This document shows positions 1 to 64,000 of a stretch of DNA of 64,000 nt, one piece after another. The stretch comes from Phaeosaccion multiseriatum. Its lineage: Eukaryota > Protista > Ochrophyta, other classes. The notes under the pieces are model-generated. The model ran no database searches and was not told the origin of the DNA. It worked only from the letters and a program-made list of their open reading frames with translations. The first letter of the stretch is position 1. Each line of letters starts with the position of its first letter. The stretch is from positions 5,924,964-5,988,963 of the forward strand of contig OZ218951.1 in assembly GCA_965112735.1 (NCBI GenBank), written 5' to 3'. A program made the position numbers and the translations under genes.

Positions 1-3000
1 CTGGGTCCATCTTGTTGAAAAGCTCCATCGCCGCTCCACACGCACACGCGCCCACACCACGGCCCGCTCCTTCCTTCCCTCCTCCTCCCCACTTGAGCCG
101 GGCACCGCCCCCCTTCCCCCCGCTGCGTGTGCGCGCCACCTTCCCCTGCAGACAGGAGGCAAGCGTGGCCTGTAGGGCGGAAATCTGCCTGCCCTCAGGC
201 TTGCTCAACACGAACTCGACGAAGGTCCGGAAGGAGATGAGGCTGGGGCCCGCCTTACCCTCCTTCTTTCCCATACTGCTGCCCTTGGTGGAGGGCGGGC
301 CGAAGCTCATGGCCACGACAATGGCATCAAGGTCCTCGTCGGACAGGGGGGGCGCTTTGGAGCCTTTCAGGTAGGACGACAGGAGCTTGCGGACCTGGGC
401 ATGGGCAAAGCGAATCAAAGGAGTGTTGAGGGTAAGCTGAAACAAGAGAGGAGAGGCAGCAAGAAAGGGGTTTCCATTCTCGAAGCTGCGAAGATAATCG
501 GCCGACAGACCGATGGACGGACAGCAGACACCAGGTATTCGCTGACCTGTTTCTCTGTGGCCTGAAGGTGCATGGGGTCGGCATCGGCATTCGCCCCTCC
601 CCGATCCTTCTCCTTGCTCTTGCTCGGGGAGCGAGAGCGAGACCGGGAGCGAGAGACGCCGCTCCTTCCCCCCACGGCCTTGCGGAAGGCGCTTCTAAGG
701 CCCTTGTCCACGCTAAGGCCCTTCGCTCCGACGGCGGTCAGGGCCTCTCGAGCGGCGCGGGACAGCAGGGCCAGGTCGTCAGACGGCGTAGAGTGAGAGG
801 TCACGAGGCCCTCCTTGCCTCCCTTCCCTCCTGCTCGTCTCCTTGCAGAAGGGCTCCCACTTCTGCTCCGCCGGCCGCCCTTCCGAGCCTCGCCCTCCTC
901 CCCGTCAGAATCTGCCGTCTCCTCTTCCCCCTCCTCCTTCCCCTCCTGTAGTGCTGCCCCGGGTCTGTCGGTCAAACGCAGCACGTCCTTGACGCGCATG
1001 GTGGTGGTACGGTCGGCGTCGTCCCCGTCCTCGCCAGCGCTGCGAACAAGGGCCACGTACTCGCCCCCCGTGAGGAGCATCCCGAGCTGCTTCAGACAAA
1101 CCCTCGTGAGCGCGTCCCTGTCCAATGTGTGTGTGTGTGTGGCCCTCCGCTCGCCACCCCGGCTCGCCGAGACTAGTACGGCCTTCAGCGCCTTCACCGC
1201 CGCCTTTCCGTCTTTACCCCTACCGTCTTGTCCGTCCGCCCCCTCTTCTTCTCCTCCTGCTGCTGGCCGTTGCAGTAGCTTCAAACTCAAATTCAGCTGT
1301 CGACCGGCCTTGTCGCAGGAGTGCTCGGCGTCCATACCCGTACACACCCACGCTGCAAACATGGAATAGTTCACTCGCGCCGCTCCCCCTCCTCCTTCCG
1401 CTCCGAAGGCCTCCATGAGCACTTTCGCGTCCTTGCTGTTGAGCTTCATTCCGAGGCTTTCGCACGTCTTGCGGAAGGCCTTCTCGGGCAGGAAGGATGT
1501 GCGCTTGCTGAGGCCTGTGGCTTCCGCCTCGGCCTCGTGCATGGCCTCCGACACGAGCGCGTGGTGGGTGGTGCTGGTGCTGGTGCTGGTGCTGGTGCTG
1601 CCCATGTGACTGCCGCTGCTCTGCTTCATCTTCTTGGAGCGGGCAGAGGCGGCCTTGAGCAGCTGCGCCGACATCTGTGAGCGGGGGGGGGGGGAGGGGA
1701 GTGCGCCCATGCGTGCATATGTGAAAACGCCACAGAGAGAGATGGATAGAGGAAGAAGAACTTAGGGAGGGAGACAGGAGGAAAGGGATGTTCCGGGTCT
1801 GACGTGAATGTGTTCTCGCAAGGACGCATCCCCCCACTCTGCCATCACGTGTGACTGACCCACCTGCCCCCAGAGCTTGTCCATCCCCTCGAGCTTGGCC
1901 GAGTGTGCCGCCACCAGCAGGCTGTGCAAGTCGCCCCAGCCAAAGCCGCCACCTGCTGTCAGGACCTTCTTTCTCTTCTTCTTCTTGTCGTGGTCCCTGT
2001 TGGGCTGCTCTCCGACCCAACCAGAGGTGGGAGGCGAAGCCGAGGCCCTGAGTCTCCACAGTAACGCCGCGTCTTGTGCCGTAAAGACGTTCCTCCTCCG
2101 CCCACCCTCGGCAGCGGCCCCGCCCTTCTGCAGCACCTTGAGGAGGTGGCTGCGGGTTTCCAGTTCGCCATCCTCGTCCGCCTCTGAGGCGAAGGCCTTG
2201 CTGAGCCTCCCCTTTTGCACCTCCACTGCGGCGAGCCGGGCCAGCTTCTTGCGGAGCGCGGAGGACGCTAACTGTTGTTGCTCCTGTAGCACCAGTCGCT
2301 TCTTCCGCTTGCCGTCTCCGGAGTCGCTACTGCCGCTGCCGTCACTACTGAAGTTGTCCTCGGTGGAATCCTCGTCCTCGTCTCCGCTGCTGCTACTGTC
2401 GCTACTGCCCCCTCTGCGGCGGCTTCCTTCTCGTCTCCGGCGGGAGGGCGACGAGGAGGGGGACTTGTTCTTACCGCGCGAGAAAGGGCTCCGCAGCCTG
2501 TCCAAAGCGCTCTTCTTCCTTCCTTTGCCCCCCCCCCCCCCCGCCCTATGGCGCCGAGAACTATCGCCGTGTGGGTCGTCGTCTTCGTCGCTGCGGGATG
2601 CATCACTGTCCCCGCCCGAGGAGGAAGAGGAGGAGGAGGGGACCCTCTTCCCCTTGTCCCTGCCCCTACCTCTGTCTCTGCTGCTGCCCGTCTGGACCAA
2701 GCGAAGCAGCTTGTCTACGCTCACCATGCCTCGCCCGTCCCCAACACTCCTCGACACCGCCCGCAGCTGCGACGTCGAAGGGGCGGGGAGACGAAACTTG
2801 ACGCACACTTTGCTCAGATTGGGATCGCTCAGCACAGCCCTCTGTGACCCCCTGCCCTCTGCGTATCCCTCGAGGTACCTTCGGAGATCCGAGGGGGACT
2901 TTCTGTAACGCTCGAGAGCCCCCGCCAGGGCCTCTGCCAGCCGAAGCGCCACTTTCTTGTCCGTCTTGTCCTCTTCTGTCTCGCCCTCCTCCTCCCTTCC

Positions 3001-6000
3001 CCCTCTTATGTTTCTCGTGCTGCCCGTCCTGCGCGGACTGCGACTGCCCCCACCGCGACCACTGCGACCACCGCCTCTGCCGTCGTCGGACAAGGATGCT
3101 TCCGAGGAGTGGCGTTCATGAGCGCCAGGGTCGGGCCTGCGCTGCTGACTCGAGCCGGAGGGGGAGAGTCTGCGAGGAGTATGCGTCGCCTCGGAGTCCC
3201 TCGGGCGCACCCACCGGGGCTCCACCCTCACCTCCACGGCCCCGCTACCGCTGCACTTGACGTCGTACGAGCCATCGCGATGCACCACGCTCACGCGCCC
3301 ACTCACCCACTCCTGGGCCCCTCTACTCCTCCCGCTGCGTCCTGACACCTGCACCTGCACCTTGTCTCCCACCTGGAAGTGCTCCTGCGGTAGCTCCACC
3401 TCCGACTCCCCTCCGCTCGCCTGCCCCTGTCGCCCCCGTCCACTGCCGTCCGCCTGGCTCCTGCTCGCCTTCCTCACCCACCTCTTGTCCATCCTCTCCT
3501 CCCTCTCGCCTGTCGCATCATAAGTAAGGTCTAGGGTCCCATCTCTGTGGATGCCCGACACCTTACCAGGTGTCCACCTTCCCCGGCCCCTTCGGTTGCC
3601 TTCCACACGATCGCCCAGCCGTAAAGGAACTTCCTCCTCCACTTCAGACACGACCGAATCATTTCGTGGGTGTCCTCGAGTCGGTTTCCCCCCCCCCCTA
3701 CCATCCCCAGCCTTCTTCCTCACCATGTCCCTCTCCATCGCTCGGTCCTCGTCACCATCGTCATAGCGTACGTGAAGCGTGCCGTCTCTGTTCTTTCGCA
3801 TGACTGTACCCTTGTACCAGCGGCCCTTACCCTTGTAGTTGGCCTCCACAGGGTCACCTACGTCCAGCTCCGCCTCTGCCTCTGAGTCATCAGCGTATCG
3901 ACTGCGCTGAGGAGACTTCGGCCGAGCAGCCGCTCCTCCCCTCTTCCTCACCATGTTCCTCTCCATCGCGCGGTCCTCGTCACCATCATCATAGCGTACA
4001 TGAAGCGTGCCGTCTCTGTTCTTTCGCATGACTGTACCCTTGTACCAGCGGCCCTTACCCTTGTAGTTGGCCTCCACAGGGTCACCTACGTCCAGCTCCG
4101 CCTCTGCCTCTGAGTCGTCCGCGTGACGAGACTTCGGCCGAGCAGCCGCTCCTCCCCTCTTCCTCACCATGTTCCTCTCCATCGCTCGGTCCTCGTCACC
4201 ATCATCATAGCGTACGTGAAGCGTGCCGTCTCTGTTCTTTCGCATGACTGTACCCTTGTACCAGCGGCCCTTACCCTTGTAGTTGGCCTCCACAGGGTCA
4301 CCTACGTCCAGCTCCGCCTCTGCCTCTGAGTCGTCCGCGTGACGAGACTTCGGCCGAGCAGCCGCTCCTCCCCTCTTCCTCACCATGTTCCTCTCCATCG
4401 CGCGGTCCTCGTCACCATCATCATAGCGTACATGAAGCGTGCCGTCTCTGTTCTTTCGCATGATTGTACCCTTGTACCAGCGGCCCTTGCCCTTGTAGTT
4501 GGCCTCCACAGGGTCACCTACGTCCAGCTCCGCCTCTGCCTCTGAGTCATCAACGTATCGACTGCGCTGAGGAGACTTCGGCCGAGCAGCCGCTCCTCCC
4601 CTCTTCCTCACCATGTCCCTCTCCATCGCGCGGTCCTCGTCACCATCATCGTAGCGTACGTGAAGCGTGCCGTCTCTGTTCTTTCGCATGACTGTACCCT
4701 TGTACCAGCGGCCCTTGCCCTTGTAGTTGGCCTCCACAGGGTCACCTACGTCCAGCTCCGCCTCTGCCTCTGAGTCGTCCGCGTGACGAGACTTCGGCCG
4801 AGCAGCCGCTCCTCCCCTCTTCCTCACCATGCTCCTCTCCATCGCTCGGTCCTCGTCACCATCATCATAGCGTACGTGAAGCGTGCCGTCTCTGTTCTTT
4901 CGCATGACTGTACCCTTGTACCAGCGGCCCTTACCCTTGTAGTTGGCCTCCACAGGGTCACCTATGTCCAGCTCCGCCTCTGCCTCTGAGTCGTCCGCGT
5001 GACGAGACTTCGACCGAGCAGCCGCTCCTCCCCTCTTCCTCACCATGTTCCTCTCCATCGCTCGGTCCTCGTCACCATCATCATAGCGTACGTGAAGCGT
5101 GCCGTCTCTGTTCTTTCGCATGACTGTACCCTTGTACCAGCGGCCCTTGCCCTTGTAGTTGGCCTCCACAGGGTCACCTACGTCCAGCTCCGCCTCTGCC
5201 TCTGAGTCGTCCGCGTGACGAGACTTCGGCCGAGCAGCCGCTCCTCCCCTCTTCCTCACCATGTTCCTCTCCATCGCGCGGTCCTCGTCACCATCATCGT
5301 AGCGTACGTGAAGCGTGCCGTCTCTGTTCTTTCGCATGACTGTACCCTTGTACCAGCGGCCCTTGCCCTTGTAGTTGGCCTCCACAGGGTCACCTACGTC
5401 CAGCTCCGCCTCTGCCTCTGAGTCGTCCGCGTGACGAGACTTCGGCCGAGCAGCCGCTCCTCCCCTCTTCCTCACCATGCTCCTCTCCATCGCTCGGTCC
5501 TCGTCACCATCATCATAGCGTACATGAAGCGTGCCGTCTCTGTTCTTTCGCATGACTGTACCCTTGTACCAGCGGCCCTTGCCCTTGTAGTTGGCCTCCA
5601 CAGGGTCACCTACGTCCAGCTCCGCCTCTGCCTCTGAGTCGTCCGCGTGACGAGACTTCGGCCGAGCAGCCGCTCCTCCCCTCTTCCTCACCATGTTCCT
5701 CTCCATCGCTCGGTCCTCGTCACCATCATCATAGCGTACATAAAGCGTGCCGTCTCTGTTCTTTCGCATGATTGTACCCTTGTACCAGCGGCCCTTGCCC
5801 TTGTAGTTGGCCTCCACAGGGTCACCTACGTCCAGCTCCGCCTCTGCCTCTGAGTCATCAGCGTATCGACTGCGCTGAGGAGACTTCGGCCGAGCAGCCG
5901 CTCCTCCCCTCTTCCTCACCATGTCCCTCTCCATCGCTCGGTCCTCGTCACCATCATCATAGCGTACGTGAAGCGTGCCGTCTCTGTTCTTTCGCATGAC

Positions 6001-9000
6001 TGTACCCTTGTACCAGCGGCCCTTACCCTTGTAGTTGGCCTCCACAGGGTCACCTACGTCCAGCTCCGCCTCTGCCTCTGAGTCGTCCGCGTGACGAGAC
6101 TTCGGCCGAGCAGCCGCTCCTCCCCTCTTCCTCACCATGTTCCTCTCCATCGCTCGGTCCTCGTCACCATCATCATAGCGTACATGAAGCGTGCCGTCTC
6201 TGTTCTTTCGCATGACTGTACCCTTGTACCAGCGGCCCTTGCCCTTGTAGTTGGCCTCCACAGGGTCACCTACGTCCAGCTCCGCCTCTGCCTCTGAGTC
6301 GTCCGCGTGACGAGACTTCGGCCGAGCAGCCGCTCCTCCCCTCTTCCTCACCATGTTCCTCTCCATCGCTCGGTCCTCGTCACCATCATCATAGCGTACA
6401 TGAAGCGTGCCGTCTCTGTTCTTTCGCATGACTGTACCCTTGTACCAGCGGCCCTTACCCTTGTAGTTGGCCTCCACAGGGTCACCTACGTCCAGCTCCG
6501 CCTCTGCCTCTGAGTCATCAGCGTATCGACTGCGCTGAGGAGACTTCGGCCGAGCAGCCGCTCCTCCCCTCTTCCTTACCATGTTCCTCTCCATCGCGCG
6601 GTCCTCGTCACCATCATCGTAGCGTACATGAAGCGTGCCGTCTCTGTTCTTTCGCATGACTGTACCCTTGTACCAGCGGCCCTTGCCCTTGTAGTTGGCC
6701 TCCACAGGGTCACCTACGTCCAGCTCCGCCTCTGCCTCTGAGTCGTCCGCGTGACGAGACTTCGGCCGAGCAGCCGCTCCTCCCCTCTTCCTCACCATGT
6801 TCCTCTCCATCGCTCGGTCCTCGTCACCATCATCATAGCATACATGAAGCGTGCCGTCTCTGTTCTTTCGCATGACTGTACCCTTGTACCAGCGGCCCTT
6901 ACCCTTGTAGTTGGCCTCCACAGGGTCACCTGCGTCCAGCTCCGCCTCTGCCTCTGAGTCATCAGCGTATCGACTGCGCTGAGGAGACTTCGGCCGAGCA
7001 GCCGCTCCTCCCCTCTTCCTCACCATGTCCCTCTCCATCGCGCGGTCCTCGTCACCATCATCGTAGCGTACATGAAGCGTGCCGTCTCTGTTCTTTCGCA
7101 TGACTGTACCCTTGTACCAGCGGCCCTTGCCCTTGTAGTTGGCCTCCACAGGGTCACCTACGTCCAGCTCCGCCTCTGCCTCTGAGTCATCAGCGTATCG
7201 ACTGCGCTGAGGAGACTTCGGCCGAGCAGCCGCTCCTCCCCTCTTCCTCACCATGTCCCTCTCCATCGCTCGGTCCTCGTCACCATCGTCATAGCGTACG
7301 TGAAGCGTGCCGTCTCTGTTCTTTCGCATGACTGTACCCTTATACCAGCGGCCCTTGCCCTTGTAGTTGGCCTCCACAGGGTCACCTACGTCCAGCTCCG
7401 CCTCTGCCTCTGAGTCATCAGCGTATCGACTGCGCTGAGGAGACTTCGGCCGAGCAGCCGCTCCTCCCCTCTTCCTCACCATGTCCCTCTCCATCGCGCG
7501 GTCCTCGTCACCATCATCATAGCGTACATGAAGCGTGCCGTCTCTGTTCTTTCGCATGACTGTACCCTTGTACCAGCGGCCCTTGCCCTTGTAGTTGGCC
7601 TCCACAGGGTCACCTACGTCCAGCTCCGCCTCTGCCTCTGAGTCGTCTCGTGTCCTTACTGATGAAGGCCGAACAGGGCCTCTGCCCACGCTCCTCATGC
7701 ACGCGGGTCGGACGCTCTCCTCGCGTTCGCCGTCGTCATACGCAATGTCGTAGGTGCCATTTCGGTTGGCCCTGGCGACTTTGCCGGAGTACCACTTGCT
7801 GTGACCCCTGTACCTAGCCTCCACCTTCTGCCCCACACGGAAGGTGTCTCCGCCGCCACCCAAGTCGGATGAGGCCGCGGATTGCAGAGAGTCACAACTG
7901 GCGGCACCGGCCGAGCCCTCCATGCCTAAAGGGGGGTATGAGGAGGATGAGGGGATTAGGAGGCGAAGATGGAGCATTGGGGACGGGTGTTGTTGCTAGG
8001 CTTCGGCGACGACAAAGGTGCAGAATGGTGTATGGTGGCGGAGGGCATGCAAGGGCGAGGATGGGCAGGCGAAGAACACCAAATGGACAGTAGCATAGCA
8101 TGGTACCAAATGGACAGTAGCATAGCATGGTACCAAATGGACAGTAGCATAGCATGGTACCAAATGGACAGTAGCATAGCATGGTACCAAATGGACAGTA
8201 GCATAGCATGGTACCAAATGGGCAGTAGCATGGTGGACAGTAGCATGGTGGCTTCGCCAATGCGCATACATACCACACCCATACCGCCCAGGCCATCTTC
8301 AGGACAGAGGCATGTCCTGACACCCCTTACCCACCTGAGATGACCCTTCTCCCCGGCGACTTGGGCTTCTCGGGGCCCAACAAGCTCCCTGAGCTGGACG
8401 TGCCATTGAGAGCCCTCATGAGGCCCGCTGACACGCCCCTCTCGGCCTCTCCGTCGTCGTAGATAATGTCATACGTCCCGTCTCGGTTCTTATCGGAAAC
8501 CTTTCCCTTGTACCAACGGGATCGGCCCCGATACTGCGCCTCGATGGCGTCTCCCACCCGGAAGTGCCCAAGGCGCACTATGTCGGCGTCTGAATCGTCT
8601 GTTGTCGCCGCTGACCGCCCGTCCCCGCCCGCGGCCCGAATGTTGCTGGGCTTAACTCCCCTCTCCTCTTCTCCGTCGTCATATCGAATGGTATAGTCTC
8701 CGAATCTGTCTGGGCGGTCAGCTATCCTGCCCGGGAGCCACCTGCCCCGGCCTTTGTACTTGGCCTCGACCTTCTGCCCCACTCGAAAGCTCTCACTCGC
8801 CCCTCCCCCACCCCTGGGCTCGCTGCTAACATGCATCCGAGTGGAGAGAAGCAGCAGCCAAGGCAAGTCCAGTCAGGTCAAGTCAACAGCATATCGGCAG
8901 GAGGAGGCCAGCAGAGAGGCGGGTTGGGGTAGGGGAGGGGAAGGGGGTAGGGGCGGGCGGAGACACATGAGGGACCGAGCGGAGGGGAAGCGGCTGGACT

Positions 9001-9738
9001 AACGCTTGGTGTCAGGATGGATGGACTCACGCTTTGCTGCCGGGGCTGTCGCGATCCCTGAACGAGCTCTTGGGGGGTGCGGCTCTGTAGCTGCCCGAGT
9101 CATCAGCCGCCGCCCTGCCGCTCGACCCCCTTCGGAGCCCGCCCGTGGGGCTGGTGCTGAGCCCTCTCCCGCGAGGGCTGTCCTCAAGGGTCCTGGAGCC
9201 GGGGCGAGGGCGCGAAGGAGAGGGGGCTTTGGCGTCGATGCTTCCCGCCCTTTGGCGGTTGGCGGCAAGAACAGGCGAAAGGGGGGGGGGGGGGGAGAGG
9301 GAGGAGAGAGGGACATGGTCAGGGTGCCAGGTCCTATCTACGGGCAGTCTCAACACCAAAGCCGAAAGGCAGATAGCTCACAGGGGGGGACGGGGAATGG
9401 CGCCATCTTAGACTGCTCCTGTTGGAGATGGAGATGGGGGGAAGGAAGGATAGGCGGGGGAGAATGCCCCATGGCCTACCAAGCCTGCCCGCCCCGTTCC
9501 CACCCGTCTCTCCCCTCCCCTGATAGAATCCTAGCCCGCTGCCTTGTACACGCAAAAAAAAGGCATTTCCCGCCTGACTGGCGTACCTCGGGGGACGTCC
9601 TCTCGCGGAGCTTGGCCCTGCCGCCTTGGCCTCGGCTCCGGCGCTGGAGGCGGCCGCGCGGAAGCGAGACATGGGTCTGGGTCTGCCCCCAGACCGACTG
9701 CTGGGGCCCATATCGAACTCCAATACATCACCCCCCAT
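1..9738 (-). CDS. Giant multi-Tudor/Agenet-like domain protein with RS-rich and EF-hand-like C-terminal regions; spliced; 3' end lies at or beyond the window start
   Basis: Exons modelled at ~9738-9586, ~9250-9031, ~8825-8335, 7925-1864 (6 kb), 1674-547 and 394-<1, with GT/AG sites. Repeated motif 'L(D/R)VGDxVEANYKGKGRWYKGxVxRxNRDGTxxVxYDDGDxD' fits the Tudor/Agenet SH3-like barrel. The C-terminus has EF-hand-like 'FRKTCESLGMKLNSKDAKVLMEAF...VNYSMF' and 'RSRSRSRSPS'. Confidence 0.8.
3720..7650 (-). repeat. Coding tandem array of 18 near-identical units (216-bp and 228-bp variants), each encoding one Tudor-like domain plus linker
   Basis: Anchor 'gtcacct..gtccagctccg' recurs at about 3853, 4081, 4297, 4513, 4741, 4957, 5173, 5389, 5605, 5821, 6049, 6265, 6481, 6709, 6925, 7153, 7381 and 7609, spaced 216 or 228 bp apart. 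Confidence 0.97.
8078..8250. repeat. Intronic 27-bp minisatellite (~5 copies plus a degenerate tail)
   Basis: Tandem accaaatggacagtagcatagcatggt inside the intron between Tudor exons. Confidence 0.9.
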
Positions 9739-10100
9739 GGTGACCACTGCCCACCACTCTACCCTCCGATGCTTGCTGTCTGTCCTACGAGCTGCTCCTC
9801 ATTTACCCACCCTCGTGTCTCCCTTCCCTCTTCTGTTTCTCCTGGGCACTGTACGTCTCTTCCTCTTGCACCAGGCTTAGTCTGTGATCTAGAGACGCCC
9901 CTTGTAGCTCCCTAGGAAGCTCTCCCCCCACTATCACCCGTTACAACTTGTACACGATTTCCGGATTTGCAGATGGCACCAGATGGCTGCCTTTAATTGC
10001 ACCAGACACTTGTAAAAAACATGCGAGGCTGTCTGTCAGGAGAAGGGCTGCTTGTCGTCTTCACTGAGACAGAGTAACAGCGACTGGAAGAATTACACCT

Positions 10101-10634
10101 ATGGGAGGGGGGGTGAGGAGAAAGATCGGAGTGTGTGGGTTAGTGCTTTCGCTGCTCTTGCTTCCGCTACTGGTGACCAGCGGCTCCCCGAGTGTCTCTG
10201 TCTCGGTAGGGAAGGCCTCTATTCGGAGCGGCGGGCAGAGCCTTACAGAGCAGCAACAGCCGCAGCAGATGCCGGAGGACAAGGAGGAGGTGGACATGGA
10301 GACAGAGGAACCTTTGCTGGCTCTACCAGACCGACCGTCCTCGGATGACGACGCGCCAGGGCGTAAGCTCGAGCTAGGCAAGACGCTTGACTTCGAAAAT
10401 CTTGGGCCTATCATCATCAATTCCGATGGATCAACCTCTCGGATCGCGAACTGGAGCGCGCTCAGCGAAACGGAGCAGCAGAGCACATGGAAGGTAATCG
10501 CGAAGAGGAACGAGAAGAGGAGGGCAGCGTTGTTGGAACAGCAGCAGCAGGAGGAGGAAGAGGGTGGGAAGGACGCGACGGAGGGCTCCTCCCCAGATGA
10601 AAGAGGGTCGGGGGATACTGAGGCAGATTTATGA
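10101..10634 (+). CDS. Small intronless protein (177 aa) with N-terminal signal/TM segment and an uncharacterised conserved domain
   Basis: Hydrophobic N-terminus (GVCGLVLSLLLLPLLVT). Domain 'LGPIIINSDGSTSRIANWSALSETEQQSTWKVIAKRNEKRR' has a clear paralog at 18171-18343. Confidence 0.7.
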   Translation: MGGGVRRKIGVCGLVLSLLLLPLLVTSGSPSVSVSVGKASIRSGGQSLTEQQQPQQMPEDKEEVDMETEEPLLALPDRPSSDDDAPGRKLELGKTLDFENLGPIIINSDGSTSRIANWSALSETEQQSTWKVIAKRNEKRRAALLEQQQQEEEEGGKDATEGSSPDERGSGDTEADL

Positions 10635-11329
10635 CTCGCTACCTTCCTTCGGAGCTTGTGTGCGGGGGAGACGTCTTGTTGACCTCCTGTGCTTGTCAAC
10701 AGCCGGAATTGGAAACTCGGATAGCGCCGTCGGTTTGAGTACAATAGAATTGGGGTCAGGGAATATATTTGACGGCCAGGAAGAGGAGGAGCGGGGCGAG
10801 TGGAGGTTGCGTTGTCTCCTTTGGGCTTTCTGGGTGCTCTCGGCGACGCAGCTGAGAGGGCCGGATTGAAGAGTGCTAATGCATCTCAGCACCAGTGACA
10901 TGGCCTTAAGCTGGGCTGCCCCACGCAGCAGCGAAGCAACGAGACGGAGGGTGCTGAGCTGTCTGCTGGCTTGTTGCTTTGAACGTCAGCGACGAGAAGC
11001 AGATTGATGCTGCAGCAAGTGCGGTGCGGCGCCGCCGTGCACGACATCGGTAGGGACAGGGGAAAGGTCTTGACTATGCCGCTAGCGGGGGCGCAAGATC
11101 TGAGCGAGGGCTCTGGGGATGGGAGATGGAGGTCGATGGGGGGGGTTGGCACCTTCCATGCGCTTCTCTCCGCACACACACAATGCCTTTTCTATTAGGA
11201 AGTGTTACGTAATGGAACGGGGTAATTTGGCGCCACACGCGCGCTCACATAGACCAGTTGTCAAGCCAAGTAGGACAAGACCATAAGGTCACCTCAAACG
11301 AAGGCCAGGGAGGCATCTGCGCCGCCCCC

Positions 11330-11665
11330 AGAAGGGTGCCCCTAAGACAGAGACTGGTGACCCGAACAAGAGCCACAGAGAGAGATGCGGGCACGAAGCC
11401 TGCCGGTGATGGTGCTTAGGGGTTGATCCGCAGAGCCACGGCGTCGGTGGAAGTGGCGGGCTAGTTGGGGAATGAAGTGGCGGGCTAGTTGGGGAATGAA
11501 GGATGGAAGTGTTGGCCCGGTCACCCATGGCCCCGTTAGTCGCGAAGATCAAGGGGGTGAAGGAAGCGCGCATAGCCAGGTAAGCCTGCTCGTACTTGGC
11601 AGTCTTGGATCGTTCAGCCGTACGGAGGATAGAGGCGGCGCTTAGGTTGGCCTGACCATCCTGCA
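11330..11665 (-). mobile_element. Degenerate 3' fragment of a CRE/SLACS-like non-LTR retrotransposon (restriction-like endonuclease C-terminus)
   Basis: 'SILRTAERSKTAKYEQAYLAMRASFTPLIFATNGAMGDRA', then frameshifted 'QLARHF...PLSTITGRLRARISL', resembles the E..K..KY...FTPLVF...G.MG / ..RARLS pattern of RLE-type elements. An internal 24-bp duplication lies at ~11451-11498. Confidence 0.6.
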
Positions 11666-11679
11666 GGCACCAGCTTCTT

Positions 11680-11790
11680 GGGTCTGCAGCTGAGCCCCGT
11701 GGGGTCTGCAGCTGGTCCTTGTTGGTTCTGCAGCTGAGCCTTGTTGGGTCTGCAGCTGAGCCTTGTTGGGTCTGTCGCTCAGCTCTCCAC
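11680..11790. repeat. 22-bp minisatellite (~5 diverged copies)
   Basis: gggtctgcagctgagccttgtt-like units abutting the retroelement relic. Confidence 0.8.
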
Positions 11791-12227
11791 TGCAAAAATT
11801 GGTTGAATTGTAGTCTGTGGACACTGCAGCTGTATGCTGTCCTCTAGTTTAGTATACTAACTTCGAGCACGTGTGCTGTAAAGTAAACTGTCCCTTCCCC
11901 CCAAAAGTAAAGCCTCTTCTACCCCAAAAATGGCCACCCAAGAGCAATCGCTAAAGAGCAGTCGCTACCCCCTCGCACCGGACGAGGGCCGTAGCGATCT
12001 TCTCTCCTGCCCCCTCTCCCAAGCCTATGCTGCCATATCCCTCTCCCTCCACTGCCATATTCCCTCTCCCTCCACCCTCCACCCTCTACGCTCTACACTC
12101 TACCCTGAAACGCTACTTTCTCACCCCTCCATGGAAAAAATCTTACAGTACAGAGCTTTCTCCTCACACTCTGCCCACTTCCCCCGGGCGGCCCCTCCCT
12201 TCAGGAGCGAGCCCACCTGCCAGTCAG

Positions 12228-12292
12228 TGGTGTCAGTACCTGGTGTCAGTACCTGGTGTCAGTACCTGGTGTCAGTACCTGGTGTCAGTACC
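12228..12292. repeat. 13-bp minisatellite (tggtgtcagtacc)x5
   Basis: Perfect tandem copies seen directly. Confidence 0.9.
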
Positions 12293-13322
12293 CAGACCCC
12301 TTGCCCCACCAGCCCCAGCCTGTTCGCTTCGGTCCGAATGACTCGCGCGGCGGGTCGGGCTCGAACTCCTTTCCAAAGGCGTCCACAGCAACGACGGACA
12401 CATCCGATGCCACGGAAGCGGTGGGGGCCCGAGGAGGGGTAGCGGCGTGGGCCCCGAGGGAATACTCCGGTGAGAATGACGAGTATCCCGACTCGAGCTG
12501 GTTGAAGGGCATCGTCTCGTGATTGCCAGTCACGCCGTCCCGGAAATCTGATCGATGGATGGGAATGTAGTGCGGCCCTCCTCCTCTTTTCCCTTCTCTT
12601 CCTCTTCCTCCTCCTCGCTGTCCTCCTCTTCCGCCTCTTCCGCAGCAGCAGCAGCAGCAACACCACAGCGAGCACAAGAAGTGGACGAGGCGGCACACGA
12701 AGCTCACACAGACGATGATCAGCACGAGCATCATCACCATGCCCGTGGCAGTCAAGCCTTCATGGTGGTGCCGCTGCTGCTGCTGCTGCTGCTGCTGCTG
12801 TCCTTCCTGCTGTTGCTGTTGCTGCTGCTGCTGGTCCTGGTGGCTGCCGGCGAGGGGGGGAATCATGGTGCCAATAATCCACTGCAGCGGGATGACGATG
12901 TGGTGAAGGGTGCGTAGCTCAGCCCACATGAGCACCTGGCGGACCGGCCAGTAGAACAGAAGCACGGCCAAGGTGCTCATCGCCGTCTTGACAATCAAAG
13001 ACATTGCGTGGTCGCAGAAAGTGAGCGGCGATGAGGGGAGGTTGTGGAGGGTGTAGCCCGCCCCCCCACCCTCTCCTTGTCGCCCATGGAAGTCGTAACG
13101 CGACTCGGAGGGTTCAGATGCGCGTTTGCGGCACATTCTCTTCTGCGGGAAGCTGAAGATGGCAAGTACGTAGAGGAGAAGGAGGATGAAGTTCACGGCA
13201 TCCAGGAAGCCCAGCGTATTGGGGCCCTCCCGTCGCGCCATCGTATCCAAGCTGTGGTTGTTCCGCCTCCTCTCCTCCATCCACCAGCTCCATAGACTCC
13301 CCGACAGAGCGAGAAGCCTCAT
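12285..13322 (-). CDS. Hypothetical multi-pass membrane protein with polyQ and a Cys-rich juxtamembrane segment
   Basis: Open frame with 3-4 hydrophobic stretches (AVNFILLLLYVLAIFSF; AMSTLAVLLFYW; GMVMMLVLIIVCVSFV) followed by LWCCCCCCCG. No family recognised; start and end uncertain. Confidence 0.45.
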   Translation of the reverse strand: MRLLALSGSLWSWWMEERRRNNHSLDTMARREGPNTLGFLDAVNFILLLLYVLAIFSFPQKRMCRKRASEPSESRYDFHGRQGEGGGAGYTLHNLPSSPLTFCDHAMSLIVKTAMSTLAVLLFYWPVRQVLMWAELRTLHHIVIPLQWIIGTMIPPLAGSHQDQQQQQQQQQEGQQQQQQQQQRHHHEGLTATGMVMMLVLIIVCVSFVCRLVHFLCSLWCCCCCCCGRGGRGGQRGGGRGREGKRGGGPHYIPIHRSDFRDGVTGNHETMPFNQLESGYSSFSPEYSLGAHAATPPRAPTASVASDVSVVAVDAFGKEFEPDPPRESFGPKRTGWGWWGKGSGY

Positions 13323-13680
13323 TGCAGACAACGCACCAGAGCCGCTCGAGAAGGGACAGGGCCGCTCGAGAAGGGACGCTTCCGCCCCTGCTGCTTTGTA
13401 AAAGCGAGGGAGAGAGAGAGTGAGAGAGAGAGAAATAAATTGGGAGAGCGGGAGGGGCACAGATGGGGGTGAGGGGGGGACGAGCGAGCAGAGCAATCGC
13501 CTCGCGTGTGTAGTTGTTTTTCCGCCCCAAGTTGAAGGCGACTTGCGATTGACACTCCACATCCAATAGTCACAGGTTGGCATCCTTTTCCTTTTCTTCC
13601 AACCACAACTTGGGCGAACTTACATTCGTCCCATTAGACACGCTATCCGCTCCTGCACGCTTGGATCGAACAATCGAGGC

Positions 13681-15631
13681 ATGATACTGAGGCATGCACT
13701 GTTTGCGGGCTACTTGGTGAACTGCCTTACGGCAGCCAAAGCATTTTTCCCACCTCCAACAGCGAGAGCGAGAGGGGCTGCTGGCACCGCCCGTATTGGG
13801 ATCAAGAGGCCTAGGCCGGTCGCCATAGCTGGAAGAGAAGGCGTAGACAGAGGGACGAAGGCCCCTGGCGGCAGCTTGAGGAGAGACATGATGACGAGCA
13901 GCACTGAGAGTGGGGCCGCTGCTGCAACCCCTGCGACGCCCACTTCGAAGCCCGTGCTCTATAAGTACGCCTATTGCCACGGCTTCCTGTCCGACGAGAC
14001 GAGCAGCAAGGGCATGTTCCTGCGGCAGAAGGTAATCAATCTTACGTGAAGCAGGGGCTTGCTTCCTGCCTCCCATGCCCTCTTTTCATGCGGGGCTACC
14101 CATCCCGTGCACAGTCTCTCCGTGAAGGTTTGAAGTGCGCTTTGCTCTTTTCTCTTCTCAATTGTTCTCTCAGTGCCCCTGTTTGACAAAAGTGTTCGTA
14201 ATTCTCCTCTCTCTAGACCCGATGCACCGGTGAAGGGGAGGGAAGGGAAAGATCCGTCGGATCTGGCACTAAATGCCGCTCTGCGCTCTCTTGTGTCACA
14301 GCTGGCGGAGGCGGGGGTAGAGGTGGAGCTGCTCAACCTCAACGGGCCAGGAGGGGTCGGCTCTGTGACCTACACCGGAGCAGTCGAGGTAAGCGCGGGC
14401 ACTCAAGGCCTCGAGAACTAACCGCAAATAACCGCGCCGAACGCCCGCGAAATGACCTGCCAGGCCGTGGACGAATGCTATTTGGCGACGGCCGAGGCGC
14501 ACCCCTCGCAAGAGGTCAAGCTCAGGCTCCTTGGCAGCAGCCTGGGGGGTTACGTGGCTGCGAGGTGAGTCCGTCAGTCCGCCATCCGCGGGACAAGCGC
14601 GGCTCTGGCTGGAGAGCCAATGAACATGCGGAGTGCCTCGGCAGGCTACACGGAGACACACGGGTGGCAAGTGTGCAGCTTTGGCAAGCTCCGTTAACCT
14701 CCATTAACCTCCGTCCTCCTGTCTCTGTCTGTGGCCATGCGGTGTGTGCGTGGGCCACCCCACCCCACCCCACCCCATCCCACCCCATCCCACAGGTACG
14801 CTTCACTTCACCCGTCCCGCGTGGACCGCATGCTGCTGCTCTGTCCTGGCTTCGACATGCACAGCCGCTGGGACACGCTCTTCGGGAGGGAGGCAATCGA
14901 CAAGTGGAGGGACAAGGGCAGCAGGACCTTCCCCAGGGAGGGGGCAGGGGACGTGGAGGTGCCCTTCGCTTTCTACGAGGACGGGCTGCACAACCACCCG
15001 CCCTACCCTTTCTGTGAGTGCTGACTGATGACTGATGGATTGAGAGTGAGTGTCTTCTTTTCTTGAGTGCCGACCGAGGCGGGGTGGGTGAGGGCAAGGA
15101 AGGGGAGGGCCTCAGGGGCTCAGCCGATGACACGACCAAGTCAATGAATGGGGACATGTGCTTGACTTGTGCCCCGGCCCCCCTCCCACCTCCTCTGTTC
15201 GCTCCTGGCACCAGATACTTGTCCGACGACGGTGGTGCACGGACGGAGGGACACCACTGTGCATGTGGAGGCCACCCAGAAGCTCTTTTCCAGCGCCCAG
15301 CAGCAGCAGTTGGTGATACAGCAGCAGCAGGCCAGCGGACAGAAAGCGGAGGAGGATGAGAATAACGTTCAGGAGCCGTCAATGGACTCTGCGGAATGTT
15401 CTCGCTCGACCATGGCCATGGTGGTGGAGGACGATCACAGTCTGGCCCTGCCCTCAACAATGGACCTCATCGCGCGGCTCGCCTTGGGGGAGCGCTTTGC
15501 CGACGTAGAGGCTGGGGCCCTCTCTGGCCAAGGGGGGCAAGGACAGGGGCGAGGACAGGGGCAAGGACAGGGGCGAGGACAGGTTATCGAGGTGGAGAGC
15601 AAGCACCACGTCAAGGACAAGATCGTGCTGG

Positions 15632-15679
<48 letters not shown>

Positions 15680-18343
15680 TACCACCGACGCACCCTCACG
15701 TAACTGGCAAGTACGCAACGCGCCTGGAAGCCCAGGCAAAGCTCAAGAGGCCTCTCGTACACAAAGGGCCTCCGTCCTCGCTATGGTACCTTCCTCTCCC
15801 TTCCTCTCCCTCCCTCCCTGTGCTCATTGCCCTACTCCTCTGTGGGATGTCCCCCTGCGCCCCCCCGTGTAGGCCACGCTGTCTGCCCTTGGCGCCACGC
15901 TAGTGAGCGAAGAGATGTTCACAGACGTATACTTGGACTGGCCGGGGCAGGGCAGTCATATGGGCACAAAGCTCCTGAAGGATGATGTGTGGCTGCGTCT
16001 GCGTGCGGGGCTGTGGGAGCTCAAGGTCCCAGGTAGGCCAAGCACAGTTGAGGCGAGCCGCGGCGTTATGGCATCGGAGGAGATGAGCGCTGTCCCTCCC
16101 TCACACTCCCTTCCTCCGTCTCTCTCTCTCTGTCAGTGTCGGGCGTGGAGGACAATGAGGAGAGGGGGCTGCCTGCGGTGTACAAGGAGCTGACCAACCC
16201 CAGGGATATCTTGAGGTGGCTCAAGGCAAGATACCCCAGGCCCTTCAGCGGCAGCGCCAGCAGTGCCAGTGGGGAGGTGAGTGAGCGACAACAGCGCACT
16301 TCCACTTTGACGCCAAGAGCCTGTTTTGTTCTTGTTCTTGTTCTTGTTGGTGGTGGTGGTGGTGGTGGTGGCGGTGGTGGTGGTGTTTTTTGTTGTTGTT
16401 GGTGGTGGTGGTGTCGCTCACTCTTTTTCTGTGTACCTTTATTCTCTTTCTACGCTGCTGCACTCACCCCTCTTTTGAAACCAATCTGTGTCTCTTTTGC
16501 CTCCTGTACAACCAACCGCCCCACCTCAGATCAGCAATGGCGAGGTGCGGGAGGCGCTGCTTGGGGCAGGGCTGAAGGTGTTCGCCGAGTACACAAGCAC
16601 ACGAAGGAAGTGGCAGAAGACCAAGGCCACGGGGGAGGCCCAAGGTAAGGGAGAGGGAGAGAGAGGAAGATAGGGACAGCGACAGAGGCTGTCGAAGCGG
16701 ACAGTCCAACGTTAAGTAGAGGGTCTCAGTTTCAGTTCAGTCTTCAATTTCAGTTTCGGTTACAAGTCAGGGAGGCGCAGCAGGATAGCACTATACGCGC
16801 CGCCCTCTCTCCCCTCTCACGCTGTGGAGGGCCCTCCTCCTCCCCATCCACTGCCATCCCCCCCCTCCCCCTAAGGCTCCTCTCCCGCGGAGCTGAGCAG
16901 AGACGTGTCAGTGGACATCGACGAGGCGAGCTTCGGATACAGCGTCGTGGAGGTGGAGACGTTGGTGGAACCGACCAGAGTCACAGATGGAGACAGCGGC
17001 AGTGTCACAGAGGGACAGACGTCTCTGCAGGACAGGAAGGCCATCGAGCAGGCCTCTGTGGACGTGGAGGCCTTCGCGGGGGCCCTGGGGCTCACTTCAG
17101 GGTAAGTCAGTGGGTGTAGCGGCATTGCTTTCGATAGGGGGCTATAGAACAATAGGCGTATCTCCTCAGCGCTGACATGCCCACCCGGAGATACGTCAGT
17201 TTCAGTTCTGGTTTGATGCCATGAGTCACAGAGAGAGCCCAAGCACAGGCACCGACACAGACACATTCCGTGGGGCCGGCCCCTTGCCCAAACAGAGCAG
17301 ATTGCTCAACCCTGCTGTCTGCCTGTTTGTATGCCTCTGTCCATTCGCTGCCCAGCCCCTCTGTGCGCGTGGCGGGGAAGCTTATGGAGTACATCAAGCG
17401 CTACTGCCCCACGGAGTTGGTGAGTGAGTCCGAGGGGGGGAGGAGAGGGGGGAAGCAAGGCAAGGGCAGCGGCGGGCGAGGACCGACCGTGGTGTACGGG
17501 GATGTGGCGTGTTGCGCCTCTGCCTCAGAGCCGAAGTGCAGGAGGGCAGGGAGGGGAGGGCGGGGGGAGACGCTGGTCCATTGATGCGCATTTTGAGGCT
17601 TAGCATACGTGCTGTTCGCTTCATTGAATACTCTTTCTCCCCCTTCTCTGTTCCTCCCTATCTGTCCCTCCCTCTCTCTCTCTCTCTCCATCTCTCTCGC
17701 TTGATTGAGACTCAGCACATGCGTTTCGCCTGTCCCTTCAGCTTCATGCAGTCTTAGTCCTATCGCTGCCTCCTTGCCCCCTGTTGCCCCCTTGCTTGTC
17801 TTCTGCTGCCATCTGCCCTCCATTGCCCGTCTTGCTCCAAAGGATGTCATTGAGGCAGCGAAAGCCCAAAAAGTCGCCGAGAAGGCTCAGAAGAAGCAGG
17901 AGGAGGAGATTGCGAAGAAGATTGCAATGGCGACCGGGGCGCCTCCTCCTTCCTCCTCCCTGGGAGAGCCCATCATGGCTCTGCCGCCCCCACCCGAGGG
18001 CTTTGCGGAGAAGGAGGGCGTCAAGAAGCTCACCCTGGGGGGGGACGCCGTGAAGATGGATGGGGTGAGGAGATGGCAGTGGATGGAGGGGGCGATAGAC
18101 ACATGCCCACTTATTCTACACCGCCTCTCCTGCCCCTCTGCTCCTCCCTCCTCTCTCCTCTCTCCTCAGGCGGGGCCCATCATCATCAATGAAGACGGGA
18201 CAACGAGCGCCATCGCCAATTGGGACCGCATGGACGAGAGGGAGAAGGAGCTCTCGTGGAAGATGATCTCCAAGCGAAACGCCAAGAGGAGGAAGATATT
18301 GGAGGAGCAGGGCAAGAGCGTGGACATCAACCAAACTATGTAA
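13681..18343 (+). CDS. Multidomain fusion: putative plastid presequence + YqiA/UPF0227-like alpha/beta-hydrolase + CYTH (thiamine-triphosphatase-like) domain + uncharacterised GPIIINxDG domain
   Basis: Phase-consistent exons 13681-14031, 14302-14388, 14464-14564, 14796-15013, 15215-15633, 15873-16032, 16137-16277, 16530-16644, 16876-17101, 17356-17419, 17843-18064, 18171-18343. Hydrolase motifs: YCHGFLS, LLGSSLGGYVAA, VVHGRRD, DDHSL. CYTH motifs: IEVESK (ExExK), FTDVYLD, WLRLR..WELK, YKEL, TRRKW, VDIDEASFGYSVVEVE, GKLMEYI. Confidence 0.8.
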
Positions 18344-18512
18344 ACAGATAGGCATACATGTATAGGTAAGGGCCAGGGAAAAGCGCACAGTGAACAAGAT
18401 GCACACATGCATTCATTATTTTTAATTTTTTATGATTGAGTACTTACAAACGAAGGTTCCGTACGGTACGTCATTTCTTCCCCTCTCCCGCCTGCCTGCC
18501 CATATGCCCGCC

Positions 18513-20298
18513 TCAACCTCGAATCTTGATGCCCATCTCCATCCTCCGGCCGCCTCGCTTGAGCTTGCTCCCCCCCGCGGCCCCGTTGCCCCTGCCCCCC
18601 TTCCGCCGCTCCTTCTGCTGCCCCGCCCCGAGGGTACCCCCGCCGACCTTCCCCACCGGCACTTCGAGCACCACCATTGGCGGCTGCCAGAGCCTCTGCC
18701 CAAGATCGAACACATTGCGAGAGTCGACACGCACCCCCGCACACTCTGGGACACGCTCCATAAGCTCTGCCCACAGCCACGCGCCCACGGCTTGTTCGGC
18801 TTGCTCTTCCTCAGACGATGTGTTCCCGCCGCCCTCCTTCTCATTCTTCATCTCCTTCCCGTCACTAGTCTTGTGCTGCACCTGCATCTGCTCTCGACCT
18901 CCCTCCTCCCCTCCCTCGCCGCACGGACTGGGCAGCTCCATCCCTTCGCTGGAGGCAGCAGCGGCAGCGGCCGCCGTGGCTGCAGCAGCAGATGCATCAT
19001 CCGCCTCATCATGGCCATTCACCCGCCCGTACACACCATTGCTGCTACTATCCACCTTCTCCTCCTCCTCGTCCTCTCTCCCCCGCATCTTCGCCTCGTC
19101 TTCCTCCTCTTCCTCTTCGTCTTTCTCGACCCCCATCCGAAGCCTCGACCCGACGAATCCATTGCTGTACCTTCCTGTGCCGCCCGCCCCCTCTCCCTCC
19201 TCGTCTTCCTCGCCGTAAAAGAAGTTGACGTCGCCCTTCCGTATGCCCACCCGTGCGGAGTGCAGCGCCTCCACGTCCACCCCCGCCACGCCTCTCCGGC
19301 CCAGAAAGCGCTGAATCAAGGCTTGTGGCCCTTCCCCTTGCCTCAGAAAGGTCAAAAATGGCACTCCATGCAACGGCTCCGACTTGAAGCCCCCCCCTCC
19401 ATACGCCATGTGCACACTCCTCGGATAAGGGGTGTCGTACGAGTCCCCAGATGTCCCGAGGGACCCATTCCTGCTCCCCGCCCTCCTCCTCCCTCCTCCT
19501 CCTATCCCCCCTTCGCCCTCAGGCTCGCTGAAGACAAGCTGGACGGACATCCACGGGCAGCCTGGCGACTGTGGAAGCAGGGCCTCCTCACTGTCCTCTC
19601 GCTCCAGCAGCATGAAGCCGTCCGACTGCACCTCTGCTGACCAGCAGCTGGCGGGGAGTTGGCCGCACTCCTCGTCCGGTAAGAAGCACCTAAGCACGAA
19701 CGAGGAGGGGCCACACCACAGCAAACACCCAAGCAGAAAAGCAGCCATACGCGAGGGACTTGGTCATGCTTCGGGCTACATAAGTACGATCCTTCGTCGA
19801 GACAGTTTCCATCAGGGAGAAAAGGGAGAAAGACAAGAGAGACAGACCAGCCTGCCCGCCCGTTCCCACAACGCCCTCCACCCCAACCCCTCCCCCCCCC
19901 CCGGTGTCCACCCTTGTGGCGACACCCTTGTGGCGACACCCTTGTGGCGACACCCTTGTGGCCGTATGTCCTGTCCGTACCTGGTGACAGCGTGTCCAAC
20001 CACCTCGACCAAGCGCAGCGCAGGCGCTGACCCACCCTCTTCACCCTCTCCGATGCCCAACTGCTGCCCCGCCCCCTTCAGCACCTCCTCCACGCGCGCT
20101 TGGTGGCTCTCCGTCCTAAGGTAAATCACCCCGATGAAGCGCGAGAGCTCTGCCTCGTCGTACACAGGCTCCGGCCGTGCAACGACTGCACCACCAACTG
20201 CTGCAGCTGCACCATCGCCTCCACCCGCTGACGGGCCATCCCCCCCACCCTCCCCCCCTTTTCCGGGACCGATTGTAGGGACACCAGCCTGCCCAGTC

Positions 20299-20332
<34 letters not shown>

Positions 20333-21003
20333 GAAGCGCCTCCTTAATCTCCCTGAGCTGCCTGGCCTCTCTCCGCTTGTCGAGGAGCCTCCGTCCGAAG
20401 GCGTCTGCCTCCAGCGCGGCCTCCCTCTTGTTGAGCAGCAACTCGTCCACCAGCTGCATCTGCACGAGGCGGGGCTTCGAGCCGTAGCGGCCATCCCCAC
20501 TCCGGGCTATCTCCGTGTCCAGCAGCGAGAAGGGAAGGACCGTGAACTGGACCCAAATGGGAATCCCCTTCTGACATTCGAAATGTCGGTTCGTGAAGTG
20601 GGCGGCATCGATGTCGAGCACGTCCGCATCGTTCCTTCCGTAGGGGTTACTCATGAAATTGGGGTTGATGCGCGCAGCAAAGCCGTCGAGCCGTCTGCTG
20701 TTGCTGTTGCTATTGTAGCCGGTGTCGCTGATACTGCAGGTGCTGGCCTTGGCGGGCGGCCAGGCAGTGAGCTTGATGTGCAGAGGGCTGGGCACGTTGG
20801 TGAGCAGCTCGCACAGATCCTCCACTATTGTCCTGTACGAATGCGCAACCTTAATCTCCATGCTGATGCCCGATGGTTGCTGCGAGGTACACACAGTGAG
20901 GCACAGAGTTGGAGCAATTGTTGGTTAGTTGCTACTTGGGATCCGAAGGGAGAAGGCAAGCACATTGCATATTCACTCCACCCCACCCCGCCAAGTGCGA
21001 CAA

Positions 21004-21049
<46 letters not shown>

Positions 21050-21849
21050 ATCGATAGACAAGACAGACAGACAGACAGACGCGTCGAGTCCTGACGGGGC
21101 CACATCGCGGACGTCATGAGGCAACTAAGAAAGTCACAAGTCACTGACTACGTAAGTAGGCACGTAAAGTGTACGTAAGTAGGTAACATACCTGGCCCTC
21201 GCCGCTCAGGACGCTGGCCCCTGCTGGCAGGAGCGGCAGATGCAGACAATCCACGCCGCTCGAGGGCACCACGTGCAGCACCCTCCGCCTGGCCCTGTAC
21301 CTGAAAGGAGGGTGCCAGTGAGTGAGTGAGTATGTGAGTCAGTGAGTGAGTCAGTGAGTGAGTAAGTGCGTGCATGAAGGAGTGAGTGAGTTAGGAAAGT
21401 AGCGGTGCGTGAGCGACTCACTTGCAGTAGGCCAGAAGGTTCAGGGGGCTCGCCTTGCGCCAAACGCCCAGAGAGTCCTGACACCAGTGGTGGCTGTGGC
21501 TGTGGCTGTGGCTGGACCGGGGCCTCCTGTGTGTGTGTGTGCGGGGCTGGCCGCGTTGGTCCGCCCCCGGCACGGCAGCAGGAACGAGTCGACGACGGGT
21601 GGGGGTAGATTGGGGGGTGGGGAAGGGAGCAGCGGGAGGAGGTGTGTAAGTGCCTGAGCTTACACGTGGCATACGGAGCGGCACAGATTCACAGGCTGGC
21701 GCCGTCTGCAGGCAGCGAGTGCGACGCCCGACATTCATTTTCCTCGGGCTGTAGCAATGTGTTGGCAAAATCCTGGGCAACATACAGGGCAGCACGGCAG
21801 CACGGTAGGCGCTCTCTCGCGCTCCCTCTCTCTCTCTGGCAGAAACAGT

Positions 21850-21883
<34 letters not shown>

Positions 21884-24800
21884 CTGCAGGTAGGTGCACC
21901 CCTTTTCGGACTGTCCCTTACCTGGTCCTCTTGTCTCGGCCGTTTCTTCCCAATCGTACCGTCCCCGCCGCCGCCCTGCACCCCCTCCCCCTCCCCCTCC
22001 CCCGCCTCCGCGCCGGCCTCCTCTCCTTCCCTCACCCCCCCCACCCCCCCGTTCTTGTGCTCCTCCTCCTCAGTGGGAGGCACAACAACCTGCACGCAAA
22101 TGATATCTCCACAGCAGAGCTCTTGGGCCTTGCCCGTCTTGTCCAGGTCGAGCAACGTCGGCTCGTGAATCAGAACGCCGTCCCATAGCTCGAGCTGCTG
22201 AGTGTCCGGCAGGCCGAGCCTTCCTCTGAGCTCGGGGAGGAGGTTGATGAGCTTGGCCCCCCGGGAGATGCTTGCGCACCCGATAAAGTCCAGCGTGGCC
22301 GTGAGCGTCGTCAGCCCGCGGTACGGCTCCAACAAGGCTTGTGCACTGGTGTCAGGACTGCTACCCCCCCCATGACTGGTGCCATTGCCCGCCCCCTCCT
22401 CTCCCTGCTGTGTCACCAACTGCTGCTGTTGCCTGGCGCGGAACACCTTGACAAAGAGGAACAGGTCTCCCCTGCGCGCAGGTGGCGGGCACTTGGGGCG
22501 CGCACGCACGCGTAGTGGCAGGGCGCGCTCCTCCTCTCCCTCTCCGGCCTCCACCTCCATCTTGGCCTCTCCCCCTTCCCTTCCCGTCTCTGCTCTACTC
22601 CCCTCCGCTGCCTCCGCCCCCCTCTTTTCTCCTCCTCCGGCCTCTCCAGTCTCTCGGGCTTCTCTACACTCGTGCTGCCTCCTTTCCCCCGTTCTCCCAT
22701 CGTCCCCTCCCTCCCCCTCCTTCTCCGTGGACGGATGTACGACTTGCACGTAAAGACGGGGAGGTTGCTCAGTGCCATTATCGCCTAACCTTGCCCCCCC
22801 CATGTCGAGAATCTCCTCCGCAGTGGCGTTGCGGGCTACCCCCCACTTTTTCCCCTCATCTCCATCTCGCTCTTCACTCTCCTCCTCCTCCTCCTCCTCC
22901 CCCTCCTCCTCCTCCTGGAGAGGGTTGTCGGGTCGGACGGTCTTGTTCTCTCGAGTTATGACACTCCACAGCCGCATGTGCTCGCTGTTGAGGCTCAGCT
23001 CTTGTGCCACAGCGTCAACAAGCTCTTGCAGCCTCCAGCTCCTCCGCACCTTCAGCCGCCGAACCTTTTGTACAAGGAGGACAAGGAGGATGGATGGATA
23101 CGATCGGAGAGAGAGAGAAGGAGAGGGAGGAAGGGAAAGAGCGACAACGACGAGAGAGATGGAGATGGAGAGAGACGGGAGTGAGGACAGCACTCGGAGT
23201 GTGGGAAGATGGCGGACAGCGAATTCCAAATCAAAAGTGTGGCACCACGCTATGTGAAAGCGCCTTGCTCAGAGCATGGGAACGAAGGGGGTTGGATCCG
23301 ACAAGGGGGTACAAACAGGGTGTGGATGGACAGAGAACATGGACAGGAGACAGGGCTCATAAAGCGAGCAACCCGCGCCCCAATGCCCCAACAGACATGC
23401 GTATGTGCCGCACCTTTGGCCATCGGACAAAGTCCTCGGAGATTGCTTGGCCTGAGGCAAAGAGCGAAATGAGAGGTACAACACGCGGCGGGAGGATGAG
23501 GAGGAGGCATGGAAGAGAGAGAGGTAGACATGTCAATTGCGTCCAAAGAGACGAGAGACGAGATGTTCACGCGCGGAAAGAGAGGAGGGGCCGAGAAGCA
23601 GGACGACAAAAGCTGCTGTAGCGATGCTCTCTTTCACTCACTCTCTCTCTCTGCCCCGTTTCCCTCCCGCTCATCGTCCACCTTGTCATCCATCCCCACG
23701 CCCCTCTCTCTCTCTCACCGTCCGGCTCGCAGTCGCGAATGTCCTGGTCCGTAGCGAGCTGAGCGAAGAAGAAGAGGTGCGCCTCCCGCTTGTCCTTGGC
23801 GATACGCGCCGCCTCCGCCTCCTCCCCTTGGAAGCGAAGCCTCAGAGCCTCGGGAACGCCTGCCACGCATCGTGTACACGAGACACAGAGAGGGAAGGGT
23901 GAGCGACCCGCAAGATAGATATCTCTCCACTGCCATCCACTGCCATCCACAGGTGCTACAAAGGGGCTCGTCTGCCGTCCATTGCCTTTTGCTGTCAGGT
24001 CATTCCTAAGCCCTCACGGCCCTCTGGCCCCCCTTTGTGGCTCTTCAGCTCCTTTCAAGCTACGGTGCAGGTAAACAACACAAGCACGCGACTTACACCT
24101 TGTGCCTCTTCTTACCTTTGAAGCCCGGCAGGGGTAGCATGACCTCTGCCCAGTCCGTCTCCCTCACGTACACGAGCATGTACGCGCTCGAGTACCTTGA
24201 CGCGAAGGAGGGCCTGCAGTTGGGAGTACTGCTGAGGAGCCCCTCCTTGGCGCCGCTCTGGCCCCTCCGCCGCTTCTTGCCCCTCTTGCCGCCCTTCTTC
24301 GCACTCCGAAGGCGGTGGCTGACTCCAAAGAAGTTCTCGGGGTGGAAGTCTCGGTTGCGATTGTCGTCCTGCGAAAGAGACGGAGAGAGAGAACAGAAGG
24401 GGAGACGGAATTGAACACTTCGATGCTCCCGCAGAGAAGAGACGGGCAGAGCATGCGTTGGCTCCTCGTCTGAGATGTACTGCGCATACATTATCCCCCC
24501 CCCTCCCTCTTACCTCCTCGCTCCACCCAAACGATCCACGCACGGCCTCTTCAAAGGACACGTTCGTGACGTGCTCATCGTCGAACTTGAACCAGCGATC
24601 ACCGTCGTCGTCCTGCCCTCCTTCGCCCCCCTCTTCTCCCTCCTCCCCCCCCTCTTCCTCGCTGCTCGACCCCTCGCCGTTCGACTCGCCCCCCGTCTCC
24701 GATTCGCGCTTGCCCTTCTCCTCCTCATCATCCTCCTCCGCCTCCTCCTCCTCCTTGTTCTTCTTTTTCTTCTTCTTCTTCTCCTCCTCCTCCTCCTCCT

Positions 24801-27712
24801 CCACAACATCGTCGTCCTTCGCATCATCCCTGTGGCCCAGTGGCGCATGGGAACGGTAACAGATGGCAACAGAACGAAAACATGTGAGCTACACGTGGCT
24901 CCATGGGGTGGGCCGAGGCAGCAGCTTTTAACCTTTACTATATACACTATAGTGTGCCATGCGAGCCTCTATCCTCCTGCCCTCTCTGCCACGAGGCAGG
25001 TATCCTCTTCAGCTCCTTCCAACGTCCATGTACCAATACGTACCTTGTGCTGTCGCCGCTGTCGCCGCTGACATTGCTGATCTGCGGGCGGATGAAGGCG
25101 AAGTAATGCCCTCCGTGCAGCTCCCCGCTGTGCACCAGCACGCTATGCAGGCGGTAGCGCTGAGGTGCAGCCGTTGGTGCTACACCAGGAGCAGCAGCAG
25201 CGGCAGCGGCGGCAGCGGCAGCCCCTGCCAGAGAGGGCTCCTGGTGTGTGGCAAGGTACTCGTCAATGTCGAGCGTCTCCGGGAATTCGAACTTGTCGTT
25301 GACCTTGACCATGTTCCCTGTGGCCATGTCGAACTCGAAGCGCTTGAGATGGATGTTCAGCACCGGAGGGAACTCCAGGAACTTGACACCTGTATATGTA
25401 TCAGCGGGCAAGTGCGGCAGCGAATTCACAAGATGCAGTGGTGAGAACGACTACACGCCGCCAGTCGCTGGCCCGCGGATTCGCATCACGCCCCTTGCAC
25501 CCCCTTCTTTCTTTCTTTCTTTCCTTCCTTCCTTCCTTCCGTCCTTCCTTCGCCTTCGCCTTCAATCGAACAATCCACCAACGGGGGCGTGTGGTTCTTC
25601 CCAGACAAGAAAGAAAAATAGAGAGAGAAGAAGACTCAAGATAAACAGACAAGAGACATCCCCTCAAACTCCAACTCCAACTGGCACTCCATGTTCATCT
25701 GCATCCGACCCACCCTTCTTGGCTGCCTGCTTGCCGAAGTGCCCCGCATCGTACTCATTGTCCCCGTCCATGAGCTCCTCCTCAGTGTACTTGGCGAAGC
25801 TCTGGTGGATGTTCCTGCAGCCCTTGACGTCGAGCTGAATGTCATAGTACGTCTCCTCCCTCTTGCTCTCGTAGTCCACGTCCACGCACCTGATGGACAT
25901 GTAGAGAAGGTTAGCGCAGAGGGGTCAGGAGCGCTGAGGAGAGAGAAGAGGAGAGAGAGGAGGAGGAGGAGCACAGAGGTCCCTTCCACTCCACTCCACT
26001 TGCCTGATGTAGGAGCGCAGGCGCCCCCCGAAGAGGCGCTCGATGGCCCCGTCGGCCTTGGTGCCCTTCATTTTCTCCTCGAGCTTGTCGCACAGCACGC
26101 GGTTGAGCTCCTGTACGTCCTGCTGCAGGAAGCTGTCGTACGTGTCCCAGCCGAAACTCTTGGTCAGCTCCTTGGTGCCCACGGGCCGGGGCGGCCCAAT
26201 GTGGCTGGCCTTAGCAACGCCATTGCCCTTGGACTCAATGGACTCAATGGACTCATTGGACTCATTGGATTCGCTCGTGGGCTGCCCCGTCTGCAGCCTC
26301 CAAAACACCTTCTGCAAGGCAAGCGGCACGCTCGTGGCGGCGTCCTCCCCCGCCGTGGGAATGTCGTACACGGCCTTGCGGAGGCTGTGCAGGTGGAAGA
26401 GCGTCTGCAGCAGGGAGTTCATGTAGCAGGTGGCGCCCTGGTTCTTCAGGCCCACCATGCCCGTCTCTCTGTTCCGATCCAAAGTAGAGAGTCCCCCCCT
26501 GCCCCCTACCGCGCTCCCGGCTGGGGAGATGTCCGTCACGCGCACCGCCAGGCGGAACGTACCCCCGGGCCAAAGCAGTGCCGGGTTGCCCTTGAGCTCC
26601 TTCCTCTCCCAGCACCTGGGGTAGCCGTAGTCGGAGTTGGTCGCTGTGAAGTCGTGCGCGAGCATGTCCTTCTCCTTGGACTGCGCGATGTCGAATCTGT
26701 CCAGGAGGGCGAGGTCGAACTCCACCCGGCGGTGCCAGCGCTCTCCGCCCCTGCACCCCGCCTGCAGCGCCTTGGCGTTGACCAGCTCGAGAAAGGCGGA
26801 TACGTTGCCCGTCGTGTTGTAGTCGTTCCCGAAGGGAAAGACCATGAGCCTCCACACGCAGCCCTCCTTGTCCCTCACAGCGCGGCTGTACAGCTTTTTG
26901 CGGCCGGGCTCGTGCGGCGTGGCGTAGTTTTTGGGGTGGAAGGGAAAGTCCGCCACGAACACGAGGCGGCCGTCCCCAACCTCCGTCAGTCTCTCAAGAC
27001 TGCCGCTCTCCTCATTGTCATTGTTCTCGTCGTTCTCGTCCTCCTCCACAATGGCCCTCTCCAGGCCCGCAAACTCCCGGCCCTGCACACCGCCGTCATC
27101 TGAAATCTGGTGGAGAGCCGGCGGTCCATACACCCGCTGCTGCCCATATGGCTGCTGCTGCCGAGGCGGAAGCTTCTTGAGGCGCTTGTTTGCAACGGGC
27201 GATATCGTTCGGCCCCCCTCCTCTGGCCCTGTGGCATCGTGCTCTCCTGGAGCGGTCGCGCCATTGAGCCCAAGCTCCATGCCACCAATCGGCGCCGTGA
27301 CGATACGTGACGAAGGGAAAGGTCTGAAGACCTCCTCCTCCCCCTCCTCCGCTTCCTCGTCCTCCTGCTGGGCAGGGGCCATCCTCGCCCCTACCCCTCC
27401 TCTGGCCTCCATGGGCGGTATGGCGCGAGCCACGCGGGAGACATTGCTGGGCGACAGATTGGGAGGAATGGGTCTGGTAGGAGGCCCACCATTCTCAATG
27501 TCTTCACCCGAGTCATACCTTTCAGGCGAGGCATCCCCGCCACCCCCTTGCGCCAGGTGCGGGTGGTGCGAGAAGGCCGGTTCCTGCCTCCCGTCGCTGT
27601 CTGGGGAAGCAGGAACTGGAGCCTCCTTCGCTACTGCCTCTGCGGCTGGTGAAGCAGGAGCTGGAGCATCAACCACAGGTTCTTGTTGCTCCTGATTCTC
27701 AGTGTTATCCAT
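18513..27712 (-). CDS. USP7: Ubiquitin-specific protease USP7/UBP12-13 homolog (MATH + USP catalytic + UBL domains), multi-exon
   Basis: MATH-like 'WRLMVFPFGN...VSAFLE'. Cys box GMVGLKNQGATCYMNSLLQTLFH; QQDVQELNRVLCDKLEEKMKGT; FPPVLNIHLKRFEFD; His box LHSVLVHSGELHGGHYFAFIRP; WFKFDDEHV; SAYMLVYVRE; C-terminal 'MEMGIKIRG'. Confidence 0.93.
19908..19962. repeat. Intronic 14-bp minisatellite (cacccttgtggcga)x4
   Basis: Tandem copies inside a USP7 intron. Confidence 0.85.
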
Positions 27713-29211
27713 CGCTGCCGCGCCACTTGCGCGTTGGCGCACTTGTTCCAAAGTCTTCGTCACGAGGAAGGCAAATTGCCTGGTTCCCAACCTCGCCCCC
27801 CCGCCCTGCGCCTGCTGCTACTACTCCCGTCCACCAAAAAATGACTAGAATACCCTTCTCCCACTATTCTCCTCTCTATCGAGGCTTCTGTCGAGATACT
27901 ATAGGGCGAAGCCACGCGGGAATGCAGCCGCGACGGCAAAACTTCCCGCGAAATGGGTACTAAGGGTCCGGCGCCTCACGTCTGCACCGCTCCTCCTCCT
28001 CCTCCTCCTCCTCCTCCTCCTCCTCCTCCCGCGCTGTCGGGTGCATTCACCCTCTCTCTCTTTTTTTTCTCTTTCTCACTCGTAAAGCTTCTTTCTTCCC
28101 AGTTCTGAAAAAAGGGAGCCCTGGCAGCAGATCCGGCGATGCCCACACCTCTCCCCCCCCTGCAGTAGGGCTTGTGGTGTTGGCTTACCACACGCGGCTT
28201 CTGTCTATGTCGTTTTTATGCTTACGTAAAGCACCCGTGAGGAGCATTTCCTCGTTGGGTGCCATCCCTCGTTTGGTGATGAACTGAAACGCAAACTGAA
28301 ACTCGTGGCCTGGGGGCGCCCAACACTGCTCTTCAAGACTTTCCCCTTCCTTCCTTCGTTTGTGTGGCTAGATAGTTTGCAGCCTCTGAGCTCATTCTCC
28401 CACCCTACGAAGAAGAGACAAGGTAAGAGCGAAAGTTTGCAGTGGAGAGGGGGGGCACGGAGTGTGGGGGGCAGCAAAGGAGGGAGAGGGGTAGTAAGCG
28501 TGGGTCGAGTCGAGTCTGTCTGAACGGGCGTGCTTGTTGTGCTGGCAGCTCTCTGCTGCTGCTGCTGCTGCTGTCAGCGCTCTTGTGTTGCTTGTGGGCA
28601 ATAGAGGGCGGAGTGCGTGGGAAAGGGGTCGCGGAGAGATGGTTATGTGATGGAGAAAGGCAGGGAGGGGGGGGGGGAAGGAAGGAAGATCAGAGAAGGT
28701 GCGTTCAGAGAGAGAGGCACGAAGGCAAACAGTGGCTGCAACGGAGCCGTGGGCCTGGGCCAGGACTCTTTTCTTTCGAAGGCCCTCTTTGTGGATCCAC
28801 CCCAGCCCCAGCGAGCAGCGTGTGGGATGAGCGAAGGAAAAGTGGTGGAGAAGCATTGCATCAGCTCGGCTGACTGAGTTACAGTAGAAGGAAGCAGCGG
28901 GAACCGTGGCTCAGGACGTTTTGTTTTTGCAGAAAGCTGTCTTTGGTCGGTCCAACAGTGGCGCGAAGATGAGGAAGGAACGGTGATGAAGACAATTGGA
29001 CTAGAGTTTCTGCAACACCATTGCTGATACACCCTTGGCTGACTGAGTTCCAACCACCATCGCGACGCGCGTACTTGAGTATGTCAGGGCCTCTTGTCTG
29101 CGATTGTGGGCAAAGTGAAGTTGTTTCAGAGAAAGAGAACGAGGGCGACGAATGACGGGAGTGTGGCTGACTCTCTCCGAACGCGTCGCGTGCCTGTTGT
29201 CTTCTCCACAG

Positions 29212-31469
29212 ATGCCTCTCTCCGCCGAGCGTAAGACCTGGTACTTCGGCCGCCTTAAGGAGCTGCTGGAGAACTACTCCAAGATCTTCATCGTCAGCGC
29301 AGACAATGTCGGATCCAAGCAGGTAGGGAACCCATCAAACCCTAGCTCTCTTCTCCTGCCCCCCCCCCCCTCCCGCCCCTCCCCTGTAGGCTCTTACCCT
29401 GAGCTACCTTGGCCCTTTCCCTCCCTCAACTCTCAGATGGCCAACATCCGCTTCCAGCTGCGCGGCCACGCCGTCGTGCTCATGGGAAAGAACACCATGA
29501 TGCGCAAGGTCAGTGTCTGGTGTCAGTCAGTGCCTGGTGCCAGTCAGTTGCCTTTGACCATGGGGCTCCACGATGCGCTCCACGTTCTCACATGTGCAGC
29601 TGGCCTCATTCTTCCTCCGCCCTGTTTTGTCTTTGGTCTTTGGTATCTGCCCACCCTGAGCAACAACCATCCTATACCCACCCTCAACGCTTCTGTATCA
29701 CCAACTCCTGCCCCTGATTCCCCCACCCCACAGGTTCTCAACAGCTTCCTGAAGGAGAACCCCGGCCACCCCTACGAGCAGCTGCTGGACGTGATCAGGG
29801 GCAACATGGGCTTCATCTTCACCAACGGAGACCTCACCAAGGTCAGTACAGTGCCAGGGCCTCCCCCCCCCTTTCCCTCTCTCCCCTTCCTCTCTTTCAG
29901 TTTCTTAGGTGACTTGTATGAATTAAATCAGTAAATAGCCCCGTACCTCACCTGCACTCTCTAACCCGACGTGCTTGTGCTTGTGCTGTGCTTGTGCTGT
30001 GCTTGTGTGTCCTCAGATCAAGGACGTGATGGAGGCGAACCGCGTGCCCGCCCCTGCCCGAGTGGGATCCCTGGCCCCTGTGGATGTCAAGGTGCCCCCC
30101 GGCCCCACGGGATGCGACCCCGGACAGACCTCCTTCTTCCAGGTGGGTGGAGGTGTGGGGAGTGTGAGGAGTTTCAGTGCTGGGTGTCGGGACCGGGCGA
30201 CGCAGGCCATCACAGGTGCTTATGAGGCGTATGAATGTGCTCCGTACTAAGCTCCGCCTCCGTCCGTGCTGCTGTTGCCCCCCCCCCCTGCTGCTCCCTG
30301 AAGGTGCTTCAAGTGCCCACGAAGATTACCCGCGGACAGATCGAGATCACGGCCGAGATGCATCTCATCAGCAAGGGAGACAAGGTGAGGCACCAGAGCA
30401 GTGGCACGGCAGTGGATCGGCAGTGGATGAGTGTGATGCGACCTTTTATGTCGTTGTCTTACCCCCTTCCGTTTCTTGTTGCCTTCCTAACTTGCTCACA
30501 GGTCGGATCCTCCGAGGCGGCTCTGCTGCAGAAGCTGGACATGTTGCCCTTCTCGTATGCGCTTGTCATCAGCTCCGTCTACGATAACGGTGAGCAGAGG
30601 AGGGCGAAGGGAGGGGGGAAGAGAGGGCAGTCTTAGGGAGAGGTGGTTCGCTGACTTGGTGCATGGTTTGACGCGATTGACTTGGCTGCGCTGTCCAAGA
30701 GCAGAGGGGCCGCCTCCGGGCAAGCACTCCCGCCCCTGTTCCTGTTCCAACTTGGCGCTAGACGAACGGACTTGGCTCCTCCCGATGCGTTGGCTTTGTT
30801 GCTCTGAGACGCTCCCCCGTCTGTGCGACACCTCGCGTCTTCGAAGGGAGGCACAGTTTGTTTTCCCTTCGTCTTGGTCTTCTTTGGTCTTCCAGTTTCG
30901 CGCTTCGCGTTGTTGACTCAAGCGTTCCTCTCTTCCGCTCTTTTGCCCGCTGCTGTCGCCATCTGACCGCTCTGCACGCACACGCACGTCTCCTCTGTGT
31001 AGGCTCTCTGTTCGACGCCGCGGTGCTGGACCTGACCCCTGAGGACCTCACGAATCGCTTCAAGAAGTGAGTCGTGCGGCATGTCCTAATGCCTGTGAGG
31101 CTGTTTTCTCTGCCTTCTTCGTAAGTCTTTCCCTTACTCACGTCTCTCTCTCTCTCTCTCTCTCTCCTCTCTCCCTTCAGCGCTGTGCGCAACGTGGCTG
31201 CGGTGTGCCTCGAGCTCGGGTACCCCACCCTTGCGTCCCTGCCCCACTCCATCGGCAACGCCTTCCGCACGCTGGTGGCGGTGGCTGTGGAGTGCGAGAC
31301 GTTCACCTTCGAGAAGGCCACGCCCTACAAGGTCAGTGGGATGGGGAGATGGACCGGGCGGGGTGAGGGGTGGCCTCCATTTTTCGTTCTTTTGCTCTTC
31401 ACTGTTCCGCCTCTGATTCTGTATCGAACAACCGTGCGTGTTTCTTCGCAGGAGGCCCTCGCTGCCTAG
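29212..31469 (+). CDS. RPLP0: 60S acidic ribosomal protein P0 (uL10), 9 coding exons, 272 aa
   Basis: Exons 29212-29322, 29437-29508, 29734-29841, 30017-30142, 30304-30384, 30502-30589, 31003-31066, 31181-31331, 31452-31469 total 819 nt. Motifs [64 protein letters not shown]. Confidence 0.95.
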
Positions 31470-32505
31470 GCACAAGCTGGTGACGGTCACGGGACCCCAG
31501 GGACGGCGGGGTGGAAGCAGTAGCAGGGGCGGAGCGGGAGCGCGGCGGGCGCTGTTTCCAGGGGTTGGCAGAGTGTAGGCAGAGCAGGCAGAGCAGAGCT
31601 GTCTCTGCGACCATACGCCTCTATCGCCCGAGAGGGGTCGACCAACGCTACGCGTTTTAAGACGGTTAAAGAGGCACTTGTTGTCTGAAGAGCTTGTCTC
31701 TCTCTCTCTCTCTCTCTGTGCCGTCACGTCTCTCTCGTATTCTTCTTCATTTCCCGGTTGAGATTTGCCGATTTGCCCATCGGATTGAGGGTTTCCAGGT
31801 TGCCGTAGCCCAGTATTTGCAGGTTGAGTCACCTCGAACGAAAAATAAAGAGGGAATATGGCAGCTAAGCAGCATCACAGGCGCTGTAAGGCTCTGCTCA
31901 TCAAAATGGTGGCCTCCATGGCCCTTGTGGCGCGGAGTACCGTGTGCTTCGCCGGGCCCCCGACCTTCGGCATTGACAGAAGTGGCAGTCCGAAAACAGC
32001 CCCTTGCACGCATGGCGCGACCCCCCCCCATGAGTGTGGCGGCGAGACGAGGCGGCAGAGCCCGAGGAGGATGCAAGCAAGGAGGGGTGCTTTTGCCGGG
32101 CCTGTTGCTGCTGCTGCGCGGAGAAGAGGGAGGGCACTGCCCAGAAGGGGCCGCGCCGGCCTGGCGATGGTGCCTTCGGGTGTGGGCAGTGGGAGGTCAG
32201 AGGCTGAGTCAGACGTGGCGGCGGCAGAGGCGGCGGCGGCGTCGGGGCCAGACTCTCCTATTCAGATCGAGCAGCTGGCAGAGGCGGCCAAAGCAGCCGC
32301 CCTGGCGATCGCTGCAGCCGCCACGGACACCGTCGCCGCCAAGGTAGCGCAAGCAGCAGCGCAGGCAGTGGATGCGGCCGCTGCAGATGAAAAGACGGCG
32401 GCGAGGGCAGCCACGGTGGCTGGAGCGACAGACGCAGCATGGGAACCCACGCCCGCGGGGGCAGGGCCGACTGCCACAGATGCGGAGAATGATGAGGCCG
32501 AGCCA
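30496..32505 (+). repeat. Segmental direct duplication, copy 1 (RPLP0 exons 6-9 + intergenic + 5' part of next gene)
   Basis: Near-identical to 35341-37295. Both copies start at tcacaggtcggatcc and part after gatgaggc(c/t)gagcca. Confidence 0.95.
30688..30858 (+). ncRNA. Candidate intronic H/ACA box snoRNA in RPLP0 intron 6
   Basis: Hairpin 1 (gcg..ccaag..aggggc / gcccct..cttggcgc), H-box AGACGA (ANANNA) at 30760-30765, hairpin 2 (cctccc/gggagg, gatgcg/cgcgtc, tgttgc/gcgaca, agacg/cgtct), then ACA+3 nt at 30853-30858. Confidence 0.45.
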
Positions 32506-33396
32506 ACCCAGAAGCAGCAGCACGAGGCGGCGGCACCGCAGCCCCGCTCCATCCGCGGCCCTGACCTCCGCAGGTCCGACCCCGATCTTTGGGATATCCT
32601 GCAGTCGGAGAGGGGGCGGCAGAGGCAGTCGCTGGAGCTCATCGCCTCTGAGAACTTCGCCTCCAGGGCGGTGATGGAGGCGCTCGGCAGCCTCATGACC
32701 AACAAGTACAGCGAGGGCACTCCGGGGGCGAGGTGAGGGAAGAGTGGATGGGTAGATCGGGAGGGAGGGGGAGGGGGAGAGAGGGGTGGGGAGGTAGATA
32801 GAGACGGACAGAGGGATGGTGTTGGGAGAGGAGACAGAAACGACAGCGAGGTGGTGATGGGAGGGGAGAGATGCAGACGAAGGTGGTGTGCCATGCTGCC
32901 AATCCAATGAGATGAGCTTGCTTTGGAGGGCAGGGCATCTGTGTGCCCTGGGGTGCACGCATGTTGTGTGTGTGTGTGTGTTTGTGCTTGAGACAATTGT
33001 CCAACACAGCCCCATCGCTACCCCCACCCCCCTCCCGCCCCCTGTCGATGTGAAGGTATTACGGCGGCAACGAGTTCGTGGACCAGATGGAGCGCCTCTG
33101 CCAGGAGAGGGCCCTCACGGCCTACAGGTTAGACCCCGAGGAGTGGGCCGTCAACGTGCAGCCCTACAGGTACGGGATGGCAGTGGATGGGGGGGAGGGA
33201 AGGAAGCGCGCGTCTGTCTTGTGTCATCCCATCCTCCGCCCCCTGGCCCCTGGCCCTTGTTTTGGTTTGCTTCTTTGCTCAGTCTGTGGCGCGCGACAAA
33301 CCTTCCAACTTGCCCGCCTCATGTGTATCTCTCTTCTTTCGTGGGCCTCTCTTATGGGTATGTCTGTGTCTCTCTTCTGTCTCTCTCTCTTCTCAC

Positions 33397-33436
<40 letters not shown>

Positions 33437-34752
33437 TTTGTCTCTCTCTCTCTCTCTCTTCTCAGCGGCTCCCCCGCCAACTTCGCTGTGCTGACGGCCC
33501 TTCTCGAGCCTCACGACCGAGTCATGGGCCTGGACCTTCCCTCGGGAGGGCACCTGACGCACGGCTACTACACCGCTAAGAGGAAAGTCAGCGCCACGAG
33601 CATCTACTTCGAGAGCCTGCCCTACCAGGTAAGTCGGGCCTTCAGTTCTGTAAGCTCGGCGAGCAGCGGCGAGCATGCAGGCAGACAGACAGGTAGACAG
33701 TCAGACAGGTAGAGGACAGGCAGATATGAGTCGCTTACGCACCCTCCGCCGTGCCCTCTTCGCTGCTCATCAGCCCGCCCCCCTTCCCCTGCCCCCTGCA
33801 ACGCCCCAACGAAGGTGGATGCCGAGACGGGGCTGATCGACTACGACGCTCTGGAGCAGCAGGCCGTGCTCTTCCAGCCGAAGCTCATCATGGCCGGGGC
33901 CAGCGCGTACTCCAGGGATTGGGACTACGCCCGAATGCGCGCTATCTGTGACAAGGTGGGTGCCTACCTCATGACGGATATGGCGCACATCAGCGGGCTC
34001 GTGCTCGCGGAGGAGGCCAACGACCCCTTCCTGCACAGCCACATCGTCACCACCACCACACACAAGAGCCTCAGGGGGCCCAGGGTACGTTCTTTGTTGT
34101 TGTTGTTGTTGTTGCTGTTGCTGTTGTTGTTGTTGTGCTGTGTATGTGCGGGCGATGCTTTCTTCTGGTCTTGGTGCGGCCACTGGCAGTCTTTTGTGCT
34201 ATTCCTTCCTTCGTTTTGCCCCCGATGCCTCTTACCCCCCCCCCCTCCCCTGTCCCCAGGCCGGCATGATCTTCTGCCGCAAGGAGCTGCAGGCTGCCAT
34301 CGACTTTGCTGTGTTTCCGAGCCTGCAGGGAGGGCCTCACAACCACCAGATACTCGCACTCGCCACCGCTCTGCATGAGGCCACCACAGAAGACTTCCGG
34401 GCATACATCAGACAGGTTCGTGGGGATTGGTTGGGTGGCTGATTGGGGCTTCTGCCCAGCAACTTCACTTCCCGTCCTGCAAGTGCTTTTCGTGTGTGTG
34501 ACCCCATCCCATGCCGTGTATCTCGCGTACCCCGTGTTTGCGTGAACCCCGCGGCGCTACAGGTGAAGAAGAATGCCCAGGCGCTCTCCTCGGCTCTGCA
34601 GGAGCTGGGCTACACAATTGTGACCGGCGGCACGGAGAACCACCTCGTGCTGTGGGATCTCCGGCCGCAGAAGCTGACGGGGTCCAAGCTCGAGGCCCTG
34701 CTGGAGGAGGTGAGAAACACTCTGAGAACGATCTTTGGGAAAGTTGCAATAT

Positions 34753-34790
<38 letters not shown>

Positions 34791-35297
34791 CCACCCCTGC
34801 TTGTGCCCCGCCCTGACCCCCTGTTCTTGTCCATGGCTTTCATCGCGAGCTTCGCCGGCAGTGACGATAGAAGAGCCGCGAGTGCTTCCTGCAGCGGGCT
34901 GACCCAACTTACCACTTGTTCGCACTCCTCCCAACACGTTTGCTCTTATTCTTATCCTCCCCATCCGCTGCCCCCCCCCCCAAAGACCTCCATCACCGTC
35001 AACAAGAACACGGTGTTCGGCGACAAGAGCGCCCTCTCCCCCGGAGGGGTGCGGTTGGGCACGCCCGCCATGACCACGCGGGGCCTCAAGGAGGGGGACT
35101 TCCGAAGGGTTGCCGAGCTCCTGCACAGGGGGGTGCAGGCCGCGCTGAGGATACAGGACGAGGCGGAGAGTAGGAAGCTCACGGACTTCAAGGCTGCGCT
35201 GCAGAAGGAGGTGGCGGCGGAAGGGGAGGAGGGGCAGGTGGGGGCGTTGCGAAAGGAGGTGCGCGACTGGTGCGAGACGTTGTACTTTCCCGAGTAG
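31858..35297 (+). CDS. SHMT: Serine hydroxymethyltransferase with a long N-terminal extension (probable organellar/plastid targeting)
   Basis: Exons 31858(or 31906)-32732, 33056-33169, 33466-33628, 33815-34084, 34260-34415, 34563-34709, 34986-35297. Motifs [72 protein letters not shown] (PLP Lys), [24 protein letters not shown]. Confidence 0.95.
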
Positions 35298-35340
35298 GGA
35301 AGTGTGAAGTCAGGGTGGGGGCATGCAGGCAGCCGCAGTA

Positions 35341-37295
35341 TCACAGGTCGGATCCTCCGAGGCGGCTCTGCTGCAGAAGCTGGACATGTTGCCCTTCTCG
35401 TATGCGCTTGTCATCAGCTCCGTCTACGATAACGGTGAGCAGAGGAGGGCGAAGGGAGGGGGGAAGAGAGGGCGGTCTTAGGGAGGAAGAGGTGGTTCGC
35501 TGACTTGGTGCATGGTTTGACGCGATTGACTTGGCTGCGCTGTCCAAGAGCAGAGGGGCCGCCTCCGGGCAAGCACTCCCGCCCCTGTTCCTGTTCCAAC
35601 TTGGCGCTAGACGAACGGACTTGGCTCCTCCCGATGCGTTGGCTTTGATGCTCTGAGACGCTCCCCCGTCTGTGCGACACCTCGCGTCTTCGAAGGGAGG
35701 CACATTTTGTTTTCCCTTCGTCTTGGTCTTCTTTGGTCTTCCAGTTTCGCGCTTCGCGTTGTTGACTCAAGCGTTCCTCTCTTCCGCTCTTTTGCCCGCT
35801 GCTGTCGCCATCTGACCGCTCTGCACGCACACGCACGTCTCCTCTGTGTAGGCTCTCTGTTCGACGCCGCGGTGCTGGACCTGACCCCTGAGGACCTCAC
35901 GAATCGCTTCAAGAAGTGAGTCGTGCGGCATTTCCTAATGCCTGTGAGGCTGTTTTCTCTGCCTTCTTTGTAAGTCTTTCCTTTACTCACGTCTCTCTCT
36001 CTCCTCTCCTCTCTCCTCGTTCAGCGCTGTGCGCAACGTGGCTGCGGTGTGCCTGGAGCTCGGGTACCCCACCCTTGCGTCCCTGCCCCACTCCATCGGC
36101 AACGCCTTCCGCACGCTCGTGGCGGTGGCTGTGGAGTGCGAGACGTTCACCTTCGAGAAGGCCACGCCCTACAAGGTCAGTGGGATGGGGAGATGGACCG
36201 GGCGGGGTGAGGGGTGGTCTCCATTTTTCGTTCTTTTGCCCTTCACTGTTCCGCCTCTGATTCTGTACCGAACAACCGTGCGTGTTCCTTCGCAGGAGGC
36301 CCTCGCTGCCTAGGCACAAGCTGGTGACGGTCACGGGACCCCAGGGACGGCGGGGTGGAAGCAGTAGCAGGGGCGGAGCGGGAGCGCGGCGGGCGCTGTT
36401 TCCAGGGGTTGGCAGAGTGTAGGCAGAGCAGGCAGAGCAGAGCTGTCTCTGCGCCCATACGACTCTATCGCCCGAGAGGGGTCGACCAACGCTACGCGTT
36501 TTAAGACGGTCAAAGAGGCACTTGTTTCGACTTGTTGTCTGAGGCTTGAGGTTGGTTTTTGCCCGCGTCGGAATGAGGGTTTCCAGATTGCCATATTTGC
36601 AGGGTGAGTCACCTCGTCCTAAAAAAAGTGAGAAAGAGATGAACATGGCAGCTAAGCAGCAGCATCGCAGGCGCTGTAAGGCTCCGCTCATCAAAATGGT
36701 GGCCTCCTTGGCCCTTGTGGCGCGGAGTGCCGTGTGCTTCGCCGGGCCCCCGACCTTCGGCATTGACAGAAGTGGCAGTCCGAAAAAGGCCCCTTGCACG
36801 TATGGCGCGACCCCCCCCCATGAGTGTGGCGGCGGGACGAGGCGGCAGAGCTCGAGGAGGATGCAAGCAAGGAGGGGTGCTTTTGCCGGGCCTGTTGCTG
36901 CTGCTGCGCGGAGAAGGGGGAGGGCACTGCCCAGAAGGGGCCGCGCCGGCCTGGCGATGGTGCCTTCGGGAGTGGGCAGTGGGAGGGCAGAGGCCGAGTC
37001 AGAGGTGGCGGCGGCAGAGGCGGCGGCGGCATCGGGGCCAGACTCTCCTGTCCAGATCGAGCAGCTGGCAGAGGCGGCCAAGGCAGCCGCCCTGGCGATC
37101 GCTGCAGCCGCCACAGACACCGTCGCCGCCAAGGTAGCGCAAGCAGCAGCGCAGGCAGTGGATGCGGCCGCTGCAGATGAAAAGACGGCGGCGAGGGCAG
37201 CCACGGTGGCTGGAGCGACAGACGAAGCATGGGAACCCACGCCCGCGGGGGCAGGGCCGACTGCCACAGATGCGGAGAATGATGAGGCTGAGCCA
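35341..37295 (+). repeat. Segmental direct duplication, copy 2
   Basis: Aligns by eye to 30496-32505 with scattered substitutions and with indels concentrated in the intergenic part. Confidence 0.95.
35347..36313 (+). pseudogene. RPLP0: 5'-truncated RPLP0 duplicate (last four exons with introns)
   Basis: Exons [14 protein letters not shown]..., [15 protein letters not shown]..., [16 protein letters not shown]... and EALAA* are repeated with no upstream exons. It starts ~50 bp after the SHMT stop. Confidence 0.85.
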
Positions 37296-37808
37296 TGGGA
37301 AGCAACCGCGCTGGCGGTGGCTGCAGCAGCCATGGAGAACGCCGCCGCTAAGATAGAGAAGGATACAGAGGCGGCAAAAGCAGAGGGGCAGGCGGCGATG
37401 GATTCGGCCTCACGGGAAGCGGGGAAGGCGATAAAGGTCAAAGCAGCAGAGCTGGGGGTGACTCCAGGAGAACTGGAGCAAAAAGAGGTCGAGGCAATAC
37501 TCAAGCCGGCGTTAAAGGCGACCTCCGCACACGAACTGATGATGATTGCCGCCATCATGGAGAGGGCGTCCTCTATTGTCGCCAAGGCAGCAAATGCGGC
37601 GGCGGAAGAAGCGGGGGCGGTGGTGGCGGCGAACGTGGCAGCCAGGGCAGCAAGAGATGCTGGAGCCGCCACCGAGGCACCAGTGGCGGGGGCGGACCGG
37701 GAGGAGGAGGAGGAGGAGGAGGAGGAGGAGGAAGAGGAGGAGGAGGAGGAGGGAGGAGGAGGAGGAGGAGGAGCAGCAGCAGGAGGAGGAGGAGGAGGAG
37801 GAGGATAG
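36639..37808 (+). CDS. Ala/Glu-rich hypothetical protein ('gene X') sharing its N-terminal ~215 aa with SHMT; probable signal+transit peptide
   Basis: Intronless ORF. The N-terminus is nearly identical to the SHMT extension (MVASLALVARSAVC-FAGPP), followed by a unique Ala-rich helical region and a poly-Glu tract. The C-terminal frame is uncertain within (GAG)n. Confidence 0.6.
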   Translation: MNMAAKQQHRRRCKAPLIKMVASLALVARSAVCFAGPPTFGIDRSGSPKKAPCTYGATPPHECGGGTRRQSSRRMQARRGAFAGPVAAAARRRGRALPRRGRAGLAMVPSGVGSGRAEAESEVAAAEAAAASGPDSPVQIEQLAEAAKAAALAIAAAATDTVAAKVAQAAAQAVDAAAADEKTAARAATVAGATDEAWEPTPAGAGPTATDAENDEAEPWEATALAVAAAAMENAAAKIEKDTEAAKAEGQAAMDSASREAGKAIKVKAAELGVTPGELEQKEVEAILKPALKATSAHELMMIAAIMERASSIVAKAANAAAEEAGAVVAANVAARAARDAGAATEAPVAGADREEEEEEEEEEEEEEEEEGGGGGGGAAAGGGGGGGG

Positions 37809-38515
37809 AGGGGGGAGGATGAGGGGAGAGGACACGAGTCTAGATAGAATAGATGCAGAAAGGTTTTAATTATAAGGCGTGGGTAGAAACAGCGCGAAAA
37901 CCAGAGCCAAGAGCGGCCAGGCAGATTCAGATAAAAAATATGCAGTATATATATATAAAAGGAAATTGAGATCAGAGAAGGCGGCAGAGTGCAGTGTACT
38001 CGCTGTTCCCTGCAATGACAGACCTCCTTCCCTCTGCATCTGCCCGGTCGAGAGTGGCAGCTTCTTGGCCTTTGAATAATTTAAGGCCGTGCAATGCCCG
38101 GCTTGTGTATCTATCACCTGACTTATCATTGCCGCCGCCTCTGTGGCTCAATGTGCCGATATCCCTTTGCCGCGGCTCTTTGAATGACTCATTTCTGGAA
38201 CAAGCTCTGCCGCCGACGCTGCAAGCGCTGCTATCTCTCCGCCATAAGAACCCAGTCCCATCTCCTCTTGGCAGTGCTATTGACACTCCAAATCCCCCCC
38301 CCTCCTCCCTGCACTGTCTGTGCAATTTTTACACAATATTTGTCTTGCCGTAAGCCCTTGGTACGGTTTCCCTGGCACCGGACTGAGCACCGACCACCAC
38401 ACGTCGCTGCCTTCGTCACCCCGCCTCCTTCCCCATGTCATCTCTGCATCCTCCCCTCCTGCCCTTCTGATGTTGGCGGACGGCCATGCGCACGCCCCCC
38501 AGCCGCCCCATCCAC

Positions 38516-40719
38516 TCACTCGCGATTCTTGACGATGACGTGGACTTGATCGGGCTGCACATTTTTTTGGGCAGTTGGTGATTCGGCAGAAGAAGGAGGA
38601 GGGAAGAAGACGGGGGGGAGAGATGGTGAGAAGGGGACGAGCAGGGCGGCAGCACGTACAGGCACGCACCCCCAGAGCGAAGGATGTGACGGCGCGTGTC
38701 TTAGGCTTGGTCTCGTCGGGGCGCACGTCGAAGCGCTTGAAGATGCCCGCCAGCGCCGCCACGGCCTCAAGCTGAGCCATCTCCTGGCCGGGGCAGCGCC
38801 GCACTCCGCCCCCAAAGGGCGTGGCGTGCTGCGGCTTGTGGTTCACCGTCGTCGTCGTCACGGCAGGCGCGCCACGCGGGGATAGCGCCAGGAGAGCCTC
38901 CTCGCGCTCCTCCTGCGAGAGCCAGCGCTCGGGCACGAAGTCGAGTGGGCGGCTGAAGTTGGCCTCGTCGCGGGCGATTATACCCAACAGGCAGAACACC
39001 ACAGAGCCCTGCTCGAGGTGGGTCCAGAGAAGAATAATGAGAACAAAGCAATACTCTTGTCGCAGGAGCGTTTGAGTAGGCACGTGACCGTGCTCGCACA
39101 GGAGTAGCCGTGCATCCGAGTGGAGGAGGGTGGGTGGGGGAACGAAATACGCACCTTGGGTCTTACCCTCCCGCTGGGCAGAGTCGTGTCCGACAGGGCC
39201 TGCATAGCCAGGTTGGAGGCGGGGCCATACAGTCTGAGCGTCTCGTGCACCACGGCCTTGGTGTAGCGCAGGGCCTCCAGCTGCTCGAAGCTGTCCGGCA
39301 GAGCGCCTGGAGAGGGCCCCAGCATACTGTCGAGCTCTCTCTGGAGCTTGCGCTGCTTGTCGGGGTTGGCGGCGAGCAGGCTCACTGCAAAGGCGCAGGT
39401 TGCACCCGTGGTGTCCCGCCCTGTGTGTTTGGTGTTGACGAAGCAGGGGAGGGAAAAAGCAGGAAGGCGTCAGACAACAGGAAATAGCCCCCCGCACAAG
39501 CACGACGCTCAGTCTTGCTCAGGCCAAGTGCAAGCCCCACAGGCGCGGCGCTCACCTGCGACGAGGAAGCTCTTGAGCTGATGGAGGATAACGGTGTCGT
39601 GAGCTTTCTGCTCCTTGGCAGAGAGCTTCTTGCGATCTGCTTGCTCTACTTGCTGGACCATCTTCCTCAGCAAGACCCCCGTTCCCCCATCAGTCGCCTC
39701 GTCTCCTCCGTCACCACCACCGGTGCTCTTCACGCCATCCCCGTGTTGCTTCTCCCCCTCGACTGTCCCATCCTTGTCTGTTCTGGCTGCGTCCAGGAAA
39801 GTCTGCATGAGGTGCTCAACGTACGCATCTGCCTCCAAGAACGCCTTCTTTCTCGGCATGAGGAAGGACAGCGCCTCCGGCACCACCTTCCACTGCATTG
39901 CAAAGAGCGGATCGAAGAGGAGACTCTGCATCACTCCGAAGTACGCCTCCAGTGCGGCGGAGGTCTTGGTGTCCGGATCGTCGGTGAAAGCGCGAAGGTC
40001 GTGGGAAAAGCCAATCTGGGGACCACGTGAATGAGCGTGTGCAGGTTCAGGAAGGAGTAGAGTATGCCATGTCGACATCCATTGCAAACTCCTCGCCCTC
40101 CTTAGCCCATACGTGCGCATCATATGCTTACCTTTACAGTGGTTGCGGTGAAGAGAGTGGTGAAGCTTTCCTTCGCATCCACCCTCCCCCCGGGAGCGGC
40201 AGCCCACACACCCAGCATCCTCCGCACCATCTCATTCACCGTCGGGCAAATGACGCGAATGTTCTTGTGCAAAAACCCCGAGGAGATGAGCCGTCGAGTC
40301 ATTCCCCACTCCTCTCCTTCGGCTCCAAACACGCTCTTCTCCAATCCCTTCGACACAGCCTGGAGCGCCTCCCATCTTCGAAATACCTTGGGTCGCTTGC
40401 TGAGTACAAACGCCACGTCGACGGGGTTCGTTACGCAAACAGTTGCGTATCCTCCAATGTTGAGGTCGTATTCGCCCCCGAAATGCTTGTGCCAATACTC
40501 GAGGTAAGTGTGTATTGTAGAGAGGTCCTTGATCATGCCCAGATGACCACCGAGAGGGCCCAGCCAGCCAGGCAGACCGGGTGGGCTATTTCGCTGTTCT
40601 TTCAGAGAGGATGAAACGCTGCGCCACACGACTAGCATGCAGAAACAGGAAAGAGAAAAAAATATCCGTCCCCATGGCACCTCCCCCGTCGCCAGGGAGT
40701 TGCTGACAAGCCACCCCAT
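38516..40719 (-). CDS. Cytochrome P450, paralog A (5 exons)
   Basis: N-terminal TM + PPGLP hinge; I-helix FLVAG|RDTTGAT; K-helix HETLRL (ExxR); FVPERW; heme motif PFGGGVRRCPG; last exon PDQVHVIVKNRE*. Confidence 0.92.
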
Positions 40720-40849
40720 ACTCTCGTTCTTTTAATCCAAACTTCGACGACCAGGCATGGAGCAGAGCTAGACGCTAAGACGGGGGAGGGCAGGGCAGGC
40801 GCCTACTTTATTGACTTAATAGGAATCACCTAAGAAACTGAAAGTGTGA

Positions 40850-40910
<61 letters not shown>
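40850..40910. repeat. (TG)n microsatellite in the spacer between the divergent P450 genes
   Basis: About 29 TG units. Confidence 0.95.
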
Positions 40911-41125
40911 GTGCAGGTGTCGCTGTGTCTCCGGGGCCCTAAAGGAGCCGGTAACTCCCCCTCTAGGGCGGGGAGGGGGAGTGCGGGACGGGCAGGGGAG
41001 GGAGGGAAGGGAAGAAGGGTATAGCCGTAGCCAACTGTGAATCGGGATGTAGAACACACCTTCTGCTGACTCGAGCAATTAGATCGCAGAAAAAAGAATA
41101 AAATCGCAATATTGGAAAAGGAGAA

Positions 41126-43781
41126 ATGGACGCAGTGACGGGAGAGGGATCGGGTGGTGTTGTGCCATGGTGGTGGGTCTTGTCTCTCCTCTGCTGCTTC
41201 GGGTTGGTCGTGTGGCGCAGCTTTTCATCCTCTTTGCAAGAGAAGTACAATACGCCGCCCGGTCTTCCTCGCTGGCTGGGACCACTCGGTGGTCATATCG
41301 CTCTCCTGGACTCAAGGATGCACGAACACCTCGAGCACTGGTACAAGTATTTTGGGGGCGCGGCGTTTGACATGTACATTGCGGGGTATCCTACTGTTTG
41401 TGTGACAGACCCCGTCGACGGTGAGTGATTAGCTCACCACAGCGAAGTGTCTAAGTGTGTTCGTTCCTCCTTTTCTCTCTCTCACCCCCCCCCACTATTC
41501 ATTCTATCCTCACTCCCTTTAGTGTGTGTTTCCAGATGGGCTCATCCTCTTTTTCGCTCCGCTCTCCCCTTTAGTGGCTTTCGTGCTGACCAGGCGACCA
41601 AAGTTGTTTCGTAGATGGGATATGGTCGACCAGATGTTGAAGGGCATACACGCCGAGCGCGGCGTATTTGGAGCCGAAGGAGAGGAGTGGGGAGTGGCTC
41701 GACGGCTCATTTCCTCGGGCTTCTTGCACAAGAACATTCGACTCATTTGCCCGACGGTCAGTGAGATGGTGCGGAGGATGCTGGACGTGTGGGCGGTCGC
41801 TCCCGGGGGGAAGGTGGACGCGAAGGAAAGCTTCACCACTCTCTTCACCGCCACCACAGTGAAGGTAAGTATGACGGATTAAAGAGGAAGGGGAAGAGGA
41901 AGGGTAGCTGCACTTGTTGCGCATGGAGGGGCTAGACTGGGCGTGCAGTGTATGCCTCATCTCAGGCTCAGACTCCTTCCTGACCTGCACCCTTCCCGTG
42001 GCCCTAGATTGGCTTAGTGTATGCCTTATCTCAGGCTCACACTCCTTCCTGACCTGCACCCTTCCCGTGGCCCTAGATTGGCTTTTCCCACGACCTTCGA
42101 GCCTTCACCGACAATCCGGACACAAAGACCTCCGCAGCGATTGAGCGGTACTTCGGAGTGATGCATGGTCTCCTCTTCGATCCGCTCTTTGCACTGCAGT
42201 GGAAGTTGGTGCCGGAGGCGCTGTCCTTCCTCATGCCGAGAAAGAAGGCGTTCTTGGAGGCAGATGCGCACGTCGAGCACCTCATGCAGACTTTCCTGGA
42301 CGCAGCCAGAACAGACTTGAAGGGTGGGGCAGGGGAGGGGGGCAATGGCCCGGAAAGCACAGGTGCTAATGGGGGAGGTGACAAGACGAGTGCGGGGGGA
42401 ACGGGGGTCTTGCTGAGGAAGATGGCCCAGCAAGCGGAGCAAGCAAATCGCAAGAATCTCTCTGCCAAGGAGCAGAAAGCTCATGACACCGTTATCCTCC
42501 ATCAGCTCAAGAGCTTCCTCCTCGCAGGTGAGCACCGCGCCTGTGGGGCTTGCACTTGAGGCATGAGCAAGACTGAGCGTCATGCTTGTGCGGTGGGCTG
42601 ATGCCTGATGTCTGACGCCTTCCTACTTTTTCCCTCCCCTGCTTCGTCAACACCAACCACACAGGGCGGGACACCACGGGTGCAACCTCCGCCTTTGCAG
42701 TGAGCCTGCTCGCCGCCAACCCCGACAAGCAGCGCAAGCTCCAGAGAGAGCTCGACAGCATGCTGGGGCCCTCTCCAGGCGCTCTGCCGGACAGCTTCGA
42801 GCAGCTGGAGGCCCTGCGCTACACCAAGGCCGTGGTGCACGAGACGCTCAGACTGCACGGCCCCGCCACCAACTTGGCTAATCAGGCCCTGTCGGACACG
42901 ACTCTGCCCAGCGGGAGGGTAAGACCCAAGGTGCGTGCCTACGTAGGTCGTCGTGTGTGTGTTGCGTGGCAATCTGCGTGGGCAGGGGCAGGGTAGGGAG
43001 ACAGAGCACAGTTTGACAAAGGGATGATGCAAGCCCCTTTCCAAAGAAGCCGCAAACGGCTCCCAGCTGCTCCTGTGCGAGCCTGGTCACACTCTCTCCT
43101 TAAATCCTCCTACCACTGTGTAACGGTATTGCTTCGTTCTCATGTTGCGGCCGGCCCACCTCGAGAAGGGCTCTCTGACGATGTGCCTGATGGCTGCCAT
43201 GGCCCGCGACGAGGCCAACTTCAGCCGCCCACTCGACTTCGTGCCCGAGCGCTGGCTCTCGCAGGAGGAGCGCGAGGAGGCTCTCCTGGCGACCCCGTTG
43301 GGGGGAGGGCAGTCCCAGGGGGGTGCGCCTGCTCCGACGACGAAGACAGTGAACCACAAGCCGGACCTTGCGATACCCTTCGGGAGCGGAGTGCGGCGCT
43401 GCCCCGGCCAGGGGATGGCTCAGCTTGAGATCGTGGCGGCGCTGGCGGGCATCTTCAAGCGCTTCGACATGCGCCCCGACGAGACCAAGCCTAAGACACG
43501 CGCCGTCACATCCTTCGCTCTGGGGGTGCGTGTGTGCGTGAGTGTGTGTGTGCGTGTGTGCGTGTGTGCGTGCGTGCGTGTGTGTGTGTCTGAACTGGAG
43601 TGGAGCCTTTTCATTGTTTGGCGACCTCAAGAGTCTGAGAAGGAGGCGAGGATGGTGCTCGCTGCTCGCTGCCCCCCTGCTCGTCCCCTTCTCACCCCCC
43701 ATCCCCCTATCCTCCTTCTTCTGCCTAACCCAACTGCCGCAGCCCGATCAAGTCCACGTCGTCGTCAAGAATCGCGAGTAG
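41126..43781 (+). CDS. Cytochrome P450, paralog B (6 exons); inverted duplicate of paralog A
   Basis: Exons 41126-41420, 41575-41864, 42078-42527, 42665-42930, 43169-~43525, ~43743-43781. Motifs FLLAG|RDTT, HETLRL, FVPERW, PFGSGVRRCPG. Confidence 0.92.
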
Positions 43782-44060
43782 CGATGCGGCGGGCGGGGTT
43801 TGCCCGTCGGAGCCATGCCCACTGAGCCCAAAAAAGGGCTGTACATTGAACATGCTCAGCTGGGGGGCTTACGCGACAGCTGGGGGGCTCGGTGAGCTCC
43901 ATTCGAAAACACCCTCTCCCACAGATTACTTCACTTACTTTTTTGTAAGAGAAGTGTTGTCTATTAATTTAACACAGCAAAGGTCAAGGCTAAGCAAAGC
44001 CGCTATGTGCCCAGTCACTGCGGTGCTTGTCACAACCCCCTGATGCCGCTGCTGCCTGCT

Positions 44061-47000
44061 TCAAGCCCTGCGTGCGGGCGCTGATACGGGTGTGTGCTGC
44101 TGTCCCGCGGGTAGAGCGCGAAGTGTCCACAGCAGCTCATCCAGGCTTGTGTGCGCCGGGCCAGGGCAAGCGTGCCCCCCTGGGCCTGCCCCGCCCCCCT
44201 GAGCACCGTCAGCAACAGCAGCAGCAGCAGCAGCAGCTAGGTCGCTCTCCTCCCCTCCCTCCGGTGCCGCTGCTCCTCTGCCGCTGCCTCGCCCATCGTT
44301 CTCTCCCCTCCATCTATACATGCCCTCCTTCTCCTCCCGCCGATGCTGGTCCCGGTCCTGAGTCCTCCTTGCCTCGCTCAGGAGGCGCACAGCCACAGCC
44401 GCTCTCTCCGCTCTGTTGTCTCTGCTGCTGCTGCCCAATGTGCTGCTGCTGTCCCTGGGCACGGGAGAGCAGTCGATGGAGCCCATCATCGGATGAGTGG
44501 TCTCTACGGCGGGGCGTGGTGGAGGGCCGCCGTGAACGGAAGATGCGAATGATGACGTCGTGAGGAAAGACACGTCCATCACGGCGCCTCTCGCCCTGTA
44601 CCCAGAGAGAGACAGAGAGGGGTCAGAGAGAGACGGGGGCGGGCCTTTCGCACCCATCGCCGCCCCTGGGGCACTCTGCGGGGAGGAGGAGGAAGGGACA
44701 GCACCGCTCACAGCGGAGGGCCCAGGGAAGTCGGATGGGGGTCGGGGGGGGCGGTGACAGCGGACAGCAGGAGAGGAGATGGAGTCGGCCAGGACCACAG
44801 CAGCAACATTAGCAGCTGCAGTTGGTGACACAGTAGCCCTGCCGCTGAGAGACGACGTTGTGCGTGAGAACACATCTGAGGGCAGTCTCTCCTCCCTGCG
44901 CGCACTGCCCCGAGGGTACGCCTCGATGTCGGCGCTGAAGCTCCCCATCCTCGGCCTCACTCTGCTGCGGCTGCGGCGCTGGATGGAACAAGGTGAAGAA
45001 GGTGCTTCTCGTGTGCCGCCCTCGACCCGACGCATCCTCCCGCTCTCTCTTGTCTCTCTCGCCTCTTTGGCGTCTCTGTCTTCTCTTGTCTCTCTTGGGG
45101 CAGTCCTTGCGCGGACTAAAGACGCATGAGCGACAGGTGAAGACGCCGAATCCGAGTCCGTGCGTGGCTCAGCGCCCGTCGAGGGACGCGCGCGCTCCAC
45201 ATCCGACCATGCCACGGCTTTCCCAGCTCCTGCTCCAGCTGCTCCTTCTCCTCCTCCTCCTCCTTCTCCTCCTCCTCCTCCTCCTCCTCCTCCTCCTCCT
45301 CCTCCTCCTCCTCCTCCTCCTCCTCCTCCTCCTCCTCCTTTCCCTCTACTACTAAGCCCTCCGCCTCTTCGTGGAGCTGCTACGGCCAAGCCTTCTCCTG
45401 CCCCTCCTCCTGAGGCCGTATCACCAACTACTGGTGGGGTAACTGTCGCTTGCCAAGCTGAATCCCCCCCGTCCGCCCTGCCCAGCGCCGTCTCGACAGA
45501 GCCAAAGGAAGTGCCCCTCGGGGCATACGCTTTAGTGCCTCCACCGTCCCCTGCGCTCCTGCCTCCCCTCCTTCTGCTTGCAGGAGTAGAGGAAGAGGCG
45601 ACTCGGGACTCCTTCCCCGCTCTGCCTCGCCCCCCGGGGGGACCCTCTCTAAGCTGACTCCTCTGCTCCGATGCAGCCGTCGCGGACAGCACTCTGCTGC
45701 TGCTGCTGCTGCTGCTGCTGTGAGTCACTCTTGTGCCCCGTGGGGTCTCACACCCCTCTCCGGCTCGAGCATCGGCAGAGAAGGTGTCTGCTTGAGGTTG
45801 GCGGCCTCTGCCGCTACTGCTCATGCTACTGTTTGTCATGACGCTGCTGCTCGTGCCGCTTCTTCTTTTGCTCGCGGACGATCTTTTCCCGGAGGAAGTC
45901 ACAGCAGCCGCAGCAGCACCTGCAGAGGCCGCAGCGAGGGCAGGCCCGACCTTGACCCTTCTTCCCGCTGCTGCTCTGACTCTTCGCCTCGCTGCAGGTC
46001 CTTTCACGACACTGCGTCGTGCCGTGCTTGGTCGGGGCGTAGAGGAAGCATATGGTGTTACCTTGGCACTGGCCTTGGCATTGACTCTCCTCGACGGGCT
46101 GCGAAGAAGTGCCCCCCCTTCCAACGAGCGCTCTCTCTCTTGCTTGGGCCCCATGCCGAGCGCGTGTGCCTCTGTCGTCTGTCCTGCTGGCAGGGCTATG
46201 CGCGCGCTCACTCCTCTCTCCCCTCCCTTCTCCACCGACGCGCCCTCCATAGGGGCCCTTCTCAACCCTCGAAGCTTCTCTGCGAACGCTTCAATCCCTG
46301 ATCCCTCCTCTCTTCCTCCTCCTCCTCCTCCTCCTCCTCCTCCTCCTCCTCCTCCTCCTCCTCCTCCTCCTCCTCCTCCTCCTCCTCCTCCTCCTCTTCG
46401 TGTCCCTCCTCTCTCCCCTTGCTCCATCTCACCTCCCAGACGAGACGTGTGGGCCAGTACGTGCATCAAAGACGAAGCAGAGGCCGATACACCGTACACG
46501 GAGTCATTCTCTGCAAACAAAGCCCCCCCTCGGGACGATCCGGCTGGTGCTGCTGCCGCTGCCGCTGCTGCTCCCCGTCTATACTCCTCCAGATGCGCAT
46601 TGGCGCTCGTCTGTGCGAGGAGCGAGCGCACCTCGTGGCGAATGCTTTCAGCCTTGGCGCGGCGCTTCTCGTCCTCCTGCCGGCTGTGCATCGCCTCCAG
46701 CTGCACGTGATTGGGGGTGTGAATGGGGAAAAAGAAGGTGGAAGGGAACAAAAGATGAATGCCTAAATGGGCTTGGATTGTGGGTTCGGCGGACAGGTAG
46801 GGGGGGGAGTCGGGAAAGGAGGCCCTGCTGCTCCTCCTCGTCGCCAATCCAGAGAAAAGGCTCCAAACTATGCGACTACATGCTGCACTTCCATGACGAC
46901 GACAAGCCATGGGATGGTTGCTGACGGTCGCTTCTCCCTCACCTCCACTGCGTCGTGAGCCCTGCCGGCCTCCATCTGCTCGAGCTCATGCTGCAGAGCG

Positions 47001-48418
47001 CTGATGCGCCGCTCCTGAGAGTGGAGGCGGGCAGAGAGGGCCACACGCTTCTTGCGGGCAACCTAAGCTTACGTAAGGGGTGGGAGTTGATCGGGTGGAG
47101 AGGGAGAGAGGGAGGGAGGATCTAAGGAGGTTGGTGAGAGTGGGGAGCCTCTGAGTACGTTGTTCTCATTGGGGGGGGGGCAAAGCTTTGACTGCACAGC
47201 CTCATTGGCCCTCCCATTCATTCTGCCCGCCGATTGAGCCCACGCGACGGCCTCCCCTACTCCCTTCCTTCCTTCCTGCCCTGCAGCCGGCTGCCCGCCT
47301 CTCCTGCCTGCCACCGCCCGCCTGTGCTCTCGTGGCTACCGACCCACCTCTCTGACGGCCTGAATCCTCTTCTCGCTCTGCTGCTCCAGCTCCGCCACCT
47401 TGCCCAAGAGAACCTTCTCGAGTTTGGCCTGCATGTCAAGCGCCATGGCCCTCCTCTTGGCCCTCCCCTCTGCCCGCTTGCGCTGGCTCCAGTCCCTCTT
47501 TTCCCTCTGCAAAGCCTGTGCTTGCTTGGCTTCGAGCTGGGCCATCTGCTGCCTTCCCTCCTCCGCCGCTCGCTGCTTGGCCGCCTCAGCCTCCCTGCAC
47601 GAGGCGGGAGAGAAGTGGTGGGGTGGGAGGAGGGAGGGTTGGTGTGAAGGCCGGAGGAGGAGGAGTGCACGGTATACACTTCTACCACAGGAACGAAAGA
47701 AAGACCACAAAGCGGTACATGCTGATTTGTGATTGGGAAAGAGGGGGCTGCACACTCGCGTCAAGTGCCAGAAGAGAGCAGCTCCACCGGCCTTTCGCCT
47801 TCACACAGCGCCAATACTCTCTGACCCCCAGCGTCCCGTCCCTGCATGCCCTGACCTCTGACACGACCCCCTCGCGCGCCCTCTTTGGCAAGTGAGCAAT
47901 CACTCAGAGGCGTCACTGCCTCCCTCCCTGCCCTACCCACACGTACCTGGCCCTCCCGTCCGCCTGCTCGATGCGACTCTCCCCTGCCCGCGCACATTCC
48001 TCTGCCTGCTCCAGTCTTTCACTGAGCACGTCCCTCTCCCTCACCGCCTGCGCCTCTCTCTCCTGCGCCTCTGCCAGGGCCGCGTCATGGGCCTCCACCT
48101 TCGCATTGAACACGTCTGCGCGTTGAGGGGGGGTCAAAAGTCGAGCGTCAGGCGGGCAGCGGTAGTTGCGATGGCCTTGGTTAGCTTCACAAGTGCCACT
48201 CTGTATGAGCATATACCTGTCTGCGCGGCGCGTAGAGAGCATTCCCTGGCCATGCGGGTCTGTGCGGCGTCTCTTTGGTGCTCCAGGTCGACCATTGCCG
48301 TCTGCATGAGAATGTGTAATGGGATTCGGTACATCATGGGGAGTAGAAGGGAGTGGAAGCACAAGCAGTGGATGAGAGGCCAATGATGAGAGAAGCAATG
48401 ATGGTTTCCGTCGGGCGG

Positions 48419-48449
<31 letters not shown>

Positions 48450-48989
48450 TCTCCAATCTTTGTGTGAGTGTCCCAACTCCCACCAGCAGAAGTAGCAGTA
48501 GCAGCATCAGAAAAAGTAGCAGCAGAATCAAGACCAGGCACCAAAGGCCGCATCTCTCCTCCATCCACACACCCTTTTTTCTTTTGTCTCCTCCCTCACC
48601 TGGATGCGTGAGATGAGCGTGTTGACCCTCGTGTAAACTTCGTCCGCTTTGGTGTGGGGAATGAATTGTGAAATGAGCAGCAGCACGTCGCTAATTACGC
48701 CACTCACGAGCACAGCAGATGAGGGAGGCATAGCTGCGCTTAAGATCAATAAAGCAAAAAGCAACAGAGAGAGAAGATATTTAGCAACTGGCGGTTGGGC
48801 AGTTGGTACTTCGTGAGCAGCTGGGCAGCGGCGCAGCAGCTAACTTCGCTCACTCTTCGGAAGCTGTTGCATGGGTTGGTGGGACCTTGGGAAGGTCATA
48901 GTTGTTGCCATCGCAGCTCCCAGCGCGTGTGTGTGCATCCTGTTAGCCGGGGTCTGCGGCTGTTTAGCGGCCTGCCCGGGATTGTTCAT
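44061..48989 (-). CDS. Hypothetical multi-exon protein: N-terminal coiled coil plus long Gly/Ser/Arg-rich disordered region
   Basis: Heptad-rich exons (e.g. KVEAHDAALAEAQEREAQAVRERDVLSERLEQAEE; QMAQLEAKQAQALQREK) flanked by GT/AG sites, and a ~2.6 kb open frame with two poly-Gly (GGA)n tracts. Exon structure approximate. Confidence 0.55.
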
Positions 48990-49298
48990 CCCCACTCTTG
49001 ACAGAGAAAAGCTCCTTGAGCTGCCGGTGGAGGAGGGCGAGGGGGACGACAGAAGCGAACGGAGATCGACGAACGAGGGTGGGGAGAAGGCTGTCTCTGT
49101 AGAGGCAGTGGACGAGGAGCGGGGAGCCGTCTGAGGCGAGCAAGAAAGGAGGGCATTCGTCCAAGGGGAGGCCGAAAAGTATCGGGAACGGGAGGCCAGG
49201 ACCGCCTCTTGGAGCCCTCCCACTTGAGGATTGGCACAGTGGTGACGCGACACACACGGGAGAAGAAGACATCCATGAAACAATAGAGACGGGGGGCA

Positions 49299-49429
49299 AT
49301 GCCGGCACTGAAACTCTTCGGGAAGCGTCTGCCTTTTGCAGGGGACGACCTCGCCATACCAGGATGCTGTGCTTTCTTCTCTCGGCTCATGTGGATCACG
49401 GCAGTGGCGATACTGATGGTGAGCTCAAG

Positions 49430-49471
<42 letters not shown>

Positions 49472-52400
49472 TGGCTCACCCCACTCATCCCACCCGTTCC
49501 GCCCCGCGCCTAACCTCTCAGGAGTGGCTGAAGCTGTCCACCAGCCTCCAGCGCTGCTCCAACCTCAGAAACGCCGAGGCCTACCTCATTTCCTCTCTCG
49601 TCATCTTCGGCCTCGCCGCTCTAGTCTCTGCTCGAGTGTCGTCCGTCGCCGCCGCCGGAGTCATCGCGGACGTGTCTGCTCGCCATTCGCTACGCTGGCT
49701 CGTGCCGCTGCTGCTCCTGCTGAGCACTCTGCAGCTGGCGGCCGGCCTCTTGGGCATTGTGGCGTACACGAGGGTCGACTTTGAGGCGTCCAAGTGCGGA
49801 GGACACCACCAGTACTGGGCACTGCTGCTCGCCGTGGCTGTCGTTCAGGTCATCGACGTGGTGACGGTAAGGAAGGAGGGAGGGAGGGAGGGGGGTGTAA
49901 AAGAGGGAGAGTGAGCCGGGGGGGGGGGGCGGAGGTAGTGCATAAGGGAGGGAGGGTGTGAGGGTGTGTACGGGAGGGAGGGCGTGAGAGGACAGGGAGA
50001 GAGGCCATGAGGGAGGGCGTAGGAGGGACAGAGGGAGGGAAGGCATGAGGGAGAGAGGGGGCGCGTGAGTGAGTGATGAGTGTCTACGCTTTTGCAGGGA
50101 ATGAATCGCGTGACGACAGCGGAGGTGGAGTTTGTGTCCACCAGGAAGGACGCATGCAAAGGGCCAACTGGGGGTGGGGCACGGGCATGCACAGGGGAGT
50201 CGCGGCGCATCTGACAACAGCCCCCCCCCTCCAACCCTATTCTCGGCCTGTCTGTGTGCATCTCGGCGTATTTCCGTCTATCGACTACGCGCACCTACTC
50301 CCTTGGTAGACGGGCTGCTGTACCTGTTTCATCATGACTGCGGGAGTGTCGGAGAGCGAAGAGAGCGACGGAATGTACGCACGCTACGCCCGGCTCGAGC
50401 GCGGGTACGTTCGTGGACGTTAGGGTTAGTGGGGTGTTCATAAGTTGGGCTGGGGCACTTGGACTTTCTCCCATCCCCTTTCCCGTCGACCTGTCGAGTT
50501 GAACAGTTGTATTGACGAGTGTGTCTTGTCTCTCAATCTCTACCCACACGCTCTTGCAAAAGGCGCATGGAAGAGGCATGGGAGGGGAAGTGCCGCTTTC
50601 TCTGCAAGGCGCTGTCGTGCGTGACATGCAAGGTAAGAAGAGCAGCGCAGCGTAGGGCAGGGCAGGACCCGCGGCAGGGTGTCCTTTATATTGTGGCCGA
50701 TGCTTTGTACCTTTTCCTCCGCCCTCTCCCTCGTTCTTGGTGTTTGTACGCCCTTGTACCTCCTACTACCCCCTCCCTCCCCTACCCCTTTCCCCTGCTT
50801 CCTCTCACCACTCCACCCCCTCCCTCCGCTCCCCTCTTCGCACTCCTTTCCAACCCCAAGTTGTTTGGCGGGGCCTCCGAGGACGCCGACTTCACGCACC
50901 TGTCCCGCGTCATGGCACACGTGCTTAGCATGGAGGAGTTCGTGGACGTGGTGCCCTCGGACGTCTTCGCAGGGCTGCTCCTCCTCTCCAAGGTCGGCCA
51001 GGGGGGGAAGGGGGAGGAGGGGTGGAGGGAGGGGCGAGAGAGGAGAGGGGATAGGATTATGACAGTGGTGGCGATGGCGTGGTAGGGGCACTCGTTGATG
51101 CTCTACCTGCCTGCCTCCCTAACGTCCTGTCCTTCCTCCCTGCTAGGTACGGATTATCGAGGACCGGCGCCAGAACGAGGACTGGAGGATGGCAGTGGAT
51201 GGCGCCGACCTGGAGGAGGGCGACCCACAGGTGGGCAGGAGGATGGCAGCAGATGGACTGGGTAGAGTAGGTCGAGTAGATGCCTATTGGGTGTTGCCTG
51301 CGTCTGATGTCTGACCCGTCTCGGCTCAGCAGCTTCACCAGGGGAAGGGAGAAGGCATGTGAATGCGCGCGTGTGTGTGGGCGAAGCGCGTTACTTAGGC
51401 CGAGCAGAGGCCTGCAGCCAGCCGTTCCCCCCGCGGGTTGCTCCACGAGGCTGGGGGCAGTAGAGGCGAAGCAGCCTTCTCTATGTGGGGCCATACGGAG
51501 GTATACGGTGGGCAGCTCCTCCCGTGCAGGTCACCAATGTAACAGCTCGTTGCCCCTTGACCGTATCGCCTCTCTACCCCCCCGTAATATGCTCGTAGTT
51601 GCTTGTCTCTTCTCTTCTGTAATCCCCCCCTCCCCCTTCCCCCTGTCTCGTCTCCTCCCTTCTCGTCACAGGTGCCGCCCTGCTGCCAGCGCCGCCTTAT
51701 GTCCCACCAGTCCTTCCACCGCGTGGCCAACAGGAGACTGCTCGACTTCGACAATCCTACCGAGAAGGCGGAACTCGAGGAGGTAATGCGTTTTTGTTTT
51801 TGTGCGTGCCTCTGTGTGTGTATGTGCGCGTGTGTCCATGTGTGTTTGTGCGTCTGTGTGTGCGTGTGTGCTGTGGTGTGTGTGTCTGTATTAGTGCGTA
51901 TTGTGCGTGCGTGTGCTCGTCCTTGGCTACCAGCCTGACACTAACACGCAGCGAGCGAGCGACTGATCGGCCCCGCTGTCTCTCGGCTGATATCTCATAC
52001 CCCCCCCCCCCAATCCACTGCCATCCCAGGCGCTGCACTTCATGCGCTACACGCTGGCCATCTACACGTGGTACCTCTACCTGCCGCGCCACCCCCTCTC
52101 CTCCTGCATGGGGGCGGATCTGTGCCTCTTCACCTGCCTTCGGAGAAAAGGCGCATGGCACAGGTGTGTGGGTCTGTGTACGTGTGCGTGCGTGCGTTTG
52201 CGTCTGTGTTCTTCTGTGTGTGTATTCCCTCTGCAAGGCTGCTGTACCCCTTCTCTTCTCCCTCTCTCCCTCCCTCCCTTGCTCGTGCCTCGCATTCTTT
52301 GTTGCTGCCGCCCCCGTTGTTGCTTATCTGTGTCGCTGCTGCTGCTGATGCTGCTGCCGTCACTGCTGTGTCCCCTCTCCCCTCATCAGGCGCCGCCGGA

Positions 52401-54485
52401 GAGAGGCTCTGCAGAGAGAGGGCCTGCCCTTTGAGGATAGCACCCGATTCCCAAGCGTGATAGTGGACGGGGAGGACTGCTGCGGCTGGCACGAGGCGGC
52501 CCTGCTGAAGGTGCGGCAGGCAACAAAGTAGTGAGGGTCATTGGGTCAATGATGTCCAAGCGTCCGTACGGTACCAGTGATTGTAATGATTGCCAAGTCA
52601 AGCCAAAGCAAAGGCCTACGGAACACGCCCGTCCACGCCGGCCCGATGGGCAGGTGTGCTCTTGATACTGCTACTGCTGTTGACCTCCTTCCGTTGCACG
52701 CGCCTTGCAATGGGCCGTACGGGGGCAAGTGGAGCCTGTGGTGACTGATGCGTCAAATGTATGGGCCCCATTTGGCCGTCATCGCCTTTGCTCTCCCTCT
52801 TGTCTTAGCTCCCCCCCCCCCCCCCCCTTACGGTCCTGACCTCTGACCTCTGACCTCGGACCTTTGACCTCAGGTGGCGGGCCTCCACAAGGAATGCGAG
52901 CTTGTGTACGCGTCCTTTGAGAACAGCGTGCATGGAGAGACTCCCTTCGCTGTTCTGCTCGACCACAAGTACAAGGTGAGGGGAGGGAGACGGGTGGGAG
53001 GGAGGGAGGGAGGGAGGGAGGGAGGGAGGGAAGAGAGAGGGGGGATGAGAGAGGCAGAGGGACAAAGGGAGAAAGGAGCGAGGGAAGGAAAAGAGAAAGG
53101 GAAGGAGCGGGAGAGATTGAGAGAGGGGAGGCGGAAGGAGGGTCAGCGTGTGGGTCGGTGTGTGTGAGAGAGAGGGCCGGTTTGGGGAAAGCGCGGGAAC
53201 GAAGAGGGAGAGGGCGATGGTGTGCAACCCCACATCTCTCGTAGGCTGTGTTGAAGGCACCAATGAGCAAGTCACACATCCCACACCCCCCATCCTTGCC
53301 GGCTCTCCCCCCTCTCCGCCCGCCTGACTGCCTCTCTGCCCGCCTGCCCACCTTCCTACCGGTCCGGTCTGGCCACCCGTCTGCCCACCTACCTGCCTAT
53401 CCACCCACCCGCCAACCTGCCTGCTCGCATACCTGGCTCTCGTCCTGCCCGCCCCGAAGGCGGTGGTGGTAACGGTGCGCGGAACGATGTCTTTGGACGA
53501 CCTTCTCGTGGACAGGTGAGGGAAGAGGAGGACTGCGTTCGAGGCGTCGCCAGTAATTCCTTGTTTCTTTCCCCTCGTGTATATGTATACATACACAGCC
53601 CTCTCTTCCCAACAAGTGCAATTGTGAAACACAACTCAGAGTACCAATCGCTCTGCCCCTTCTGGTCCACTACCATCCCAGCTTCTGCGAAACCGCTACG
53701 CTTGACGACCTCGGCGCCAAGTACGGCTTCGACGGGGAGGGAAGGCGCGTGCACATGGTCAGTACAGTCCTGCACCCCTTTCTTCAACTTAATGACTTGA
53801 AACCCTTGCTTAGGCTAAGGCGTAGGCTAAGGCATGGGGTGAGGGTGAGGGTTAGGGTGGAGGGTAGCGTCGTGTCATCTTGTTGCTGACTTTGGAAAGC
53901 GGCTCCTCCCGAGGGCTGCGAGTCACACCCTCACACCCTGGGCCGTTCTCCCTCTTCCACGCAGGGTTTCCGTGACTCGGCTGCGTGGCTGCTCGAGCAA
54001 ATCATCCCCATCCTCGACGGCCTGCTCGGGCCCGGCTCCTCCCCAGGGGGGGCGGGCAGTCATACCGGCAGCAGTCCCAGTCCGTGGGCGGAGTGGCGCA
54101 CCCACGGCTACAGCTTGCGGCTGTGTGGACACTCCATGGCGGCGGGCATGGTGGTCATCGCGGGGCTCTGTTTGCGCCACAAATTCCCCGACCTCAAAGT
54201 CGTCGCCATCAGCCCCCCGGGGTGCATCATGAGCGCGGAAGAGGTGAGGGGAGTGGCAGAGAGAGGAGGGGGGGGCTGGAGGGGAGTACGGGGCAGAGAG
54301 GAGAGGGAGGGGGAGGAGAATAGGAGAGGTGGGGCGGGGGTGGAGCCGCGGCTTGTCACCTGGGTGGGGGTTGGGGTGTGCCACTTTGGACCTCTTTCGG
54401 AGGTTTGATCTCTCTGTGCCGTGCTTGAGGGCGTTGGTACGTGCGTCTGTGTATCGACGTATCCATCTTTCTCCGCACCCACCCA

Positions 54486-54533
<48 letters not shown>

Positions 54534-56024
54534 CCACGTGTATCGAGCAAGCCGCACCTTCTGTGTGAGCGCCCTCGCTTCCTCTGGTGATTCCTGACAC
54601 ATGTGTGATCCTGTGTGAATGCCTAATGCCCAATATCCAATACCAGTGCGACAACACGTCTGATTGGGTGCTGTCGGTGGTGCTCAACGACGATATGGTA
54701 CCCCGCCTGAGCGTGCACACCCTCGAGGACCTCAGGGACGAGGTGCTGCAGAGCGTGGGCCGCTCCAAGCTTACCAAGGTAGGGTAGGGTAGGGGTGTGT
54801 GTGAGGACTGAGGGCTGCTGCTGATGTACTCGAGGCGGCGAGATGATTGCGGGGTGACCCACTGGGCTCGCTCACACCATCCCTTCCCTCTCTGCCGGGC
54901 TTGTCCAGCATTACTATGGCCCTGAAGACTCTATTCAACACGTTGCTCCTTTCCGTCCGTAACGTGACGTGGCGTCACACGCATGGTCGCATGGCCTTAG
55001 GTGAGCCTGCTCACAGGGAGTCACAGCGCCACATCCGTGGACGACCTACTCGAGGACCACGGGGGACGACCGCTGCGGAGGGAAGGCGAGGCGGCGGAAA
55101 CCGGTGCTGCTGCAGTGGCTCCGGCGGCGGCGGGGGAAGGGGGGGGCGGCGCCGATAGCGAGAGGGCACCTTTGCGCAGCGGCTTGTGGGGCGGAACCAT
55201 CCCGAGAGGGGGGAGGCGCGGGGCGAGGGAGAGGAGGGGGGAGAGGGAAGGCCGGGGAGAGGGGGAAGGAGGCACGGAAGGGGAAGGGGGAGGGGGAGGG
55301 TCAGTGTCGAGGGATGCGTACTTGCACCAGCTGCGGCAGTACCGCCAGTGGACGGACCTGCAGAGGAGGGAGGGAACGTTCCTGGGGCCCAGCGTGCCTG
55401 GCAAGGTGGGTGCATGGAGGCAGGCCGCAGTCGGGAGAGGAGGGGATGCTTCGGCTGAAGTATTCAATTGTCCGGCTTTTCATGATTCGTTAGACTTGTC
55501 GTGTTCTCTGTGTGTATCAGAGAGGGGAGTGCGGCTTGCTGGGGAACTTCTTGCGTCGTTTTTTACCATTGCATCTTTTAAAGAAGTAGGAAGAGTTGCT
55601 AGGCCCTTCTGTCCGTATAACACTCATGCCCCACTACCCTTGAAGCTGAGCTTATCTGGTGCATAGAGGGGAGTAGATACGAGTGAGACCAGCGGCTTTT
55701 CCCATTGCTGATCGTTGAATTGGGGCCAGACACGACTGCCAAACAAAAGGAATGGTGCTGACCAGCTACCCATCACTGAATGTGCCCCTTCCTCAGATCC
55801 TGCACCTCGTGGAGACCAACACGTCGGGGGGGAGCTTCTGCAGTCTGCTCGGACTCGCCTCTCGCCAGTACACGCCGGTGTGGGCGAAGCAGTCCGACTT
55901 TGACCGCCTAGCGGTGGGGGCCTTTATGTTTCCTGATCATTGGCCAATACGCCTACTGCCGATCCTGCAGGGAGTAGTGGCCGCCTATTCTTCGGACCAG
56001 GAGGAGCGGCACCGCCGGTCGTAG
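49299..56024 (+). CDS. sn1-diacylglycerol lipase-like protein (DAGL family, lipase class 3), multi-exon
   Basis: N-terminus MPALKLFGKRLPFAGDDLAIPG is typical of DAGL. Four TM segments; DVVPSDVFAGLLLL; HFMRYTLAIYTW; ETPFAVLLDH; VTVRGTMSLDD; LCGHSMAAG; VVLNDDMVPRL; MFPDHWP. Confidence 0.88.
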
Positions 56025-56312
56025 ATTAGCCCTGTCCACTGCAGTGCTGAGAGGCATGTAGTTACGTAGGGAGTTGCAAGCTCCGCGCAGCACAATACAA
56101 ACACACCACATTAACTGCGTCAGGGTTGGCGCTGTTGCTGCTGCTCTGTGGGGGTTGGTAATTCAGCTTGCTGGTGGGATTTCCTGGTGATGACTCCATA
56201 TCTACCTCCTTGCTGCATGCCACTGTTGGCCGGCCATCAGAGAGGCGCCTCCATCCCACACAGCACAGCAAAGCCACTCTCCACACGACACCAGCGTGCT
56301 GACTGCTCTGTA

Positions 56313-57119
56313 TCACCTCAGTCCCTTCTCCTCCCCGTCCAGCTGTGCGAGGAAGGCGAGCATGAAGTGGTGGCGGCTCTCAGCCCTCTCTTTGCCCGCA
56401 TCGGTCTTCATGAGCCCCTTGAGGCGCAACAACTTGGAGTGGAAGTGGTCAACGCTTGACGGAAGAGAGCGTTGGTGGGCACCTCCAAAGGCAAAACAGC
56501 GAGCGATCCCCACTGCGCCAATGGCATCGAGGCGATCCGCATCCTGCACCACTGCCAGCTCCACACCAACATTTGGCAAACCATTCTCCTGCCCCCCCTC
56601 ATCCTCCTCCTCCTGTTCCCTCTCGCTGCTCTTGGCTTGTCTCCGCTTCATCTCCTGGGAAAAGCTCACACCATCGATGATGGCCAATATCCGCTCGCCC
56701 TCCGCCGCGGGAAGCCCAGCTTCACACAGCTGGCCCACTGCTGTCTGTAGCCTTCTGCTGCCCTCCTCCTCTCCAAAGTACTTGTGGTCGCCGACATCGT
56801 GCAGGAGTGCCGATATGTTGCACAGCCTTGTGCTTGTCGAATCCAGCCCGAGGGTCTCTGCCAAAGAGACTGCCGCCGCCGCCACCCTGAGTAGGTTGAG
56901 AGGACCAGGGTGCAAAGAGGCGTAGTAGTAGTTATGGGTTGGTTCCTTTAAATCTTCCTCTCTCTTCCTCCTCCTCCCTCCTCCTTCACTCCTTCTCCTT
57001 CGCTACTTCTCCGGACTCACCACGCACCTTGTCGCGTGATGAATATCGTGGGAGGCATCCATGTCCTTCATCTCACGTGCCGCAATCTCCTCTGCGAGCC
57101 CGACCAGGGAAGGGGCCAT
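56313..57119 (-). CDS. HD-domain metal-dependent phosphohydrolase (YedJ/YpgQ-like), 2 exons
   Basis: Exon 1 57119-57028 (MAPS...DASHDIHHATR) and exon 2 56886-56313. Motifs ALLHDVGDHKY, VVQDADRLDAIGAVGIARCFAFGG, HFHSKLLRLKGLMKT. Confidence 0.9.
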
Positions 57120-57710
57120 AGCCGACAGAAAGAGGAGAGCGAGGGGGGGAGTAAAGGTCCTGATTTGAGAATCTGGAGCCCCAAAGTCTCACCGAAAAAC
57201 CATCTGGAAATGAAACTCCGAAAAGCCCAGATCCTTTCAGGAGGCACATTCAAAAACTGTTCACGGCGAGGGTTTCCGACCTTATTCCGAGAGGGTTTCC
57301 GAGACTGTATATGCATTGAGTCTGGGAGGGCCCAAAGTCTCACTCACCCTTACGTAAGGCAAAAAGAGGAGTTACCCCTAATATTAAGGGGTGTGTCGGT
57401 TCGGAGAGTTCACACCGGGGTTTATTACGCGATTGGCATTTGACTTGATTTAAGTATAGAAAAACGGCATGATGATTACGTAAGGCCCTAGGTCAATATC
57501 GATGTACTCGATTTCACATGTATCATTCGAATTTAAGATCACCTGTTTTTTTATCTCTAAAGTTTCTATATCCTTTGAGTTTCTGTCACTGTAGTTACTG
57601 GAGAGAAAGGGAGGACCTTTAGACGGGCTGCGTTTTACTTGACCAACTCTTTTTCTATTCTTACTTTAATCGATGTGCTGTGCGTCGTTCAGTCCACTCA
57701 ATTGTTCAAT

Positions 57711-58205
57711 ATGGTGACCGAGACGAAGGACATCGCAAAGAAGATCACTGTGGAAAAGGGCGAGTTGAGTGAAATGCAGAGAATCATCACGGTGACAAAA
57801 GAGGAGTTGAGTGGCAAAATAACCGATGAGAGTGGTGAAATGAAGAGAAGCATCACTGGGGCAATGGAGGAGTTGAGTGTAATGCAGAGAAGTATCACGG
57901 CGACAAAGGAGGAGTTGAGTGGCAAAATAACCGATGAGAGTGGTGAAATGAAGAGAATCATCACTGGGGCAATGGAGGAGTTGAATGGCAAGATAACAGA
58001 AGAGAGTGCTGAAATGAAGAGAATCATCACTGCGGTGAAGGAGCAGCAAATTTCAGTATTGTCCACACAAATGGCATCCTTTAAGGACCTGCTATCGAAA
58101 AAGCCATCCTTGATCGCTATTTCAAATGCTGTAAGAGAGGTCGTGGGGCGTTCCGGGGCGGAGCAAGGCGATCCCCTCGACTTGGAAAGTGATGAAGGTT
58201 TCTAA
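57711..58205 (+). CDS. Subtelomeric hypothetical protein with internal amphipathic/coiled-coil repeats
   Basis: MVTETKDIAKKIT... with repeated 'EELSGKITDESGEMKR(S/I)ITGAMEEL' units (~108-bp DNA period). AT-richer than upstream genes. Confidence 0.4.
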   Translation: MVTETKDIAKKITVEKGELSEMQRIITVTKEELSGKITDESGEMKRSITGAMEELSVMQRSITATKEELSGKITDESGEMKRIITGAMEELNGKITEESAEMKRIITAVKEQQISVLSTQMASFKDLLSKKPSLIAISNAVREVVGRSGAEQGDPLDLESDEGF

Positions 58206-58223
58206 CGTTGAAGAAAGAATTCC

Positions 58224-58654
58224 TCACCTTTTGCAGGAATACGGAGTGTAACAGCCTGCTGGACTCCAAGGGCCTCTCTGCGAGTAAGATATTGGACTTA
58301 ATCGAAGGAGACTCTTTCCAGGTCGTCGATCAACTAGAGACGTTTTGTACTGTGCACTCAGCTTCCCAAGCTTGTCGATGTCATGTGTCCCGGAAGATTC
58401 TTCAAAAGCAGCTTGTAATTTTTGCGCTGTCTCCCTCATGATCCTCGCCTTCTCTTCTGCAACTTTACGCTCATCCTCGATATGTTTCTTCTTCCCGGCG
58501 TGGCCTTGTTTGAGCGTAAGGATGTGGTCGATTGCGTCCGCCGTGGCGACTGTCTCCTGTAAAACTTCCTGTGCCTTCGACTCCAATTCAGACAGTTCTT
58601 TCTCCGATTGCGGTCTGGTACCGATTCTACCACTGGTCCCTCGTCCACAGAGTC
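58224..58654 (-). CDS. Possible subtelomeric coiled-coil exon
   Basis: Open frame EKELSELESKAQEVLQETV...EDERKVAEEKARIMRETAQKLQ, preceded by a pyrimidine tract + CAG on the minus strand. No family recognised. Confidence 0.3.
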
Positions 58655-58984
58655 CTGCTCAGATGTGAAGGAAGAGCGGGGGTAAAGGGAGCATGGTAGC
58701 TTTATGTGAGTGTACCAGAGGAAAAAGACCCTACAGATTCGATTGTTTCATCCCTTTCCTTCAACGCATCACCTGAAGAGAAGCTCTCTTGTCCCCAGAG
58801 GTATCATTTCTGGTTCCCTGCGTTCAATGATACGCTAGCGTTGTTATTCGTCGTCTGTAGATCTGTTACTATTGTGAAGTCTATGAACCATTCCTGGCCT
58901 CAAAATCCTCAGAACATACTGTCCGTTACAAAAGCTTCTCGGAAGGATTAGGAGGTGAAAACAAGGTGAGTCAGGTGGAAAACG

Positions 58985-59575
58985 CCCGAATATGGGGGAA
59001 AACGGACGTCTTTGACGCCCGAATATGGGGGGAAACATGCGTTTTGACTCCCGAATATGGGGGAAAACGGACGTCTTTGACGCCCGAATATGGGGGGAAA
59101 CATGCGTTTTGACTCCCGAATATGGGGGAAACATGCGTTTTGAGTCCCGAATATGGGGGGAAACGGACGTCTTTGACGCCCGAATATGGGGGAAAACGGA
59201 CGTCTTTGAGTCCCGAATATGGGGGGAAACATGCGTTTTGAGTCCCGAATATGGGGGGAAACGGACGTCTTTGACGCCCGAATATGGGGGAAAACGGACG
59301 TCTTTGACGCCCGAATATGGGGGGAAACATGCGTTTTGACTCCCGAATATGGGGGGAAACGGACGTCTTTGACGCCCGAATATGGGGGGAAACATGCGTT
59401 TTGAGTCCCGAATATGGGGGAAAACGGACGTCTTTGACGCCCGAATATGGGGGGAAACATGCGTTTTGACTCCCGAATATGGGGGAAAACGGACGTCTTT
59501 GACGCCCGAATATGGGGGAAAACGGACGTCTTTGACGCCCGAATATGGGGGGAAACATGCGTTTTGAGTCCCGAA
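58985..59575. repeat. Telomere-associated minisatellite: 18 units of two variants (A ~33 bp, B ~32 bp) plus a partial unit
   Basis: A = cccgaatatggggg(a/g)aaacggacgtctttgacg; B = cccgaatatggggggaaacatgcgttttga(ct/gt). Order ABABBAABAABABABAAB. Confidence 0.95.
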
Positions 59576-62500
59576 GGTTAGGGTTAGGGTTAGGGTTAGG
59601 GTTAGGGTTAGGGTTAGGGTTAGGGTTAGGGTTAGGGTTAGGGTTAGGGTTAGGGTTAGGGTTAGGGTTAGGGTTAGGGTTAGGGTTAGGGTTAGGGTTA
59701 GGGTTAGGGTTAGGGTTAGGGTTAGGGTTAGGGTTAGGGTTAGGGTTAGGGTTAGGGTTAGGTTAGGGTTAGGGTTAGGGTTAGGGTTAGGGTTAGGGTT
59801 AGGGTTAGGGTTAGGGTTAGGGTTAGGGTTAGGGTTAGGGTTAGGGTTAGGGTTAGGGTTAGGGTTAGGGTTAGGGTTAGGGTTAGGGTTAGGGTTAGGG
59901 TTAGGGTTAGGGTTAGGGTTAGGGTTAGGGTTAGGGTTAGGGTTAGGGTTAGGGTTAGGGTTAGGGTTAGGGTTAGGGTTAGGGTTAGGGTTAGGGTTAG
60001 GGTTAGGGTTAGGGTTAGGGTTAGGGTTAGGGTTAGGGTTAGGGTTAGGGTTAGGGTTAGGGTTAGGGTTAGGGTTAGGGTTAGGGTTAGGGTTAGGGTT
60101 AGGGTTAGGGTTAGGGTTAGGGTTAGGGTTAGGGTTAGGGTTAGGGTTAGGGTTAGGGTTAGGGTTAGGGTTAGGGTTAGGGTTAGGGTTAGGGTTAGGG
60201 TTAGGGTTAGGGTTAGGGTTAGGGTTAGGGTTAGGGTTAGGGTTAGGGTTAGGGTTAGGGTTAGGGTTAGGGTTAGGGTTAGGGTTAGGGTTAGGGTTAG
60301 GGTTAGGGTTAGGGTTAGGGTTAGGGTTAGGGTTAGGGTTAGGGTTAGGGTTAGGGTTAGGGTTAGGGTTAGGGTTAGGGTTAGGGTTAGGGTTAGGGTT
60401 AGGGTTAGGGTTAGGGTTAGGGTTAGGGTTAGGGTTAGGGTTAGGGTTAGGGTTAGGGTTAGGGTTAGGGTTAGGGTTAGGGTTAGGGTTAGGGTTAGGG
60501 TTAGGGTTAGGGTTAGGGTTAGGGTTAGGGTTAGGGTTAGGGTTAGGGTTAGGGTTAGGGTTAGGGTTAGGGTTAGGGTTAGGGTTAGGGTTAGGGTTAG
60601 GGTTAGGGTTAGGGTTAGGGTTAGGGTTAGGGTTAGGGTTAGGGTTAGGGTTAGGGTTAGGGTTAGGGTTAGGGTTAGGGTTAGGGTTAGGGTTAGGGTT
60701 AGGGTTAGGGTTAGGGTTAGGGTTAGGGTTAGGGTTAGGGTTAGGGTTAGGGTTAGGGTTAGGGTTAGGGTTAGGGTTAGGGTTAGGGTTAGGGTTAGGG
60801 TTAGGGTTAGGGTTAGGGTTAGGGTTAGGGTTAGGGTTAGGGTTAGGGTTAGGGTTAGGGTTAGGGTTAGGGTTAGGGTTAGGGTTAGGGTTAGGGTTAG
60901 GGTTAGGGTTAGGGTTAGGGTTAGGGTTAGGGTTAGGGTTAGGGTTAGGGTTAGGGTTAGGGTTAGGGTTAGGGTTAGGGTTAGGGTTAGGGTTAGGGTT
61001 AGGGTTAGGGTTAGGGTTAGGGTTAGGGTTAGGGTTAGGGTTAGGGTTAGGGTTAGGGTTAGGGTTAGGGTTAGGGTTAGGGTTAGGGTTAGGGTTAGGG
61101 TTAGGGTTAGGGTTAGGGTTAGGGTTAGGGTTAGGGTTAGGGTTAGGGTTAGGGTTAGGGTTAGGGTTAGGGTTAGGGTTAGGGTTAGGGTTAGGGTTAG
61201 GGTTAGGGTTAGGGTTAGGGTTAGGGTTAGGGTTAGGGTTAGGGTTAGGGTTAGGGTTAGGGTTAGGGTTAGGGTTAGGGTTAGGGTTAGGGTTAGGGTT
61301 AGGGTTAGGGTTAGGGTTAGGGTTAGGGTTAGGGTTAGGGTTAGGGTTAGGGTTAGGGTTAGGGTTAGGGTTAGGGTTAGGGTTAGGGTTAGGGTTAGGG
61401 TTAGGGTTAGGGTTAGGGTTAGGGTTAGGGTTAGGGTTAGGGTTAGGGTTAGGGTTAGGGTTAGGGTTAGGGTTAGGGTTAGGGTTAGGGTTAGGGTTAG
61501 GGTTAGGGTTAGGGTTAGGGTTAGGGTTAGGGTTAGGGTTAGGGTTAGGGTTAGGGTTAGGGTTAGGGTTAGGGTTAGGGTTAGGGTTAGGGTTAGGGTT
61601 AGGGTTAGGGTTAGGGTTAGGGTTAGGGTTAGGGTTAGGGTTAGGGTTAGGGTTAGGGTTAGGGTTAGGGTTAGGGTTAGGGTTAGGGTTAGGGTTAGGG
61701 TTAGGGTTAGGGTTAGGGTTAGGGTTAGGGTTAGGGTTAGGGTTAGGGTTAGGGTTAGGGTTAGGGTTAGGGTTAGGGTTAGGGTTAGGGTTAGGGTTAG
61801 GGTTAGGGTTAGGGTTAGGGTTAGGGTTAGGGTTAGGGTTAGGGTTAGGGTTAGGGTTAGGGTTAGGGTTAGGGTTAGGGTTAGGGTTAGGGTTAGGGTT
61901 AGGGTTAGGGTTAGGGTTAGGGTTAGGGTTAGGGTTAGGGTTAGGGTTAGGGTTAGGGTTAGGGTTAGGGTTAGGGTTAGGGTTAGGGTTAGGGTTAGGG
62001 TTAGGGTTAGGGTTAGGGTTAGGGTTAGGGTTAGGGTTAGGGTTAGGGTTAGGGTTAGGGTTAGGGTTAGGGTTAGGGTTAGGGTTAGGGTTAGGGTTAG
62101 GGTTAGGGTTAGGGTTAGGGTTAGGGTTAGGGTTAGGGTTAGGGTTAGGGTTAGGGTTAGGGTTAGGGTTAGGGTTAGGGTTAGGGTTAGGGTTAGGGTT
62201 AGGGTTAGGGTTAGGGTTAGGGTTAGGGTTAGGGTTAGGGTTAGGGTTAGGGTTAGGGTTAGGGTTAGGGTTAGGGTTAGGGTTAGGGTTAGGGTTAGGG
62301 TTAGGGTTAGGGTTAGGGTTAGGGTTAGGGTTAGGGTTAGGGTTAGGGTTAGGGTTAGGGTTAGGGTTAGGGTTAGGGTTAGGGTTAGGGTTAGGGTTAG
62401 GGTTAGGGTTAGGGTTAGGGTTAGGGTTAGGGTTAGGGTTAGGGTTAGGGTTAGGGTTAGGGTTAGGGTTAGGGTTAGGGTTAGGGTTAGGGTTAGGGTT

Positions 62501-64000
62501 AGGGTTAGGGTTAGGGTTAGGGTTAGGGTTAGGGTTAGGGTTAGGGTTAGGGTTAGGGTTAGGGTTAGGGTTAGGGTTAGGGTTAGGGTTAGGGTTAGGG
62601 TTAGGGTTAGGGTTAGGGTTAGGGTTAGGGTTAGGGTTAGGGTTAGGGTTAGGGTTAGGGTTAGGGTTAGGGTTAGGGTTAGGGTTAGGGTTAGGGTTAG
62701 GGTTAGGGTTAGGGTTAGGGTTAGGGTTAGGGTTAGGGTTAGGGTTAGGGTTAGGGTTAGGGTTAGGGTTAGGGTTAGGGTTAGGGTTAGGGTTAGGGTT
62801 AGGGTTAGGGTTAGGGTTAGGGTTAGGGTTAGGGTTAGGGTTAGGGTTAGGGTTAGGGTTAGGGTTAGGGTTAGGGTTAGGGTTAGGGTTAGGGTTAGGG
62901 TTAGGGTTAGGGTTAGGGTTAGGGTTAGGGTTAGGGTTAGGGTTAGGGTTAGGGTTAGGGTTAGGGTTAGGGTTAGGGTTAGGGTTAGGGTTAGGGTTAG
63001 GGTTAGGGTTAGGGTTAGGGTTAGGGTTAGGGTTAGGGTTAGGGTTAGGGTTAGGGTTAGGGTTAGGGTTAGGGTTAGGGTTAGGGTTAGGGTTAGGGTT
63101 AGGGTTAGGGTTAGGGTTAGGGTTAGGGTTAGGGTTAGGGTTAGGGTTAGGGTTAGGGTTAGGGTTAGGGTTAGGGTTAGGGTTAGGGTTAGGGTTAGGG
63201 TTAGGGTTAGGGTTAGGGTTAGGGTTAGGGTTAGGGTTAGGGTTAGGGTTAGGGTTAGGGTTAGGGTTAGGGTTAGGGTTAGGGTTAGGGTTAGGGTTAG
63301 GGTTAGGGTTAGGGTTAGGGTTAGGGTTAGGGTTAGGGTTAGGGTTAGGGTTAGGGTTAGGGTTAGGGTTAGGGTTAGGGTTAGGGTTAGGGTTAGGGTT
63401 AGGGTTAGGGTTAGGGTTAGGGTTAGGGTTAGGGTTAGGGTTAGGGTTAGGGTTAGGGTTAGGGTTAGGGTTAGGGTTAGGGTTAGGGTTAGGGTTAGGG
63501 TTAGGGTTAGGGTTAGGGTTAGGGTTAGGGTTAGGGTTAGGGTTAGGGTTAGGGTTAGGGTTAGGGTTAGGGTTAGGGTTAGGGTTAGGGTTAGGGTTAG
63601 GGTTAGGGTTAGGGTTAGGGTTAGGGTTAGGGTTAGGGTTAGGGTTAGGGTTAGGGTTAGGGTTAGGGTTAGGGTTAGGGTTAGGGTTAGGGTTAGGGTT
63701 AGGGTTAGGGTTAGGGTTAGGGTTAGGGTTAGGGTTAGGGTTAGGGTTAGGGTTAGGGTTAGGGTTAGGGTTAGGGTTAGGGTTAGGGTTAGGGTTAGGG
63801 TTAGGGTTAGGGTTAGGGTTAGGGTTAGGGTTAGGGTTAGGGTTAGGGTTAGGGTTAGGGTTAGGGTTAGGGTTAGGGTTACCGTTAGGGTTAGGGTTAG
63901 GGTTAGGGTTAGGGTTAGGGTTAGGGTTAGGGTTAGGGTTAGGGTTAGGGTTAGGGTTAGGGTTAGGGTTAGGGTTAGGGTTAGGGTTAGGGTTAGGGTT
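59576..64000 (+). repeat. Telomere, (TTAGGG)n, G-strand on +, at least 4.4 kb
   Basis: Near-perfect TTAGGG array to the window end; single variants near 59760 and 63882. Confidence 0.99.

Follow-up and report, generated by a model that had tools for sequence, protein, structure and literature searches.

A 2-kb duplication joins an SHMT gene to the N-terminus of its neighbour in Phaeosaccion multiseriatum: a probable presequence replacement

Organelle presequences can be gained through duplication of an already targeted gene; two cases summarised in PMC7488351 are rps11 of rice mitochondria (Kadowaki et al. 1996) and plastid rpl32 of Populus, which was inserted into a duplicate of a Cu-Zn superoxide dismutase gene (Ueda et al. 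2007). For the nuclear PETF gene of Thalassiosira oceanica, whose transit peptide lies on a separate exon, LI818 was proposed as the donor (PMC3022921). Gain or exchange of presequences by duplication is already known, and the locus presented here, found in the 64,000-nucleotide stretch of P. multiseriatum DNA that was analysed (the window), is a well-preserved example. The rps11 and rpl32 cases resemble this locus in that an unrelated coding sequence stands behind the duplicated 5' part of an organelle-targeted gene, the donor persists, either next to it or elsewhere, and the presequence is common to both products. They differ in several respects: the recipient here is an intron-containing nuclear gene and not a new organelle transfer; it probably already had a presequence, in which case the event was a replacement; the reading frame passes from donor to recipient sequence within a single exon and not by way of an intron; some 100 residues of the mature donor protein are included; and the flanking duplication with its orphan ribosomal-protein gene fragment is still intact. 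With T. oceanica PETF the locus has in common a complex-plastid heterokont host and a plastid tag proposed to have been taken by duplication from another plastid-protein gene; in that case the donor was suggested by similarity, whereas here the putative donor lies next to the recipient, the two share 2 kb at 97% identity, and the junctions are preserved.

Local alignment identified two copies of a segment, D (30496–32505) and D' (35341–37295), which are identical at 1912 of 1973 aligned bases (96.9%) and flank an intact SHMT core of seven exons (32506–35340), with all features on the forward strand, 22–29 kb from a telomere. These boundaries reproduce exactly the layout given in an initial annotation of this DNA. 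The left edge of D lies in the RPLP0 (uL10) gene, 6 nt inside an intron and right before the AG of that intron. The 5' part of RPLP0 (29212–30495, exons 1–5 and the intron ending at 30501), whose exon peptides match P0, is not duplicated, and D contributes the functional last four exons (30502–30589, 31003–31066, 31181–31331 and 31452–31469, stop included), the RPLP0 3' UTR, approximately 220 nt spanning the intergenic region and the 5' UTR, with the promoter-proximal/5' UTR block of the chimeric SHMT (31684–31857), which has a (CT)n tract, and 216 codons starting at the ATG at 31858 (31858–32505). In D', the 3' fragment of RPLP0 is an orphan (its exons start at 35347 and its stop is at 36311–36313); it now lies downstream of the SHMT stop and is followed by the corresponding promoter block (36527–36644) and by an ATG at 36645 that opens 217 shared codons. 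As initially read, the frame continues from D into SHMT across 32505/32506 (...AEP|TQKQ...) and from D' into an Ala/Glu-rich open reading frame across 37295/37296 (...AEP|WEAT...). The first fusion is a chimeric SHMT coding sequence of 678 aa (31858–35297), with exons at 31858–32732, 33056–33169, 33466–33628, 33815–34084, 34260–34415, 34563–34709 and 34986–35297; the second, which we call gene X (36645–37808), consists of the shared N-terminus and a specific part, Xc (37296–37808), an Ala/Glu/Lys-rich, predicted helical sequence that ends in a poly-Glu/poly-Gly tail, for which a (GGA)n tract codes. In a blastn search of the window, D, the core and Xc had no additional copies.

Since the core retains six introns and D' retains those of RPLP0, the rearrangement took place at the DNA level, in agreement with the original proposal. 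The proposal that both genes share a promoter holds loosely, as the block is present in both copies but is, directly 5' of the ATG (31684–31857 versus 36527–36644), the most diverged part of the duplication, with approximately 12% mismatches and 64 nt of indels between 31660–31860 and 36504–36647 when the identical flanks are included. Divergence along D is very uneven, ranging from 0.9% up to this indel-rich block, and the dating of the event as recent is therefore insecure. A transposon signature was looked for and rejected: the ends of the core and of both repeat units carry no terminal inverted repeats and show microsatellite complementarity only. No microhomology was visible at 35340/35341 or 32505/32506 in comparison with the intact flanks. 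On the RPLP0 side, the exon sequence 31185–31331 matches residues 219–262 of P0 chains in the PDB (E = 7e-12), and the spliced last exon reads EALAA after ...FEKATPYK and then stops (31467–31469). The Ala-rich linker and acidic C-terminal tail (P1/P2-type) are absent from this RPLP0, with no downstream frame encoding an acidic tail; solved P0 chains run to 311–318 residues. The RPLP0 intron matched no RNA family in Rfam, and its predicted fold was no better than that of shuffled sequences.

The history that we favour, at a probability of roughly two in three, is a local rearrangement in which the presequence of X was duplicated and a plastid-type SHMT was placed behind one copy, so that the SHMT's own presequence was replaced. 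Its polarity, its completion in one step, import into the plastid, and the choice between copying and moving of the SHMT piece are matters that we infer. With respect to polarity, third-position GC content (GC3) was 0.667 in the coding part of D and 0.641 in Xc, compared with 0.883 in the SHMT core (0.89 in its first 19 codons), 0.88 in RPLP0 and about 0.7 in ordinary open reading frames of the window. D differed from the core (Fisher's test, 8e-11) and D' did not differ from Xc (p = 0.56), and the maximum-likelihood GC3 change point fell exactly at codon 216, that is at 32506, with no step at 37296. Alanine makes up 39% of the Ala-rich part of D and 35% of Xc, while no other open reading frame of at least 180 aa in the window exceeds 19%. 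The suggestion that Xc matches the shared N-terminus is borne out for composition but not for alignment, which scored 69 against 71 +/- 8 for shuffles, and the shared region and Xc have no repeat unit in common. Taken as internal evidence, the GC3 break and the alanine content favour the direction X to SHMT, as originally proposed, on grounds of composition and not of an outgroup, because X has no relatives and the closest SHMT, P0006, is only 70% identical. No homologue of X was detected by word search, by Pfam, by HMMER against 1.84 billion representatives (shared part included) or in the ESM Atlas. The low GC3 and high alanine content could in principle also be signs of two sequences that are each young in their own right, and not of a single old gene.

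The opposite polarity, in which the ancestral gene beside RPLP0 was an extended SHMT, insertion of a D copy 43 nt past the SHMT stop opened a new frame into the sequence downstream and X is the newborn chimera, appears unlikely to us. It equals the favoured history in the number of breakpoints, the orphan status of X is what would be expected of a young gene, the GC3 of Xc is near the base composition of non-coding sequence, and relatives of the SHMT do have plastid-type presequences. However, under this scheme the GC3 break could lie anywhere in the extension rather than precisely at 32506, and the 131 Xc codons preceding the poly-Glu/poly-Gly tail would be former SHMT 3' UTR or intergenic sequence, yet they show the alanine content given above, and in a relative that is ~4–5% diverged (run X6, present at low depth) most listed changes in Xc, four of five, are synonymous. 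Furthermore, the SHMT domain starts after approximately 240 residues here, 216 of them common to X, compared with ~45–70 residues of unrelated sequence in plastid-type SHMTs (P0006, P0014, P0083, P0085, P0016 and others from MMETSP, Tara and Logan), which otherwise resemble it in having a complete domain, 63–70% identity and a place in the same tree group. The shared presequence is absent from SHMT relatives, the N-termini of the 14 best matches being unrelated and much shorter. Two distant SHMT relatives (L001 and L002) have no RPLP0 neighbour, a comparison that is uninformative because of their distance, and two codon-degenerate patterns, one close to where the shared region ends and one at the SHMT C-terminus, gave 0 matches each in scans of JGI metagenomes.

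The core comprises 24 leading codons, a complete SHMT domain interrupted by six introns, the stop (35295–35297) and 43 nt of 3' sequence. Exons 1 and 3–7 match Pfam family PF00464 at profile positions 2–56, 106–154, 150–238, 303–349 and 365–398 of 399 (E = 5e-9 to 9e-42). The Pfam scan covered these six exons and left profile positions 57–105 without a match; exon 2 matches SHMT homologues at 78% in local blastp, and each of the seven exons has blastp matches to full-length homologues. Together the exons make up 2037 nt, in frame and with no internal stop, and exon 4 carries the conserved T-T-T-T-H-K motif, whose lysine is known to bind PLP in this enzyme family. No close relative of the SHMT was present in the protein collection, the best exon 1 match being only 65% identical. 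Among the 12 closest homologues, ten have hydrophobic, signal-peptide-like N-termini, several with F, W or Y after the likely cleavage site. The window SHMT is sister to P0006 (SH-aLRT 91) within a group containing all ten of these proteins (SH-aLRT 93), both values being below the tool's threshold of 95 in a tree whose hit set was chosen by exon 1 similarity. The first 24 core codons are non- or weakly conserved and are likely a remnant of the SHMT's own presequence.

The shared N-terminus itself begins with a basic n-region and a hydrophobic stretch (residues 1–30, ...VC|FAG...), continues with a basic, S/T/P-rich, transit-like region to approximately residue 112 and ends with an acidic, Ala-rich helical region (113–216). 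Net charge is +5 over residues 1–20 and +13 over residues 41–100, and the sequence turns acidic from ~113. The Kyte-Doolittle maxima of the hydrophobic stretch, 2.1 in D and 2.3 in D', are below the 2.6–3.4 of five homologues compared. The putative cleavage site, read by eye, is followed by F in both copies (...RSTVC|FAGPP in D, ...RSAVC|FAGPP in D'). Bipartite plastid presequences of heterokonts consist of a signal peptide and a transit peptide, with an ASAFAP-type motif and an aromatic residue, usually F, after the cleavage site, and a reading of the shared N-terminus as such a presequence, with cleavage at VC|FAG, fits the sequence. A structure model predicted a helix at residues 2–31, disorder at 32–110, helices at 112–129 and 135–191 and a linker at 192–216; the SHMT junction sits at the end of this predicted disordered linker, and in X further helices follow at 217–269 and 279–344.

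The initial annotation regarded the fusion as a re-targeting of the enzyme, a view that the relatives do not support, as ten of the twelve closest SHMTs are already signal-peptide-like at the N-terminus and the window SHMT nests among them. Judged from these comparisons, the SHMT was most probably plastid-directed before the fusion, so that its presequence would have been replaced and the enzyme not re-targeted. True re-targeting, with the same polarity but with a captured cytosolic or mitochondrial SHMT that became plastid-directed only through the presequence of X, seems to us quite improbable. It could draw on P0013 and P0089, the two of the twelve best homologues that have short, non-hydrophobic N-termini at slightly lower scores, and on the support for the signal-peptide group, which is not decisive. 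On the other hand, the best homologue, P0006, and nine more of the twelve are signal-peptide-like, with the window SHMT as sister to P0006, and the core has ~42 residues ahead of the ELIASEN motif compared with 24–32 in SHMTs with short N-termini, which fits a remnant of an older presequence.

All three junctions of the D–core–D' arrangement are present in contigs of public runs, a type of evidence that speaks to presence but not to absence or to exact transcript ends. DNA-like contigs of sample S1 span the junctions 32505/32506 and 37295/37296, where 37 of their letters lie in the shared part, and extend 30 letters past 35340/35341. Depth in S1 was 110.6 and 93.3 for the two versions of the shared region and 89–103 for the core; D and D' are each at single-copy depth. 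Spliced RNA across 32505 is present in run X5 (from a sample and study other than S1), in which a contig of 1511 nt (record 17) corresponds to 32476–35389 with six GT..AG introns removed, starting 30 nt before the D/SHMT junction and ending 49 nt past 35340/35341. In the same run, record 19 crosses 37295/37296 (D'/Xc). A further RNA contig, record 18, with D-type letters, begins 14 nt 5' of the part that it has in common with 36641 onward. Both fused genes are transcribed, and two otherwise unrelated genes with a near-identical 5' region are thereby both expressed. RNA depth over 36476–36640 was essentially zero in X5, from which we conclude that X has its own transcription start. A misjoining of haplotypes or of a collapsed repeat that would make the order D–core–D' unreal is highly improbable, for although a D/D' difference of ~3% is plausible between alleles and the assembly may derive from S1, the one junction that the duplication alone creates, 35340/35341, occurs in the S1 contigs and in the spliced RNA contig from the other study, and each version of D has the depth of the single-copy core and not half of it. 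Strain-specific gene conversion, considered on the basis of contig variants, was rejected: X1 and X2 differ at 35648 and 36835–36917, and contigs evidently drop one of two similar paths because these two, from one sample, keep different variants.

According to the favoured history, gene X, which is lineage-specific and codes for an Ala/Glu-rich helical protein with a long N-terminal presequence, would originally have lain after RPLP0 in a subtelomeric region of this heterokont-type alga. A segment of 2.0 kb, beginning 6 nt short of an RPLP0 exon and taking in the 3' end of RPLP0 and the X promoter as far as codon 216 of X, would have been duplicated in tandem. Between the copies, in frame, would have landed 2.8 kb of genomic DNA from a plastid-type SHMT gene, with one end within that gene's own presequence and the other 43 nt beyond its stop, most likely by a replication template switch or break repair. 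Today the upstream gene encodes the first 216 residues of X, joined by a predicted disordered linker to a complete SHMT, and its transcript runs on into the orphan RPLP0 fragment; downstream lies an intact gene X with its own transcription start. In this way the bipartite presequence of the SHMT would have been replaced by that of X, and approximately 100 residues of X's mature helical region would have been carried along.

The 216 shared codons of D and D' differ by 12 amino acids and one extra codon, and dN/dS between the copies was 0.24 in the Ala-rich helical region compared with 0.94 in the presequence part, values based on very few substitutions, 10 and 11 in all. The synonymous distance between D and D' was 0.05. 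One conceivable reading, which we hold to be doubtful, is that the Ala-rich ~100 residues form a module for placement or assembly in the plastid, through which the SHMT would join the site of X, and that gene conversion keeps the copies alike. If so, segmental duplication may recurrently provide unrelated plastid proteins of this genome with common N-terminal modules.

Gain or change of an organelle tag is usually inferred long afterwards from faint similarity; here, donor and recipient stand side by side with readable breakpoints, and the orphan piece of a ribosomal-protein gene is a footprint of the event. The locus permits tests of whether the heterokont bipartite presequence is portable as a block and whether a long N-terminal domain is tolerated on SHMT, and of how the duplicates evolve. 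With an SHMT that was probably plastid-directed already, the case illustrates the turnover of presequences and not a new location of an enzyme.

The structure proposed in the initial annotation, in which a SHMT core (32506–35340) is flanked by the two copies of a 2-kb direct duplication (D, upstream, 30496–32505; D', downstream, 35341–37295), was returned with exactly the same coordinates by a repeat scan and local alignment, the latter showing 1912 of 1973 aligned bases (96.9%) to be identical between the copies. The duplication footprint is still intact, and a blastn search of the 64-kb window revealed no third copy of D, of the core or of the tail of gene X. The left edge of D lies 6 nt before the AG of an RPLP0 intron (...acttgc|tcacag in D, ...gcagta|tcacag in D'), and its right edge ends in ...gagcca; from there the frame of the upstream copy continues into SHMT (J2, 32505/32506), and that of the downstream copy continues as WEATALAVAAAA..., forming gene X (J4, 37295/37296). 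D contains the last four RPLP0 exons (30502–30589, 31003–31066, 31181–31331 and 31452–31469), separated by canonical GT..AG introns, together with the RPLP0 3' UTR; the exon sequence at 31185–31331 matches residues 219–262 of solved P0 chains, and RPLP0, which is highly expressed, has a GC3 of 0.88. The RPLP0 end (31452–31469; copy at 36296–36313) reads ...FEKATPYK|EALAA-stop, and it lacks the roughly 50 residues of Ala-rich linker and acidic C-terminal tail that solved P0 proteins have; no downstream frame encodes such a tail.

The chimeric SHMT gene consists of seven exons (31858–32732, 33056–33169, 33466–33628, 33815–34084, 34260–34415, 34563–34709 and 34986–35297) totalling 2037 nt without internal stop, and codes for 678 residues, 216 of them shared with gene X and 462 belonging to a complete SHMT. 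Pfam PF00464 matched all exon translations scanned (exons 1 and 3–7), exon 2, outside the Pfam scan, showed a 78% match to SHMT homologues (local blastp), and the core contains the TTTTHK lysine motif. The stop codon lies 43 nt before the start of D', and the transcript extends at least 49 nt into the orphan RPLP0 fragment of D'. RNA contigs from the public run X5 also covered an RPLP0-derived intron of D' (35490–35700) at a depth of 54–95 and with the D'-type letter at 35648; this RNA, which matched no Rfam family and had no unusual fold, may be unspliced SHMT 3' UTR or stable intron RNA. If the introns of RPLP0 origin that follow the SHMT stop (35341–36480) are spliced, they would put exon junctions in the SHMT 3' UTR, a potential trigger of nonsense-mediated decay in many eukaryotes; splicing of this segment is masked in the contigs by RPLP0's own mRNA, which is about 100 times more abundant.

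If, as initially annotated, the ancestral order was RPLP0–X and SHMT was inserted, J2 is the true seam and J4 is ancestrally continuous, and if X is instead the newborn chimera, J4 is the seam and J2 continuous. GC3 was 0.667 in the 216 shared codons of D, 0.677 in the 217 shared codons of D', 0.641 in the non-shared C-terminal part of X (Xc, 37296–37808) and about 0.7 in ordinary long ORFs of the window; it was 0.883 in the SHMT core. A two-segment likelihood scan placed the change point of the chimeric CDS at codon 216 (base 32506), exactly at J2 (log-likelihood gain 21), with GC3 rising from 0.58 in the last 50 codons of D to 0.89 over the core's first 19 codons, which are poorly conserved. 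The step at J2 was highly significant (Fisher's test, 8e-11), and none was found across J4 (p = 0.56). The alanine content is 39% in the Ala-rich part of D and 35% in Xc, and at most 19% in all other window ORFs of 180 or more residues, in agreement with the annotated similarity in composition; this resemblance is compositional only, with a best local alignment score of 69 against 71 +/- 8 for shuffles and no linking repeat unit. Four of the five listed differences between Xc and a relative in run X6 (about 4–5% diverged) are synonymous third-position changes, suggesting that Xc is constrained coding sequence rather than former untranslated region. The composition of Xc, these mostly synonymous changes and the GC3 seam at J2 with none at J4 all argue against X being the newborn chimera, which we consider unlikely. 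No RPLP0 neighbour was found beside two distant SHMT relatives with genomic context, a result that their distance makes little informative, and two codon-degenerate pattern scans of JGI metagenomes gave no match. From the footprints internal to the locus, rather than from an outgroup, we estimate the probability that X was the donor at about 80%; a SHMT that was already plastid-directed is the likely version, and one made plastid-directed only by X's presequence is slightly less probable even than the reverse polarity.

In gene X (36645–37808) the shared N-terminus is followed by some 130 residues rich in Ala, Glu and Lys and by a poly-Glu/poly-Gly tail, for which a (GGA)n tract codes. No Pfam family matched X, and neither a word search, nor the ESM Atlas, nor a complete HMMER search of 1.84 billion representatives gave a hit. 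A single-sequence structure model (mean pLDDT 58, and so only roughly indicative) predicts a helix at the N-terminus (2–31), disorder (32–110), helices at 112–129 and 135–191, a disordered linker (192–216) and two long helices (217–269 and 279–344). Given the disorder predicted at 192–216, the fusion point would fall where a flexible linker ends, a putatively harmless site for joining two proteins. With its basic start, a hydrophobic stretch, ...VC|FAGPP and then 80 residues of net charge +13, the shared N-terminus looks like a heterokont bipartite presequence, with a hydrophobic core weaker than in the five SHMT homologues compared. In D' (36645–36690) there is an extra in-frame ATG two codons upstream (MNM...), an additional Arg codon and, in the hydrophobic stretch, a Leu-to-Pro change (KALLIK to KAPLIK), which might make X's signal peptide weaker than that of the SHMT copy. 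A long ORF convergent with X (38277–39503, minus strand) contains FGGGVRRCPG, resembling by eye a cytochrome P450 haem-binding motif, and a 561-residue antisense ORF across D' and Xc (35987–37672, minus strand) is most likely a by-product of GCN codon periodicity in the Ala-rich sense frame and not a gene.

To place the core, its seven exons were compared singly with 120 proteins from an exon-1 search, among which P0006 was the top match (70% identity across all exons). Ten of the 12 best homologues have a hydrophobic N-terminus, several with F, W or Y after the likely cleavage point (e.g. ...GIEC|FHF, ...NAAS|FAS and ...VVVS|FRA), and these ten carry 67–91 residues before the ELIASEN motif, compared with 24–69 in forms without a hydrophobic N-terminus and at most 32 in short cytosolic-type forms such as P0013 and P0089. 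The core retains about 42, more than the short cytosolic forms, as would be expected if part of an older transit peptide had remained. In a quick maximum-likelihood tree the window SHMT was sister to P0006 (SH-aLRT 91), and the two fell inside a group with all ten signal-peptide-bearing proteins (SH-aLRT 93), supports that are moderate and come from a sample picked by exon-1 similarity. The phylogeny called for initially thus groups the core with signal-peptide-bearing SHMTs, if only with moderate support, and the proposed enzyme re-targeting did not hold up: judged from these relatives and the putative transit-peptide leftover, SHMT was probably not re-targeted to a new compartment. In the simplest reading, a plastid-type SHMT would have lost its own presequence and received that of X, together with some 100 residues from the helical acidic region of X, a stretch that mature SHMT would retain if cleavage occurs near residue 110.

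Of six public runs found by one search, four were compared with 32300–37500, all as contigs and hence indicating presence only. X1 and X2, from one sample, look like DNA since introns and spacers are covered; in their contigs J2 and J4 are both crossed, the shared side accounting for 37 letters, and the contigs extend exactly 30 letters beyond J3 (35340/35341), one below the bridging rule and as expected from 31-letter words at a border of two-copy sequence. In the shared coding region, the two versions form separate contigs with depths of 110.6 and 93.3 (core contigs, 89–103), so that there is one of each version per core copy, not half as for alleles. X5, from another sample and study, is evidently RNA: a 1511-nt contig, fully explained as 32476–35389 minus six GT..AG introns, starts 30 nt before J2 and ends 49 nt past J3. 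A second X5 contig crosses J4, and depth is approximately zero over the D' promoter block (36476–36640); transcription of X therefore begins at a start of its own, rather than reading through from SHMT. With the junctions in X1/X2 contigs, each D version at single-copy depth and a spliced contig from another sample spanning J2 and J3, it is very unlikely that a haplotype misassembly produced the D–core–D' order. X6, a plant-metagenome run, holds contigs at 2–4x that differ by about 3–5% from the locus and include exonic and intronic SHMT sequence, the 3' part of RPLP0, the shared region and Xc (J2 and J3 lie outside the coverage); a close relative is therefore plant-associated.

D and D' diverge by 0.9% in the left RPLP0 part (30496–31154), by 1.7% in the right (31162–31682) and by 3.3% in the shared coding region (31868–32505), and the promoter/5' UTR block (31684–31857, measured over 31660–31860) has about 12% mismatches and a further 64 nt of indels. 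The shared coding region has a dS of 0.054 and a dN/dS of 0.47 (when split, 0.94 for the presequence as against 0.24 for the Ala-rich part, both from very few changes). A recent duplication, as initially annotated, is plausible, though the uneven divergence makes it uncertain. A 99%-identical orphan fragment beside a strongly diverged spacer suggests gene conversion on the flanks or a mutation-prone (CT)n spacer. A reading of the contig variants as strain-specific gene conversion was dropped, X1 and X2 retaining different variants at the same sites despite coming from one sample. The introns kept in the core place the event at the DNA level, as had been proposed. No inverted terminal repeats or other transposon marks were found, and no microhomology was visible at the junctions. 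A 2.0-kb tandem duplication into whose joint a 2.8-kb piece was copied, perhaps by template switching during replication or break repair, would give the structure in one step. The window extends to the end of a chromosome, where a satellite array with a 33-nt unit (58982–59556, about 17.7 copies) precedes 4.4 kb of (TTAGGG)n that run to the last base of the window (59576–64000); the locus, 22–29 kb from the start of the telomere repeat, is therefore subtelomeric, and subtelomeric regions are known for segmental duplication.

Presequence gain by gene insertion into a duplicate of a targeted gene is established, with rice rps11 (Kadowaki 1996) and Populus rpl32 in a duplicated Cu-Zn SOD gene (Ueda 2007) among the examples summarised in PMC7488351, and for nuclear PETF of the diatom Thalassiosira oceanica the same route has been put forward, LI818 being a possible donor (PMC3022921). 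The SHMT locus works by the route of these cases; unlike them, it has as recipient a nuclear gene that contains introns and probably had a targeting signal before the event, one uninterrupted exon spans the join, SHMT carries part of the donor's mature protein, the duplication footprint persists and the transcript enters an orphan ribosomal-protein fragment. The SHMT/X locus is a clean, well-preserved case of a known route of presequence acquisition.
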